Shown here in pieces: positions 1 to 50,914 of a stretch of 50,914 nucleotides of DNA (positions are counted from its first letter, which is position 1; each line of letters opens with the position of its first letter). Location of the stretch: IMG/VR virus record IMGVR_UViG_3300046167_000433, positions 1 through 50,914 of that record, one strand, 5' to 3'. The notes below the pieces were generated by a model. That model was given only the letters and a program-made list of their open reading frames with translations. It searched no databases and had not been told where the DNA came from. The DNA is from a virus. Lineage: Duplodnaviria > Caudoviricetes. The position numbers and the translations under genes were made by a program.

Positions 1-13
1 GACTCTGGGGATT

Positions 14-376
14 ATGAATGTTCCGAACCACCGGCTACATACGTTCTATACCGTAGAGCGCCCGTGGCAGGACAACGCTCCTTTTCTGTCGTGCATCCCC
101 TTGGGGGAGTATTCCGTTATCTGGAAGCAATCTCCCAAGTTCGGGTGGTGCCATGAGATAGAAAACGTGTCCGGCAGAAGCCACATCCTATTCCACGTCG
201 CCAACTTCCCTGAAGAGGTTGAGGGGTGCATAGGTGTTGGTATGTCGTTGATGGGAGATCGTATCGCCGTAGGAGAATCTCGAAAAGGGATCGAGGCGTT
301 TCATGAAGCCACTGGGGGGAAAGCATGGCGGCTAAGGATCGTGAATGCACCGTATGCGGCGTTAAGTACCCTGTAG
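14..376 (+). CDS. DUF5675-family protein (candidate cell-wall hydrolase/endolysin); 5' end may lie outside the window
   Basis: TVERPW..N....SCIP.GEY, GRSHILFHVAN...EVEGCIGVG motifs typical of DUF5675. Confidence 0.75.
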   Translation: MNVPNHRLHTFYTVERPWQDNAPFLSCIPLGEYSVIWKQSPKFGWCHEIENVSGRSHILFHVANFPEEVEGCIGVGMSLMGDRIAVGESRKGIEAFHEATGGKAWRLRIVNAPYAALSTL

Positions 377-795
377 AAGGATTCCCGACTTGCGGTAGGG
401 GCTATCGCAGGAGGACATGCAGAGAGTGTACTAACAAGCAAAAGCGAGACTTTAAGTCCGCAGACCCTGAGACATATTTGATCTCTCGTCTTGGCCGACA
501 GTCTGGCCGCAACAGGGTTGAGATCAGCATAGACAAAGAGTTTCTGAGGGAGCTTTGGGATTCGCAGGGAGGGAAGTGCGCCGTTACTGGGTTGCACATG
601 ACTTACTTCCCCAGAGGGCAGAGGAACGCAACGGGCCTTAACGGGTCGGTAGATCGGCTCGATGGCCTTAAAGGTTATGTAAGGGGCAATGTCCGTCTGG
701 TCTGCGCGAGGGTAAATGCTATGCGCTCATCAGGAGAGGATGCTGATTTGCTGTGGTGGTGTAAGCAAATAATAGAGGGGATAGAGGGTGAATGA
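325..795 (+). CDS. HNH-type endonuclease with N-terminal Zn finger
   Basis: CxxC...CxxC N-terminus; Q.GKCAVTG, SVDRLD..KGY..GNVRLVC..VN..R beta-beta-alpha-Me motif; directly upstream of terminase. Confidence 0.75.
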   Translation: MAAKDRECTVCGVKYPVEGFPTCGRGYRRRTCRECTNKQKRDFKSADPETYLISRLGRQSGRNRVEISIDKEFLRELWDSQGGKCAVTGLHMTYFPRGQRNATGLNGSVDRLDGLKGYVRGNVRLVCARVNAMRSSGEDADLLWWCKQIIEGIEGE

Positions 796-2377
796 CGAGG
801 ACTTAAAGGAGGCGGCGAGAGTCTTCAAAACGGACTTCCCTGTCTACGCCAAAAACATTTTGAAGGTCGTCAACAAGGAGGGAGTGCAGTTGCCCTTCCG
901 CCTGAACGACGGCCAGAAGATGGTGCATAACCAGCTAGAGACTCAGCTTAAAGAGACCGGCAAGATCCGCGCTCTGATCCTCAAGGCCAGACAGGTAGGG
1001 ATATCAACGTATGTGGAAGGTCGGTTCTTCTGGAAGATTACGCAAACTCGCAACGCTAATGCGTTCGTTCTTTCTCACCTTGCTGAGTCTACTAACTCGA
1101 TCTTTAACATGGTGCGGATGTTCTATGAGAACGTACCTCATAAAGCCTTTAAGCCAACCCTCGGCAGTCAGAGTGCGGCCACCCTTGTCTTCGATGAGAT
1201 CAACTCACGTTACCGAGTGGGTACAGCAAGATCGACTCAGACAGGGCGAGGACAGACTAACCGCTTTGTCCATGGCTCGGAGGTCGCCTTCTACCCGCAG
1301 GGGGCGGACATCGTAGCCGGTCTACTCCAGACAGTGGGCGGTAACGGTAGTGAGGTGATTCTCGAATCTACCGCGAACGGTGCTGGTGGCTGGTTCTACG
1401 ATCAGGTCATGAAATCTTTGCGCGGCGAGACCGAGTGGATTACTTGCTTCGTTCCGTGGTTTGCCATGCAGGAGTACAGGGCCACAGTGCGTCCGTACTT
1501 CGAGCGCACCCGAGAAGAAGAGAAGCTCGCCGATCAGTATGGGCTGGACGATCAACAACTCCAGTTCCGCCGAAACAAAATGGATGAGCTAGGAGGAAAC
1601 GATCTGTTTAGGCAGGAGTATCCGACTACCGCGATAGAAGCCTTCCTGACTTCGGGCCGGTGCTTCGTCGAAGAAAATGTTTTGGCTGATGCTGAGAAGG
1701 AGGTTTATACCCCCGACTTCATTGGTGAACTCCGTTCTGATGGTATGTCTGAGCGTACCAGTGGGCCGTACAGGGAGTGGTATCCGCCGAATCCAGATGA
1801 CTCGTATGTCATTGGCGTGGACGTGGCAGAGGGATTGGCCCACGGAGACTACTCGGTCGCACAGGTTCTCGACTCGCGTGGCAGGCAGGTCGCCTGTTAC
1901 CACGGGCATATTGATCCGTGGGAGTGGGGCAACATCGTCGGGATACTCGGCAAGCGCTACAACACCGCCTACATCATCGTCGAAAGAAACAACCACGGCC
2001 TAACAACTTTGCGCCGACTACAAGAAATTAACTACCCGTCGCTGTTCATTGAAAGTTCAGTTGATGGTGCTTATGGAGACCGCATGACGAAGCGCGGCGG
2101 CTTCCTAACAACCAGTAAAACCAAGCCATTAATCATCGATAACCTTGCCGCCCTGCTACGACAGAGGGACTCCGGTATAGCAGACACTGAGCTTATTAAA
2201 GAATTGCGAACCTACGTCATTGACGAAAGGGGGGCTACCAATGCTCAAAACGGCTGTTATGATGATAGGGTGATGGCGTTTGCCATTGCCCTCCATGGAT
2301 TGGCTTCTATGCCGCGACCAAGAGTACATCCGGTCGCAAGGCGCTTCAAAACAGTAGACACCGTGGTGGGTTATTAA
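788..2377 (+). CDS. terL: Terminase large subunit
   Basis: ILKARQVGIST (Walker A), HGSEVAF (Walker B), ILESTANG coupling motif, IGVDVAEG and YDDRVMA nuclease aspartates. Confidence 0.95.
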   Translation: MNDEDLKEAARVFKTDFPVYAKNILKVVNKEGVQLPFRLNDGQKMVHNQLETQLKETGKIRALILKARQVGISTYVEGRFFWKITQTRNANAFVLSHLAESTNSIFNMVRMFYENVPHKAFKPTLGSQSAATLVFDEINSRYRVGTARSTQTGRGQTNRFVHGSEVAFYPQGADIVAGLLQTVGGNGSEVILESTANGAGGWFYDQVMKSLRGETEWITCFVPWFAMQEYRATVRPYFERTREEEKLADQYGLDDQQLQFRRNKMDELGGNDLFRQEYPTTAIEAFLTSGRCFVEENVLADAEKEVYTPDFIGELRSDGMSERTSGPYREWYPPNPDDSYVIGVDVAEGLAHGDYSVAQVLDSRGRQVACYHGHIDPWEWGNIVGILGKRYNTAYIIVERNNHGLTTLRRLQEINYPSLFIESSVDGAYGDRMTKRGGFLTTSKTKPLIIDNLAALLRQRDSGIADTELIKELRTYVIDERGATNAQNGCYDDRVMAFAIALHGLASMPRPRVHPVARRFKTVDTVVGY

Positions 2378-4353
2378 TGGACGAATTCCTCGAAGAGGGC
2401 GTCGGATTTGATGTTGAAAATCCAGACGGCTCGCAAGACATAGAACTTCAATCACTCGGCGCTAGGCTTAAAGGCCTGTTTACCGAGTACAAAGACGCCC
2501 GTAGAGAAACTGAAGACGAGTGGATCGAAGATCTACGACAGTTCTCTGGCCAGTACGATCCTGAAATCCTTGCTCGATTGAGCGAAGCATCTGGCTCTCG
2601 CAGTAAGGTATTCGTTGGCCTATCTAGAACAAAGGTAATGGCCGCGTACAGCAGGCTTATCGACTTACTATTTCAAAGTGGTGACGCATTTTTTGGCGTA
2701 CAACCAACCCCCCGCCCCAAGATCAATCCGATGAAACGAGCAGAAATGCAACAGATGCTCATTCAGAATATTGTGCAGATGGGGCAGGGCCAACCCGAGG
2801 AGGTGATCCGGCAAGTCCTAGCTGAGAACGAAGAGCGCATCCGTCAAGGGTTGCAGGAGCAGGAAGAGCGTTTATCCGAGATGGCCTCTGAAGAAATGCA
2901 GAAGGACATTGAGGATCAGCTAATAGAAGAAAACACCGAGCAGAAGATGAAGGAGGCTATCCTTGAGGCCTGCATCTTCGGCTCCGGTGCCATCAAGTCC
3001 GGCACGGTAAAGATCGACAAGGTTCAGTCTTACCAGCGCGTTGAGGATGAGATGGGGAGATCTCAGTATGTCATGGCGATGGAAGAAGAGGCCCGACCTG
3101 AAATTGAGTCGGTATCTATCTTTGATCTTTACCCAGACCCCTACTGCACCAGTCTTGCAGACTGTTCAGGAATGTTCCGCCGTCACGTCCTTACTCGCCG
3201 TCAATTCAGAGAGTTGGCAGATCTTCCCAGCTTTGACTCCGAGATAATCCTAGCCACTGTTAAAGATCGACGGAACGGAAACCATGAAGAAGAAGACCAT
3301 GAGCGCACTCGCCGCGAAATTGCTGGCGTTGTTGATCATGGTGATTCCCGCAGGTTTGAGCTACTGGAGTTCTGGGGTTCCATTGACGGCTATGACCTAC
3401 AAGAGGTTGGAGTCGAATTTCCGGAGGGATCTGATCTCAGCCAAGATTTTGATGCCAACGTATGGATCGTCGCCGGAAAGGTAATCAAGGCCGCACTTAA
3501 TCCGGTCAAGGGATACCGTATTCCGTACAACATATTCCCCTATGAGCGCACTCCCCATCAGTTCTGGGGCGTGGGAGTACCGCGCATGATGCGTGATTCC
3601 CAGCAGACGATGAACGCGGCAACGCGCATCTGGCTGGACAACATGGCGCTCAGTTCAGGCCCGATGGTAGAGGTGAATACCGACTTGCTCGCGGCGGGTG
3701 AAGATCCAACCGACCTCCATCCGTGGCGAGTCTTTTTGCGATCTGGCGGGGACGGCTCTATGCCTGCTGTCCGTTACTACCAGCCTGTCGCGAATGCCAA
3801 CGGCTTGAACCAAATCATAGAAATCTTCCGACGCTTTGCGGACGAAACAACTTCTCTCCCAAGCTACACCCACGGTGAGCAGACGAAGAGTTTGAATAAG
3901 ACGGCAACGGGTATCTCAATGCTTATGGGAGCGGCAAATGTCGCGCTCAAGAGTACGATTAAAAACATTGACGATTTCCTTATACGCCCTATGATTGAAT
4001 CAATGTTCCACTTCAATATGGAGTTCGGAACGAATGAGCGAGCGAAGGGCGATCTAAAGGTCGTTGCTCGCGGTAGCACCGCACTTGTGCAGAAAGAAGT
4101 GCAGAGCCAGAGACTATTGCAATTCCTCTCTCTGGTTTCAAACCCGATGGACTCTCAACTCATTGATCGAGGCAAACTCTTGCGCGATATCGCCCAGAGT
4201 ATGGATATCGATCCGGATGAATTTATTAAGTCTCAGGAGCAACTCATTGCCGAGCAACAAGCTTTACAACAGCAAATGCTCGCCGCGTCAGGCGAGGGCG
4301 GTCAAGGTCTTGGCCCTGACGGAGGAATGGCCCCTCCTGATGGAGTTGCTTGA
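2377..4353 (+). CDS. Portal protein (P22/BPP-1-like)
   Basis: 658 aa directly after TerL; FWGVGVPRMMRDSQ, KTATGISML motifs; Gln-rich tail. Confidence 0.9.
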   Translation: MDEFLEEGVGFDVENPDGSQDIELQSLGARLKGLFTEYKDARRETEDEWIEDLRQFSGQYDPEILARLSEASGSRSKVFVGLSRTKVMAAYSRLIDLLFQSGDAFFGVQPTPRPKINPMKRAEMQQMLIQNIVQMGQGQPEEVIRQVLAENEERIRQGLQEQEERLSEMASEEMQKDIEDQLIEENTEQKMKEAILEACIFGSGAIKSGTVKIDKVQSYQRVEDEMGRSQYVMAMEEEARPEIESVSIFDLYPDPYCTSLADCSGMFRRHVLTRRQFRELADLPSFDSEIILATVKDRRNGNHEEEDHERTRREIAGVVDHGDSRRFELLEFWGSIDGYDLQEVGVEFPEGSDLSQDFDANVWIVAGKVIKAALNPVKGYRIPYNIFPYERTPHQFWGVGVPRMMRDSQQTMNAATRIWLDNMALSSGPMVEVNTDLLAAGEDPTDLHPWRVFLRSGGDGSMPAVRYYQPVANANGLNQIIEIFRRFADETTSLPSYTHGEQTKSLNKTATGISMLMGAANVALKSTIKNIDDFLIRPMIESMFHFNMEFGTNERAKGDLKVVARGSTALVQKEVQSQRLLQFLSLVSNPMDSQLIDRGKLLRDIAQSMDIDPDEFIKSQEQLIAEQQALQQQMLAASGEGGQGLGPDGGMAPPDGVA

Positions 4354-4522
4354 ATCTCGGTTAGCCGAGGCTCATGAGAAGTTGGAGTACGCGGACGAAC
4401 AGAATTTTAGACGCCAGCAAGGACGGGTAGCAGAGCTACGCGCCTTGATTGGACTTGAACAGACCGCAGAGGCGGTCATCGAAGCGGAAAGGAATCCGCG
4501 TAGGTCTCCTAGCTTCGATTAA
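4247..4522 (+). CDS. Small head-module protein overlapping portal 3' end (alternative ATG at 4340)
   Basis: AGGAG at 4235-4239, 7 nt before in-frame TTG 4247; helical product with FRRQQGRVAELRAL, in the usual slot between portal and scaffold. Confidence 0.6.
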   Translation: MPSNKLYNSKCSPRQARAVKVLALTEEWPLLMELLESRLAEAHEKLEYADEQNFRRQQGRVAELRALIGLEQTAEAVIEAERNPRRSPSFD

Positions 4523-4548
4523 CGGACACCCCACAGAGGAACCGTGTA

Positions 4549-5448
4549 ATGAAAGTAGATCCAGCAAAACTTGAAGCGGAAGCACAGGAATTAATAGCTC
4601 AGTACAAAGGTGAAGTTCCGGCCCCTCAAGAAGAGGAAACGCCAGAGGAAGTTCAACCTGAAGCAGAGTTAGCGGCACCCGAAGAGCCATCGGAAACTGC
4701 CGAAGTACCTGTGGAGGCTCCTGTCGAAGATGAGCGCGGCGAATTATCTGAGGCAGAGTTAGCACTTAAAAAGGCTGATGAACGCTACAAGAATGCGCAA
4801 AGGAAGATGACTCAGGCGACCACTGAGGCTAAGGAACTGCGACGTATGAACGAGCAGGTCATGGCTGAACTGGGACAAATGAAGCGTCAGCTTGCGGAGA
4901 AAGACATTGATCTAGAGAAGTTGAAGCAGGTCAGGGAAGAGTACCCAGACTTAGCGGCACCAATTCTGGATGAGATGGAAAGGACGCAGGCAAAGGTAGA
5001 CGAGCAACATGCCGAACTTGAAGCACTCCGCAATATGCGAGAGCAGGATGCAGTCCAAGAGGCGCAGAACGCGCACATGGATCGCATTCGGGAAGCTCAC
5101 CCAGACTTGGACAACATTGTTCAAACGGGAGACTGGGCTGACTGGCTGGAGGTGCAGAACGCGCAAGTTCAGAGCTGGATTGAATCCGGTTCATCGAACG
5201 ACGTAAACGCGGCTCTGTACAAATTCAAGAGCGACATGGGTGTGGGTCAACCGACGCCGCAAGAGCGGGTACTGGAAAAGGCGAAAGCGGCGGCAGAGCC
5301 AAAGCTCCCTAAATCCAGAAAGCCCGATACTGGTGCCGGACAAAAAGTCTGGTCTGCGGCTGATATCAAGAGCATGTCTCTGAAAGACTTCGAGGCAAAT
5401 CAAGGCGCTCTGATGGATGCATGGAGACAGGGACAAATCCGGCGTTAA
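4549..5448 (+). CDS. Capsid scaffolding protein
   Basis: Acidic, coiled-coil protein between portal and capsid; AWRQGQIRR C-terminus. Confidence 0.75.
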   Translation: MKVDPAKLEAEAQELIAQYKGEVPAPQEEETPEEVQPEAELAAPEEPSETAEVPVEAPVEDERGELSEAELALKKADERYKNAQRKMTQATTEAKELRRMNEQVMAELGQMKRQLAEKDIDLEKLKQVREEYPDLAAPILDEMERTQAKVDEQHAELEALRNMREQDAVQEAQNAHMDRIREAHPDLDNIVQTGDWADWLEVQNAQVQSWIESGSSNDVNAALYKFKSDMGVGQPTPQERVLEKAKAAAEPKLPKSRKPDTGAGQKVWSAADIKSMSLKDFEANQGALMDAWRQGQIRR

Positions 5449-5477
5449 TTAAAACTCTTGCATAGAGGTATTTAACG

Positions 5478-6347
5478 ATGGCTATTGGCGCAGGTGCTTC
5501 AAACTTTACTTACGCGAGCGGACAGGCTGGTTTCATTCCAGAAGTTTTCTCAAAATTATTGCAGGCGAAGTTCTACAGTTCTTCGGTTCTTCCTGCTATT
5601 TCAAACACTGACTACGAAGGCGAGATCTCTGGCCAAGGCGATAAGGTTCACATCCGAACCGTGCCGAACGTCACAGTTGCAGACTATAACGGTGCGATCA
5701 GCTACGCTGACTTGACCACTAGCACAGTCGAGCTTCTGATCGATCAAGCTAAGTCGTATGCGTTCAAGATGGACGACGTGCTATCTGCACAGGGCGATAT
5801 CGATATGTTGGCTGAAGCATCTAAGGATGCCGCTGAGTCTATGCGTATCGCAGTTGAGACGGACGTACTGGCTAACGTAGTGACTGGAGCGACCACTATT
5901 GGTTCGCAGACCACCATTACTTCCAGCAACATCCTTACCAACATCCTTGACATCGCTAAGGAGTTGGACGAGTTGAACATCCCTGAAGAGGGTCGATTCA
6001 TCGTTCTGCCTCCCAGCATGGTTTCTCTGTTAAAGCAGAGTGAACTGCGTCAAGCGTACCTGACGGGTGATGCGACTTCGCCTCTCCGTAACGGTCAGGT
6101 GGGTCAGGTAGATCGCTTCACGGTCTATCAGAGCAATCTGCTCTACACCGCCACGTCTGGTGCTGATGACACTTACACCCACGTTCTCGCGGGTCACCCC
6201 AAGGCAATCACGTTTGCTTCTCAGTTCACTAACACTGAGACAGTACGACTTGAGTCCACCTTTGGTGACGGCGTTCGCGGACTGAAGGTTTATGGCCGCA
6301 AGGTCGTAACTCCAGACTGCCTCGCTGTAGGTAAGTGGAAGGTCTAA
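5478..6347 (+). CDS. Major capsid protein (P22 coat-like)
   Basis: FIPEVFS, NTDYEGEI...GDKVHI, PEEGRFIV, FGDGVRGLKVYGRKVV motifs; GAGG RBS; terminator follows. Confidence 0.9.
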   Translation: MAIGAGASNFTYASGQAGFIPEVFSKLLQAKFYSSSVLPAISNTDYEGEISGQGDKVHIRTVPNVTVADYNGAISYADLTTSTVELLIDQAKSYAFKMDDVLSAQGDIDMLAEASKDAAESMRIAVETDVLANVVTGATTIGSQTTITSSNILTNILDIAKELDELNIPEEGRFIVLPPSMVSLLKQSELRQAYLTGDATSPLRNGQVGQVDRFTVYQSNLLYTATSGADDTYTHVLAGHPKAITFASQFTNTETVRLESTFGDGVRGLKVYGRKVVTPDCLAVGKWKV

Positions 6348-6356
6348 GACCTAATC

Positions 6357-6385
6357 GGGGGAGGGTTTCCTCCCCCTTTCACTTT
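6357..6385 (+). terminator. Rho-independent terminator after major capsid gene
   Basis: GGGGGAGG-GTTT-CCTCCCCC hairpin followed by TTTCACTTT. Confidence 0.75.
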
Positions 6386-6398
6386 CAGGGAGAGATAA

Positions 6399-6674
6399 GT
6401 GAACGAAGCCAAGACCGAGAAAGACGATCTGTACATCGAGGCCAAGGAAGAGTTTGGCATCACCCTAGATAGACGACAGACCTTGGGTGATTTGCAAGAT
6501 CAGATGGACAGAATTAGGAAGACTGGAAAACAGCCGGAGAAGGTTCTGCCAGCAAGGATGCCGAAAAAGCTTCGCAACATCGTGACCGGAAATATTTTCG
6601 ATTACGACCCCTTGTTCGCAAAGAATCCCGATCTGGAAATAATTGAATGGGAGGCTACGGATGGCGACGACTAA
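6399..6674 (+). CDS. Hypothetical head-module protein
   Basis: GGGAG RBS, GTG start; C-terminal RNIVTGNIF...DLEII motif. Confidence 0.7.
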   Translation: MNEAKTEKDDLYIEAKEEFGITLDRRQTLGDLQDQMDRIRKTGKQPEKVLPARMPKKLRNIVTGNIFDYDPLFAKNPDLEIIEWEATDGDD

Positions 6675-7314
6675 GGTCAATGACATACTTGATCGTGCCG
6701 GTATCATCCTACAGGACACTTCAAATACTAGGTTTGCAAGCGCAGACCTTTTAAAGTTTTTTAATGACGGTCAGCGCGAGGTTGTAATTTACCGACCCGA
6801 CGCGAACGTCACTAACGCTACGTTTACTTGTGCCGCTGGTAGCAAGCAGTCCTTACCTTCGGCGGCTATTCGCCTGATCGATATCACTAGGAACATCGAC
6901 GGTAGAGCGGTCAGTCAGATTGATCGAAAGATGCTGGACGAGTCACTGCCCAACTGGCACAACTCGACGGCAGACAGCGATAGGAAGATTGAACACTTTG
7001 TCTACGATCCAACAGACCCTAAGAACTTTTACGTCTATCCGCAGGCGCTAAACAGCTTTCAGCTAGAAGTAATCTACAGCGAGTCTCCGGCAGATGTTGT
7101 TTTGTCAAACTTCACAACCGACACGACAACTATCACGTTGGATGACCCTTACGCGAACGCGCTGTTGGACTTCATTCTTTATCGTGCATATCAAATTGAC
7201 TCTGAGTTCGCAGGTAACGCAGAGAAATCATTGATGCATTACCGATCATTTACAAATGGCTTGGGAGCCAAGACGCAGGGTGACTCAGCGTCCGATCCCA
7301 GAGTAGGAGCTTAA
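6661..7314 (+). CDS. Head-tail adaptor/connector (DUF6682-like)
   Basis: GGAGG RBS before ATG 6661; LQD...RF...DLLKFFNDGQREVV.YRPDA, FYVYP, LLDFILYRAY. Confidence 0.7.
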   Translation: MATTKVNDILDRAGIILQDTSNTRFASADLLKFFNDGQREVVIYRPDANVTNATFTCAAGSKQSLPSAAIRLIDITRNIDGRAVSQIDRKMLDESLPNWHNSTADSDRKIEHFVYDPTDPKNFYVYPQALNSFQLEVIYSESPADVVLSNFTTDTTTITLDDPYANALLDFILYRAYQIDSEFAGNAEKSLMHYRSFTNGLGAKTQGDSASDPRVGA

Positions 7315-7316
7315 TA

Positions 7317-7940
7317 GTGAAGTTTCTCGACATTTCAGATTTCGTAAGAACAGAGGCTAGAGGCGCTCCAGAATTTCTTGTTGAGAGGGTAGTAAGAGAG
7401 TCAGCCACAGAGTTTTGCGTCAAGACGGACGTGTATCGCTTAGAGCCTGAAACGATCCAAGTGATCTCAGGGATCGATGAGTACGACTTAACCATCCCTA
7501 ATGGCACTGAGCTAAATCACATTATCGATGTGTACAGGGGGCATCGGACATTACAGCCCGTGTCCTACTCTCGATTGCTTGAGGTTAAGGGAGACGGCAC
7601 AACAACCGGACAGCCTAGATGCTATTCGCAATTACAAAGCACATCTTTCTATGTGGCCCCAGTTCCTTCGGCTTCTGAAACGCTAAGCGTTCTGTATTCA
7701 GTTAAGCCGACATCTACGGCCAGCAGTATTCCCGACTATATAGGCAAGGCGTATAGAGAGCCGATTGTTCACGGAGCGCTTTATAGGTTGCAGATGATGC
7801 CTAACCAGCCGTGGTCAGATCAAGGAAGTGCGCAAGCAAACAAGTCTCTCTGCGACCAGCGGACTGCTCAGGTTCTTCGAGAGGTTCGCTATGGCTATGG
7901 CGGCGGCTCTATGACAGTTAAATCGAGGGCGTTTATCTAA
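7317..7940 (+). CDS. Second adaptor/tail tubular-like protein
   Basis: AGGAG RBS; GQPRCY...FYVAPVP, IVHGALYRL motifs; position. Confidence 0.6.
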   Translation: MKFLDISDFVRTEARGAPEFLVERVVRESATEFCVKTDVYRLEPETIQVISGIDEYDLTIPNGTELNHIIDVYRGHRTLQPVSYSRLLEVKGDGTTTGQPRCYSQLQSTSFYVAPVPSASETLSVLYSVKPTSTASSIPDYIGKAYREPIVHGALYRLQMMPNQPWSDQGSAQANKSLCDQRTAQVLREVRYGYGGGSMTVKSRAFI

Positions 7941-8317
7941 TGGCTTATTCAGACACGATTAATCTTGTCGTCGGCGACACACTCCCAGAAGTGACGGTCA
8001 CTCTTCGAGATTCCAATAAGGCGGCATCTGGACAGACTCTTGATCCCGAAAACTCAGCGACTTGGGATCCGATTGATCTCACTGGCGCAACTGTTCGCAT
8101 GAGAATCCGAAAGGTTGGATCTGCGACTGTATCCAGCACGTTGACTATGACTGTTGTTAGCCCTCCAACAAACGGCAAGGCGACCACCAACTTCCCTGAC
8201 GGAACTCTATCTGAGGCGGGGGTGTTTGAGGCAGAGGTGGAGATTACTTACAGCACGGGTGCTAAGCAGACTGTGAACGACTTGCTGAAGCTGAAGATCA
8301 GGGATGACTTCGATTAA
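7940..8317 (+). CDS. BppU N-terminal-like virion protein
   Basis: GDTLP, PIDLTGATVRMRIR, AGVFEAEVEITYS motifs. Confidence 0.6.
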   Translation: MAYSDTINLVVGDTLPEVTVTLRDSNKAASGQTLDPENSATWDPIDLTGATVRMRIRKVGSATVSSTLTMTVVSPPTNGKATTNFPDGTLSEAGVFEAEVEITYSTGAKQTVNDLLKLKIRDDFD

Positions 8318-9213
8318 TGTTAAGAGCCGCCTACTCATATCAACTGATTAAGGCGTCTGCTCAGCGGACGGCGGTTTCGTTCGCCTCCGATTCTGTCAAT
8401 ACATCTTTCCGCGTTTCATTTGCTGATTTGACGGCAAGTCTTGATTACATCAGCCTATCTGCAAGCTATTTGGTTATTGCTGAAAGTCTCAATCGATTTT
8501 TTGACGACTCTTTTGCGTTTGCCGATCTTGCCAGCCTATCGGTTAGTAAGTCCGCATCTGATTCACTAGGCGTTACGGAGCTTTCTGTTCTTTCTGTACA
8601 GAAGTCGTTAACAGAGTCAGTCGGGGTATCCGATCAGTTCACAAAGGTTTTGATTATCAATCGAGACTTTACTGAGTCACTGGCTGTGGCTGAAGCAGTT
8701 TCTCTAACAGTTTCGTTTGGCAAGTCAGAAGCAATCTCCGTTTCTGATCTGACATCGATTAGCTCATCTAGGGGCGAAGCTGATGCAGTGGCGGTCAGCG
8801 AGGCAACGACTCTTCTAGTGGGTAAGTCTCAAGGTGACTCGCTCTCAGTATCCGAGCAGGTATCGAAGGCATTTAGCACTTCACTAACTGATGCTTTCAC
8901 TTTAGATGACCTTCTCAATTCAGAGCTTACTCAGACTCTTGATAAGGCTAACGTCTTTGGGGTGACAGAGGTTCTGACCTTCGCCAGCACAAAAGTTTTA
9001 TCTGACTCTACATCTATAGCTGAATCGATTGCGATCAGTGCCGCACGTTCAGTAGCAGATACGCTCGCAATGCAAGAGTCTCTGACCGCCCAGTTTGCTA
9101 AGTCCTTGTCTGACTCCACATCAGTATCGGAATCAATCTCCGTAACGCTGATCTCAGGTTCCGGCAGTGTGTTTAACCAAGGCGCATTTAATGCGTTCGC
9201 TTTTAACGAGTAG
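8317..9213 (+). CDS. Ser/Thr-rich repeat virion protein
   Basis: Tandem K.LSDS.SVSE-like repeats; FNQGAFNAFAFNE C-terminus. Confidence 0.65.
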   Translation: MLRAAYSYQLIKASAQRTAVSFASDSVNTSFRVSFADLTASLDYISLSASYLVIAESLNRFFDDSFAFADLASLSVSKSASDSLGVTELSVLSVQKSLTESVGVSDQFTKVLIINRDFTESLAVAEAVSLTVSFGKSEAISVSDLTSISSSRGEADAVAVSEATTLLVGKSQGDSLSVSEQVSKAFSTSLTDAFTLDDLLNSELTQTLDKANVFGVTEVLTFASTKVLSDSTSIAESIAISAARSVADTLAMQESLTAQFAKSLSDSTSVSESISVTLISGSGSVFNQGAFNAFAFNE

Positions 9214-9224
9214 GGAGAAACGAA

Positions 9225-9647
9225 ATGTTTCAAGATGGAATGAAAATGAGCGGCAAGCTCACGATCACACTGAACGACAAGGTCGTGCAAGAGGTCGATA
9301 ACTTGGTTGTGACTTCGGGCAAAGCGTTTGTTGCTTCCCGAATGATCGGAACAAGCGCCAGTGTCATGAGCCACATGGCTGTCGGTAGTGGATCTACTGC
9401 CGCCGCCGCTAATGATACGGCTCTTGGTAGTGAGCTAGGCCGAACTACTGCGACCTCTAGCGCGTCTGGTGCGGTTGTGACTTACGCCTCAACTTTTGCC
9501 GCTGGCACGGGAACGGGTGCAGTCACTGAAGCAGGTCTCTTCAACGCTTCTAGCTCTGGTGACATGCTCTGTCGCACGGTTTTCTCTGTGGTAAATAAAG
9601 GCGCGTCGGACTCCATGACGATTTCATGGACGGTTACCGTTTCCTAA
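9225..9647 (+). CDS. Tail-associated structural protein
   Basis: NLVVTSGK, HMAVGSG, DTALGSELGR, TEAGLFNA, WTVTVS motifs common in tailed phage structural genes. Confidence 0.7.
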   Translation: MFQDGMKMSGKLTITLNDKVVQEVDNLVVTSGKAFVASRMIGTSASVMSHMAVGSGSTAAAANDTALGSELGRTTATSSASGAVVTYASTFAAGTGTGAVTEAGLFNASSSGDMLCRTVFSVVNKGASDSMTISWTVTVS

Positions 9648-9659
9648 GAGGGCTAATCG

Positions 9660-10427
9660 ATGGCGGTTAAGTTCAGTAATAACGTCAAGACCGAGCTTGC
9701 TTCTGCAATAAACAGTTCTGCAACAAGCATATCGGTCACAGATGCGTCTGGCTTCCCGACTCTGTCGGGCAGTGACTTTACGCTGGCGACCATCGTTGAC
9801 ACCGGCAACTCTGCGCTTCTCGAAGTTGTAAAGGTTACGGGAATCTCAAGCAATACGCTGACGGTAGTAAGGGCGCAGGAAGGCACAACGGCAAGAGCCT
9901 TTGACTCGTCCGATAAGGTTGAGCTTCGCCTGACCGCAGGACTTCTAGAGACGGCTATAGACGATGCGTCAGGCGGTATTTCCTACGCCCGAGTTACGGC
10001 TAACCACACGATGGTTGCTGGTACGGGAGTTATCGCTGACACGACGGGGGGTGCGTTTACCGTAACCCTACCGGCCTCTCCGTCTGTCGGTGATGAAGTT
10101 GCTATTGCTGACGGCGGAAGCTGGGGCGTTGCCTACCTTACGGTGGCTCGTAACGGGTCAACGATTGAAGGGCTTGCGGAAGACTTAACGCTAGATGTTA
10201 GCGGACTAAAGGTGGGTCTTGTGTATGACGGCACCACTTGGCAGGTATATCCATCAGCGGGAATTTTTGCTGGCGCATCAGGCGGTGCGTTTTACAAAAA
10301 CAATCAGGTCGTCTCGTCTGACGTAACCATACTATCAACCGAAAATGCGATGACCACTGGCCCAGTAAGCGTCAATTCAGGAGTGAATATGACGATTCAG
10401 TCGGGTGCCAGAGTCGTCGTGTTGTAA
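9660..10427 (+). CDS. Tail fibre-related protein
   Basis: LTVVRAQEGTTARAF..VELRLTAG; DTTGGAFTVTLPASPSVGD; LVYDGTTWQV. Confidence 0.7.
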   Translation: MAVKFSNNVKTELASAINSSATSISVTDASGFPTLSGSDFTLATIVDTGNSALLEVVKVTGISSNTLTVVRAQEGTTARAFDSSDKVELRLTAGLLETAIDDASGGISYARVTANHTMVAGTGVIADTTGGAFTVTLPASPSVGDEVAIADGGSWGVAYLTVARNGSTIEGLAEDLTLDVSGLKVGLVYDGTTWQVYPSAGIFAGASGGAFYKNNQVVSSDVTILSTENAMTTGPVSVNSGVNMTIQSGARVVVL

Positions 10428-10437
10428 GGGATAAATA

Positions 10438-11280
10438 ATGTCGAGAATTGCATTAAATGCTAACGCAAGTGGCTCCGGTGTTTTCACTATTGAGTCGCCC
10501 AACTCCGATACAGATCGGACATTAAACCTGCCTGACAAAGCTGGCACGGTTCAGGTCGGTGAGGGTATTGACGATAACGCTACGTCTACTGCTCTCACTA
10601 TTACGTCAGGTGAGTATGTGGGCTTGGGAAATGCTGATCCTGTTACTCCGTTTGATGTGACTGCTCGCTCAGGCGCATTCGCAATGGCTATGAGAGCTAG
10701 GTCAAATAATGACTATGCCTTTTTTGGCATGAGGTCTTATGACGGCACAGAAGATTTAGGTGACATTGCGATACTGCGTACAGCGGCAGATACAGGTCGG
10801 ATGCTTTTTTATACAAACAACGGCGGTTCCGCGACTGTAAAGATGAGCATTTTGCCTAGTGGCGGGATTACTTTTAACGGCGACACAGCCGCCGCAAATG
10901 CTCTTGATGATTACGAAGAAGGAACGTGGACGCCTTCAATTTCATCGGGCATTAATTCAATTAGCTACAACACTGCAATTGGTCACTACACAAAAGTAGG
11001 AAATCTGGTCAACACGGACTTTTATACGAGGGTTACTGGCACAGGAAGTGGCGCACAATTTGTTGTTTCTGGTCTGCCTTACGCAATAAAAAATACAAAT
11101 GCTATTAGAGGTGGTGGATGGTCAACCTACCAAAACATTTCCAGCAATACTGTGCAGTTTTACGGATCCCAAGGAGGAACTTTTTTCTATTGTTATATTA
11201 ATGGATATAGCACTTTTACAACGACAAGTAGTCTCAACGGCCATTTTTTAATTGGCACATTTAGCTATATCACCGCTTAA
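10438..11280 (+). CDS. Tail fibre protein (paralog A)
   Basis: GIDDNATSTA and ANALDDYEEGTWTP...YTKVGNLV modules. Confidence 0.75.
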   Translation: MSRIALNANASGSGVFTIESPNSDTDRTLNLPDKAGTVQVGEGIDDNATSTALTITSGEYVGLGNADPVTPFDVTARSGAFAMAMRARSNNDYAFFGMRSYDGTEDLGDIAILRTAADTGRMLFYTNNGGSATVKMSILPSGGITFNGDTAAANALDDYEEGTWTPSISSGINSISYNTAIGHYTKVGNLVNTDFYTRVTGTGSGAQFVVSGLPYAIKNTNAIRGGGWSTYQNISSNTVQFYGSQGGTFFYCYINGYSTFTTTSSLNGHFLIGTFSYITA

Positions 11281-11282
11281 CA

Positions 11283-11347
11283 ATTACCCCTCTCGGAGAT
11301 TGGGGCAGACAGTCCATAGCCAAAGGAGATAAACATGGCACTCACAG
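11283..11347 (+). repeat. 65-bp direct repeat, copy 1 (structured intergenic leader + RBS + first codons)
   Basis: 61/65 identical to 17186-17250. Confidence 0.9.
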
Positions 11348-11592
11348 AATCAGTAGAAGTAGACAAGGTAGAAATCGTAGGCCCGTACAAGGCAGTGCAA
11401 GTTCGCACGGCTACGGTTATCTACAAAGATGACGTAGAAATCTCTCGCGGGTTCCATCGTCACGTTATCAGTGCAGGCGATGACTATAGCAACGAGACAG
11501 AAGAAGTGCAGGCTATCTGTGCCGCTGTTCACACTCAGGAAGTTATCGACGCTAAGGAAGAGAATGATGCCGCTAACGCGCCGCAGGGGTAA
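11335..11592 (+). CDS. Small tail-fibre-associated protein
   Basis: AAGGAG RBS; VQVRTATVI.KDDVEISR.FHRHVI, EVQAICAAVHT; follows the DDYEEGTW fibre gene. Confidence 0.75.
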   Translation: MALTESVEVDKVEIVGPYKAVQVRTATVIYKDDVEISRGFHRHVISAGDDYSNETEEVQAICAAVHTQEVIDAKEENDAANAPQG

Positions 11593-11594
11593 AA

Positions 11595-12008
11595 ATGTCT
11601 GACCTAAACGTACAAAATCTCAACAGCAAGACAGGCAACTCAGCGATCTCTATTGCTGATAACGGCACTGTCTCGTTGTCTACTGCGGCGTCTGGTTCCA
11701 CCCAAACAGCTAACGCTACAAACTCGACAACTCTGGACTTCAGCACCTATCAGAACTTTGTTTTGACGCTGACAGGTAACGTCACGCTGGCTAACCCCAC
11801 GACTGAGGCAGTAGGGCAGTCAGGTTTCATCGTGATGATTCAAGACGGTACTGGTGGACGTACTGTGTCTCTTGGTACTGACTACGAGACTGCTAATGGA
11901 GCAGGGCTTACCCTGTCTTCTGCCGCAAGCACTACAGACATTGTGCCTTACGTTGTTGCCGCAGGTGGTCGCATCTTGCTTGGCGCGGCACAACTCGCGT
12001 TTGCGTAG
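11595..12008 (+). CDS. Tail fibre-associated protein
   Basis: NFVLTLTGNVTLANPT..GQSG.I..IQDGTGGRT. Confidence 0.7.
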   Translation: MSDLNVQNLNSKTGNSAISIADNGTVSLSTAASGSTQTANATNSTTLDFSTYQNFVLTLTGNVTLANPTTEAVGQSGFIVMIQDGTGGRTVSLGTDYETANGAGLTLSSAASTTDIVPYVVAAGGRILLGAAQLAFA

Positions 12009-12017
12009 AGGTTAGCT

Positions 12018-14378
12018 ATGGCCTTTGGCTCAGAACAATGGATGTATGCATCGGGCTTCTATCCGCATGAGATAGGTAACTCTTCGCGTGTAAATAACGG
12101 CACCTATTACACAAGAACACCCTCGTCTGGTGGTAATGAAAAAACTTGGACATGGAGTGCTTGGGTAAAAAACAGCGGCGTAACCATCGGAGGATACCTT
12201 TTAAGTGCGGGCGCGTCAGGAAATAGAGAGTTCCTTATCTACTTTGATGGTACAAACCAGAGAATTAACGTATATCAATACAGTTCTGGTGCTGTACGGG
12301 CATCAGTAATAACAAGCGCACAATTTCGTGACCCTTCCGCTTGGTACCATTTTGTTGTAGCGGTAGATACGACTCAGACAACAGCATCAGACAGACTTAA
12401 AATATACGTCAATGGCGAGCAACAAACTGATTTTGCTTCTGCTCAGTATCCAGCCCAAAATTTAGATACGCTTGTATCCTCTACTGATATTCACGATATA
12501 GGTAAAAATGCTTACAACCAGAATGTCTTTTCTAACTTTTATATAACTGAAGTTAATTACATAAACGGCTCTGCGTTGACTGCTTCTAGCTTTGGCGAAA
12601 CCAAGGCAGACACATGGATTCCTAAGAAGTACGCAGGCAGTTATGGCAGTCACGATTACTACCTAAACTTTGCTACTAGGGCTACTAATCCTATCGACGC
12701 TTCAGGTCAAGGAAACAACTGGACAAGCGTAAACGTAGCGGCAGTGTCTTGGATGCTTGATAGCCCGACGAATAACTTTTGTACGTTGAATCCTTTGGCG
12801 CAATTTGGTTCCCCACCAATTTCAGAAGGTAATTTAAAAGTAGAACTGGCTAACGGCTCTGATGGTGTGTTTGCTTCTATTCAGCCTACTGGCAAGAAAT
12901 ATTATTGGGAGGCGCTTTTATTATCTGGGATAGAAGGCTATGGGGTAATGGCAAATAGCGGAAACGCCTCCAGTGCTACCAATACTCTTTACTATACAGA
13001 TGGTCGTATTTATGTAGCTAACTCTTTAGTTACTAGTTCAGCGACCACTGCAACGAGCGGAGATATTATAGGTATTGAGTATGACCCTACCGCAGAGACA
13101 ATAAAGTTCTTCAAAAATAATACCCAGATAGGAAGCACTTATGCCGCAACAGGCGATGGGCTACTCCCATTTGCAGGAGGAACGGGTAATGGCTCTGGCG
13201 TTAGCGTATTCAACTTTGGTCAAGCCTCTGATTTTGCTGGGAACAAAACAGCACAAGGCAACACAGACGCCAACGGACTTGGTGACTTCTACTACGCACC
13301 ACCAGCAGGCTTCCTAGCCCTATGTACGGCTAACCTGCCTGATCCAGCAACGGCGTTTAATCCTGCTGTAAACAACAGCCCACAAGATCACTTTAATACT
13401 GTGCTGTACACGGGTAACGGTAGCACTAACAACATTACAGGCGTTGGGTTTCAGCCTGACTTTGTGTGGATAAAATCAAGAAGTGAAACATACTGGCACC
13501 GTGCGTTTGATGTACTTAGAGGTGCAACAAAACAGTTATACCAAAATGAGAGTTCCGCTGAAGCTACAGAAAGTACGTCACTAACCGCTTTTGGTAGCGA
13601 TGGCTTTACCCTTGGCAGTTTTCAATATACCAATAACAATAACAGTACCTTTGTCTCTTGGAACTGGAAAGCCAGTAATAGTGCTGGATACAACAATGAC
13701 GGCACTATTCAATCTATCGTGTCTGCTAATACTGATGCTGGATTTAGTGTTGTTGCCTACACCGTCCCTTCTGGCGGGGGTTTTTCTGTAGGTCACGGAT
13801 TAAACTCTACCCCAAAAATAATTTTGTCAAAAAATCGTGACACCACTTCAAATTGGGATGTGTATAGCGAAGTCATTGGAAATACAAAAAGGTTGATGCT
13901 AAACCTCACCAACGCCCCTGACACACAGCCAGCATGGAATAACACTACGCCCACCTCTTCTGTTTTTTATAGTGTTGGTGGAGGCTCTTGGCATGGAGTT
14001 GGTAGCCGAATAATAAATTATGTATTTAGTGAAGTAGAAGGTTTCAGCAAGTTCGGAACGTACACAGGCAACGGAAGCGCAGACGGCCCCTTTATCTACA
14101 CAGGGTTTAGGCCAGCTTTTGTGATGTTTAAGCGCACTGACTCAGCGGTAAATTGGGTAATGTATGACACATCCCGCGACCCCTATAACTATGTTGATAA
14201 TACTCTGTATCCAGACGAAGCTTGGGCCGAAAACCCTGCTGGTTCAGCGCTGTTAGATATTGTAAGCAACGGATTTAAATTAAGGAGTGCTGGTGGTACT
14301 GCTCTAAACACAAGTAGTGGGACTTATCTTTACATGGCATTTGCTGAGATGCCCTTCAAATACGCCAACGCGAGGTAA
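12018..14378 (+). CDS. Concanavalin A-like/SPRY-like lectin-domain tail protein
   Basis: WTWSAWVK, FRDPSAWYH, DSPTNNFCTLNPL, GFQPDFVWIK, YMAFAE.PFKYANAR. Confidence 0.8.
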   Translation: MAFGSEQWMYASGFYPHEIGNSSRVNNGTYYTRTPSSGGNEKTWTWSAWVKNSGVTIGGYLLSAGASGNREFLIYFDGTNQRINVYQYSSGAVRASVITSAQFRDPSAWYHFVVAVDTTQTTASDRLKIYVNGEQQTDFASAQYPAQNLDTLVSSTDIHDIGKNAYNQNVFSNFYITEVNYINGSALTASSFGETKADTWIPKKYAGSYGSHDYYLNFATRATNPIDASGQGNNWTSVNVAAVSWMLDSPTNNFCTLNPLAQFGSPPISEGNLKVELANGSDGVFASIQPTGKKYYWEALLLSGIEGYGVMANSGNASSATNTLYYTDGRIYVANSLVTSSATTATSGDIIGIEYDPTAETIKFFKNNTQIGSTYAATGDGLLPFAGGTGNGSGVSVFNFGQASDFAGNKTAQGNTDANGLGDFYYAPPAGFLALCTANLPDPATAFNPAVNNSPQDHFNTVLYTGNGSTNNITGVGFQPDFVWIKSRSETYWHRAFDVLRGATKQLYQNESSAEATESTSLTAFGSDGFTLGSFQYTNNNNSTFVSWNWKASNSAGYNNDGTIQSIVSANTDAGFSVVAYTVPSGGGFSVGHGLNSTPKIILSKNRDTTSNWDVYSEVIGNTKRLMLNLTNAPDTQPAWNNTTPTSSVFYSVGGGSWHGVGSRIINYVFSEVEGFSKFGTYTGNGSADGPFIYTGFRPAFVMFKRTDSAVNWVMYDTSRDPYNYVDNTLYPDEAWAENPAGSALLDIVSNGFKLRSAGGTALNTSSGTYLYMAFAEMPFKYANAR

Positions 14379-14383
14379 CAACA

Positions 14384-14908
14384 ATGGCATGGAGATATAA
14401 CGACAGCGTTATCCGCGAAGGCAGAAGCTGGACGGATGATGATGGAATTAAGCATCCCTCTAATTGGGGGTCATGGTCAGACGAAGAGAAGACTGAAGCT
14501 GGTCTAGCGTGGGTAGATGACCCTGCTCCGTTTGACTCACGGTTTTACTGGGCGGCAGACGTACCCAAGTCGCTAGATGACGTACACGAAGTAGACGAAG
14601 ACGGCGAGCCTGCTTACGGCCCAGACGGTAAACCCGTTGTAACGCTGGGCCTAAAGTCTCAAGAGTGCGCCAAGGTCAAAGCACAGGCAGGTAGCTTGCT
14701 GGCTTCTACTGATTGGTACGTTATACGCAAGTCTGAAACTGACGTTGCTGTACCCGCTGATGTGCTGACTTACAGAGCGGCTGTACGCACACGCTCAGGT
14801 GATCTTGAAAGCGCAATCAACGCTTGCGAAACACACGATGCTTTTATGGCTCTCTTTGAATCGACAGAAGAGCAACCCTCAATATTCTCAAACTGGCCCG
14901 AGATGTAA
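14384..14908 (+). CDS. Tail fibre assembly chaperone-like protein
   Basis: LLASTDWYVIRK...YRAAVR...NWP C-terminus. Confidence 0.7.
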   Translation: MAWRYNDSVIREGRSWTDDDGIKHPSNWGSWSDEEKTEAGLAWVDDPAPFDSRFYWAADVPKSLDDVHEVDEDGEPAYGPDGKPVVTLGLKSQECAKVKAQAGSLLASTDWYVIRKSETDVAVPADVLTYRAAVRTRSGDLESAINACETHDAFMALFESTEEQPSIFSNWPEM

Positions 14909-14912
14909 GAAT

Positions 14913-16383
14913 ATGGCAAAGCTATCTGACTATGTAGATCAAGGCAGTACAACCTCCGAGATTAAGTTGCTCGACAGTATTACTACGTCAGCTACAGCCA
15001 CTTACGCTCTAACAAAAAATGGAACTGCTTACTCGCCGGACTCTGCTCGCAACCTAATAGTGTCATTGAACGGAGTGACGCAAGCACCTCAAGCTGCCTA
15101 CACAGGTGTCAGGGTCTAACATCGTGTTCGATTCTGCTCTGACCAGCGCGGATGTCATCGATTACATTCTGGTTATTGGCAGTGCAATAAGCATTGGTAC
15201 GCCATCAGACGGGACTGTGGGTACAGCGCAGATGAGTTATCCGCTGGGCAACTTTAGCTCTACTGGTATTGATGATAATGCTACGTCAACGGCAGTCACA
15301 ATTGATTCTTCTGGCAATCTCTTAATGAACACCACTAAAGAGATTCAGTTCTATGCTTCAACGTATGGAATTCGAGCGTCTACTGGATTAGAAATAAAGA
15401 CCGGCGACTTTACGCGCTTCTTGAAAGGAAGCACTGAATATATGCGTATTGATACCTCTGGTAACGTAGGAATTGGCACTACGAGTCCGGTAGCAGGAAC
15501 AAAGTTAACGCTTAATGACAGTGCTTTTGGTGGTATGCAGTTTCAAAGTGGTGGTTCTGATTGTGGTTACATTGGCGTAAACACCAACACACTTTATATA
15601 GGTGGCGGCGAAAAAATAGTATTTCACACAGGGAATGCACAAGCTGTTGATGGCTCTAGTCGGATGCGTATCGACAGTAATGGAAAGCTTCTGATCAATA
15701 GATCTTCTACTAGCGGATCACCTTCAATGCTGTCTCTTCAACAAGTAGGAGGAAATTTTAGTAGCACAACTGTAACTAGAACAGAAATGACAGGAATTAC
15801 TCTAGCTGACAGTAATGGTGCCAACAATAAGGGTACTGGTATTTGGTTTGATTCAGGTTCTCTGTTAGCTGGAATAGCATCAGCTAGGGAAAATGTAGGA
15901 AACTGGGGAACAGATTTAAGGTTTTATACTCACCCCAATACTACCACTAATGTAAGCGATACTTACGAGCGGATGAGGATCACTCCAGCAGGACAACTAA
16001 TTCTCCGTGCTGTGAAAGACGATACAACATCAGACAGTGCAAACATGAACATCAGGTCGGCTGATGGTTTAGTTAGACGAGTTAGTTCAAGTAGACGTTA
16101 CAAAAACTCTATTGTTGATTCGCCACACGGACTTAATGAACTGCTTGCGTTACGTTCGGTACGCTACAAAGGGAACAACGACGGCGATAAAATTTTTGGT
16201 GGTTTTATTGCTGAAGAAGTTCACGAAGCAGGGCTAACTGAGTTTGTCCAATACAACGAAGAAAATGAGCCTGATGCTTTAGCGTATGCACAGATGGTAG
16301 CTCTTTGCACGAAAGCCATCCAAGAACAACAAGCAATCATTGAAGAACTACAGACCCGACTCTCTGCGTTGGAGGCTAACTAA
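14913..16383 (+). CDS. Tail fibre with C-terminal intramolecular chaperone (peptidase S74); apparent +1 frameshift at ~15105
   Basis: SLNGVTQAP..AYT|VSGSNIVF joins on removing one G; SSRRYK, GFIAEEV, KAIQEQQ..IEELQTRLSALE. Confidence 0.8.
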
Positions 16384-17183
16384 TGGCTATTACTAAAACA
16401 CAAGGCCCGTTCTCCCAAGGCATTGACGATAACGCAGATGCTACTGCGATAACTATCAATAGTTCTGAGCAGGTTGGCATTGGTACTACGAGTCCTACTG
16501 ACAAGCTACACGTTTCGGTAGGTTCATCGGGCGCATCTGCTCACTCTTATACTGATCTTTTGCTAGAAAGCAGTTCGCACACGGCTATTCAAATTTCTGG
16601 CCCTAATACAGCAGAGCAGGCAATTTGGTTTGCTGATCCACAAGCATCAACGGCGGGTGGAATTATGTACTACCACCCCCATAACTCTCTGACATTTAGG
16701 ACGGCAGAAACAAGCCGACTGCGCGTTGATAGTGATGGGTTGAAGTTTGGGAATGATACAGCCGCCTCTAATGCTTTAGACGATTACGAAGAAGGAACGT
16801 GGACGCCTACTATTGAGGGGTATGGTCAAACCACCCCAGCGTCACAAACATATTCCTCTCAAGTAGGGCGTTACATAAAAGTAGGCCATCTTGTTTTAGC
16901 GACTTACGCAGTCACCTTTACTAGTAAAGGCAATATGTCTGGTAACTATGTTTTGCTCAAGGGCTGGCCGTTTAATAGGGCCAACGCCAATACTTATGGC
17001 GGCATAGGGTATTTTAATCATATGTCTACGGGTGTGAGTTCTATGTGGTGGGAGCTAACGAACTCAGCCGGTTGGTTGGCTTACGTCAGTACGTCAGGCA
17101 ATACCACTTCTACATATATGACAGCATCAGGAATTAGTAACAGCACCATTATTCAAGGCTCCGTAGTCTATTACGCCACATAA
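16383..17183 (+). CDS. Tail fibre protein (paralog B)
   Basis: GIDDNADATA, SNALDDYEEGTWTP, GRYIKVGHLV. Confidence 0.75.
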   Translation: MAITKTQGPFSQGIDDNADATAITINSSEQVGIGTTSPTDKLHVSVGSSGASAHSYTDLLLESSSHTAIQISGPNTAEQAIWFADPQASTAGGIMYYHPHNSLTFRTAETSRLRVDSDGLKFGNDTAASNALDDYEEGTWTPTIEGYGQTTPASQTYSSQVGRYIKVGHLVLATYAVTFTSKGNMSGNYVLLKGWPFNRANANTYGGIGYFNHMSTGVSSMWWELTNSAGWLAYVSTSGNTTSTYMTASGISNSTIIQGSVVYYAT

Positions 17184-17185
17184 CC

Positions 17186-17250
17186 ATTACCCCTCTTAGA
17201 GATTGGGGCGGACAGTCCATAGCCAAAGGAGATAAACATGGCACTTACAG
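17186..17250 (+). repeat. 65-bp direct repeat, copy 2
   Basis: 61/65 identical to 11283-11347. Confidence 0.9.
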
Positions 17251-17279
17251 GCGCAACTGCAAACAGCATAAACGAGTAA
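17238..17279 (+). pseudogene. 13-codon remnant of the 11335..11592 paralog (MALTGATANSINE)
   Basis: Same RBS and first four codons (MALT) as 11335, then divergence and early stop. Confidence 0.55.
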
Positions 17280-17301
17280 TTTCCTAGAATCCAAGGAGAG
17301 G

Positions 17302-17514
17302 ATGATGTCAGAAGAGACAATCAGCATTGATGGTGTTGAGCATGACCTAGATTCTTTGTCTGATGAGCAGAAATATATGCTCAGCCAGATACAAGATATT
17401 CAGAAGAAAGCGGCATCACTGCGTTTTTCTTTAGATCAGTTAACCGTGGCACAGGATGTGTTTACACAAAATTTAGTTGGCTCTCTAAAGGGAGATGATC
17501 AGGAGGCGGCATGA
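17302..17514 (+). CDS. Small coiled-coil protein (DUF6447-like)
   Basis: ISIDGVEHDLDSLSDEQK pattern; AAGGAG RBS. Confidence 0.65.
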   Translation: MMSEETISIDGVEHDLDSLSDEQKYMLSQIQDIQKKAASLRFSLDQLTVAQDVFTQNLVGSLKGDDQEAA

Positions 17515-17753
17515 ACTGGGTAAAGGATTACCTGATAAATATTCTGGCGGCAATCAGCCAGCTTTGTAATGCAGTAATTGGGGGAAACCCAAACCTTACC
17601 GTCAGTGCGCGGTGTCACTTAATGCAACATCACTGGTTCTGGGGTGCGTTTCGCAAGGTTCTAAACTGGGCTTTCTGGATGCAGAAAGACCACTGCAAGG
17701 AATCGTGGAGGGGAGACGTTGTCTTCTGTGAGACGGTAAGAAGGCACGGTTAA
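17511..17753 (+). CDS. Hypothetical protein
   Basis: ATGA coupling; SQLCNAVIGGNP..TVSAR...DHC..SW motif. Confidence 0.7.
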   Translation: MNWVKDYLINILAAISQLCNAVIGGNPNLTVSARCHLMQHHWFWGAFRKVLNWAFWMQKDHCKESWRGDVVFCETVRRHG

Positions 17754-18133
17754 TGAGCTTTCTAACCGCGTTAATCAGCCCAATTACCAGCCTTCTTGGT
17801 GGCTACCTCAACAACAAGCATGAGGAAAGTCAGGCCAAGCATCAGGCAAAGATGGAGGTCATTAAGAATGACGCCAACTGGGAAACGCTCATGGCTGGAG
17901 CTACGGCGTCTAGCTGGAAAGATGAGTGGTTTACGATTTTGCTCTCTACTCCAATTCTGGCTGTTATCTGGGGCGTTGCTTTTGATGACAGCAGTGTCAT
18001 GGGCCGCGTTCATGTCGGGCTTGATGCTTTGGCTTCTCTTCCTGAGTGGTATCAGTACCTTCTCTTCGTCGCTGTTACTGCCAGCTTCGGTATTCGCGGC
18101 GCGGACAAAATAATGGAACTGAGAAAGAAATGA
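17753..18133 (+). CDS. Putative holin
   Basis: Hydrophobic segments, SWKDEW, LPEWYQ, ASFGIRG, basic C-terminus. Confidence 0.65.
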   Translation: MSFLTALISPITSLLGGYLNNKHEESQAKHQAKMEVIKNDANWETLMAGATASSWKDEWFTILLSTPILAVIWGVAFDDSSVMGRVHVGLDALASLPEWYQYLLFVAVTASFGIRGADKIMELRKK

Positions 18134-18330
18134 ATCCAGAGACGTTTGATCAGTGGAGGCTAATACCGAGGCTGTTAATGATCACGATGCTAATCAGCAC
18201 TTATCGTGTTGTTGAGTGGTACATGGCGTTACCCGATCCTTCAACTCAGCAAACCACGCTGGTGTCGATCATGACGGGAATGCTCTCAGGTTCTTTTGGA
18301 TTATTTTTAGGTAGCGGGAGGAAAGAGTAA
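18130..18330 (+). CDS. Small 2-TM membrane protein (holin-like)
   Basis: ATGA coupling at 18130; MNPETFDQWRLIPRLLM...WYMALPDP; two TM segments. Confidence 0.6.
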   Translation: MNPETFDQWRLIPRLLMITMLISTYRVVEWYMALPDPSTQQTTLVSIMTGMLSGSFGLFLGSGRKE

Positions 18331-19967
18331 TGGTCGCTATAAACATCTCTGCATTTGGCGGCATGTCTGAAAAGCTGTCACCGAGACTTCTTCCTGACAC
18401 CATGAGTGAGTATGCGGAGAACATCGACTTCAGTCACGGCACGATGAGGGGCCTGAGATCTGACGCATCTGTAACGCTAACTATGGCTCTCGGTACCTTA
18501 AATAGCGGCACTGAGACTTTGTTTAAAACGCAGGAGGGAGCATGGCTAACCTTCCAAGATGATGTGGACGTTGTTGAGAGTCCTGTTGCTGGCGATATCT
18601 ATGATCGAGTGTACTTAACAGGATACGGATCCTATCCTCAGATCACGTCATCGCCGTATAACAACGTGTATAAGCTAGGCCTGCCGAGGCCAAATGCACC
18701 CACCGTGACTCTAAGCCCGACAACCTCTGGCAATACCGATACAGAAACGCCTATCAGTAGAGCCTACCTCGTTACACTGGTCACTGCGTTTGGCGAGGAA
18801 AGTGCGCCCTCTCTAGTATCAACAAGCGATATCGTTGATGTCTATACAGACCAGACTGTAACCATAGCTGTTGGCAGTGCGCCGTCTGGAAGAAACTACG
18901 CATCTATCCGCGTGTATAGAACAGACGACGACGGCGTGTTTCGCTTTCTAGTTCAGAAGACGGCTAGTGGTGACACCTTTACTGACACCTCTCCAGACAC
19001 ATCACTTGGGGAAGAAGTTCCTAGCGCCGACTGGATAGCCCCTAATGACAGCATGATCGGCCTAACCGCAATGCCGAACGGGATTACTGCTGGGTTCTTT
19101 GGTAACACTTTGTGCTTCTCCGAGGCGTATCTCCCTCACGCGTGGCCAGAGGCGTATCAGCTTACGACCACCTATCCTATTGTTGGCTTATCGCCCACGG
19201 ATACAGGCCTGATTGTTCTTACTGAGGGCAAGCCATACATCGTGCAGGGTGCAGATCCGGCAGGCATGGTCATGAATGAGTTAGATATTTCTCAGTCCTG
19301 CCTTTCCAAAAAGTCTATCGTGGATATGGGCGGGTCTGTTATCTACTCATCACCCGATGGCCTTGTGGGAATCTCTCAGTCTGGCTCGAAGGTTTTGACC
19401 GATAACGTATTTACCAAAGAGCAGTGGGATGACTACGCCCCAAGCACGGTCATAGGGTTTAGATGGGAGGATCGGTACGTTGCATTTGCTTCTCGTTCTG
19501 GAGCAACAGCCCCAGAGGGTTTTGTATTAGATCCTAGAGGGGGGCAGAACTCTTTCTCTACGATCAACCAAAGCTGGGACTACGTTGCAGGCTTTAACGA
19601 TTTGGGTACTGATGCGCTCTACCTAGTAAGAAACAACGGTGTGGTTTACACCTTCACTGGCGGCACCGGATACTCAAGCGCACAGTTTTACTCAAAACAT
19701 TTTTTCACTAAGCGCCCAATAAACTTCGGTGTTTGCCAAGTGGCATTTGGAGAGGATCTTGGCGGCGGTGAAACGACAGTAAAAATTTATGCGGGAGAAA
19801 AATCTCCAACAACCTTGATTCACACTCAGTCTATTTCTGCCTCAGAATCTATAGCCACGTTCAGACTTCCCAGTGGTAGTAGGCACAGCATCTTTCAGGC
19901 TCAAGTAACTTCCTCTAGGGAAGTTGCCAATATTGTTATAGCCGAATCTCCGAGAGAAATAACTTGA
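18330..19967 (+). CDS. Tail nozzle/stabilization protein
   Basis: FGGM...SPRLLP N-terminus, FGEESAPS, CFSEAYLPHAWP, YSSPDGLV; position. Confidence 0.65.
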   Translation: MVAINISAFGGMSEKLSPRLLPDTMSEYAENIDFSHGTMRGLRSDASVTLTMALGTLNSGTETLFKTQEGAWLTFQDDVDVVESPVAGDIYDRVYLTGYGSYPQITSSPYNNVYKLGLPRPNAPTVTLSPTTSGNTDTETPISRAYLVTLVTAFGEESAPSLVSTSDIVDVYTDQTVTIAVGSAPSGRNYASIRVYRTDDDGVFRFLVQKTASGDTFTDTSPDTSLGEEVPSADWIAPNDSMIGLTAMPNGITAGFFGNTLCFSEAYLPHAWPEAYQLTTTYPIVGLSPTDTGLIVLTEGKPYIVQGADPAGMVMNELDISQSCLSKKSIVDMGGSVIYSSPDGLVGISQSGSKVLTDNVFTKEQWDDYAPSTVIGFRWEDRYVAFASRSGATAPEGFVLDPRGGQNSFSTINQSWDYVAGFNDLGTDALYLVRNNGVVYTFTGGTGYSSAQFYSKHFFTKRPINFGVCQVAFGEDLGGGETTVKIYAGEKSPTTLIHTQSISASESIATFRLPSGSRHSIFQAQVTSSREVANIVIAESPREIT

Positions 19968-21772
19968 AGCTGAAGTCCTCACAAAGAAAGAGTCTTGCGG
20001 CAATTCCTACCGCCTTTAGGGGGCAGGAACGTCGTTTCGCTCAATCCGTATCAGAGAGCCTAGATACTCTGTCAGGGCGGAGAGGCAATGCTATTGACCG
20101 AGCAGTAACCTTTAGGGATCTGCTTGAAACCGGAGTGCTAAATCTTTCTGGTGGAGCATTGTCAGAGGGCGGTGTCGGTGTTATCAACCCAAACGATTCT
20201 GATTCTACCCCTAACGGCCCAATAGAATTACCCACGAAGCCCACTAACCTTACTGCGAGCGGCGGGTTTAATAGTATATTTTTAGGATGGGTTCTTCCCC
20301 CTTATAGAGGGCATGACTACATCGAGATCTTTCGGTTTGCCACGAACAACGTCGTGTCTGCTGAAGCGGCTGGCCCTTATACCCGTTACTACGGCGATCA
20401 GTATTTTTACACTGACCTAAACGTGGGTAGTCAGGAAACTTGGTACTACTGGGTTCGTGCTGTAAATAAGAACGGCATAGCTGGCCCATTTAATCAGTCG
20501 GCAGGCACATCGGCCACGTCAGCAGTGGATTATCTTTTCGTGTCGGAATTGATCGACGACATCCTTGATAATGGTGCTAATAGTCTCGGGCTGAACGCTT
20601 CAATCGAAGCTATAGAAAACGACATCACTACGGTGAACACTACTGTGTCTGGCCTCTCTAGCACCGTCACCACGCTGAATACTACGGTCAACGGTCAAAG
20701 CACATCGATACAAACGAACACTTCGACCATCGATGGAATACAAGGAAAGTTTGCTGTAAAGATCGATAACAACGGGCATGTCTCTGGATTTGGCCTAATT
20801 TCTCAAGCCAACGACCATAGCGCTGGTTTTGTTGTAAACCCTACATCATCGTTCATTATTAATGCCGATAGGTTTGCTATTGCCCGACCTTACAACAGCA
20901 ATAACACGAACATTCAAACAAGGGCTCTCTTTAAGGTTATAACGTCTTCAACGACTATTAATGGCGCACCCGTCGGCGCTGGCGTCTACATCGACGAGGC
21001 GTTTATTCACGACGCTCAAATCACGAACGCTCTTATCAAAAACGCGACAATCACCGATGCAAAGATATCTGATCTGACGGCGGGGAAGATTACGTCCGGA
21101 GAAATAGTTCTAGATTCTTATAACAACAATGCTATCAGGCAAGGAAAGACCAGTTACGCTTCATCAGTTAACGGTTTCTGGTTAGGCAATCTCAACGGTG
21201 CTGGCGCGTTTAACCTTGGTAACTCTACCAACTACGTCAGGTTTAACGGATCTGCTCTTGAGGTAACTGGGGCGTCAATAACCGACGCTAGTATCGGCAC
21301 TCTGAAAATTGCTAACAATGCGGTGACCGTTCCAGAGGGAGATTCAGCATCGATAAGCGTGAATTGCGGAAATAGCTATGTATTTTTAGATAGCCAGCTT
21401 AATTATCTAGCAAACTGGGACGGCAATTCAGTTCCAACAGGACTGATAATTGGCGCTATGGCTCAGTATGTTGGAACGAATACTTCTAATCAGGCCAGCG
21501 GAAACGCTACTGCATATGTCAAAATGACTATCGAGTGGAGAAGTAACACTGGTTCTTACATCAATAACAATGACGGGGACTCCACGATTGGAGTTAGTTC
21601 GTTACGAAAAACTTTCGGCGGGGCGGCTGTCAGCACGTCATATATTGCGGTTCCAAGCTGGAGCAGAGGAGCGCGAGTGCGTATACAAGGAAGAAATGAG
21701 CATTACAGTGACGGCGCAACAACAAGAAAGGCTTCAAAATATGGGTACTTTGTGCTGGCGTCGAAGCGATGA
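19964..21772 (+). CDS. Tail tip/spike protein (FN3 + J-like/DUF1983-like region)
   Basis: YYWVRAVN FN3; KIDNNGHVSGFGL...FIINADRFAI; ITNALIKNATIT repeats. Confidence 0.7.
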   Translation: MKLKSSQRKSLAAIPTAFRGQERRFAQSVSESLDTLSGRRGNAIDRAVTFRDLLETGVLNLSGGALSEGGVGVINPNDSDSTPNGPIELPTKPTNLTASGGFNSIFLGWVLPPYRGHDYIEIFRFATNNVVSAEAAGPYTRYYGDQYFYTDLNVGSQETWYYWVRAVNKNGIAGPFNQSAGTSATSAVDYLFVSELIDDILDNGANSLGLNASIEAIENDITTVNTTVSGLSSTVTTLNTTVNGQSTSIQTNTSTIDGIQGKFAVKIDNNGHVSGFGLISQANDHSAGFVVNPTSSFIINADRFAIARPYNSNNTNIQTRALFKVITSSTTINGAPVGAGVYIDEAFIHDAQITNALIKNATITDAKISDLTAGKITSGEIVLDSYNNNAIRQGKTSYASSVNGFWLGNLNGAGAFNLGNSTNYVRFNGSALEVTGASITDASIGTLKIANNAVTVPEGDSASISVNCGNSYVFLDSQLNYLANWDGNSVPTGLIIGAMAQYVGTNTSNQASGNATAYVKMTIEWRSNTGSYINNNDGDSTIGVSSLRKTFGGAAVSTSYIAVPSWSRGARVRIQGRNEHYSDGATTRKASKYGYFVLASKR

Positions 21773-22341
21773 TTAGGGCGGCTGTTTTTTACAATGACTC
21801 TGGGGAGATTGTTTCCTGCAAAACGGGTAGTGAGGCAGGTATTTACCTTACGGCTGAGTCATCTGAGTTTAACTATATTTTATTTGAAGATGCTCCAGAC
21901 GTTAATAACAAGTATGTTGCAAATGAGAAGTTGGTTGATATGCCAACTCAGCCAAGCGAATTTTATGAGTTCAATTACTCTACAAAATCTTGGGATTTGC
22001 AGTTCTCTTTCGCTCAGCAGGGCAAGTGGAGCGAAATAAAAAAAGACAGAGATTCAGAAGAGTTCGGCACATTCGTCTGGAACGGCTTTACATTTGACTG
22101 CGACGAGACAAGTCAGCGCCGTATACAGGGCGCAGTTCAGTTGGCCGCGCTCGACACCAGCACCGTTATGGATTGGACTCTGGCAGATAACACCTCTCAG
22201 ACGTTCAACGCCACAGAATTACAGCAGATTGGGCAGGCATTAGGGGCGCATGTAAACGCCTGTCATGTCAAAGCTAGAGGCCTTAGAGACCAGATAGATG
22301 CGGCTCAAACCGAGGCAGAGCTTAGCGTTATAAGTTGGTAG
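21769..22341 (+). CDS. DUF4376-domain protein
   Basis: FDCDETSQRRI, WTLADN, ARGLRDQIDAA...ISW. Confidence 0.75.
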   Translation: MIRAAVFYNDSGEIVSCKTGSEAGIYLTAESSEFNYILFEDAPDVNNKYVANEKLVDMPTQPSEFYEFNYSTKSWDLQFSFAQQGKWSEIKKDRDSEEFGTFVWNGFTFDCDETSQRRIQGAVQLAALDTSTVMDWTLADNTSQTFNATELQQIGQALGAHVNACHVKARGLRDQIDAAQTEAELSVISW

Positions 22342-22346
22342 TGTTG

Positions 22347-22374
22347 TTGAGTTTTAGCGCTTAAACGCTATGAT
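22347..22374 (+). promoter_or_regulatory. Putative sigma70 promoter
   Basis: TTGAGT-16 nt-TATGAT in an intergenic gap. Confidence 0.45.
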
Positions 22375-22436
22375 GAGTTAAGTAATACCCCGCCCGTGGG
22401 GCAGATCGGGAAAACCCTATTCAAATCAATCCATTG

Positions 22437-22460
22437 CTCGCGACCCTGTCGCGGGTTTTT
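22437..22460 (+). terminator. Rho-independent terminator
   Basis: CTCGCGAC-CCT-GTCGCGGG then TTTTT. Confidence 0.7.
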
Positions 22461-22479
22461 CTGCGTGTTCGGGAGAGGT

Positions 22480-22884
22480 ATGGCGCTAGATCCGGTGGAC
22501 ATAAGAGAGGTATGGCCGATTGTCCGAGAGGGGCTTGAGGTAGTTAAAGCGGCAACCAGTCCGCCTTGGATACCGGAGGACATATACGCCGCCTGTGTGG
22601 CCAAGAGTGCGTTCCTATACATGGATCCAGAGCGCACAGAGAAAGGCTTCGCAGTAGTTCAATCTCAATGGTGTGAGTTTGAGCGGATCAGCAAATTTCT
22701 ACTTTGGGTTGTGTATGACCCTCAGTACGGCACAGCCAACCACTACGTTGAAGAGTGGGAGGATTTGGCCATGAAGACGGGACACCACTGCGTTGAATTT
22801 GTGACCCCGATAGACGCGATTGGAAGGTTAACCAGAAGGCATGGGTACAGAAAAGTATCGAGCCTTTACCGAAAGGATTTATAG
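22480..22884 (+). CDS. GNAT-fold-like protein ahead of ejection genes
   Basis: GAGG RBS before ATG 22480; GFAVVQ, LAMKTGHHCVEF, RHGYR; usual podovirus position. Confidence 0.5.
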   Translation: MALDPVDIREVWPIVREGLEVVKAATSPPWIPEDIYAACVAKSAFLYMDPERTEKGFAVVQSQWCEFERISKFLLWVVYDPQYGTANHYVEEWEDLAMKTGHHCVEFVTPIDAIGRLTRRHGYRKVSSLYRKDL

Positions 22885-22893
22885 GAGAAGCTT

Positions 22894-23472
22894 ATGGGCG
22901 GTGGCGGAAAAACACCAGACGAGTCAGAAGCGTATAGAGCTTTGGCCGAGCAGACGGCAACGTACTTCAATCGATACAAGGAAGTATTTGTCCCTCTTGA
23001 GAATAAATACATCAATGCAGTCTTTGATGCTGGCGAGGGTGCCGCTTACGAAAAAGCAATGAGCGGTGCGGCGATGGCCACGCAGGCCCAGTACGAGCCA
23101 AAGATGGATCAAGCTCAGCAAGCACTTCTGGCTAGGGGCGGCGTCGATCCGTCGTCAGGCGCATTTAGAGAAAACACTGGCGACATGTATTCAAAGCTTG
23201 GTGTTGCTCGCGGCTTAAACGCCGCAGATGCAGGAATAAACAACACCGATAGGTTTGCTGGCGGCATCCAGAACTTGGTCAAGATGGGTCAGGGAATTGC
23301 CAGTGAGGCCATGCAAGGTCAGATCGGCTTGGCGCAGGTAGGTGAAGATAAAGCCAGATCATTAGCCGCAACAGATTTCGCAAAAGACCAAAGCGGCCTA
23401 AATGCACTTGGCACTGCCGCTGGAGTAAGCGCGGGCGGGGCTTACAAATATTTCGGAGGTAACGTCACATGA
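22894..23472 (+). CDS. Internal virion/ejection protein
   Basis: MGGGGK start; Gly/Ala-rich with hydrophobic C-terminus. Confidence 0.65.
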   Translation: MGGGGKTPDESEAYRALAEQTATYFNRYKEVFVPLENKYINAVFDAGEGAAYEKAMSGAAMATQAQYEPKMDQAQQALLARGGVDPSSGAFRENTGDMYSKLGVARGLNAADAGINNTDRFAGGIQNLVKMGQGIASEAMQGQIGLAQVGEDKARSLAATDFAKDQSGLNALGTAAGVSAGGAYKYFGGNVT

Positions 23473-24038
23473 ACTACGGGGCATACTTTAACAACATGCC
23501 TCCTGAAGTTCAGGAGCAGTTAGCTGGCTTCTACGGCGCTGGTGGCACCACTGGCTCCAGTCAAGTAACCAACTCTGGCACAGCGGCAAGTCCTGTCTAC
23601 GATTATACGCCGTCAAATAACTACTCAAACATTAACACAAGCGCTTATTCCGGAGATAGCAAAGAGGGCGCATCTCGCCTTTTTGCGGACATCATCAGGG
23701 CGCAGACAGACGATTACCTGAACCGATTCGCTCCGATTGAAGACTATCTGGCCAGCACCATCACCGCGACAGGCACGACCTTCTTAGAAGGCGACATGGC
23801 TCGAACCAGAGAGTCAGTTATGGGCGGGGCTAGATCAGCGCAGGGCCAGTACAGCCGCAACCTTAGCCGGTTCGGAGTACAGGGAGGCGTCCTAGACAAC
23901 AGCATGGATACCGTGGGCGCAATGGTTGGCGGACTTAATGACACCAGAGATCGCGATGCCGATAGAAAAATAGCAATTCTCGGAGGGGGGCTTGGCTCAA
24001 TTGCTCCCAAGATTAGATCATCACAGGGGGCTACCTAA
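23469..24038 (+). CDS. Internal virion/ejection protein
   Basis: Coupled ORF; Gly/Ser-rich; position. Confidence 0.6.
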   Translation: MNYGAYFNNMPPEVQEQLAGFYGAGGTTGSSQVTNSGTAASPVYDYTPSNNYSNINTSAYSGDSKEGASRLFADIIRAQTDDYLNRFAPIEDYLASTITATGTTFLEGDMARTRESVMGGARSAQGQYSRNLSRFGVQGGVLDNSMDTVGAMVGGLNDTRDRDADRKIAILGGGLGSIAPKIRSSQGAT

Positions 24039-24667
24039 TGACTCTCATAGCTACAGGCGACAACCTTCGCAATAAATCTCTTATGGGCCTTCAGGCCATG
24101 TCTCGCGAAGAGGCAGAGCGCGAGGCTTTGTACCAGCAGATGGTTCAGCAGAAGGCGGCTCAGCGGTCTCAGCTTGCAGGAACTGGCCTTGGTATCGGTG
24201 CGTCCTACGCAGTTAACAATCCAGACAAGGTCGCGGCACTTGGTAGCAAGATTTTCGGTGGCGGTCAGGCGGCTGGCTTAAACATCGCGGCTCCCTCCGC
24301 CGCAGGCCTTCAGCAGTCAGTGGCCGGAGCGTCGAAGTTAGGAGGTGAAGTCGCGGCTCTTACAAAAACTCCTTTGGCTGGAACTCTAGATGCCGGAGTG
24401 GCCAACGCATTAACAACTCAGGGTGGGCAGTCCGCATTTTTGCAGACGGGCGCTGGTCTATCAGCTACAGCCCCAGCGGCACAGGTTGCCTCCGGAGCGG
24501 CGGCTACAGGAGAGGCTCTCGCGGCAAGCAGTGCGGCGGCGAATAGCGCAGTAGCTACCGGCACAGCCGCAGGTTCTGCCGGAACTCTAGCAACCCTCGG
24601 AACTATTGCCGCACCTCTCGCTATAGGCGTGGGCGCTTTCTACTTACTTAACAAACTTTTTGACTAG
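24038..24667 (+). CDS. Internal virion/ejection protein with C-terminal TM segment
   Basis: Ala/Gly-rich; IAAPLAIGVGAFYLL. Confidence 0.6.
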   Translation: MTLIATGDNLRNKSLMGLQAMSREEAEREALYQQMVQQKAAQRSQLAGTGLGIGASYAVNNPDKVAALGSKIFGGGQAAGLNIAAPSAAGLQQSVAGASKLGGEVAALTKTPLAGTLDAGVANALTTQGGQSAFLQTGAGLSATAPAAQVASGAAATGEALAASSAAANSAVATGTAAGSAGTLATLGTIAAPLAIGVGAFYLLNKLFD

Positions 24668-24675
24668 GAGGTCAC

Positions 24676-26187
24676 ATGGCTCGTAGTTACCTTGGAAGAA
24701 GCGACGGATTCGCAGACGGATTCACAAGCGGCTTTGGATTAATCAACAACGCTATTAACGACAAGCGCAAGCTGGATACTGCGGAGGAAGAGCTTCAGTA
24801 CAGAAGGGGTCAAGACACTCAAGAAAGCGACAGATACCGCCTAGATAGAGAAGAGGATGCTCGCCAATTTGATGCAACAAACAAAAGGCTCACAGCTTCC
24901 GAAAGCGCCACTGCTAAGTTTAGGGCGGATGAGGCAAGGCTCACAGCAGAATATAGGCAGTCTGAAACAGAAGAAAATTCATTAGTCAGGGAAGCTCAAT
25001 TATCTGCCGCAAGGGTAAAGGAGCAGGACTCACAAGAGCAAATAGACTTGCGCGCAAAGGAAGCCAGAGAGGCTGACGCGCAAAACGCCATTTATCAAAT
25101 GGATCAGGTCATTAAGACGGCTCAGCGAAACGGAGTTCAGCCAGACCTAGCAACTATACAAGACCTGCTAAAGAGGACTGAAGGAACAAAGTTCGATCTG
25201 ACTATAGCTCTTGGTAAAGACTACCAAAGCAATATTGCGAATCTGACAAACACGCTTTCGGCCCAGCTTAATAATGGTGAATTTGGTGGGGATGACATCC
25301 GCGTAGAGATGGGGGCGGATGCTCTTGTTAATTCCACTAATGGCGCAATGATTGGGCAGACCGTTGACGAAACCTTTGTTAATGCTCCAGAAGAGTTTCG
25401 TGACGGCACTTGGAAAGTTATCCGTCGAGAGGCGACTGACATAGGCATTGAAGAAGAGTCACTAAATCGGCAAGTGAACGAGCAAGGCCCACCTCAGTTA
25501 ATGGCTTCTATGGATGTTCTTGTAACTGTTGAAAACGATAAGGGCGAGATCGGCCATTACCAAGCTCCAATGACAGAGGGCCGAGTTTCTGGATCCAGTC
25601 AAAGGACGCAAATCCCAGTTACCGACCTATTCGATGGAATGGGTGGAACGGCGGTTTTTATTGATTACTTAAATAACAATATGGCCGAACCCATCAAGCG
25701 AGCAAAGATAGAAAAGATGGGGGGTGATGCCAAGTTCCAAGAATCAATTGCGGCGGTTCAAACGGAACTTGCGGAGACCTTGTCTCTCGCGCCCTCTGCT
25801 AACACATTCCTATCAAATATGACGAATGAGGAAATTCTTAACAGCCCTGAAGATCTGAGACGTTTGGCTGAAGATCGAGTGCTGGGTCTTGGTACGAAGC
25901 AAGAGTCTTTTAGGGCAGATGCAACGCAAGAGCTTCTGCAAACCAAGTTGGACTTGGGGCCGCTTCTAAAAAACTTCCGTGTTAAAGATAGCGATGGAAA
26001 TCCAACGAAAACTCCCAGTCTGACTAATGCTGAGTTTTTTCAGCTAGGCGCGACCTTAGCGGGAGATGGCGACGTAACCACAGCCACAAGAGAAAGACTG
26101 AGACAGATCCTCAAAAAGTATGGGGTAGCTGAAATAAGACGGGGATTGGGCGGCAACACTCCAGACATTCCCAGCTTCCCTAACTAA
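24676..26187 (+). CDS. Internal virion/ejection protein
   Basis: AGGAGG RBS; GFADGFTSGFG N-terminus then coiled coil. Confidence 0.65.
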   Translation: MARSYLGRSDGFADGFTSGFGLINNAINDKRKLDTAEEELQYRRGQDTQESDRYRLDREEDARQFDATNKRLTASESATAKFRADEARLTAEYRQSETEENSLVREAQLSAARVKEQDSQEQIDLRAKEAREADAQNAIYQMDQVIKTAQRNGVQPDLATIQDLLKRTEGTKFDLTIALGKDYQSNIANLTNTLSAQLNNGEFGGDDIRVEMGADALVNSTNGAMIGQTVDETFVNAPEEFRDGTWKVIRREATDIGIEEESLNRQVNEQGPPQLMASMDVLVTVENDKGEIGHYQAPMTEGRVSGSSQRTQIPVTDLFDGMGGTAVFIDYLNNNMAEPIKRAKIEKMGGDAKFQESIAAVQTELAETLSLAPSANTFLSNMTNEEILNSPEDLRRLAEDRVLGLGTKQESFRADATQELLQTKLDLGPLLKNFRVKDSDGNPTKTPSLTNAEFFQLGATLAGDGDVTTATRERLRQILKKYGVAEIRRGLGGNTPDIPSFPN

Positions 26188-26202
26188 GTAGAGGATTATT
26201 TA

Positions 26203-29200
26203 GTGCGCGTAAAATATCGCAGAGGCGACAGCAGAAACTTTCAAGAAGAGCAGGATAAAAGCTACCTTTCAGAATTTACTTCTGGATTTTCCTCTGGGGT
26301 TGATACAACCCTTGGAAGCCTTGGTGGTGTTCGCTCTCTTTTCAACTCTATAACTGGAGATGAAGAAGAGGCAATTGAGTATCTGAACTACGCTCAGAGA
26401 AAGTTTCAAGAGGCAGGCGAATCCAGCGGCACGGTTACCAACATCGAGGATATAGACGGGGCTTCCGACTTTGTTCGATGGGCCACCTATTCGGCTGGCA
26501 CCATCCTGCCTTCCATCGCGACCAGCATTGCTGGAGGCGGCATTGGTGGCGCTGTAGCGCAGGGCGTAGCGAAGAAATTTACAAAAGATCGAATACAAAG
26601 AGAGGTTAAAGACGCGGTTGAGGACAAGGTTTCTGAGCGCGTAAAGAAACGAATTCTTAGAGAGACGCTTGACGCGGATACCGCTGGATATAGAACGCTT
26701 GGACAGGCGGTCGGAACCTTTGGAGCTTCTGCCGCGCAAAACACAGGCGGCACCTTCGTAGACATATACGAAGAGACAGGAATAGAGGCACCTGATGTAG
26801 CACTTGCGGCGGGGGTTGCCGCTGGCGCATTAGATTCTGTTTTACCGTTTGTCGCCCTCAAGAGAATAATGCCGGATACGGTATTTAATAAGTTCAAAGA
26901 TGGGGTGGCAGACAAGCTCGTTAAGAATGGAGGCGTTACTCGCCGCGTTCTTTTGCAGGGCGGTTTGTCTGCTGGAGCCGAGGGCATCACAGAGGCAGGA
27001 CAAGAGCTTATACAGGCGACTGCTGTGGGGATGATGCGGAACGACCCCATGGGAGGATATGCAGAATACTTCGATGAGTTCATCAAGAACGTCAATAATC
27101 CAGATGATCAGTTAGTTAGTCGCCTTCTGAATGCGGCGGCAGTTGGAGCTATTGGCGGGGCCGCTACAGGAAGCTTTACGGGTGCGCTGAACCGCAAAGA
27201 GAATAGAGTCGATGACGTTAGGGTTGATAGAGAACCCACTACCGACACTGTCGAAGAGGATGCTCCGGATGGAGCAGAGACGGTTCCTGATGCAAATGAA
27301 GTGGATCCAGAGACTCAATCTATACTTGAGGCCGCTCGACAAGATCAGCGTGATGCTCGCCGCAAGGCTCAAGGCTTTCCTCAATCTATGCCTGACATTA
27401 CAGACAGAGACGTTGATGCTGAGACTGATGCGCGTGTAGGTGAAGCGCAGGTCAGACAAAGAGCGGCGGCGCGCAGAGCGCAAGGTCTACCAGAGCAGGC
27501 AGTAGATCGAGAAACAACATCTCCAGAAGAGGCTCGGAATGCTCGATACGAAACAGACTTAAACGAGTCTCTTCGCAGATCTTTGAGAGCTAGAAAGGTT
27601 GTTAATGAAATCATTCCTGCTTCTATTTTTGAAACGGGAGACGCCACGCCTGAAGAGAATGCACTCGCCGCCAAAGAGGCTGAGAAGTTAACAGTTATTC
27701 CGAGCGGCCCGACTATTGAGCTTGGCCCTGATCGAACCATGGAGTCTTTAGAGCGAAGCTCAGTAGATTATCAGGGCATTGAGGGCACTCTTACCCGACG
27801 TGAGGATGGTGTCTACGTTGTCGTGACGCCGCAGGGTGATCAGGTTGTAGTGGAGAGCGGTGAATCTGACGCCGGATCTACCGCCGCTACTTTATTAGGT
27901 GTAAGGCCGAAAGATGTTGAGGTCAATACTCCGGACTCAGAGGCTCAGTACAACGCAGACGACGACACCTTTGTGGCTCGCGGAAAGACTTATCGCTATA
28001 TAGATACTCAGCGCAATAAAGACGGTGAGGCCGTTGCGATTAACGCGGAAACCATGAACGGCCAGCCGCGTGTGTTTAGAAGCAAGCGAACCGTTCAGGC
28101 CGTTGAGGCGGAGCGAGCTAGGATACAGCAGGAGTTGATGACTCAGGACTTAGCCACTGGGCAGGCGCAGTTCGATGACTTATCCGATAAGTTACAAATG
28201 GCTGTATTCGACCAGAGGGAAGCTCAAGGTCTGGATACAACCATAGATGAAGTTACGATTGAAGAAGTTCAGGCCGCAATTGCGTCCTCTCCAGCCGGAA
28301 TTCAGTCCGCTCTTCAGCAAGAAACGGAAGCTCTTTTCAGTAGAACTGATCAGACTGAATTTGATGTTCGACAAACCTTTGATGCGGCAGACCAGTGGCT
28401 CTCTTTTGAGGGGGATGTGGTCAACGCTAATCAGGAAACTCTTGAGTCTCGTCAGGACAGGATCGATGTCCTTGCTGGACAGCCTACGAAGCCAGCAAAC
28501 AGCGACGACCTTATAACAATACGGGCAATCGAAGGCATAGCCGAAAAGATTGCAGATGCTATGCGCCGTCCTACGTTTTTCAACGAAACAGTAGACGGCA
28601 AGCAACAGAATGTCGAAGCAAAACCAATGGATAGCCTTGGGGATGCCGACACGATAAACGAGATTCAGCAATCGATATTCGATCTTATCGAAGCTGGTCT
28701 TCCTGTAGATTTTGTAAGCCAAATACAGGCTCTGGCAACTCACTCTCCTGCCCAGTCTCAGGGACTTGGTGCCACGGTTTCAGACAGAATGTCTATTGAA
28801 TCCAGTTTAGTATCCCAATCTACTACAGATGCTAATGCTGACAGAGAGTTGAGATATGTATTAGCGCATGAAGCGTGGCACGTTCTCGACAACGCTAATG
28901 ATATTAGCGGCCAGTTGCCATCATTCAATGCAGAAGTCGTCTTCAGCGGCGAGGGGCCGAAGGTTGTTTTGGGTGATGCAATTGCAGATCTCTACGAAAA
29001 CTACCTCCAGAAGACTGAGTTGGGGCGTAGATTTACCTACCCGTTTAATGAGATTGAACAGCAAGCTGGCCCCGCTACAAACGCAGAAGACCTTGCGGAA
29101 TTTATTCGCAAGGAGTCTTTCGCTCAGCTTGGTGCGGTATACCTAAGCAACCCAAAGTTACTTAAAGAACAAGCGCCAGAGGCGTACAATGTAATTCGCA

Positions 29201-32200
29201 CTATTCGGGATAACCCGACACTTGCGACTGGAGAGAATGATGCGAGAGTTCAAGATACCAACGTCGGAGTACAGCCCGAAGGTACAGGAGTACAGGGAGA
29301 AGTTCGGCCATCCACCGTCAGCGGAAGCGCTGAAGTGGAAGCGGACGGAGGATCTGGAGAAGCTGGCCTCGATGGCGCTCAAGCGGGGCAAGCCAATCAG
29401 GGAGTGGGCGGAGAGACCCAACAAGAAGCTGGGGACGGTGACGGATCTACTCTACTCCAAGAGCGAGTAGACGAAACCCCAGAACAGGGGAGCTTGTTTG
29501 CAAGACGCTTAAATAAAAAGCCTTCAAAGCAAGAGCAGTCTCGCCGAGACTTTATTAAGAAGATGGCTACAGTCGCTGTCGTCTCTGGATCGGGTGTAAA
29601 AGGAACGTCTTACTATACTGAGATCGCCTCAAATCCAGATCTAGTTCGCGGCAAGGCTAAGCCAATCTCTAGCTTCGTACAGCGCTCACTCCCTGAAGAG
29701 TCTGTATCTGCGTTCGCGTTTGGAGATCTGCCTAAAGCCATAGACATAGCGGTCGAAGGAGCGCCGCAGGACGTAATTGCGCTCGCGGAAAAAATCAAGG
29801 CAACCCTGCCAAGCCAAGATCTGTATGACACAGACGTACAGCGCGGGTTGTGGAATGTCGCAGGCATGGTCAGCATGGAAGACAAGCCGACCATATCAAT
29901 AATGCCAGATACGAAAGACTCTGGAATGACCGCAACCTTGCTTCATGAGGCGATGCACCTCGGAATTGCGGCTAGATATAGATCATTAAGCACTGCCGTC
30001 TCATCTAGAAATTATGAGCTACTGGGCATGGATCAGCCTAAAGCAAGAGAGGCTTTAGATCAGTGGTATAGCTTGTGGGGCGAGTTTAGAAGAGCGGCCA
30101 ACCCAAATCTTCAAAATTCAAATGTTAAAAACCTTCCTCCTGAAACTCGTATTGCGTATGGAAAGCCAGACGAGTTTTTTGTCAGGGCTTTAACTCAACC
30201 AGAATTTCAGCAACAGCTCCATGATTTAAATTACGAAGGTAAAACATTTCTTTCTAAATTTAAGGACTGGGTAAAGAAGTATCTGTTTGGCCCTGATACT
30301 GGTGTACAGCCAACATATCTCGATGCGGCACTAACGGCGGCGAATGATTTGCTCGATGCGTCCATGCTAGATAGCCCAGATTTCACGTTCATGAAGAACG
30401 TCAATATTAACCTTGCGGAAGAGAGAGGCGGCACACAAGACGAATCCGCAAATCCTCCTACCCTGTTTGTTAGGCGTCTTCTTAAAGGACTGTCAGATCA
30501 AGAAAGTCAGGCAGAGGCATCGACCCTCTTATCTGGAGAAGAGTCCCTACAAGTAGAGGTCACCGGAAAAAATAATCGGCGCACAGTAACCGACGTTTCT
30601 CGGGCGCTGGACACGAGAACTTTACAAATTTTCGGTAGAACTCTCGCTGATCGAACAGACGAGAATGCTGAGATAGTATCAAATATTATGGCGGCAGAGG
30701 CAGAGTACGCTCTGTCTAGAGACGGCAATGCTGGGGAGTGGTATCAGCAGAAAGTCGCTAACGCAATGATGATTGCAGAAGAGGTATTTCCAGACCTCAA
30801 GGACAGCCCCAATCAGCAGGCTATGTTTAAAGCCGCTCTTGCGATCACATCTAACGGTTCGTCTGTAGATGAAAACTCAGCCAACACAATCAATAAAGTT
30901 TTCGGAAAGTATATAGAAACCGGAAAGTTTCCGATTGTTGGGTATGGCAAAGAATCTCCAACCATGAAAAAGAGCTTCAAGCTCCTTAACGTCATGATTG
31001 AGGAGATGGGGCTGGACAATGTAAGAGAGTTTCTTTCTAACGACTTTACTGTGCGTGAACTTAAAGCGGCTGGCTTTTCGGTAAACGGAGAGGGTGTCGA
31101 TACGGTTGTAAAGGGAAGCGCCATACTCGGCCCAAAGATCGGACAGGGGTTTTATCAAAACCTTCAGGCTAACTACAACACCCTGACAATGGATCTTTGG
31201 TACATGCGCACTTGGGGCCGTATAAACGGCAACCTGATGTCGGACTCTGACAGAAAGTTTCCTGAATCTCTGCAAAAGTTTCGTGAAGCAGTCTTGGAAA
31301 ACGAGAAAGCCAGACTCCGAAAAGAAGGCATAAATGTTTCTGACTTCAAAAAAGATGACGAGGTCGCTACTGACCTTGCCGTAAAAATGAACGGTGAATT
31401 TGCTCGCGGCAACTACAAGAACAAGACCCCAGCAAACAATGCGGCGAGAAACCTAAAGAACGCTACAAAGGCACAAGAAACTCCTCGCGGATCTCGTGAA
31501 CGAGAGTACATGCGCAAGGTAACTAGAATGGCGGTGGACAAGCTCAATGCGGCCACCGGAGAGAACATAAACACAGCGGCATTTCAGGCTTTGATCTGGT
31601 ATCCTGAGAAGGATCTTTATAACAAGCTGGGAACCCCGAACAAGAAATCGGAGCCAACAGATTATGAAACAGAATTCGCAAAAATCGCCAAAGAAAGAGG
31701 CGTCAGTGAACAGGCAATATCGCGAATCCTCGGACTGGAGCAACAGTCCGGAGCAGGAGGAGTTCAACAAGACTCTCGAAGCGATGCCGGAATCGAAGAT
31801 GCGCCTAGCGGCACAGAGCCTCAGCAAGCTGATGAAGAGCAAGGGTTAACAGAAGCTACTGGAGTCGCTGGAGAAGGGCAACAGCTAGACTCCAATGCAC
31901 CAACATCATTCGTAAAGAGACTTTCCGGCCAGACAAAATCATACGACGACGCTCGCAATGATGGGACGCTGATGGATGGGAAGCCGTCTACCAGCGAGTT
32001 CAATCTGGATGACGAGACCCGAACCGAAGCGGTCATTCGGAAACTTCAAGACAAGTACCTACCCCTTAAAAAGTTTGAGGAGAAATCCGCAGAGTTCTTG
32101 GGGCTGAAGGAGCTACCAGAAAGATTCCGAACCTATATCGGCGAGACACTGCACTCAGGAAAGGTCAAGGACGACAACGACCGTCTTGAGCAGAATTACA

Positions 32201-34731
32201 TAAGGCCGATTGGCACAATACTGCGAGAAAACAGCATCGACGTAGATGACTTTGGCATCTATCTAATCGCTAAACACGCGCCAGAAAGAAACAGTTACAT
32301 CGCAAGCATTAACCCCGCGATACAGGAGGCGGGATCCGGCATGTCTAATGCAGACGCTGAGCGGGTTATAGCTACGTTTGAATCAGACGGCACAGCCAAA
32401 GCCATGAATGAGGCGGCTGACCTTACCTACAAGATGCTTGCAGAAAACCGCAAGAGGCTGACTGAGTCGGGTCTCGTTGACGACGATACGGTAGACGGCT
32501 GGAACCAGCAATATAAGTTCTATGTGCCCTTAAAGGGTTTTGCGGCGTCTTTGGATGAAGACAATAATATAGTGGCACCGAAAGGCTTGCCCAGAGGTTT
32601 TAGCATCTCAGGTAAAGAGGTCTTGGCCGCTCTCGGCAGAACCACGCAGTCAGACAACCCCTTACTTTATGCGATGAACGATGTTGAAAACAAAATCGTC
32701 AGAGCCAGAAGAAACGAGGTGGCACAAAGATTCCTCGGCCTTGCTAGGGAGCTAAGCGGTAAGGGCAGTAAACAGCTAACGGTTTATGAAGACCCCGCAT
32801 CATTCCCCATGGACAGAGAAAGATCCGGTAGCCAAGTCCGCGAAAAACGCATGGATGCTTTTGACATGCGGGATGCCGTAAGAAAGGAGGATAACAAGCC
32901 ACGATTCCTATCGGTCAAAGAAGACGGCAAAGAGATCTTTATCGAGATCAAAGATCAGGCTCTCAACAACGCAATGCATAACGTAAGCGCTGAAAACTTT
33001 GACAGCCTTGTCACGTTCCTTGGCCAGAACATGAACTTTCTTCAGAAGTTTCAGATATGGAGACGTAACACGCTCATCAACTACAACCCAAGTTGGTTCC
33101 TGATTAACCCGCTCCGCGATATACAGACTGGCATCATGTACACGATGTCAGAAAGTAGTAAGTCAGGCGGCATGATTGAAGGAGAGGCAATAACTGGCGA
33201 CATCCTCGCCGGATACTTTCCAGCCGCTCGCGCTTACTTCAAGAACCTGCGTGGCGGAAGGGTAGACTCAGAGCTAGACGAGTACTTTGATGAGTATCAG
33301 GCTTCTGGCGCACCGACTGGACTGACGCTGACAAGAGAAATTGATGAGCAGAAAAAGCGGTTAGAAAATATTATTACCGAGGGCAACCTAGTCTCTAACA
33401 TAAGAAAGGTCGGTGACCTTGTGCAGGACTTAAACACGGCCTCTGAGAACACGGTTCGCTTCGCCGCTTACGTTGCGTCAAGGCGCAATGGTGTGGAAGT
33501 AGAGAATGCCGCTAATCTTGCTAAAAATATGACGGTGAACTTTAACCGCAAAGGAGAGATGTCTGCTGGATTAAATGCTTTCTATCTTTTCTTTAATGCG
33601 GCGGTTCAGGGTACGGCAAACATAGCCCAAGCTATGACCGGAAGGACAGAATCTGGAGGACTTAACAAAGCGCAGATGGCGGCTGTAGGGATCGGCCTGA
33701 CCGCTTACATGATTACAGAACATAACATTCTCGGCGCAGAAGAGGACGACGATGGCGAGTCCCTTTACAAAGATCTGACCGGATACGACAAGCTGATGTC
33801 ATGGAACATTGTGCGGCCAGACGGGGAGAGCTTCTTTCAGATCCCCATGCCTTACGGATATGGAATGTTTCACACCATGGGGCGGCTCTCGGCAGAGTTA
33901 GCTCACGGGCTAATAGATGAAAACGACTTTGCGGCAGAGATCACTGCGGCAAGTGTTCATCACTTCCTACCTCCGCCCCTTGGTTTTGTTGGGGCTGTTG
34001 GCACCGAAGATGATTTGATGGACTTTACCTCTCGGGCAGTGATCGATCTTGTCCCAGACATCATTGAGCCATTTGCATCTTTGTCGGCCAACATGAACCA
34101 CTTTGGATCTCCGATTTATCTTGAGCAAAACTCCCTAATGGATTCGGCCCCTGACTCATCCAAGTCAAAGCGATCTACCGAGAAGGTATATAAGGAAACA
34201 GCGCAGTTCCTTAACGAAGTTTTTGGTGGATCTGAGTTCAGAAAGGGCGGCGTGGACTTGTCTCCGGATGCCATCAAGTACGCAACCGAGTTTGCTACCG
34301 GCGGTCTAGGCAGGTTCATCAGCAGGTCTTCTGATGTAGGAATTCTGATGGCCAATGAGATAGAGAAGGATGATCCGTCATTGGGGGAATTTCCAATCCT
34401 AAGATATTTTGTCGGTGAGCCGTCTCAGTTCTCGGACAAGGTTGAGTATTACGAAGGCATTAGAGATCTTCAGGAAGTATTCAATGAAGCGGAGGCCTCG
34501 ACTGGAGATGATCGCAGACAATTCTTAGAGAAGTTTGGGGGCAAGGTCAGACTTGAACCTCTGTACAAGCAGACCCAAAAACAGCTTCGTGCATTACGGC
34601 AGAAGAAGAAGTCCATTGAAAAGATGCAGTCGGATCCGGCAAGAGCCTACGATCAGATTCAAAGAATAGAGGCCCAAATGGATTTGCTGTTTGATCGATT
34701 TAACAAGAAATATCGAGAGGCTAATAAATGA
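26203..34731 (+). CDS. Giant polyvalent ejection protein: two HExxH zincin modules, HhH-like module, C-terminal LPD38-like domain
   Basis: 2842 aa; HEAWH (28867), HEAMH (29944); GPKIGQGFYQNL...TMDLW; AKNMTVNFNRKG...FYLFFNAAVQG. Confidence 0.8.
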   Translation: MRVKYRRGDSRNFQEEQDKSYLSEFTSGFSSGVDTTLGSLGGVRSLFNSITGDEEEAIEYLNYAQRKFQEAGESSGTVTNIEDIDGASDFVRWATYSAGTILPSIATSIAGGGIGGAVAQGVAKKFTKDRIQREVKDAVEDKVSERVKKRILRETLDADTAGYRTLGQAVGTFGASAAQNTGGTFVDIYEETGIEAPDVALAAGVAAGALDSVLPFVALKRIMPDTVFNKFKDGVADKLVKNGGVTRRVLLQGGLSAGAEGITEAGQELIQATAVGMMRNDPMGGYAEYFDEFIKNVNNPDDQLVSRLLNAAAVGAIGGAATGSFTGALNRKENRVDDVRVDREPTTDTVEEDAPDGAETVPDANEVDPETQSILEAARQDQRDARRKAQGFPQSMPDITDRDVDAETDARVGEAQVRQRAAARRAQGLPEQAVDRETTSPEEARNARYETDLNESLRRSLRARKVVNEIIPASIFETGDATPEENALAAKEAEKLTVIPSGPTIELGPDRTMESLERSSVDYQGIEGTLTRREDGVYVVVTPQGDQVVVESGESDAGSTAATLLGVRPKDVEVNTPDSEAQYNADDDTFVARGKTYRYIDTQRNKDGEAVAINAETMNGQPRVFRSKRTVQAVEAERARIQQELMTQDLATGQAQFDDLSDKLQMAVFDQREAQGLDTTIDEVTIEEVQAAIASSPAGIQSALQQETEALFSRTDQTEFDVRQTFDAADQWLSFEGDVVNANQETLESRQDRIDVLAGQPTKPANSDDLITIRAIEGIAEKIADAMRRPTFFNETVDGKQQNVEAKPMDSLGDADTINEIQQSIFDLIEAGLPVDFVSQIQALATHSPAQSQGLGATVSDRMSIESSLVSQSTTDANADRELRYVLAHEAWHVLDNANDISGQLPSFNAEVVFSGEGPKVVLGDAIADLYENYLQKTELGRRFTYPFNEIEQQAGPATNAEDLAEFIRKESFAQLGAVYLSNPKLLKEQAPEAYNVIRTIRDNPTLATGENDARVQDTNVGVQPEGTGVQGEVRPSTVSGSAEVEADGGSGEAGLDGAQAGQANQGVGGETQQEAGDGDGSTLLQERVDETPEQGSLFARRLNKKPSKQEQSRRDFIKKMATVAVVSGSGVKGTSYYTEIASNPDLVRGKAKPISSFVQRSLPEESVSAFAFGDLPKAIDIAVEGAPQDVIALAEKIKATLPSQDLYDTDVQRGLWNVAGMVSMEDKPTISIMPDTKDSGMTATLLHEAMHLGIAARYRSLSTAVSSRNYELLGMDQPKAREALDQWYSLWGEFRRAANPNLQNSNVKNLPPETRIAYGKPDEFFVRALTQPEFQQQLHDLNYEGKTFLSKFKDWVKKYLFGPDTGVQPTYLDAALTAANDLLDASMLDSPDFTFMKNVNINLAEERGGTQDESANPPTLFVRRLLKGLSDQESQAEASTLLSGEESLQVEVTGKNNRRTVTDVSRALDTRTLQIFGRTLADRTDENAEIVSNIMAAEAEYALSRDGNAGEWYQQKVANAMMIAEEVFPDLKDSPNQQAMFKAALAITSNGSSVDENSANTINKVFGKYIETGKFPIVGYGKESPTMKKSFKLLNVMIEEMGLDNVREFLSNDFTVRELKAAGFSVNGEGVDTVVKGSAILGPKIGQGFYQNLQANYNTLTMDLWYMRTWGRINGNLMSDSDRKFPESLQKFREAVLENEKARLRKEGINVSDFKKDDEVATDLAVKMNGEFARGNYKNKTPANNAARNLKNATKAQETPRGSREREYMRKVTRMAVDKLNAATGENINTAAFQALIWYPEKDLYNKLGTPNKKSEPTDYETEFAKIAKERGVSEQAISRILGLEQQSGAGGVQQDSRSDAGIEDAPSGTEPQQADEEQGLTEATGVAGEGQQLDSNAPTSFVKRLSGQTKSYDDARNDGTLMDGKPSTSEFNLDDETRTEAVIRKLQDKYLPLKKFEEKSAEFLGLKELPERFRTYIGETLHSGKVKDDNDRLEQNYIRPIGTILRENSIDVDDFGIYLIAKHAPERNSYIASINPAIQEAGSGMSNADAERVIATFESDGTAKAMNEAADLTYKMLAENRKRLTESGLVDDDTVDGWNQQYKFYVPLKGFAASLDEDNNIVAPKGLPRGFSISGKEVLAALGRTTQSDNPLLYAMNDVENKIVRARRNEVAQRFLGLARELSGKGSKQLTVYEDPASFPMDRERSGSQVREKRMDAFDMRDAVRKEDNKPRFLSVKEDGKEIFIEIKDQALNNAMHNVSAENFDSLVTFLGQNMNFLQKFQIWRRNTLINYNPSWFLINPLRDIQTGIMYTMSESSKSGGMIEGEAITGDILAGYFPAARAYFKNLRGGRVDSELDEYFDEYQASGAPTGLTLTREIDEQKKRLENIITEGNLVSNIRKVGDLVQDLNTASENTVRFAAYVASRRNGVEVENAANLAKNMTVNFNRKGEMSAGLNAFYLFFNAAVQGTANIAQAMTGRTESGGLNKAQMAAVGIGLTAYMITEHNILGAEEDDDGESLYKDLTGYDKLMSWNIVRPDGESFFQIPMPYGYGMFHTMGRLSAELAHGLIDENDFAAEITAASVHHFLPPPLGFVGAVGTEDDLMDFTSRAVIDLVPDIIEPFASLSANMNHFGSPIYLEQNSLMDSAPDSSKSKRSTEKVYKETAQFLNEVFGGSEFRKGGVDLSPDAIKYATEFATGGLGRFISRSSDVGILMANEIEKDDPSLGEFPILRYFVGEPSQFSDKVEYYEGIRDLQEVFNEAEASTGDDRRQFLEKFGGKVRLEPLYKQTQKQLRALRQKKKSIEKMQSDPARAYDQIQRIEAQMDLLFDRFNKKYREANK

Positions 34732-34893
34732 AAAAAGCCAAGCCAAAAAAGAAGGGGCGCTACTCCAAAGAACAAGGCGCTTTACTCGCGGGTCAAGTCA
34801 GAGGCCAAGCGAAAGTTCAAGGTGTGGCCCTCTGCGTATGCCTCTGGTTGGCTGACCAAGGAGTACAAGCGCAGGGGTGGAACCTATGCCTAG
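34728..34893 (+). CDS. DUF5872-like basic protein; apparent +1 frameshift in GGGG 34754-34757
   Basis: Removing one G gives ...ATPKNKALYSRVKSEAKRKFKVWPSAYASGWLTKEYKRRGGTYA*. Confidence 0.7.
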
Positions 34894-35152
34894 CAAGAAG
34901 CCGAAGGGCGGTCTGACCAAGTGGTTCAAGGAAGACTGGGTCGATCTCAAGACAGGCAAGAAGTGTGGGCGTTCGGGCAAGGATAAGAATAAGAGACCAT
35001 ACCCATCCTGCCGACCGAAGAAAGTTGCAGACAAGATGACTGCGGCGGAGAAGGCTAGATCCAAGTCAAAGAAGACTGGGCCAGCCAAGGTGAAGCACGA
35101 CGTTACAGCGTCAGGGAAGCGCAGAAAGACCTCAACTAAAAGGACTAAGTAA
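34886..35152 (+). CDS. Lys-rich basic protein (DUF5872-associated)
   Basis: GGLTKWFKEDWVD...CGRS...YPSCRP. Confidence 0.75.
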   Translation: MPSKKPKGGLTKWFKEDWVDLKTGKKCGRSGKDKNKRPYPSCRPKKVADKMTAAEKARSKSKKTGPAKVKHDVTASGKRRKTSTKRTK

Positions 35153-35256
35153 TGTTTAAGAACTGCTCAACGTGTAAGACAAAGGCGAAGTGCAAGAAGG
35201 CTGGTAAGTGCATGGGGAAGAAGTCGGCCCCCAAGAAGAGGGCCAAGAAGTATTGA
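35152..35256 (+). CDS. 34-aa basic Cys-rich peptide (not in ORF track)
   Basis: TAATG coupling, AGGA RBS; MFKNCSTCKTKAKCKKAGKCMGKKSAPKKRAKKY. Confidence 0.6.
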   Translation: MFKNCSTCKTKAKCKKAGKCMGKKSAPKKRAKKY

Positions 35257-35260
35257 GGAC

Positions 35261-35278
35261 AGGCCGCTTACGCGGCCT
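35261..35278. terminator. Hairpin at the convergence of late and accessory genes
   Basis: AGGCCGC-TTAC-GCGGCCT; no clear U tract. Confidence 0.4.
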
Positions 35279-35534
35279 TGATTCCGCTGTCGGTTAGCTT
35301 GAGGTCGATGCTGTCCTCAATCCAAAACTCGGCGCTATCTCCAAACCCCTCCCGCCGGTAACCGTAGATGTATAAGTCATGCTCATCTCCGGTTACCAGC
35401 GGCATCTCGCTAACGGGATAGTGCCAAACATCACCGCCTTCAGCATAGGTGATTGCGACCTCGGTCTTGTGGGCACACCTCAACTGCTTGGCTATTTGCC
35501 TAACCTGCTTTCGTTGCTCTGTCTTAGTCATCAC
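35268..35534 (-). CDS. Hypothetical protein
   Basis: Coupled to upstream gene, GGAGG RBS. Confidence 0.65.
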   Translation of the reverse strand: MMTKTEQRKQVRQIAKQLRCAHKTEVAITYAEGGDVWHYPVSEMPLVTGDEHDLYIYGYRREGFGDSAEFWIEDSIDLKLTDSGIKAA

Positions 35535-36022
35535 GCGGCCTCCTGCATTGCCGTAGCTCTAGGGTTCACCAGACGGCTTCTGAGGATGCGATAGAGGTCT
35601 CTCCATCCTTCCCCATGGGCCTTGCGGTACTTCGTCTTCAGCCACCGTGTGCGCGGCCCCCAGTGGTGCTGGACGTGGTGCGCCACTTCATGTGCAACGA
35701 CGCATAGCAAACGGTTCTCAACGTCGCCGCAGTCCATCGACCCGATCACTGGATCGCCTGCGAAGGCTTTGTACTCAGACATCTGTGACGTCCCCCTGCG
35801 CAAAGACCAGAGGTCAATGGTGATGCCCTTGGCTCCGCCGTATGATGCTTGCCCGCGATGCTTAACGTGGACGCTACACATGCGCTTCATCTGCGTGTAG
35901 GTGGCTGGGATCTCATGCTCAGCCTTAGCCAGTTCACGCAGGCAGAGGTCTGCCATTTTGCGAACCATCTTGGCTTCAGCCTTGGTCACGTTGTCGCTGT
36001 GCGATAGTTGCTTGCCCCTCAT
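35531..36022 (-). CDS. SprT-like zinc metallopeptidase
   Basis: VVAHEVAHH...HGEGW motif. Confidence 0.7.
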   Translation of the reverse strand: MRGKQLSHSDNVTKAEAKMVRKMADLCLRELAKAEHEIPATYTQMKRMCSVHVKHRGQASYGGAKGITIDLWSLRRGTSQMSEYKAFAGDPVIGSMDCGDVENRLLCVVAHEVAHHVQHHWGPRTRWLKTKYRKAHGEGWRDLYRILRSRLVNPRATAMQEAA

Positions 36023-36249
36023 TTCCAGTTCCTCCCCAGAAACTCACCAAGGTTGATGTCGAGCTTGTCGATCACCGCGTTGAATGCCCACAGGTCTGAG
36101 AGGTAGACGGTCTTGCCTGCCTTGTCAGCCTGCTTGAAGTAGTGGTCATGTATCTTCCGCGCCCACTCTTCCTCGTTCATCAGGTACTTAACCTTGCGAT
36201 GAGTGGGTATCTTGCGGATACGGTTAGGTGTAGTATTGATTCTTGGCAT
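36019..36249 (-). CDS. Hypothetical protein (start MPRINTTP)
   Basis: GGAG RBS before ATG 36249; coupled to the next gene. Confidence 0.6.
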   Translation of the reverse strand: MPRINTTPNRIRKIPTHRKVKYLMNEEEWARKIHDHYFKQADKAGKTVYLSDLWAFNAVIDKLDINLGEFLGRNWK

Positions 36250-36618
36250 AGCGTTTTTCTCCAGATTGTCGCTACTGTCACGCTGGTGGGGGGTCAGTCC
36301 CCCATCGGCACCTTTCACACACGTTGAAGCGCATGTGATGTGAACATCATATCAAATCAATATCCGCCAAATCCCACTTACGTCCCGTAATGCGCCTGAA
36401 ACCCGCATAAACACTAGGCCTCTGCGTCAAAATCAGGGGGGTTGACACCTACATTCGTAGTCTTAAATGGTCATAAAGTTGGCTATTTATGTCCCTGACG
36501 CCCTGTAAGTTGTTGATTTTTATGGGCGCAAAAAAAATCTATAACAACGATTTGAAGTGTTTACATTGGTATTCGGCTGTATAATAGAAGCTGTGATGAA
36601 CGACTCAGGAGAAGGTCT

Positions 36619-36855
36619 ATGAACCTTGATGGAGAAGTTACCTCGCTGTCCGACAGCCCGTGCAATGGGTGGTGTTCGGCAACGATCTTTGGCGACGTAG
36701 CCTGCAAAGGATGCGGTCGCACTCAGGACGAAATCTCTCAGTGGAATGGCATGACTGAGGTTGAGAAGAAGCTGGTCGTTATCGATCTAGCTAAACGCGA
36801 CTTCGCTATCCGCCACGTTTACGAAACCTCACTCAAGCCGAGAAAGCTAGGATGA
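36619..36855 (+). CDS. DUF1289 (YdhL-like, Cys-rich) protein
   Basis: SPCNGWC....GDVACKGCGRT.DEI..W. Confidence 0.8.
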   Translation: MNLDGEVTSLSDSPCNGWCSATIFGDVACKGCGRTQDEISQWNGMTEVEKKLVVIDLAKRDFAIRHVYETSLKPRKLG

Positions 36856-37118
36856 CTGTAGTGCCTATCAAGAATGCCGGAGCAATCGAAGAACTCGATA
36901 GACTAAGAGATCAGTTGTTGTCTGGCGAGGCTACTAAGTTCTATGCGTTCACTGACGCAGAAGATCCTGAAGACGCAGTGGTGTATGGCGGGGACTGGGA
37001 TATGACGGAACTGGTTGCAGTGCTTGGAGCGTTGCAGTCAATGGAGATTAAGTCTGTTCTCGATACGCTGTTTGAGGCGACCGACGAATTTGAGGAAGAG
37101 GACTACCCCGAAGAGTAG
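36852..37118 (+). CDS. Acidic hypothetical protein
   Basis: ATGA coupling; highly acidic. Confidence 0.6.
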   Translation: MTVVPIKNAGAIEELDRLRDQLLSGEATKFYAFTDAEDPEDAVVYGGDWDMTELVAVLGALQSMEIKSVLDTLFEATDEFEEEDYPEE

Positions 37119-37147
37119 TCCCGACCACCACACTCTTGTTACCCAGC

Positions 37148-37474
37148 CTAAAAGATAACCTCAAGATCGTCATTTTCGCTGAGCGTTAAAAGCGAATGCC
37201 AAGCAAACTCATGACCAGTAACAGTGTTGCGCACTCTTAACGGTTGTCTCTGGGGTTGTATCGGGCTTAGCTCGGGCATCCCACACGGGTTCCAAGGTTT
37301 TTCAGCGGACAGCTTTGGCGGCTCTTTGACCTGCGATGCAGGGGGATCTATTGACGGACTGAGGTCTATGTCACCGAACAACAGCCTTCCGTCCTGCCCC
37401 GTAACTGCTCTGGCAGACACAGGGAAAGGGCAGTCATACTCACCGAAGTCTTCTAGCGGATCGTCAAGCCTCAT
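37148..37474 (-). CDS. Hypothetical protein with C-terminal motif shared with 6399..6674
   Basis: Likely start MRLDDP; C-terminal VRNTVTGHEF...DLEVIF. Confidence 0.55.
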   Translation of the reverse strand: MRLDDPLEDFGEYDCPFPVSARAVTGQDGRLLFGDIDLSPSIDPPASQVKEPPKLSAEKPWNPCGMPELSPIQPQRQPLRVRNTVTGHEFAWHSLLTLSENDDLEVIF

Positions 37475-37616
37475 CCCACCACACCTTTTGTTACCCAGTA
37501 GACGACTCCGCAAAGTAGCCTATTTAAATTGGAAGTCCGGCGACAGATTCCAAGCTGATTAAAATTAAAACAAAGCTAAGCTAAGCCTTATTCAGTTAAG
37601 TTCTATGCAGCATGTG

Positions 37617-38675
37617 TTAAGGCTCGATTCTGAGCGCTAACACTGGCAGTGTTGAGGTCGACGGTTCGATCCCGTCTGGCTCCACCACCATTCTACTAGG
37701 CCGTTTGACCGTAACACTTACGGAAGACGGTCTATCTATAACAGAATGATCTATACCAGCTTTCGCTGACCCATTCTGCGTATAGGATTTACTCGGCACC
37801 GAAGCACCGTTGTTCACGAAGTTCTGCATGTCCATGTTGGCAAGATGCATGTAACGCTCCAGCATCGCCATACTGCTCCAACCCCCCAACTTCTGAAGCA
37901 GAGGCATCGGTGTGCCTGCTACCGCATGACGGGTTGCCCATGTGTGTCTAAGATCGTGAAACCTCACTGACCCTATCTCTGCGCGGTCACAGGCGCGTTG
38001 CCACACCTTGTTCGTGACACTGGTGCGCCTACTGATAGGGTTGCCATTACGCTTCGTGAAGACGTACTCACAGTCCTGACCACGATCCTGCTGAGCCTCA
38101 TGCATGTGATCCAAGATAGCCAAAGCACTCTGCGATAGAGGCACCAGCAAACGCTTGCCGGACTTCATCTTAGAACCTTTGATATCTAGCATCCCATCCT
38201 GCACCTCACTCCACAGCAGGCACTTGACGTTCGTCACGCGCAAGCCAGTGGCCAGTGCAAAGCGCACCATCTGTGATTGCAGTCTGGGAAGGCAGAACAG
38301 CAGTCGTTGAACTTCTCGCTCATCTAAGACTCTAGGTTCGCGAGCATCCTCAGACACATTCAGGTTTTCGTATGATGGGACATGCTTCGACTCGATCAGC
38401 CCACGCTTGTTCTTTGCGTAGTTGAGTACAGCAATAAAGTAACGCAACCGAGAGTTGATGGTCGCGCTCCTAAAGCCTTTCTCTTGCAGATCTTCGACGT
38501 AATCTGTCACGTCACAAACTCCAAAGCTATCGATTGGCCGGTTGCCGTAACGCTCAATGGCTTCCTCGATAGCGGTGTTAGCCGCCGGACTTTTAGGCCT
38601 TCCTAGCCTTTTGCTCGGTTGCTTTATGTAGCGCTCAGCAACTTGCCGAAACGCTACCATTTCGCGGTCACTCAT
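37617..38675 (-). CDS. int: Tyrosine integrase
   Basis: TGLR, KSGK, FHDLRHT, LGGW, RY catalytic residues; GAGGAG RBS before ATG 38675. Confidence 0.93.
   Translation of the reverse strand: MSDREMVAFRQVAERYIKQPSKRLGRPKSPAANTAIEEAIERYGNRPIDSFGVCDVTDYVEDLQEKGFRSATINSRLRYFIAVLNYAKNKRGLIESKHVPSYENLNVSEDAREPRVLDEREVQRLLFCLPRLQSQMVRFALATGLRVTNVKCLLWSEVQDGMLDIKGSKMKSGKRLLVPLSQSALAILDHMHEAQQDRGQDCEYVFTKRNGNPISRRTSVTNKVWQRACDRAEIGSVRFHDLRHTWATRHAVAGTPMPLLQKLGGWSSMAMLERYMHLANMDMQNFVNNGASVPSKSYTQNGSAKAGIDHSVIDRPSSVSVTVKRPSRMVVEPDGIEPSTSTLPVLALRIEP
37632..37687 (+). other. attP core: 3' two-thirds of tRNA-Ala(GGC), not a complete tRNA
   Basis: AACA-CTGGCAG-TGTT anticodon arm (GGC 37645-37647), AGGTC, GACGG-TTCGATC-CCGTC T arm, TGGCTCC-ACCA; no 5' acceptor strand; overlaps integrase end. 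Confidence 0.85.
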
Positions 38676-39072
38676 ATTCGCTCTCCTCATTACTGAAGAA
38701 GCTGTCGCCGAACCGCTTATCGATAGTACCCCAAACGGGCGGCGTTTTTGAACGCCTTAGCTTCTCGGCTTTGTAAATAGCTTCATCTTTGGTCATGAAT
38801 TCATGGCCTACCTGCCAGACTTCGTCACCTTCCCCGTTGCGAGTACGCAAATTCTCTGTGGTGGCGGGGTTTAATCTAACGGGGACAACAGGGCGGAAGT
38901 GCATTCTCAGCAGGGTCACCCATAGCCTTTCTGGGTACTGCCGATTCAATTCATCGATGTGCCGAATCTTTACTCTGAGCGCGGCACCACGCCTCTTATC
39001 TGGCGTTTTTTGCGATTCGATTTCCTCGGAAGATCTTGACCTGCGAAGGCGCTTCAAATCTGAGTAGTCCAT
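38668..39072 (-). CDS. Basic hypothetical protein upstream of integrase
   Basis: GAGGAGG RBS before ATG 39072 (MDYSDLK); stop overlaps int start region. Confidence 0.6.
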   Translation of the reverse strand: MDYSDLKRLRRSRSSEEIESQKTPDKRRGAALRVKIRHIDELNRQYPERLWVTLLRMHFRPVVPVRLNPATTENLRTRNGEGDEVWQVGHEFMTKDEAIYKAEKLRRSKTPPVWGTIDKRFGDSFFSNEESEYE

Positions 39073-39412
39073 TTGTCCTCCTCTGCTCGACCCCCGATGT
39101 TGCTTGTCCGCACCTAGCGCACTCTGTTTCAGCGCTGGAGTACATCTTTGTCCCCTCGTAATAAATGCGGACGCCCTGTACCTCAACTGGATTCGGATGC
39201 TTCTCCATCAGCGCCACCTCCAGCACGTTCTGATCTTCGTAGATATGCAACACCGCCACCGTTGTTCTTTTTAGAGTCATGATTTCCATCAGCGTGACCT
39301 TAAAGTCACAGGTGTTAGGTGCGTCTTTCTGGTTGAGATTTGTCCCGCAAAAAACTGTCTGACCAACGCTTCTGCCCAGCACAAAGTTCTTTAGTCGAGG
39401 GTCGGCTCTCAT
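38996..39412 (-). CDS. Divergent CsrA/RsmA-like protein with large internal insertion
   Basis: FVLGRSVGQTVFCG resembles CsrA LILTRRVGETLMIG; LRFEAPSQVKIFR resembles CsrA IGVNAPKEVSVHR. Confidence 0.6.
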   Translation of the reverse strand: MRADPRLKNFVLGRSVGQTVFCGTNLNQKDAPNTCDFKVTLMEIMTLKRTTVAVLHIYEDQNVLEVALMEKHPNPVEVQGVRIYYEGTKMYSSAETECARCGQATSGVEQRRTNGLLRFEAPSQVKIFRGNRIAKNAR

Positions 39413-39530
39413 GGTTATCGCCCTCTACCATGATCGAGGTCTGAGACAGGGCGATTTACCAAACATCCTTGTCTGGCACGATGAGTCGTGTGCGCCGACG
39501 ACACGCTTAGGAGTCGCCTCAGACCCTTTT
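39413..39530 (-). promoter_or_regulatory. Structured RNA leader with CsrA-type AGGA hairpin and anti-RBS helix
   Basis: GCCAGACA-AGGA-TGTTTGGT; GGTCTGAGGC/GTCTCAGACC; ATCGCCCT/AGGGCGAT (all minus strand). Confidence 0.6.
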
Positions 39531-39980
39531 TCAAAACGGAATGTCGTCGTCTTCAAACTCCTCGATGGCTTCCTGCTGAACAGGTGCTGACCCGCTTACC
39601 GGCTGGAACCCCTCGGGCACTCCGCCGCCAGCTTCTTCGAGGACTTGAACTTGATTGACGTAGGTCGAGCAACCGTGATCCTTGTAAGGCTCTTCTGCAA
39701 TCGCCGCTAAGATTTTGACCTTCGAGTTGAAGGGAATCTCACCCTTCTCCCATGCACTCAAGTCGGGATTAAAAATACCTACGTCATAGGTAGTCGAGAA
39801 CTTTCTCTGCGGAGTTCCCTTATAATCTTTAACTTGCACTCCAGCTTCAGTGAGCGCCTCGGCATTGGCCGCATCAAGCTTCACCGTGATGGTGTACTTG
39901 TCTGTGCTTTTACCCTGATAGGTGTCAAACTCTTTGAGGTTGCAGAACGCCACCTCACCTTCAACGTACATTTTTTTCAT
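39531..39980 (-). CDS. ssb: Single-stranded DNA-binding protein (phage OB-fold, DUF2815/gp2.5-like)
   Basis: Acidic DDDIPF tail; YVNQVQVLE; beside exonuclease and SSAP. Confidence 0.8.
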   Translation of the reverse strand: MKKMYVEGEVAFCNLKEFDTYQGKSTDKYTITVKLDAANAEALTEAGVQVKDYKGTPQRKFSTTYDVGIFNPDLSAWEKGEIPFNSKVKILAAIAEEPYKDHGCSTYVNQVQVLEEAGGGVPEGFQPVSGSAPVQQEAIEEFEDDDIPF

Positions 39981-39982
39981 GA

Positions 39983-41005
39983 TCAGTCTCCCATTTTGAC
40001 TTTGATTTGGCGTGTGTTGGATGAGGATCTAAAGTCTTCTAGCTCATGGCCGTTTGACAGCAACGCCGCCTCACCACCAATAGCTTCAAATCCCTTCCGG
40101 AAATCGAACGATGCTTTGCGCTTGATGCACTGCAATTGGATGACACCATCCGTCACGTTCCTGTTCGAGTACTTGTCAGCGACGACTTTCTTCGCGTCAT
40201 TCACCACGTTTTCGAGACCCAAAATCTCTCCGAGAATGGCTGAGTGTTCCGTCCTCAGTTCGTTGAGACGCACCATTGCCTTGGAAAGAGTCTCCATTTC
40301 ATCGCCCTTGACGACCTCGTAAATGTTCTCAGCAGAGTCGGTATGAACTTTCCTCCGAGACAAGTTCTCGTATTCAGAGTGGATGTACTCATGCCATTCA
40401 ATGTAGAGATCGATGCGAGGAATCGTTCCCTTTACCGGCTTGGGTAGCAGGACTTTCGGTAGCGGCTCATGCAACCAGCCCTCTTCGCGATGGATCCGCT
40501 CGATGTTGTACTCGGGTTCTGCATCGGCGTGGGGTGACAGGTAGCAAAGAAAGTCCAGCCAATCCACATCCAGCACCTCCATGACCAACTGGCACTGACG
40601 CAAGTACATCTTCTTCTTTTCGTCCCAAACGCTGTAGGGAGCCTTTGTGAATCGAGGGTATGGGCACTTGATCTCGATAGAGCCATCCAGTCCGACAAGG
40701 CCGTCTGGCGAAGCTCCGAGAAACTCATACATTGGATGCACAACGAAGTCGGTTTCATCTACGGTGGTGTTAAACGCTCGCTCGTACCACTCCTTAGCAA
40801 CTGACTCCATCATCTGACCGTGTGCAACTGCGGGGCCACCGTTAAACTCTGACGGCGCTCCGGCTAGGTCTCGCACCATAGACCTGACAAGGTCATCTGG
40901 CTTTTGATACGGATTGCACTGCTCTAAAACACCAACGGCAGTTCCGCTTATCTTTCCTTTTCTCTGCTCAAGCCATTCGACTGAACCCTGTTCTACAGCC
41001 GCCAT
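39983..41005 (-). CDS. YqaJ/lambda-exonuclease family recombinase
   Basis: QGSVEWLEQR.GKI, LGASPDGLV, IEIKCP, Y..QCQ. Confidence 0.9.
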   Translation of the reverse strand: MAAVEQGSVEWLEQRKGKISGTAVGVLEQCNPYQKPDDLVRSMVRDLAGAPSEFNGGPAVAHGQMMESVAKEWYERAFNTTVDETDFVVHPMYEFLGASPDGLVGLDGSIEIKCPYPRFTKAPYSVWDEKKKMYLRQCQLVMEVLDVDWLDFLCYLSPHADAEPEYNIERIHREEGWLHEPLPKVLLPKPVKGTIPRIDLYIEWHEYIHSEYENLSRRKVHTDSAENIYEVVKGDEMETLSKAMVRLNELRTEHSAILGEILGLENVVNDAKKVVADKYSNRNVTDGVIQLQCIKRKASFDFRKGFEAIGGEAALLSNGHELEDFRSSSNTRQIKVKMGD

Positions 41006-41244
41006 ACAACACCCCGCTCGCCTAGCGCGTCGGACTCGCTAGTCCAATTTTGATTGTCGTTAAAGTCTGAGATGAGGAGGCTTGCGACTAACTCAAGAAA
41101 ACCGGATCGTCTTGCCCGAGCAGGGTTACCTGCCCAAGTTATCCCAGCCGCTTCCAAGTTAAGTCTGCTCCAGATATTGTTAGCCATCTCGCAATCACCA
41201 ATGCAGTACAGCCATCGTTGAGCATTCGTATTATTTGTTTTCAT
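40993..41244 (-). CDS. Hypothetical protein
   Basis: Fills the gap between Sak and exonuclease with overlapping ends. Confidence 0.5.
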   Translation of the reverse strand: MKTNNTNAQRWLYCIGDCEMANNIWSRLNLEAAGITWAGNPARARRSGFLELVASLLISDFNDNQNWTSESDALGERGVVWRL

Positions 41245-41924
41245 GATTTAAACCCTTCGCTTTTAGTAGAACTTCCCAGCGCTCATGGAACTCATCCTCA
41301 TCCCATTTGCGATTTGCCCATTGGCGTCCTGCCTTTGGTTTATATTTCTTGGCCGTCTCTTTTGATACAACTACCTTTGCCACTTTCTCCAAGTAAACTT
41401 GCTTTGCTTCTTCTTCTGATTTTTCGGACTGATATTTTGTATCATCTCCCACCTTACTAGGAGATACCGCCTTCTTGGTAGGCTTTTTACTAGATGAGTC
41501 GGTAATAAAGGGATAATTGTCGTGGTTGAGCCATAAATCCCATCCAAGACCTAACTCCGCCAAGGCGCGAACCCGACATCTCATCTTGGCGTTGTGGATG
41601 TCATCAGCATTAGGGTTTTGAACTGGCTTATTATTGTATCCAGTGACCGATTTGGAGACGTGAATACTGGAATTGCCCACTGCTACCGTGACTCGAACCT
41701 CTGCTGTAGTGTCAGCAAAGTAGAAAACCTCAAGCCCTTCGGGGCTTCTATCGAAGGCCCACTCGTAGTCGGGATAGTTTTTCATCATGAGCGCGTGAGC
41801 GTTCTGCCACGGCAAGTAGGGGAGCTTTATGGGCTTGCCATTATCTTCGGCATCAGACCATTTGACGTAAGGCTTTACGTCTACAGTTGGAAAGTTTCTT
41901 GAAAACGGAACTGCGATCTGGCAT
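41231..41924 (-). CDS. Sak/DUF1071 single-strand annealing protein; apparent +1 frameshift at ~41888
   Basis: GGAG RBS and MPDRSSVFKKLS|TVDVKPYV; YLPWQNA, IHNAKMRCRVRALAELGLG. Confidence 0.8.
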
Positions 41925-42018
41925 TGGCTTACTCCCTCTCTTAGATAGGAGTAAACCAAAGCTAAATGTAGGATGTCAATCACTTTACATAAGGATATGT
42001 ATATAATCGCGACAGGTC

Positions 42019-42462
42019 TTAATACGACAGAATCTCCAGCATTGACTCTAAATATTCTTGCGCCCGTGCTGGGTCATTGTAAACCTTGGCAACAAGCACC
42101 ATCCGCCGACCGTCTTCAATATTGATGCAGTGCATCTCAGTCCACTTGCGAACTGTCTGGTCTGCTCGGACAAGCTTCTCTGAAGATACCCCGTCCATTG
42201 GTCTCGGACTTCCATTAACCCACCAATACAAATCAACGTCGTAAATGTCGCAAAACGTAATAAGAACGACTGGATCTCGGGGTAATGAGCCTCTCATCCA
42301 TGCGGCTATAGTTGCGTCAGATACGCCAACCTCTTTTGCCATTATTGTCTGCGCACCATGCTTAGGTATTTGATGACGCTTCAAAATTGACATGAACCGC
42401 TCAGAACGAGCCAGTCGAACAGCGGCTCCTTCATCGTCTTGCTGTACTTCCAATACGTTCAT
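42019..42462 (-). CDS. XRE-family HTH repressor (CI-like)
   Basis: QTIMAKEVGVSDATIAAWMRGSLP HTH; divergent from replication genes; GGGGAG RBS before ATG 42462. Confidence 0.75.
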   Translation of the reverse strand: MNVLEVQQDDEGAAVRLARSERFMSILKRHQIPKHGAQTIMAKEVGVSDATIAAWMRGSLPRDPVVLITFCDIYDVDLYWWVNGSPRPMDGVSSEKLVRADQTVRKWTEMHCINIEDGRRMVLVAKVYNDPARAQEYLESMLEILSY

Positions 42463-42577
42463 AACTCCCCCTTTTCGGCTGTTGATTGTACGGACATTAT
42501 GGCCTTGTACGCAACAAGTATACACACACTATTCCAACAAATGTTAGCAATAAGTGACAATTAGGTAGGAACCAAGC

Positions 42578-42606
42578 TTGATATTGGAATAAATCCACGC
42601 TAATCT
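42578..42606 (+). promoter_or_regulatory. Putative rightward (lytic) sigma70 promoter
   Basis: TTGATA-17 nt-TAATCT upstream of primase-like gene. Confidence 0.5.
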
Positions 42607-42647
42607 CGATACACGATTTACAGTTAGGCTTATCGGGGGCAACAAGC

Positions 42648-43097
42648 GTGAGTATCAGAGACAAATTAGAGCAGTTAGTTTCGCGTCTAGATTACGTCAG
42701 ACAAACCGGAACTGACAAGTATAGAGCGCGATGCCCTGCACACGACAGTAACAGCGCGAAGCTGGATATAGCAATAGGTCAGAACGGTGATCGAATCATC
42801 ATGATCTGTCGAACCAGAGGGTGCGCCCCACGGGACATTATGGATGCCGTTGGGCTGAGTGAGGGAGATATGTTCCCTGATGACCCCCACACCCACGTCA
42901 GAGGATTTAGGAAGCACAAAGATTGGGTGCCCGAAGATGATGAGTTCGTCGTTCGGATTGGCTTAGACCAGCCTCGCGACAAATTCAGCAAGAAAGATTG
43001 GGAGATATTCCAAGCCGCAGTGAAGCGCGAGTCGAAGCGACTTGAGTGCAATGCCATCGAGTTCTACACCAACAACACTTGGAGCCGCCAAGCGTGA
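42648..43097 (+). CDS. Primase-type zinc-binding-domain protein
   Basis: ARCPAHD....L.I......I.MIC...GC....IM.AVGL...DMF. Confidence 0.75.
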   Translation: MSIRDKLEQLVSRLDYVRQTGTDKYRARCPAHDSNSAKLDIAIGQNGDRIIMICRTRGCAPRDIMDAVGLSEGDMFPDDPHTHVRGFRKHKDWVPEDDEFVVRIGLDQPRDKFSKKDWEIFQAAVKRESKRLECNAIEFYTNNTWSRQA

Positions 43098-43768
43098 AGT
43101 GGTTCAAGTTGTACACCGAACTAGCCCAACATCCCCGCCTCAGAATCCTTGCCTTTGAAGATCGCTGGCACTACGTCTCGCTTATGTGCGCGAAGGCGGA
43201 CGGGACGCTGGATCAGGATGCGACGTTGAGAGACAAGATGCTCAGCGTCCACCTCGGCCTGAGCGCGGTAGAAATGGACGCGGTGAAAGACCGATTGATG
43301 GACGTGGATCTGATCACTTCTGACTGGGGCATCATCAACTGGGAAGACAAGCAAAGTTCGGACGCGACAGGTGCCGCTAGGAAGAGAAGGCAAAGAGCAA
43401 AAGAGAAGCTGTCTAAAGAAGAAGAACAAAGAAACAAGAATATAAGAACAGAAAGTGACAGTCACGGGACGGTCACGGGACAGTCACGGGACAAAGACTT
43501 TACGGGCCGTGACTCAGGCTTACAGAAAGAGGAAAAGATCGAAGCAATCTGGAGGCTTTTCCCTAAAAAGGTTGCCAAGTCCAAGTGCATCAAGAAGCTA
43601 GAAAGACTCGACATGGCCACGTTGGGTTTGATTGAGAAGGATCTCCGCACCCGCGTTTGGAATCCCGATCCGCGCTACATCCTGAACCCAGAAACCTACA
43701 TCAACCAAGAGCGCTGGATGGACGAAGTCTCTGCGCCCGAGCAAAAGGACGACGAACTTTATGTCTAG
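43094..43768 (+). CDS. Replication initiator/replisome organizer
   Basis: GTGA coupling; KWFKLY, NWEDKQS..TGAARKRRQR, W.LFPKKV.K, YILNPETYINQERW.DE. Confidence 0.75.
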   Translation: MKWFKLYTELAQHPRLRILAFEDRWHYVSLMCAKADGTLDQDATLRDKMLSVHLGLSAVEMDAVKDRLMDVDLITSDWGIINWEDKQSSDATGAARKRRQRAKEKLSKEEEQRNKNIRTESDSHGTVTGQSRDKDFTGRDSGLQKEEKIEAIWRLFPKKVAKSKCIKKLERLDMATLGLIEKDLRTRVWNPDPRYILNPETYINQERWMDEVSAPEQKDDELYV

Positions 43769-44719
43769 GAAACCTACTGACAGCGAGTTCATGCAACTCG
43801 AAGATCTCGACGTTAACTCTTCTCTGGAGGGCATGGCGAACGTGTTCTCGGCAGGGGAGTTTACCGACAACGTGCTGGAGTTTAGAAAGCACGGCGTCAA
43901 CAAGGATGCGTTCTTTCCGTTCTGGGATCGTCCACGGTGACAAGTTTGCACTGCGTCCACGAGAGGTAACCATCCTGTTTGGAAGTCGTGGATCCTACAA
44001 ATCCACCGTCGCAAATTACCTAGTAGCTGATTACCTGATGCACAAGATCAAGGTGGGTTACGTCTCCTATGAGATGGATACACCCTACCTTTTGAGCCTG
44101 CTATCCGATCAGCTTGCCGACAGCGTCAACACGCCAGATGAGTTTGTCACGAAGTGCATGAAGCTTATGGATCAATACCTCTATGTGGTCAATGAAATGG
44201 TAGACAAGCCGCACAGTGCGATTGCCAAGGTAAATCACATGCTCGGCAAGGGTTGCAAGCTAATCGTCTTGGACTGCTTACAGCGCATCACCATGCCGTT
44301 GAATGACCTCAACCTTGAGCGGGACTTTGTTGTTGAGTTAACCAATCTGGTACGCGCCCACGACGCTCATCTCATTCTCGTTCATCACTCACGCAAAGGG
44401 GGCCACTCGGATGGCGATAACCCACGTCCTGTCATCGATGACCTAAAGGGGTCTGGGGGGTTGGCCGACAACGCCGATGAACGTGATTGCTTGCTGGGCC
44501 AACAAGAAGAAAAAAGATAGGGAGTTTTGGATCGAGCAAGGCTCTCCTCACCGCGATGACGATCTTGAATTACTAGCCCAGCCTGACGTGACCCTGATGG
44601 TAAAGAAGCAACGCCTGTCTGGCTTTGAGTCAAACATCGGTCTGTGGCGCACAGAGGCCAGAGCATTTCACACAAAGGGGAGCAAGCCTCGCCAGTACAG
44701 ACCGGAGTTAGAGCAATGA
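43761..44719 (+). CDS. DnaB-like replicative helicase; apparent +1 frameshifts at ~43932 and ~44474
   Basis: MSRKPTD...FWDR|HGDKF; GSRGSYKST Walker A, SYEM, LIVLD, LVHHSRK, DLKGSGGLADNA|MNVI, KQR. Confidence 0.85.
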
Positions 44720-45051
44720 TTGAAGAGGAGCAGTTCGCGATCAAGATCAGGGCCGCAGGCGAGCAGATGCGAGAGGCAGAGGAGGCCATCGCTCGGGCCG
44801 AGGCGCAGGAAAAGATGACGTATGCCAAGGCGATGGTGCAGGCCGAGGTGGACGGGAGCAAGACTGCCGCCGCGCAGATGAGATCTGCCGACGAGCAGGG
44901 GGATGTTTTTAACTCCCGACTTAACAGGGGCGTGGCCAAGGGAATGTTGGCGGCGGCGAAGGCAGAGTTTAGAGCCTGCGAAATAGAGTTCGAGCAATGG
45001 CGCTCGCACAAAGCAAGTAACCGACTAGAGCAGAGGGCATACAAGGGATGA
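44716..45051 (+). CDS. Hypothetical helical protein
   Basis: ATGA coupling; FEQWRS..AS.R.E.RAY C-terminus. Confidence 0.65.
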   Translation: MIEEEQFAIKIRAAGEQMREAEEAIARAEAQEKMTYAKAMVQAEVDGSKTAAAQMRSADEQGDVFNSRLNRGVAKGMLAAAKAEFRACEIEFEQWRSHKASNRLEQRAYKG

Positions 45052-45245
45052 GCAAACGGGAAGCAAGAGTAGTCATGCCGTTCAGATTGAACGAGAAGGC
45101 CATGCAATCGCTGAAGATTTTGGCGAGAAAGGAAAAGACATCAGTGACCGCATTACTGGTCGATGGAGTCAACGCAGTTCTGGAGAGCCATGGCCGCAAG
45201 CCGGTAGCTGTCCAAGCAATCATGGGGAGGCCTCCAGAAGAATGA
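45048..45245 (+). CDS. Ribbon-helix-helix DNA-binding protein
   Basis: MPFRLNEKAMQSLKILARKEKTSVTALLVDGVN. Confidence 0.7.
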   Translation: MSKREARVVMPFRLNEKAMQSLKILARKEKTSVTALLVDGVNAVLESHGRKPVAVQAIMGRPPEE

Positions 45246-45553
45246 AGGGGCGCACACCTACAGCGGATGAGAAGCGATGGATGAATGATGTCGCGTCACT
45301 CGGTTGCATCGTGTGCAAGAAAGAGGGGAAGGAGCGAACGCCTGCTGAGATTCATCACATCGATGGGAAGACCAAAACAGGCGCTCACTTCCACATCCTA
45401 CCGCTGTGCTACTACCACCACCGAGAGGGTTCCACCAACCCTTTGTTTGTGAGCAGGCACCCATACAAAAGGCGGTTTGAAGAGCGCTATGGGACGGAGA
45501 TGGATCTTATGTTTGAGGTAGAGCAACTGGTTCTTGAGTTGAGGGGGGAGTAA
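45242..45553 (+). CDS. Ref-family HNH nuclease
   Basis: LGCIVC, AEIHH, LPLCYYHHR, FEERYGTE. Confidence 0.8.
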   Translation: MKGRTPTADEKRWMNDVASLGCIVCKKEGKERTPAEIHHIDGKTKTGAHFHILPLCYYHHREGSTNPLFVSRHPYKRRFEERYGTEMDLMFEVEQLVLELRGE

Positions 45554-45556
45554 GAG

Positions 45557-46057
45557 ATGGGATATTCAACCGGCAGTGCCTACAACTCGACAACAATTTT
45601 GGAGGATGGGTCTGGTCAAGACACTGGATACATGGGTGAAAAGGCGTTTCAAGAATGGCTTTTGTATAACCGATTTGCGTTCACTTCCTGTGGTTCTGAA
45701 GTCGATCATTACGACTTCATTGTGCATCTCAAGTATCGCGACATCACAGTCGATGTGAAAACCAAAAAACGAAATGTGCCTTACGACCACGACCTGTTTG
45801 ATACCCATGTTAACGACACTCAAATGCACTTCGGTTGTCAGCTTTATGTCTTTGGCAGTCTCCACGGTGACGTAGTGCATTTTGGTGGATGGATAGCAAA
45901 GAAGAAGTATTGGCAGAACTGTCAGCGAGTTAAGAAGGGACAGAAGACAAGCGGGGGACTTGTTGAAAAAAGAGACGGGGGAAAGATGAAGCACTCCGCT
46001 CTTAAAGACATGGAGTCTCTCGAAAAAATATTTAGAAAAATTGAGGCTATGAAATGA
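45557..46057 (+). CDS. PD-(D/E)XK nuclease-like protein
   Basis: G.MGE..F, YDF...VDVKTK. Confidence 0.55.
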   Translation: MGYSTGSAYNSTTILEDGSGQDTGYMGEKAFQEWLLYNRFAFTSCGSEVDHYDFIVHLKYRDITVDVKTKKRNVPYDHDLFDTHVNDTQMHFGCQLYVFGSLHGDVVHFGGWIAKKKYWQNCQRVKKGQKTSGGLVEKRDGGKMKHSALKDMESLEKIFRKIEAMK

Positions 46058-46320
46058 GAGAAAAACAAGCACTGAAGAAGCTTGAGTCTTATGTACTCAA
46101 GACTTACGGAGAGCATTACGCGAAGAACGGATTGCAGGCAATCGATCTGATCATCGCTAACGGTTACGGCATCGAACACGCCATGGCCTGCGTCATCAAG
46201 TATGCGTCACGGCTGGGTAAGAAGGAGGGGGCAGACATGGAGCATGACATCTTGAAAATCTGCCACTACGGACTGCTGGCCTTGGTTGCTCTAGAAAAAA
46301 ATGACGGCGGGAAAAAATGA
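46054..46320 (+). CDS. DUF3310-like protein
   Basis: HYA..GLQAIDLI, IKYASRLGKK, DILKICHY. Confidence 0.7.
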   Translation: MREKQALKKLESYVLKTYGEHYAKNGLQAIDLIIANGYGIEHAMACVIKYASRLGKKEGADMEHDILKICHYGLLALVALEKNDGGKK

Positions 46321-46601
46321 GAGAAAACAAATCACGATTCCACGGTCTCTTAAACCGCATGGGGGATATGAACGTCGTTACGTTTACCACTAAGGAGGCT
46401 GGGCCAATGCTGGGCATCTCCAAGGTCGATGTGAAGCTCCTCATTGAGTATGGCGTCAGCACGGGGAGGTTGAGGATGGCGCTCAGTTCGGGTGATTACG
46501 GAAGGACACACGCGCTCTATGAGCTAGTCAACTGGCGCACCAAGTGGATGAGAATGAAGTGGAGGAGCGACGATGGTCAACTCACGAACGAAGGGGCATA
46601 A
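46317..46601 (+). CDS. Hypothetical protein (possible winged HTH)
   Basis: Coupled ORF; FTTKEAGPMLGISK. Confidence 0.55.
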   Translation: MRENKSRFHGLLNRMGDMNVVTFTTKEAGPMLGISKVDVKLLIEYGVSTGRLRMALSSGDYGRTHALYELVNWRTKWMRMKWRSDDGQLTNEGA

Positions 46602-46974
46602 CTACGAGCGTGAGATCGTTCACGCCTTACGCGAAGAGCTAGGCACGATAGTCGATGAGCCGATCAAGCGGATCCTAGATCAGTATCGAGAGAACAGCTT
46701 GCCCGACATAGTGGTGGGGCCGTTTGCTATCGAGTGCAAGCGATACAGCCAAGGTTGCGTCCCGCATCGGGCGTGGTGGGATCAGGTGGTCGCGGCGGGA
46801 AAGGCTAACGACTTGATACCGGCGCTGGTGTATCGGTTCGACAGGGCCAAGACGCTTTGTGTCGTTCCGCTTTACGCAATCAATCCAGATCTCCCCAGAA
46901 GCACCGAGAGTAGGGCGACGATGGATTGGAATGACTTTGTAATGGTCATGCGAGAGAACCTTGCGTCCCCCTGA
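46573..46974 (+). CDS. Holliday junction resolvase (Hjc-like)
   Basis: SRTKG..YERE, PDI, IECKR, WWDQ, PALVYR. Confidence 0.8.
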   Translation: MVNSRTKGHNYEREIVHALREELGTIVDEPIKRILDQYRENSLPDIVVGPFAIECKRYSQGCVPHRAWWDQVVAAGKANDLIPALVYRFDRAKTLCVVPLYAINPDLPRSTESRATMDWNDFVMVMRENLASP

Positions 46975-47245
46975 ATTAAGGGCCGTTTACATGGAAGCGG
47001 CAAGGCACCTAACGTATCCTGAAATTAAGGCTCATATCCACGAAAAATTAAGCCCTCAATTTCATATACTTGCGATGCGTCTAGCCCTAATTGCGGTCAG
47101 TTCAAATATCGCAGATCTGTCAAGTCTAGAAGAACGGCGGCGAGTTCTAGATACTTATCCTGACTGCGACGGAGCGCTGGACGGCATTCGAGACGAGGTA
47201 AAACTCGGGGTGCAAAGACTCTGGCGGCGGCGCAAATCTAACTAG
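46961..47245 (+). CDS. Hypothetical protein
   Basis: Overlapping operon ORF. Confidence 0.55.
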   Translation: MRPPELRAVYMEAARHLTYPEIKAHIHEKLSPQFHILAMRLALIAVSSNIADLSSLEERRRVLDTYPDCDGALDGIRDEVKLGVQRLWRRRKSN

Positions 47246-47254
47246 GGGATCTTA

Positions 47255-47500
47255 ATGACTGAAGCCGCACGAATTCTTGAGCGGAAGGACAACGTCGTCT
47301 TTCTTCACCGCGAAGGCTGGAATTACTTTGATGAAACAGCCCCCGAGATCGAGGGCTGGTACTTGGTGACGGGAACGTCGGACGATGGTAACTGGTTCGG
47401 TTTCTTTGAGTTGGTCGGGGATAGTTTGTCGGGCGAGGTCGATGAACCTAATCCGTATCCCGTCGCATTTCTTCGAGTTCCAAATCCACCTTTATTTTGA
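47255..47500 (+). CDS. Hypothetical protein
   Basis: AGGGG RBS; PEIEGWYLVT. Confidence 0.6.
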   Translation: MTEAARILERKDNVVFLHREGWNYFDETAPEIEGWYLVTGTSDDGNWFGFFELVGDSLSGEVDEPNPYPVAFLRVPNPPLF

Positions 47501-47849
47501 GTAGCTCCAGCGCGTAGCTGGGCATTGTTCGATAGCCCTTGGATGATGGGTCTCTGAGCCAGTTGCGAACCGTTTCCAGCGGGGCATTGATCAGAAAAGC
47601 CACCTCATTGCGCGTCAGGGAATGCTTTTCAGTCATTCGCTTGAGTTCAATATTGTATTGACCAGAGCTATTCATATGCTCCTCTTTTGGAAAGTAATCT
47701 GCGCCAAATTTATTGTACAGGCGCAGGTATTTTCTTAGTCTATGTTCTGGAATGTTCTCCGTTACGTCAACCACGCACTTCCAAGGTCTGCCACGGGATC
47801 TTTCCTCCGCGACACGGGCCATCGTCTCCGAGCTTACCTTAGTAATCAC
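47448..47849 (-). CDS. HTH protein; in-frame internal start at 47675
   Basis: LTRNEVAFLINAPLETVRNWL HTH; GAGGAG RBS before MNSSG. Confidence 0.65.
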   Translation of the reverse strand: MITKVSSETMARVAEERSRGRPWKCVVDVTENIPEHRLRKYLRLYNKFGADYFPKEEHMNSSGQYNIELKRMTEKHSLTRNEVAFLINAPLETVRNWLRDPSSKGYRTMPSYALELLKIKVDLELEEMRRDTD

Positions 47850-48066
47850 GTCGGATCTCCTCCAAGCTCATGGGATTTTTGTGTTCCTCCATGGCCCTGC
47901 AAAAGCTATCCCATACCCACTTCAAGTTAGGATGCTCTTTGATCCAATCGCCGATGATAATCCTCTGAGCAGACCCCTTCTTGTAAGCTCGGTGATCGTC
48001 CGAGTAGGTGTACCAAAAGTCATGCTTTTTCAGCAGATCAAAAAACTGAAATTCTAATTCGTCCAT
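47839..48066 (-). CDS. Hypothetical protein
   Basis: AGGAGG RBS; LKKHDFWY.YSDDHRAYKKG. Confidence 0.7.
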   Translation of the reverse strand: MDELEFQFFDLLKKHDFWYTYSDDHRAYKKGSAQRIIIGDWIKEHPNLKWVWDSFCRAMEEHKNPMSLEEIRRDY

Positions 48067-48070
48067 GATG

Positions 48071-48163
48071 TCATCCTCCTACAATTGCTAATTCGTAAAA
48101 TAGAAATGAAAAATAAAGTGCGAGTGTTGCGGCAAGGGCAACCCACTGCTCTGGAATATTCAT
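48071..48163 (-). CDS. 30-aa single-TM peptide (not in ORF track)
   Basis: ATGA coupling; MNIPEQWVALAATLALYFSFLFYELAIVGG. Confidence 0.55.
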   Translation of the reverse strand: MNIPEQWVALAATLALYFSFLFYELAIVGG

Positions 48164-48381
48164 TGAATCGATCCTCCGTTTTCGTCTTCAAGAAAAGAGG
48201 AGATCTGTCCTAGCAGATCGACCCAGTCCTCGATGATTTTCTTTTGAACTGAATAGGGCATCTCCATGAAGACATCGTCTGGATCCAAGCACAGAAACCC
48301 GAATCCTTTTTCAACGTCAGCAATCAGGTGTCCAACCTTCGACTCTTCAACTGCTGATTCGTCAACCGTTACCATCTTCAT
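48160..48381 (-). CDS. Hypothetical protein
   Basis: Coupled ORF. Confidence 0.6.
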   Translation of the reverse strand: MKMVTVDESAVEESKVGHLIADVEKGFGFLCLDPDDVFMEMPYSVQKKIIEDWVDLLGQISSFLEDENGGSIQ

Positions 48382-48593
48382 TCGATCTCAATCCCTTCAT
48401 GCTCAAGTTCATCTAGCTTGGCACCAAGGTAGCGAATCATCGCGATTGCTTGCTCGATCTGTTTCTGATCTGAAGAGGTCTGCAATAAAAAAATTGCCTC
48501 GTCACCCAGCTTCTCGAACTGCCCTGCGGCGGTCAGTATTACTTCGCGCTCACTGTCACCACGCGCCGACTCAATATCGATTACGTTGCTCAT
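48378..48593 (-). CDS. Hypothetical protein
   Basis: Coupled ORF, MSNVID start. Confidence 0.6.
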   Translation of the reverse strand: MSNVIDIESARGDSEREVILTAAGQFEKLGDEAIFLLQTSSDQKQIEQAIAMIRYLGAKLDELEHEGIEIE

Positions 48594-48904
48594 GCCTCTT
48601 CCTCGTTAAAGATCAAATCGAATCCCCAATAGGTCTCGCAGTAGCCCCACGGCGGGATTATGCCGCCGCTAATAACCTGCATTGACTGTGAGACCCCCCA
48701 ATCTGCGGGGCCGCACTCCCAGATCACATGCCAGCCGCTGGTATAACCACGCTCCTGACTCTCCTCCGGCGAGTAGATCTGAACCTCATAATTGGGATCC
48801 TGATCTGCCTCGGCAGAGTCCATAACGAGCGCAAGGTAAGCCGTGTTTGCGGCGTCTTTTGCTGACTCGAATTGATGCCACTGAATTGCTTTGATGTGTC
48901 TCAT
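48590..48904 (-). CDS. Hypothetical protein
   Basis: ATGA coupling at 48904; VIWECGPADWG, YCETYWGFDL. Confidence 0.65.
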   Translation of the reverse strand: MRHIKAIQWHQFESAKDAANTAYLALVMDSAEADQDPNYEVQIYSPEESQERGYTSGWHVIWECGPADWGVSQSMQVISGGIIPPWGYCETYWGFDLIFNEEEA

Positions 48905-49137
48905 GACTCCAACTCCTCCAGCCCTTCCGGTATCGAACCGACAGCCCCTACAAAGCATCGATCCATCACCGCGATGTAGTCCGCAAGCTCCTGCTTCTGA
49001 GCCTTAGTCTCTATTGATAATGCGCACTGGACGTAGATGTCCTTGAAGACATCGTCCGGCTGGTGTCCTGCCTGCAAGAGCATCAAGATGCGATCCTGTA
49101 CGGACTGCTGTAAGTTTTCTGCGGCTAGTAATTTCAT
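48901..49137 (-). CDS. Hypothetical protein
   Basis: ATGA coupling at 49137 with GAGG RBS. Confidence 0.55.
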   Translation of the reverse strand: MKLLAAENLQQSVQDRILMLLQAGHQPDDVFKDIYVQCALSIETKAQKQELADYIAVMDRCFVGAVGSIPEGLEELES

Positions 49138-49631
49138 GACGCGAGTTCCTCTTCGATGTCTGAGATGATTTCGTTGCACAGGTTGTTGTCGGAGTAGTCA
49201 CTGATCACGCCCATGGGTTGATGCTCAAAGCCGTTGTTGTAGATCAGGCTGAACCAGCCGAGACCCTGACCGTCATTCATGATGATCACGTCACCATCTC
49301 CTGCGGCTAGGTTCTTGATGATCTCGGCGAGGTCGCTGGAGCGCTCGATGATTGGCTCGTCTTCCATCCAAATCGAGATGGGGTGACCGCGCTTCAGGAT
49401 GGCTTTGACTAGCGCCAGCAGGACGGGTCGCTCCCACTTGGGTGGATAGTTAGCACTTGACCAAGTCAGGTTGCGCTCTTTTTCCAATTGCACTTGAAGG
49501 TCTGCGGCATGAGCCATGCGCTGTAGCTCTGATCGAATGTCTCGCTTGCTCTCAAACGATCCGTTCTCAAGTACCGCCAGCATCACTGGCAACAGCGATT
49601 TCCAAGTTGGTGTTATGTCGATGGTTTCCAT
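49134..49631 (-). CDS. Hypothetical protein downstream of hammerhead (in-frame ATG also at 49709)
   Basis: METIDITPTW; C-terminal LIYNNG...VISDYSDN. Confidence 0.65.
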   Translation of the reverse strand: METIDITPTWKSLLPVMLAVLENGSFESKRDIRSELQRMAHAADLQVQLEKERNLTWSSANYPPKWERPVLLALVKAILKRGHPISIWMEDEPIIERSSDLAEIIKNLAAGDGDVIIMNDGQGLGWFSLIYNNGFEHQPMGVISDYSDNNLCNEIISDIEEELAS

Positions 49632-49657
49632 TTCAATTTCCAGATTGTTCGGGTGAA

Positions 49658-49720
49658 TTCCCGTGACCCGCCGAAGCGGGTTTCGACCAGTGTTCAACTG
49701 GTAGCTCATCAGACGGGGAA
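49658..49720 (-). ncRNA. Type I hammerhead ribozyme
   Basis: CCCGT-CTGATGA-G(CT)ACCAGT-TGAAC-ACTGGTC-GAAA-CCCGC-TTCG-GCGGG-TC/ACGGG; full catalytic core and three stems. Confidence 0.9.
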
Positions 49721-49981
49721 GTGGCGGTTACAGCGCTCGCGGAAATCTTCCTGCGCACCGTCCCATGTCATGTCGTAATGGCCCCAAGTGAAGCCGCTGG
49801 ATACCCAGAAGTAGGCGGCGGTGCCGTAGCGATGAGCCAAGCCTTTGTAGCTTCCCCCCCTGTCGAACAGCACTACTGCGCCTTCCTCATCCGACTCAAC
49901 GCGGACGATATTCCAGCCGTTGTATTTGGCCCAATGCTCAAGGTCAGCCATGCGGCCTATTGATTTGACTGATGCGTTCAT
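49709..49981 (-). CDS. Hypothetical protein
   Basis: GGAG RBS; GFTWGHY...A..DF.ER. Confidence 0.65.
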   Translation of the reverse strand: MNASVKSIGRMADLEHWAKYNGWNIVRVESDEEGAVVLFDRGGSYKGLAHRYGTAAYFWVSSGFTWGHYDMTWDGAQEDFRERCNRHFPV

Positions 49982-50082
49982 GATTCTTGCTCCATGTTGA
50001 CGAGGATTATTGGTAGGAGAGTGCAGACCAGAAGGCCGAAAACAATTAATCCAAAGGTGAGTAGTTGATCTTCTGAGTTCAT
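49978..50082 (-). CDS. 34-aa single-TM peptide (not in ORF track)
   Basis: Coupled at both ends; MNSEDQLLTFGLIVFGLLVCTLLPIILVNMEQES. Confidence 0.55.
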   Translation of the reverse strand: MNSEDQLLTFGLIVFGLLVCTLLPIILVNMEQES

Positions 50083-50914
50083 CACGCCGCCTCCTGATTG
50101 GCTTTCTTGAGTTCGGCTTTCGCCTGCTTGAATTCCTCGGTGACAGTCCACGGCAACCCGTAACGCTTCGCGCAGATCGGGCCGTAGCCGTTGCTGACTG
50201 ACTCGTTAGTGGTGAGATCGCGGGAGCAGAAACAGCAGTTGTTATGCTGAGCGCCGTGAGCCTTGGCGGCAGTCACAACGTCAGCGCCCACCTCGGCGAT
50301 GCGTTGCTTAACGTCATCCTCGACGCCTCGCCCCGCGAAGAACTTGCCCTCGGGTGTGATCTTGCCGAGGTAGTCTCGGTAACCGTAGGCGTCCTTCTCG
50401 CCCTTGACATAGACGTGGCCAGCGTTGCGTCCCGTGAGCAGGGTGCCAGAGAGAACAGCAGGTCTCCGGTGTTGACCTTGGGGCGCTTGATGCCAGCCTT
50501 GAGAGCCAGAGCAAAACGATCTAGCAGATCGCCCATATTGATCTGGGTTTGGGTGGCCTTCTGCTCGCGTTGCTTTGCCCAATCTTCCTCTCGGGCAATG
50601 GACTGATACACGGCTTGCAGTTGCTTCGGTGACAGGTCGCCCTTCTTCTTGACCTGCTCCATCAGGGACTCGTAAAAGTCGCCCTTTGCATTGGCGAGGT
50701 ACTCCAGCGCGGCAGGCTCCCGCTTGCCAAACTCTGCGACGTTCTCTTGCTTGCGTCGGATAGCCGCAGTAGCCGAGTAGGCGCGAGCCTTGAGCCGTTG
50801 CTCAGGGCTGGTCTTGAGTAGCCCAGTACCTCGGCACTTGCCGCACTCGACGGTTCTCCGGTTTACAAAGCCGTAGGTGTACCGGCCAGTGCCGTGACAG
50901 CGGTGGCACTTGTA
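50082..50914 (-). CDS. DnaJ-type Zn finger + DUF6011-domain protein, 5'-truncated by window; frameshift(s) at ~50431-50443
   Basis: CHRCHGTG...CGKCRGTG; LFSLAP|AHG|RNAGHVYVK; CCFCSRDLT..ESV..GYGPICA. Confidence 0.75.

Follow-up and report, generated by a model that had tools for sequence, protein, structure and literature searches.

A conserved RNA leader with crossing helices over the translation start of a small predicted all-beta protein in uncultured marine phages

The window, by which we mean the whole 50,914-nt stretch of DNA analyzed here, is a viral record of 50.9 kb rated 97% complete. A blastn search of the window against cultured phages returned no match, and the closest TerL, that of Roseobacter phage CRP-7, was 36% identical. 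The leftward (minus-strand) operon of the window carries, in order, an HTH-repressor-like ORF, a Sak-type SSAP (PF06378), a YqaJ exonuclease (PF09588), an ssb-like gene, the leader described here, ORF138, an ORF of 134 codons and a tyrosine integrase. The ssb-like gene and ORF138 are separated by a minus-strand spacer of 118 nt. The features of this part of the operon are as follows.

39531..39980, minus strand: ssb-like gene, 149 aa, C-terminal DDDIPF (from the ORF list and the sequence)
39533-39531, minus strand: UGA stop of the ssb-like gene, 6-7 nt upstream of helix P1 among the leaders (a spacing reliable only for rows that begin at the UGA)
39401..39530, minus strand: structured leader, comprising the 118-nt spacer and ORF138 codons 1-4, with 22 distinct homologous versions
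38996..39412, minus strand: ORF138, 138 codons, AUG at 39412-39410; the putatively regulated gene, whose predicted all-beta protein belongs to a small phage-only family
38668..39071, minus strand: next ORF, 134 aa, AUG at 39071, sharing 76 nt with ORF138 in the -1 frame, with its own GAGGAGG Shine-Dalgarno (SD) sequence
37617..38690, minus strand: tyrosine integrase (PF00589 at E 1.5e-28; phrog_1), last gene of the leftward operon

The ssb-like protein matched no Pfam family at E<=0.1, and the 134-aa ORF matched neither a Pfam nor a PHROG family. Neither an intrinsic terminator nor a promoter was predicted within the spacer, and the region-wide counts of such predictions were at chance level. 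Three RNA-library contigs fall in the region (39187-39364, 39442-39592 and 39895-40072); each is single and of low depth, and they do not show transcription. An earlier note on this DNA had reasoned that, through the gene overlaps, control of ORF138 could extend to the integrase. An obligatory effect of this kind goes beyond what the sequence supports: because a strong SD of its own, the GAGGAGG that sits within ORF138, precedes the next ORF, a knock-on effect on the integrase would be possible but not required.

When the window was considered alone, the structure of the spacer was within chance. The MFE of the leader gave z = -1.83, a value matched by 10 of 200 shuffles, and in a nested-fold model the initiation region of ORF138 ranked 13th most paired among 61 ORF starts. 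The motif CARGGATG occurred seven times in the window against 3.3 expected, a count reached by 4 of 100 shuffles; a phage-wide CsrA regulon was considered and rejected, the remaining copies not being in comparable hairpins. ViennaRNA MFE and centroid folds of the window leader both included the GGA hairpin (P3) and helix P4. We set single-sequence thermodynamics aside as evidence, unexceptional as it was. Rfam searches returned nothing in 39400-39535 at E<=10 and no match at the leader positions of six relatives at E<=1. Unlike the window alone, the comparison with relatives exceeds chance.

Relatives were gathered by scanning IMG/VR and JGI metagenomes with proteins and sequence patterns as guides, and identical copies were collapsed. 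This gave 22 distinct versions of the ssb-to-ORF138 leader, all from uncultured marine phages: a first set of 20, to which L363 and L364 were added. L008, whose sequence breaks off at the ssb stop and contains no leader, was left out, and L369, whose leader is identical to that of L339, was not counted. Twenty of the 22 leaders lie on contigs that protein-only searches also find, while L295 and L342 were found solely by a DNA pattern requiring both hexamers, GTCGGC and ATGRGAGCCGAC. Searches of genome contigs with protein patterns found no relative. The order of ssb, leader and ORF138 was kept in every relative retrieved, with ssb-like relatives (70-100% identity) upstream of the leader in all cases; the identity of the flanking proteins fell to 70% for the ssb-like protein and 45% for ORF138. 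Because the leaders group into only roughly nine types, they represent few independent events. Counts over the 22 leaders were made in ungapped registers fixed by sequence anchors. A CM-based realignment was not used for the counts because it gave near-identical rows different registers around P4 and P1.

The ssb stop itself was considered as a recoding site. With U UUU UGA, a spacer of 6-7 nt and a pseudoknot, it has the look of a +1 frameshift or readthrough signal; this was ruled out, since the sequence is UUC UGA in L009 and L010 and the alternative frames end after differing lengths.

The earlier note had described three helices in the spacer: an enclosing helix (P1), a hairpin with GGA in its loop (P3) and a third helix covering the ribosome-binding site (RBS; P4). 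Re-extraction by script recovered all three on the minus strand where they had been placed. They are listed here, in 5' to 3' order along the transcript, with the other elements of our model.

39516..39525, minus strand: P1 5' strand, GGUCUGAGGC, pairing with 39447-39438; the enclosing helix of the earlier note
39506..39515, minus strand: junction J1/2, GACUCCUAAG, unpaired in the model, with CUCCU in 22/22 leaders (CUCCU was also used as an anchor in every sequence)
39487..39505, minus strand: P2 hairpin, CGUGU/ACACG (or GUGU/GCAC one register over), with the invariant GUCGGC in its loop
39499-39494, minus strand: PKa 5' strand, GUCGGC, in the P2 loop
39478..39485, minus strand: PKb 5' strand, CUCAUCGU, an anti-start sequence pairing with 39415-39408
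39458..39477, minus strand: P3, GCCAGACA-AGGA-UGUUUGGU, hairpin with AGGA loop; a putative CsrA-type site and an optional module
39448..39455, minus strand: P4 5' strand, AUCGCCCU, pairing with 39424-39417; the third helix of the earlier note
39438..39447, minus strand: P1 3' strand, GUCUCAGACC, located within the P4 loop
39417..39424, minus strand: P4 3' strand, AGGGCGAU, overlapping the SD-like GAGGG
39408..39415, minus strand: PKb 3' strand, ACCAUGAG, positions -3 to +5 of ORF138, AUG included
39401..39406, minus strand: PKa 3' strand, GCCGAC, ORF138 codons 3-4 (Ala-Asp), complementary to the P2 loop

P1 has 10 pairs in the window, one of them G-U. Over the 22 leaders, 187 of its 198 cells are canonical, including every cell in core positions 1-7 (154/154), and both sides have changed at five of nine positions; its variants include GGUCUGAGGC/GUCUCAGACC, GGGCUGGGA/UCCCAGCCC, GCUCGGGC/GCCCGAGC and GGUCGGGC/GCUCGACC. 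The corresponding values for P4 are 128 of 154 canonical cells, 88/88 at positions -10 to -7 and both-side changes at five of seven positions. The covariation score was 0.368 for P1 against 0.142 in column shuffles, and 0.470 for P4 against 0.167; in each case the observed value was reached in 0 of 500 shuffles, in registers picked after the helices had been seen and with a test that overstates independence because the sequences amount to only about nine types. As a control, registers shifted by 1-3 nt gave 13-66% paired cells (20 sequences). The earlier note had the enclosing and third helices crossing each other, which both the coordinates and the comparative support bear out. It also had the third helix over the RBS, and P4 does cover GAGGG, 8 nt upstream of the AUG at 39412-39410, and persists with compensatory changes in the relatives. 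The further extension of this helix by GGU/ACC did not hold up: it is not conserved, and the ACC (39415-39413) belongs to PKb, pairing with 39485-39478.

The alignment indicates three helices beyond those already described, namely P2, PKa and PKb. In each of 20 sequences examined for local helices P2 came out best, its loop always containing [CU]GUCGGC, and in the 22 leaders 120 of 132 cells are canonical (positions 3-6, 88/88), with both-side changes at four of six positions. In PKa both hexamers are invariant (132/132 cells, both-side changes at 0 of 6 positions), so no covariation can be seen there; its support is one of invariance only, and 2 of the 22 sequences (L295 and L342) had been selected by the pattern requiring both hexamers. 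The synonymous third positions of the PKa codons never vary, while the ORF138 proteins drop to 45% identity. As a covariation test of PKa we sought a new locus for P0025, a protein whose residues 3-4 differ (S-G), and found none; in P0026 these residues are A-G. PKb is an 8-bp helix with 169 of 176 canonical cells and both-side changes at three of eight positions, its compensatory variants being CUCAUAGU/ACUAUGAG, CCCAUGGU/AUCAUGGG and CCCAGCCU/AGGAUGGG. L363 and L364 start with GUG, and the corresponding PKb pair becomes U-G; the window-type PKb, found in five sequences, has one C:C mismatch. RNAalifold run on a plain MAFFT alignment independently gave exactly PKa and PKb. On the same kind of unfitted alignment, P2, PKa and PKb together were 96.1% paired, with a covariation of 0.280 against 0.122 in shuffles (observed value reached in 0/500) and at most 0.090 for slid partners. 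The earlier note had proposed looking for covariation in homologous spacers: the three helices that it described are indeed conserved and covary, but the GGA is present in only 15 of the 22 leaders.

Along the transcript the strands follow in the order P1-5', P2-5', PKa-5' (in the P2 loop), P2-3', PKb-5', P3, P4-5', P1-3' (in the P4 loop), P4-3', PKb-3' and PKa-3'. By coordinates, no nucleotide is common to two helices; P1 crosses P4, PKb and PKa, and P2 crosses PKa. P1, P2, P4 and PKb covary and PKa is invariant. The 3' strands fall on the initiation region of ORF138, P4 at -12 to -5, PKb at -3 to +5 and PKa at +7 to +12. The helices, their conservation and covariation, and this overlap can be read directly from the aligned sequences. 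They describe a conserved, apparently structured leader whose pairing would occlude the RBS of the downstream gene. Many G-U pairs occur across the helices, and the structure is therefore specific to the sense RNA strand.

The loop lengths of P2 with PKa (1 nt, 0-2 nt and a long third loop) are those of a classical H-type pseudoknot. In P1 with P4, 0-2 nt lie between the helices, so the two can stack, and 11-13 nt cross P1. Because these lengths fit general pseudoknot geometry, both pseudoknots would be sterically ordinary. When only nested folds were compared, fold A (P1, P2, P3) and fold B (PKa, PKb, P3, P4) differed by at most 11.4 kcal/mol in every sequence and by less than 5 kcal/mol in 15 of 20, with the MFE flipping between them among relatives. 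The earlier note had left the crossing helices as either a pseudoknot or an alternative fold. The pseudoknot is favored, the helices having no common nucleotides, and alternation is still compatible with the nested energies; on topology and loop lengths, a single interlocked fold is more likely than a strand-competition switch. Whether the folds interlock or alternate, positions -12 to +12 of ORF138 would lie in duplex.

P3 has a stem of eight pairs in the window, two of them G-U. It contains ACAAGGAUGU, which matches ACARGGAUGU at 10/10 positions, and AGACAAGGAUGU, which matches RUACARGGAUGU at 11 of 12 positions with both ACA and GGA present. The 12-mer RUACARGGAUGU is the CsrA SELEX consensus as presented in one report, according to which GGA is preferred in a hairpin loop (PMC4347634). 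The reading of this hairpin as a CsrA-type site by the earlier note is strengthened by the relatives, in which the loop is conserved and the stem covaries: the loop and closing pairs CA[AG]GGA[UAC]G are kept over the stems CCAGACA, UCAGACA, CCUGCA, UCCACA and CCUACA. P3 with GGA is found in 15 of the 22 distinct leaders, and in the remaining seven, belonging to four lineages, it is deleted or replaced by a non-GGA hairpin. L020 and L030 are without exactly the 17 nt of P3 and are otherwise the same as L011, and non-GGA hairpins take its place in L027, L295/L342 and L363/L364. All seven leaders keep all the other helices. Because P3 is precisely deleted or replaced in these leaders while the rest is unchanged, we regard it, on the alignment, as a module and not as the core of the element.

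The CsrA dimer binds two sites, and its typical targets have at least two, one of them at the SD. In the window the leader has a single GGA, with none at the SD or the start, so that a second site for a CsrA dimer is missing; the GGA of P3 lies about 45 nt upstream of the SD and does not overlap it. Codon 2 of ORF138 is GGA in 10 of the 22 leaders, the window not being among them. It is GGA in 7/7 leaders that lack the P3 GGA and in 3/15 of the others, an association that is suggestive but confounded by the relatedness of the leaders.

We then considered the protein encoded downstream, which the earlier note had called CsrA-like. No sequence comparison supported this name above threshold. ORF138 belongs to neither a Pfam (E<=0.1) nor a PHROG family, PF02599 had no match at E<=10 in a six-frame search of the whole phage, and a profile search of PDB sequences with ORF138 did not find CsrA. 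Comparison with E. coli CsrA by hhalign gave probabilities of 1% and 7% over only 16 N-terminal columns. Homologues collected for a profile of CsrA itself were all at least 88% identical to the E. coli protein and did not serve that purpose. ORF138 thus fails every curated test of CsrA membership. Its AlphaFold model is all-beta with a pLDDT of 84. Foldseek searches with this model gave no PDB match at E<=0.001, with no CsrA among the 50 rows listed. In BFVD the matches were to small phage proteins (E 1e-4 to 1e-2), among them one that bears the name carbon storage regulator (E 1.1e-3, TM 0.48/0.57). In the ESM Atlas the model matched a cluster of 94-aa proteins, 69% of them with PF02599 (TM 0.59/0.84).

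Among 14 members of the ORF138 family, six had sub-threshold PF02599 matches, the best of which scored 16.5 bits (E 0.0083) where the cut-off is 27; ORF138 of the window had none. In two members these alignments placed residues 10-24 on CsrA profile positions 2-16 and residues 105-120 on positions 32-47. Two arginines that fall within these segments, R14 and R129, do not vary across the extended ORF138 family. In E. coli CsrA the RNA-binding arginines are R6/R7 in strand 1 and R44 in strand 5, and matched by eye, R14 and R129 sit at the places of these strand-1 and strand-5 arginines. The structural and sub-threshold hints of CsrA-likeness are therefore weak but consistent. That ORF138 might be a derivative of the CsrA fold with an insertion of about 65-85 aa is a proposal we hold to be about evenly balanced. 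A distant homologue of ORF138, P0029 (loci L344 and L345), is preceded by a plain AAGAGGA SD without such a leader, and the leader therefore belongs to one clade.

Taken together, we somewhat favor the interpretation that the spacer and ORF138 codons 1-4 act as a translational operator that locks the initiation region and carries an accessory CsrA-type docking hairpin. The element would be one conserved cis-acting fold of about 130 nt with six helices on the polycistronic leftward early transcript, which runs from the SSAP gene through the exonuclease, ssb, leader, ORF138 and ORF134 to int. P1 and P4 would form one H-type pseudoknot and P2 and PKa a second, with PKb extending PKa past a one-base bulge to pair the start codon and P3 standing as a hairpin at the PKb/P4 junction. 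Through P4, PKb and PKa the region from -12 to +12 of ORF138 would be double-stranded, so that 30S binding would need the knot to open. The knot may in this way throttle or gate the synthesis of ORF138 relative to the upstream recombination genes, making its output low or conditional. P3 would most likely dock a protein of the CsrA family that tunes the stability of the knot, the candidates being host CsrA or ORF138 itself, if it is a divergent CsrA-fold protein. We infer the simultaneous formation of all helices, the translational repression and the identity of any factor. A more specific version, in which the double-pseudoknot operator represents a new class of phage cis-regulatory RNA and is read at its GGA hairpin by an insertion-bearing CsrA-fold ORF138 or by a hijacked host CsrA, making an autoregulatory circuit for the lysogeny end of the early operon (ORF138, ORF134 and the integrase), is a tentative idea that we consider rather unlikely.

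The earlier note had proposed a protein-responsive switch, taken here as a two-state one in which the enclosing and RBS-covering helices are alternatives and CsrA, from the host or as a phage paralogue, decides translation at the GGA hairpin. An RBS-occluding structure and a CsrA-type hairpin are indeed present, as this protein-responsive switch would have it, and it also draws on the near-consensus hairpin with its conserved loop, the hints of CsrA-like character in ORF138 and the similar energies of nested folds with P1 or with P4, PKa and PKb, between which the MFE flips among relatives. However, strands do not compete where helices have no common nucleotides, the loop lengths are compatible with simultaneous pseudoknots, and seven of the 22 leaders keep the other helices with P3 absent or GGA-less. 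Given, in addition, a single GGA in the leader of the window and no enrichment of CARGGATG in the phage, the non-competing helices and the optional P3 make this proposal doubtful.

A second explanation is a small-molecule riboswitch of a new class, with the knotted core (the CUCCU junction, the GUCGGC loop and A-rich joints) as the ligand pocket, P3 as a dispensable part, and ligand binding stabilizing the fold that hides the initiation region. Such a riboswitch would account for invariant unpaired junction nucleotides beside covarying helices, for a peripheral hairpin that is variable or optional, for an SD and start codon in a pseudoknot, as in known pseudoknot riboswitches, and for the lack of an Rfam match. 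The regulated gene, however, encodes a phage protein of non-metabolic type, the element occurs only in a single small clade of phages and only before one gene family, the conserved P3 loop suggests a protein or RNA partner, and there is no candidate ligand. We judge this explanation improbable.

The leader could also be an RNA processing or stability element, either shielding the ssb message at its 3' end or offering RNase III/E an entry site at stacked P1 and P4, by which the fate of the recombination genes would be uncoupled from that of the lysogeny genes. The element begins 6-7 nt past the ssb stop, and P1 stacked on P4 would make a quasi-continuous duplex of about 18-20 bp; the sole RNA-library contig over the site (39442-39592) ends within the leader, which, for a single low-depth contig, is very weak support. 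Processing leaves the pairing of the start codon and of codons 3-4 unexplained, where compensatory changes follow the start-codon context, and no terminator-like site is found at the leader, so that this role, too, seems improbable. Finally, the view that the leader has no function, with conservation from close kinship and helices by chance, could appeal to the non-significance of the window alone and to the few independent lineages, but it is already largely refuted, and very improbable, given compensatory changes in five helices while the flanking proteins diverge to 45-70% identity and the failure of slid and shuffled controls.

We compared the operator proposed here with known systems. Like CsrA/RsmA-repressed leaders, it presents GGA on a short hairpin loop, with ACA...UGU flanks and 11/12 of the consensus, in a 5' leader near an occluded RBS. 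It differs from them in that the RBS is occluded by RNA helices and not by the protein, and in that the single GGA lies off the SD in a hairpin that is optional (15/22). Pseudoknot-based autogenous translational operators are known for E. coli rpsO/S15, the alpha operon and S4, and T4 gene 32, in which the protein is expected to stabilize a closed or trapped complex. The phage leader is similar in kind, as a pseudoknotted leader that contains the SD and start codon, but it has two interlocked pseudoknots and six helices and lies between two cistrons of a phage operon. Pseudoknot riboswitches that sequester the SD, such as SAM-II and preQ1-II, would also be similar: there, too, the ribosome binds in the 3' strand of an H-type pseudoknot, junction nucleotides do not vary and a peripheral hairpin does. 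Unlike them, the phage leader has no Rfam family and no downstream metabolic gene, and it is confined to a narrow phage clade.

Mobile elements can carry CsrA-type regulators of their own, and a plasmid-borne CsrA homologue, RsmQ, has reportedly been described (PMC9928087). Among phages, one survey gives csrA homologues in 30 of 2517 genomes (PMC7366521), and prophage csrA in marine MAGs appears in another report (PMC11295528). The phage element analyzed here may be comparable, and marine phage examples exist. ORF138, however, has 138 aa against about 60-110 aa in such homologues and fails the Pfam CsrA model; if related, it would have about 65-85 aa between its CsrA-like residues 10-25 and about 116-133. 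No cis leader for phage-borne csrA alleles is described in the passages covered of these two reports (PMC7366521, PMC11295528). Literature searches that were not aimed at the leader itself, and whose scope lay outside subscription journals and supplements, found no such leader.

Only a few model phages have so far supplied examples of structured leaders that control lysogeny-side genes. The leader described here comes from uncultured marine temperate phages, combines covariation for five helices with an unusual, probably interlocked topology, and could be registered as a new RNA family. At about 130 nt it may serve as a test bed for the pseudoknot gating of initiation within polycistronic messages. 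Should ORF138 prove to be the partner of the GGA module, the leader would be the first cis target to be described for a CsrA-like protein carried by a phage, and the CsrA fold would be extended to an insertion-bearing form of 138 aa. If the core binds a metabolite instead, it would represent a new riboswitch class.

A weak hint of a gammaproteobacterial host, which says nothing firm about a host csrA, comes from the integrase gene. Its 3' end overlaps a segment of 56 nt (37632-37687) whose identity to the 3' portion of tRNA-Ala(GGC) genes reaches 95%. The segment had no match in one Ruegeria genome and one Woeseiaceae MAG. Of 400 genomes sampled from the class to which G003, a Chromatiaceae MAG, belongs, 329 had a match, a tally that takes in three genomes flagged unpublished (G312, G145 and G300).

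Every one of the 22 distinct versions of the knotted leader between the ssb-like gene and ORF138 carries a GGA in at least one of two places. The second codon of ORF138 was GGA in all seven leaders whose optional P3 hairpin has no GGA, against 3 of the 15 with a P3 GGA (39404-39412, minus strand, in the window, and the corresponding positions in relatives), a pattern confounded by the relatedness of the leaders. Thus, at least one GGA is found near the knot, the predicted interlocked pseudoknots over the ORF138 start, in every leader.

The invariant junction CUCCU (39509-39513, minus strand) resembles the anti-Shine-Dalgarno sequence, and the UCCU within it is complementary to AGGA or GGGA, the loop of P3 (39466-39469, minus strand). 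Judged from sequence, the two, which show no covariation, could make a tertiary contact or play a decoy role. CUCCU is also kept in leaders whose P3 has no GGA.

Upstream, the distance from the ssb stop to the enclosing helix P1 is a constant 6-7 nt across leaders (39526-39533, minus strand, in the window), so that a ribosome terminating on ssb would abut P1. A recoding site at this stop (CCG UUU UGA) was considered and rejected: the slippery UUU varies, being UUC in L009 and L010, two related loci from uncultured marine phages. The ssb-like protein itself (39531-39980, minus strand) ends in a classical acidic tail, DDDIPF. It matched no Pfam family at E≤0.1, its sole PHROG match was weak and to a PHROG of unknown function, and it may represent a divergent single-strand-binding protein family.

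Downstream, ORF138 and the next ORF share 76 nt (38996-39071, minus strand), with the second read in the -1 frame, and both frames are open across the overlap in all relatives examined. The next ORF starts at 39071 and has its own Shine-Dalgarno sequence, GAGGAGG. In one database protein, P0026, the ORF138 frame continues into the downstream frame; an indel, an error in gene calling or frameshifting could each explain this. Residues 34-91 of ORF138, a central insert (about 39140-39313, minus strand), match repeated units of two very large proteins from a representative library: 16 stretches of the 4375-aa P0030 (E 7.5e-12) and nine of the 887-aa P0031. The insert may be a borrowed beta-repeat domain.

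Similarity to a tRNA gene points to a probable attachment site:

37632-37687, plus strand: probable attP core, with tRNA-Ala(GGC) identity, overlapping the 3' end of the integrase gene

Over these 56 nt, identity to the 3' part of tRNA-Ala(GGC) genes from many Gammaproteobacteria reaches 95%, and the reading frame for the C-terminus of the integrase (…VEPDGIEPSTSTLPV…) runs through the same stretch. In one relative, L295, a weak tmRNA match lies near the integrase end (4618-4807, minus strand; 19.2 bits, E 5e-4); therefore, the attachment gene may differ among related phages of this group.

Elsewhere in the window, a single ORF of 2842 codons (26203-34731, plus strand) closes the structural module.

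Follow-up and report, generated by a model that had tools for sequence, protein, structure and literature searches.

A complete type I hammerhead ribozyme was identified at the junction of two genes on the minus strand of an uncultured, probably marine, tailed phage. The window, that is, the whole stretch of DNA that was analysed, is an entire IMG/VR virus record of 50,914 bases with an estimated completeness of 97%. We consider it likely that the element is functional in the leftward early mRNA of this phage, where its predicted transcription and self-cleavage would uncouple two cistrons. The argument for this reading is drawn from the ribozyme itself, from covariation in related viral contigs and from the genes on either side.

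Identification of the Hammerhead Ribozyme

Read on the minus strand, positions 49717-49660 form a full consensus type I hammerhead with all core elements present. The 5' strand of stem I, CCCGU (49717-49713), pairs and covaries with the 3' strand, ACGGG (49664-49660), which would become the 5' end of the downstream fragment. The core segment CUGAUGA (C3-A9, 49712-49706), which is invariant except at N7 in the alignment A1 described below, is followed by stem II (49705-49685). This stem consists of the pair G49705-C49685 (G10.1-C11.1), a CU bulge (49704-49703) and an inner helix of six pairs (49702-49697 with 49691-49686) that is closed by the loop UGAAC (49696-49692). The 2-nt bulge after the first pair of stem II has counterparts of 1-2 nt at the same place in 11 of the 30 rows of A1. 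The core nucleotides G12, A13 and A14 (49684-49682) then lead into stem III (49681-49666), in which the pair A49681-U49666 (A15.1-U16.1) and five G-C pairs carry a UUCG loop; this stem covaries as well. C17 lies at 49665, and hammerhead numbering places the predicted scissile bond between 49665 and 49664 (C17/A1.1). Stem I is open and holds both the 5' and the 3' end, and stems II and III each end in a loop, which is the type I topology.

The core was compared with the list of nucleotides given in the Methods section of PMC3088659, and C3, U4, G5, A6, N7, G8, A9, G12, A13, A14, A15.1, U16.1 and H17 were all found to be present. A scripted pairing check indicated that 17 of 17 ribozyme pairs were valid. 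None of the pairs adjoining the core (U2.1-A1.1, G10.1-C11.1 and A15.1-U16.1) was mispaired, and the three stems comprised 5, 1 + 6 and 6 pairs, respectively. The earlier note had described a complete hammerhead core on this strand, a type I topology with a cut at 49665/49664, and a distance of 33 nt between this cut and the ATG at 49631. Every element was found at the coordinates assigned to it, the topology and the predicted cut agreed with the core positions and the numbering, and the distance was correct. At the level of sequence, the observation of a type I hammerhead in the window was confirmed.

Specificity of the Motif and Comparison with Rfam

The motif was searched for using a lax descriptor, in which stem I had at least 4 bp, stem II at least 3 bp and stem III at least 4 bp. 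A single match was found in the window, with stems of 5, 7 and 6 bp, and only 1 of 300 dinucleotide-preserving shuffles matched. A simple core pattern matched the record once and the reversed control not at all. These sequence controls indicated that the motif is not a chance occurrence. The minimum free energy of the 81-nt stretch was ordinary (z = -1.16), with 25 of 200 shuffles folding equally well. No intrinsic terminator was recognized at the ribozyme: stem III is followed by UCACGGGAAUUC, which contains no U run, and a terminator scan was empty there.

An Rfam comparison, which the earlier note had proposed as a check, brought no confirmation. No match was obtained for the whole window at the gathering score, and a search of 601 nt with E-values returned a weak RsmY match on stem III alone. 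In a search of 101 nt, RF00163 (Hammerhead_1) reached 12.2 bits (E = 2.7), below its gathering cutoff of 34 bits. This family has the same core and the same open-stem-I topology as the window element and differs from it in a stem III of four pairs that is almost loopless, so that the 3' strand of its stem I was set on the second half of the window's stem III. The failure is attributed to this minimal stem III of the model, compared with six pairs and a tetraloop here. Rfam also reported 0 hammerheads in ten related loci, although at least 27 were found there by the descriptor; since these sister hammerheads were missed too, we take the failure to reflect a limit of the model. That RF00163 passed over the window ribozyme and every one of the sister copies suggests that phage hammerheads of this kind are probably under-annotated in viral metagenomes.

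When the window was searched with R1, a model built from A1, this hammerhead scored 72.6 bits and the next match 11.9 bits; with the filters off, R1 detected no second hammerhead in the window. The weak match, at 35537-35580 on the minus strand (E = 0.2), has stem I-like strands and a near-core CUGGUGA and lacks stems II and III. It is probably due to chance.

Covariation in the Wider Family

Viral contigs were screened with three pattern scans, each of which fixed a different part of the motif. With the core and stem III fixed, stem I had at least 4 bp in 30 of 30 unique matches, which comprised 14 distinct pentamers, and stem II had at least 3 bp in all 30. When the core and 4 bp of stem I were fixed, stem II had at least 4 bp in 23 of 23 matches and stem III at least five continuous pairs in 20 of the 23. 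In the third scan, which fixed the core and stem II, stem I had at least 4 bp in 78 of 81 unique matches and stem III at least 4 bp in 65 of 81. A MAFFT alignment of 30 sequences (A1) contained 88.2% paired cells, compared with 66.6% in shuffles and 30-42% in slid controls, and both sides changed in 18 of 22 pairs. Several bottom rows of A1 were misaligned and were nevertheless retained, which counts against the structure. Taken together, the scans and the alignment support covariation in all three stems and suggest that the RNA is under selection. The interpretation put forward in the earlier note, a type I hammerhead, draws support from its topology, its core positions and the covariation seen in every stem.

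A 4-bp pseudoknot that was absent from the earlier note was found between UGAA of loop II (49696-49693) and UUCA (49657-49654), just 3' of stem I on the same strand. In A1, 71% of its cells were paired, compared with 52% in shuffled and 27-44% in slid controls. The third scan yielded a pseudoknot of at least 4 bp in 44 of 64 sequences and of at least 3 bp in 59 of 64, formed by many different sequence pairs. Judging from this covariation, the pseudoknot is the predicted tertiary contact between stem I and stem II, a type of contact that fast hammerhead cleavage requires. Pseudoknots had been reported in 2011 for all three hammerhead types, in passages of PMC3088659.

Relatives at the Same Junction

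Related viral contigs were fetched using the two flanking proteins as queries. The ribozyme was kept between the same two genes in L005 and L006/L007, and it was found in the same context in L040 and L051. L009 has an identical copy of the ribozyme followed by an extra small ORF, and the L008 locus ends at the end of its contig. The ribozyme and its tail were 87.5-100% identical to those of five relatives, compared with 63-66% identity in 150 nt of upstream coding DNA and 53-84% in 170 nt downstream in the same five. The relatives also keep the ATG 33 nt past the cut, and they have GGAG at the place of the weak Shine-Dalgarno-like GGAA of the window (49641-49638, minus strand).

In L006, stem II is a different five-pair helix, which has no bulge, is 2 nt shorter and is formed by compensatory pairs. 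The core AUG of L006 is out of frame with the downstream gene (76 nt compared with 78 nt), which argues for selection on the RNA and not on the 191-aa frame described below. According to the earlier note, a core that was not conserved in related phages would have spoken against the ribozyme; in these relatives the motif was kept, and its stems were changed by compensatory substitutions.

In the seven distant loci L010-L016, similarity to the downstream protein was confined to its first 44-52 residues, and no ribozyme was found. L017 contains homologues of both genes, separated by a 13-nt spacer (TAA, ribosome-binding site and ATG), with no ribozyme at the junction, indicating that the element is dispensable for that gene pair. 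R1 found three hammerheads in the contig of each of the two closest relatives (L005/G001 and L040/G002) and one in the contig of L017. The three type I hammerheads of L005 and of L040 lie within about 1.8-2.5 kb of the same operon, and by synteny the next hammerhead of the window would be expected immediately past the record end at 50914.

Several minor features were observed in these contigs. The operon of L005 starts with an ArdC-like anti-restriction gene (PF08401 and PF18818), which lies upstream of the hammerheads. The third hammerhead of L005's contig (L094, 1501-1573) has a C at position N7 and one additional U separating A9 from the first pair of stem II; it was missed by the strict descriptor and scored 67 bits with R1. 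In the hammerheads at L005 1665-1729, L040 3687-3751 and L017 1611-1675, an AUG follows the cut directly and opens frames of 53, 447 and 57 codons, respectively. A ribosome-binding site lies further downstream in L005, which makes a leaderless start doubtful.

A blastn search of 49100-50500 against named phages gave no match. The best match of the terminase, in Roseobacter phage CRP-7, was 36% identical, and R1 detected no hammerhead in CRP-7 or MW202692. In prokaryote genomes, the stem I-anchored pattern gave only 4 matches, in Firmicutes and Bacteroidaceae MAGs, which were uninformative on the host.

Flanking Genes and the Predicted Leftward Transcript

The hammerhead occupies a 77-nt gap between two co-directional ORFs. 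The upstream ORF (49709-49981, minus strand) encodes 90 aa of no known family, with a 68%-identical homologue in L017. It ends in F-P-V-stop, with the 5' strand of stem I formed by the final codons. The stop codon UGA (49711-49709), which the earlier note did not include, is at the same time U4-G5-A6 of the core, and a second in-frame UGA is located at 49708-49706. The downstream ORF (49134-49631, minus strand) encodes 165 aa from the ATG at 49631 and matches phrog_22670 and phrog_22565, both of unknown function. Sequence searches of Pfam, PHROGs, NCBIfam and PDB assigned no function to either flanking protein. A frame of 191 aa starts from an ATG at 49709, which shares one base with the upstream stop; within this frame, the PHROG alignment begins at residue 27.

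The gene context was further analysed in 87 non-redundant contexts of the wider family. In 71 of them, the stop codon of a same-strand frame with 40 codons or more falls within the interval from 15 nt before to 1 nt after C3. The core UGA is this stop codon in 20 of the 87, as in the window, and the other 51 frames stop within 15 nt upstream. The next start codon lies at a median of 25 nt after the cut; such an ORF is present in 83 of the 87 contexts, and a Shine-Dalgarno-like motif precedes 54 of these 83 downstream ORFs.

From 50914 to 47448, the genes are small, close-packed and all directed leftward, and no function is known for any of those searched. A search of 46000-50914 returned no sigma-70-like promoter, and we therefore infer the leftward transcript from gene packing alone. 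Sequencing-run matches to the window came from only five runs, in small shares and all as contigs; gaps in their coverage do not count as evidence. Two contigs from a seawater RNA-seq library were identical to part of the leftward block (47797-48205); they document its presence in an RNA library, which is not proof of transcription, and this sole genuine RNA run matches only that part, away from the ribozyme.

Two overlapping ORFs in different frames at 50082-50914 on the minus strand match consecutive parts of phrog_4046, with the shift near 50433-50441. The second of them also matches DUF6011, and the homologue in L005 is one intact frame. The window has either a frameshifted gene or an assembly error at this place, and the gene is truncated by the record end at 50914. 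The rightward block contains a single ORF of 2842 aa (26203-34731, plus strand).

A Possible Product Hairpin

A further structure absent from the earlier note involves CGGG (49663-49660), which would be 5'-terminal after the predicted cleavage and which can pair with CCCG (49653-49650, minus strand), excluding stem I. This hairpin was present in both the minimum-energy and the centroid folds of the 3' product. Before cleavage, the energies of the two structures were nearly equal, with -21.7 kcal/mol for the hammerhead fold and -21.3 kcal/mol for the hairpin fold. When more downstream sequence was included, the minimum-energy fold favoured the hairpin over stem I.

We retained the hairpin solely in the subfamily with a long stem II, for loops no larger than 10 nt; there its partner varies along with stem I. 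A hairpin of at least 4 bp was formed in 18 of 27 sequences, compared with 28% of swapped pairs; counted by stem I type, the same set gave 8 of 11 (permutation 53/5000). The corresponding values in an independent set were 30 of 49 sequences, compared with 30% of swapped pairs, and 8 of 20 stem I types (permutation 126/5000). Over all 87 contexts, with a wide span and no limit on loop size, no difference from controls was observed. In the third scan, the hairpin partner overlapped the pseudoknot strand in many sequences. The comparisons lend moderate support to the product hairpin, as a tendency only.

Proposed Mechanism

In the preferred reading, the RNA would fold once about 60 nt have been made, and the pseudoknot between loop II and the tail would keep stem I alongside stem II. 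Self-cleavage would then take place after C49665. The upstream fragment would carry the complete 90-aa ORF together with its stop codon, and it would end in the hairpins of stems II and III with a 2',3'-cyclic phosphate. The downstream fragment would start with a 5'-OH and a 33-nt leader containing its own ribosome-binding site. Its 5' end may refold as the small hairpin, which would favour product release and hinder religation. As a net effect, the cistrons would be uncoupled and each mRNA would have defined, structured ends, similar to those made by synthetic ribozyme insulators. Cleavage would be constitutive and may affect stability or translation.

As a more tentative extension, which we regard as possible but doubtful, the subfamily could be a natural 'cleave-and-lock' insulator, with a stop codon in the core and a released strand that forms a 5' hairpin. 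The loop of this hairpin would be the former pseudoknot partner. On this view, a single module of 70 nt would close one message, give the next a protected 5' end and block religation; the terminating ribosome might also time cleavage.

Alternative Explanations

The main rival accepts a real ribozyme and turns it into a switch, in which a ribosome terminating at the core UGA, or the competing hairpin, keeps the hammerhead unfolded, so that cleavage would report translation of the upstream ORF. The stop codons within the core or up to 15 nt upstream of it (20 and 51 of the 87 contexts) are consistent with this explanation, but in compact phage genomes a stop codon is expected beside any intergenic element. 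The near-equal energies of the hammerhead and hairpin folds, and the preference of the minimum-energy fold for the hairpin over stem I with longer downstream sequence, point in the same direction; however, the energy model takes no account of the pseudoknot or the tertiary contacts, each of which favours the active fold. Regulated cleavage of phage hammerheads is raised in a passage of PMC3088659, but no ligand-binding or sensor element is visible in the window. We regard a switch as unlikely. It is quite improbable that the ribozyme is real and destructive, with a cut that exposes a fragment to host nucleases and lowers a flanking gene by glmS-type control. RNA with a 5'-OH is degraded in some bacteria, as by RNase J1 in the case of glmS in Bacillus, which counts for such control, and differing stabilities of processed transcripts are listed as a possibility in a passage of PMC6765202. 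However, both fragments are predicted to end in stable structure, the upstream fragment would retain its stop codon, and the downstream fragment would retain its ribosome-binding site.

We consider it very unlikely that the conserved 70 nt are a DNA-level linker for mosaic phage recombination, in which the ribozyme fold is a relic or inactive. A linker would agree with an element that is far more conserved than its flanks and has varied neighbours, such as the extra ORF after the element in L009, with a metagenome contig that matches 49639-49734 and then diverges, and with the absence of the element from the L017 junction. It would not, however, give compensatory changes in three helices and a pseudoknot alongside 13 invariant core nucleotides. 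Finally, the motif could be a chance resemblance in coding DNA, in which the 191-aa ORF from 49709 is real and the hairpins are incidental or a terminator. The ATG that overlaps the upstream stop and opens this frame, as well as the missing Rfam hammerhead call, fits such a reading, but the lax descriptor matched 1 of 300 shuffles, the PHROG homology starts at residue 27, the core AUG of L006 is out of frame, and stem III is followed by no U run, in a region where the terminator scan was empty. Contradicted by these results, the coding reading is hardly credible and was rejected.

Comparison with Known Systems

Phage hammerheads with pseudoknots between genes have been known since 2011, as described in passages of PMC3088659, and the window is a further example. 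The earlier note had stated that phage hammerheads are known and that their role is unexplained, which agrees with passages of PMC3088659 and PMC6765202, where the biological role of genomic phage hammerheads has been open since 2011 and transcript processing is proposed. Like the phage and prophage hammerheads described in parts of Perreault et al. 2011 (PMC3088659), the window element has a consensus core and a pseudoknot that would hold stems I and II parallel. The hammerheads of that paper also lie between phage operon genes, with several copies flanking single genes, and the window's relatives have three. The function proposed there, processing of long transcripts, fits the present reading of a ribozyme that uncouples two cistrons. 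The terms 'stop codon', 'ribosome' and 'Shine-Dalgarno' do not occur in the main text of PMC3088659, and so the core stop codon and the product hairpin are not discussed in it; the window's subfamily may already be listed in its supplementary alignments. A literature search for prophage hammerheads with a stop codon yielded nothing relevant among the papers listed, as judged by the title or the start of the abstract.

For the HHphage ribozyme of haloviruses HF1/HF2, a transcript 5' end was mapped within three nucleotides of the cleavage site, according to a passage of PMC3088659. The same source describes this HHphage as a variant related to HHmeta (needing high Mg2+) that precedes the first ORF of the transcript. 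Unlike it, the window ribozyme has a consensus core and is located between two ORFs.

RiboJ of Lou et al. 2012 was reportedly engineered from a plant satellite ribozyme, and its body is said to stay on the downstream mRNA. In the window, by contrast, the catalytic body would stay upstream, and only the 5 nt of stem I and the tail would go downstream. The likeness to RiboJ-type insulators lies in a hammerhead followed by a hairpin ahead of the ribosome-binding site, with a normalised 5' UTR, as described in part of PMC7536230, where uncleaved mRNA is modelled as faster-decaying. The comparison with RiboJ concerns how the element works and not family membership.

The locus provides a compact test case, with one consensus ribozyme at a defined two-gene junction. 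Contrasts are offered by L017, with the same gene pair and no ribozyme, and by the close relatives, whose operon carries three copies. Two features point to specific mutants, namely the core stop codon and the competing hairpin of the product.

Two further observations were made in the viral contigs. A second large subfamily (L027, L029, L038, L052 and others) is characterised by a short stem II and by stem I strands of 6 bp, frequently terminating in TAA or TGA; no pseudoknot was evident in it. Its hammerheads occur in 4-5 copies per contig at a spacing of about 260-1300 nt and bracket single small genes. In addition, a Pistol ribozyme (RF02679) was detected at positions 11753-11820 on the minus strand of L109, with 62.6 bits compared with a cutoff of 34.5 bits, and the same viral contig holds a type I hammerhead.
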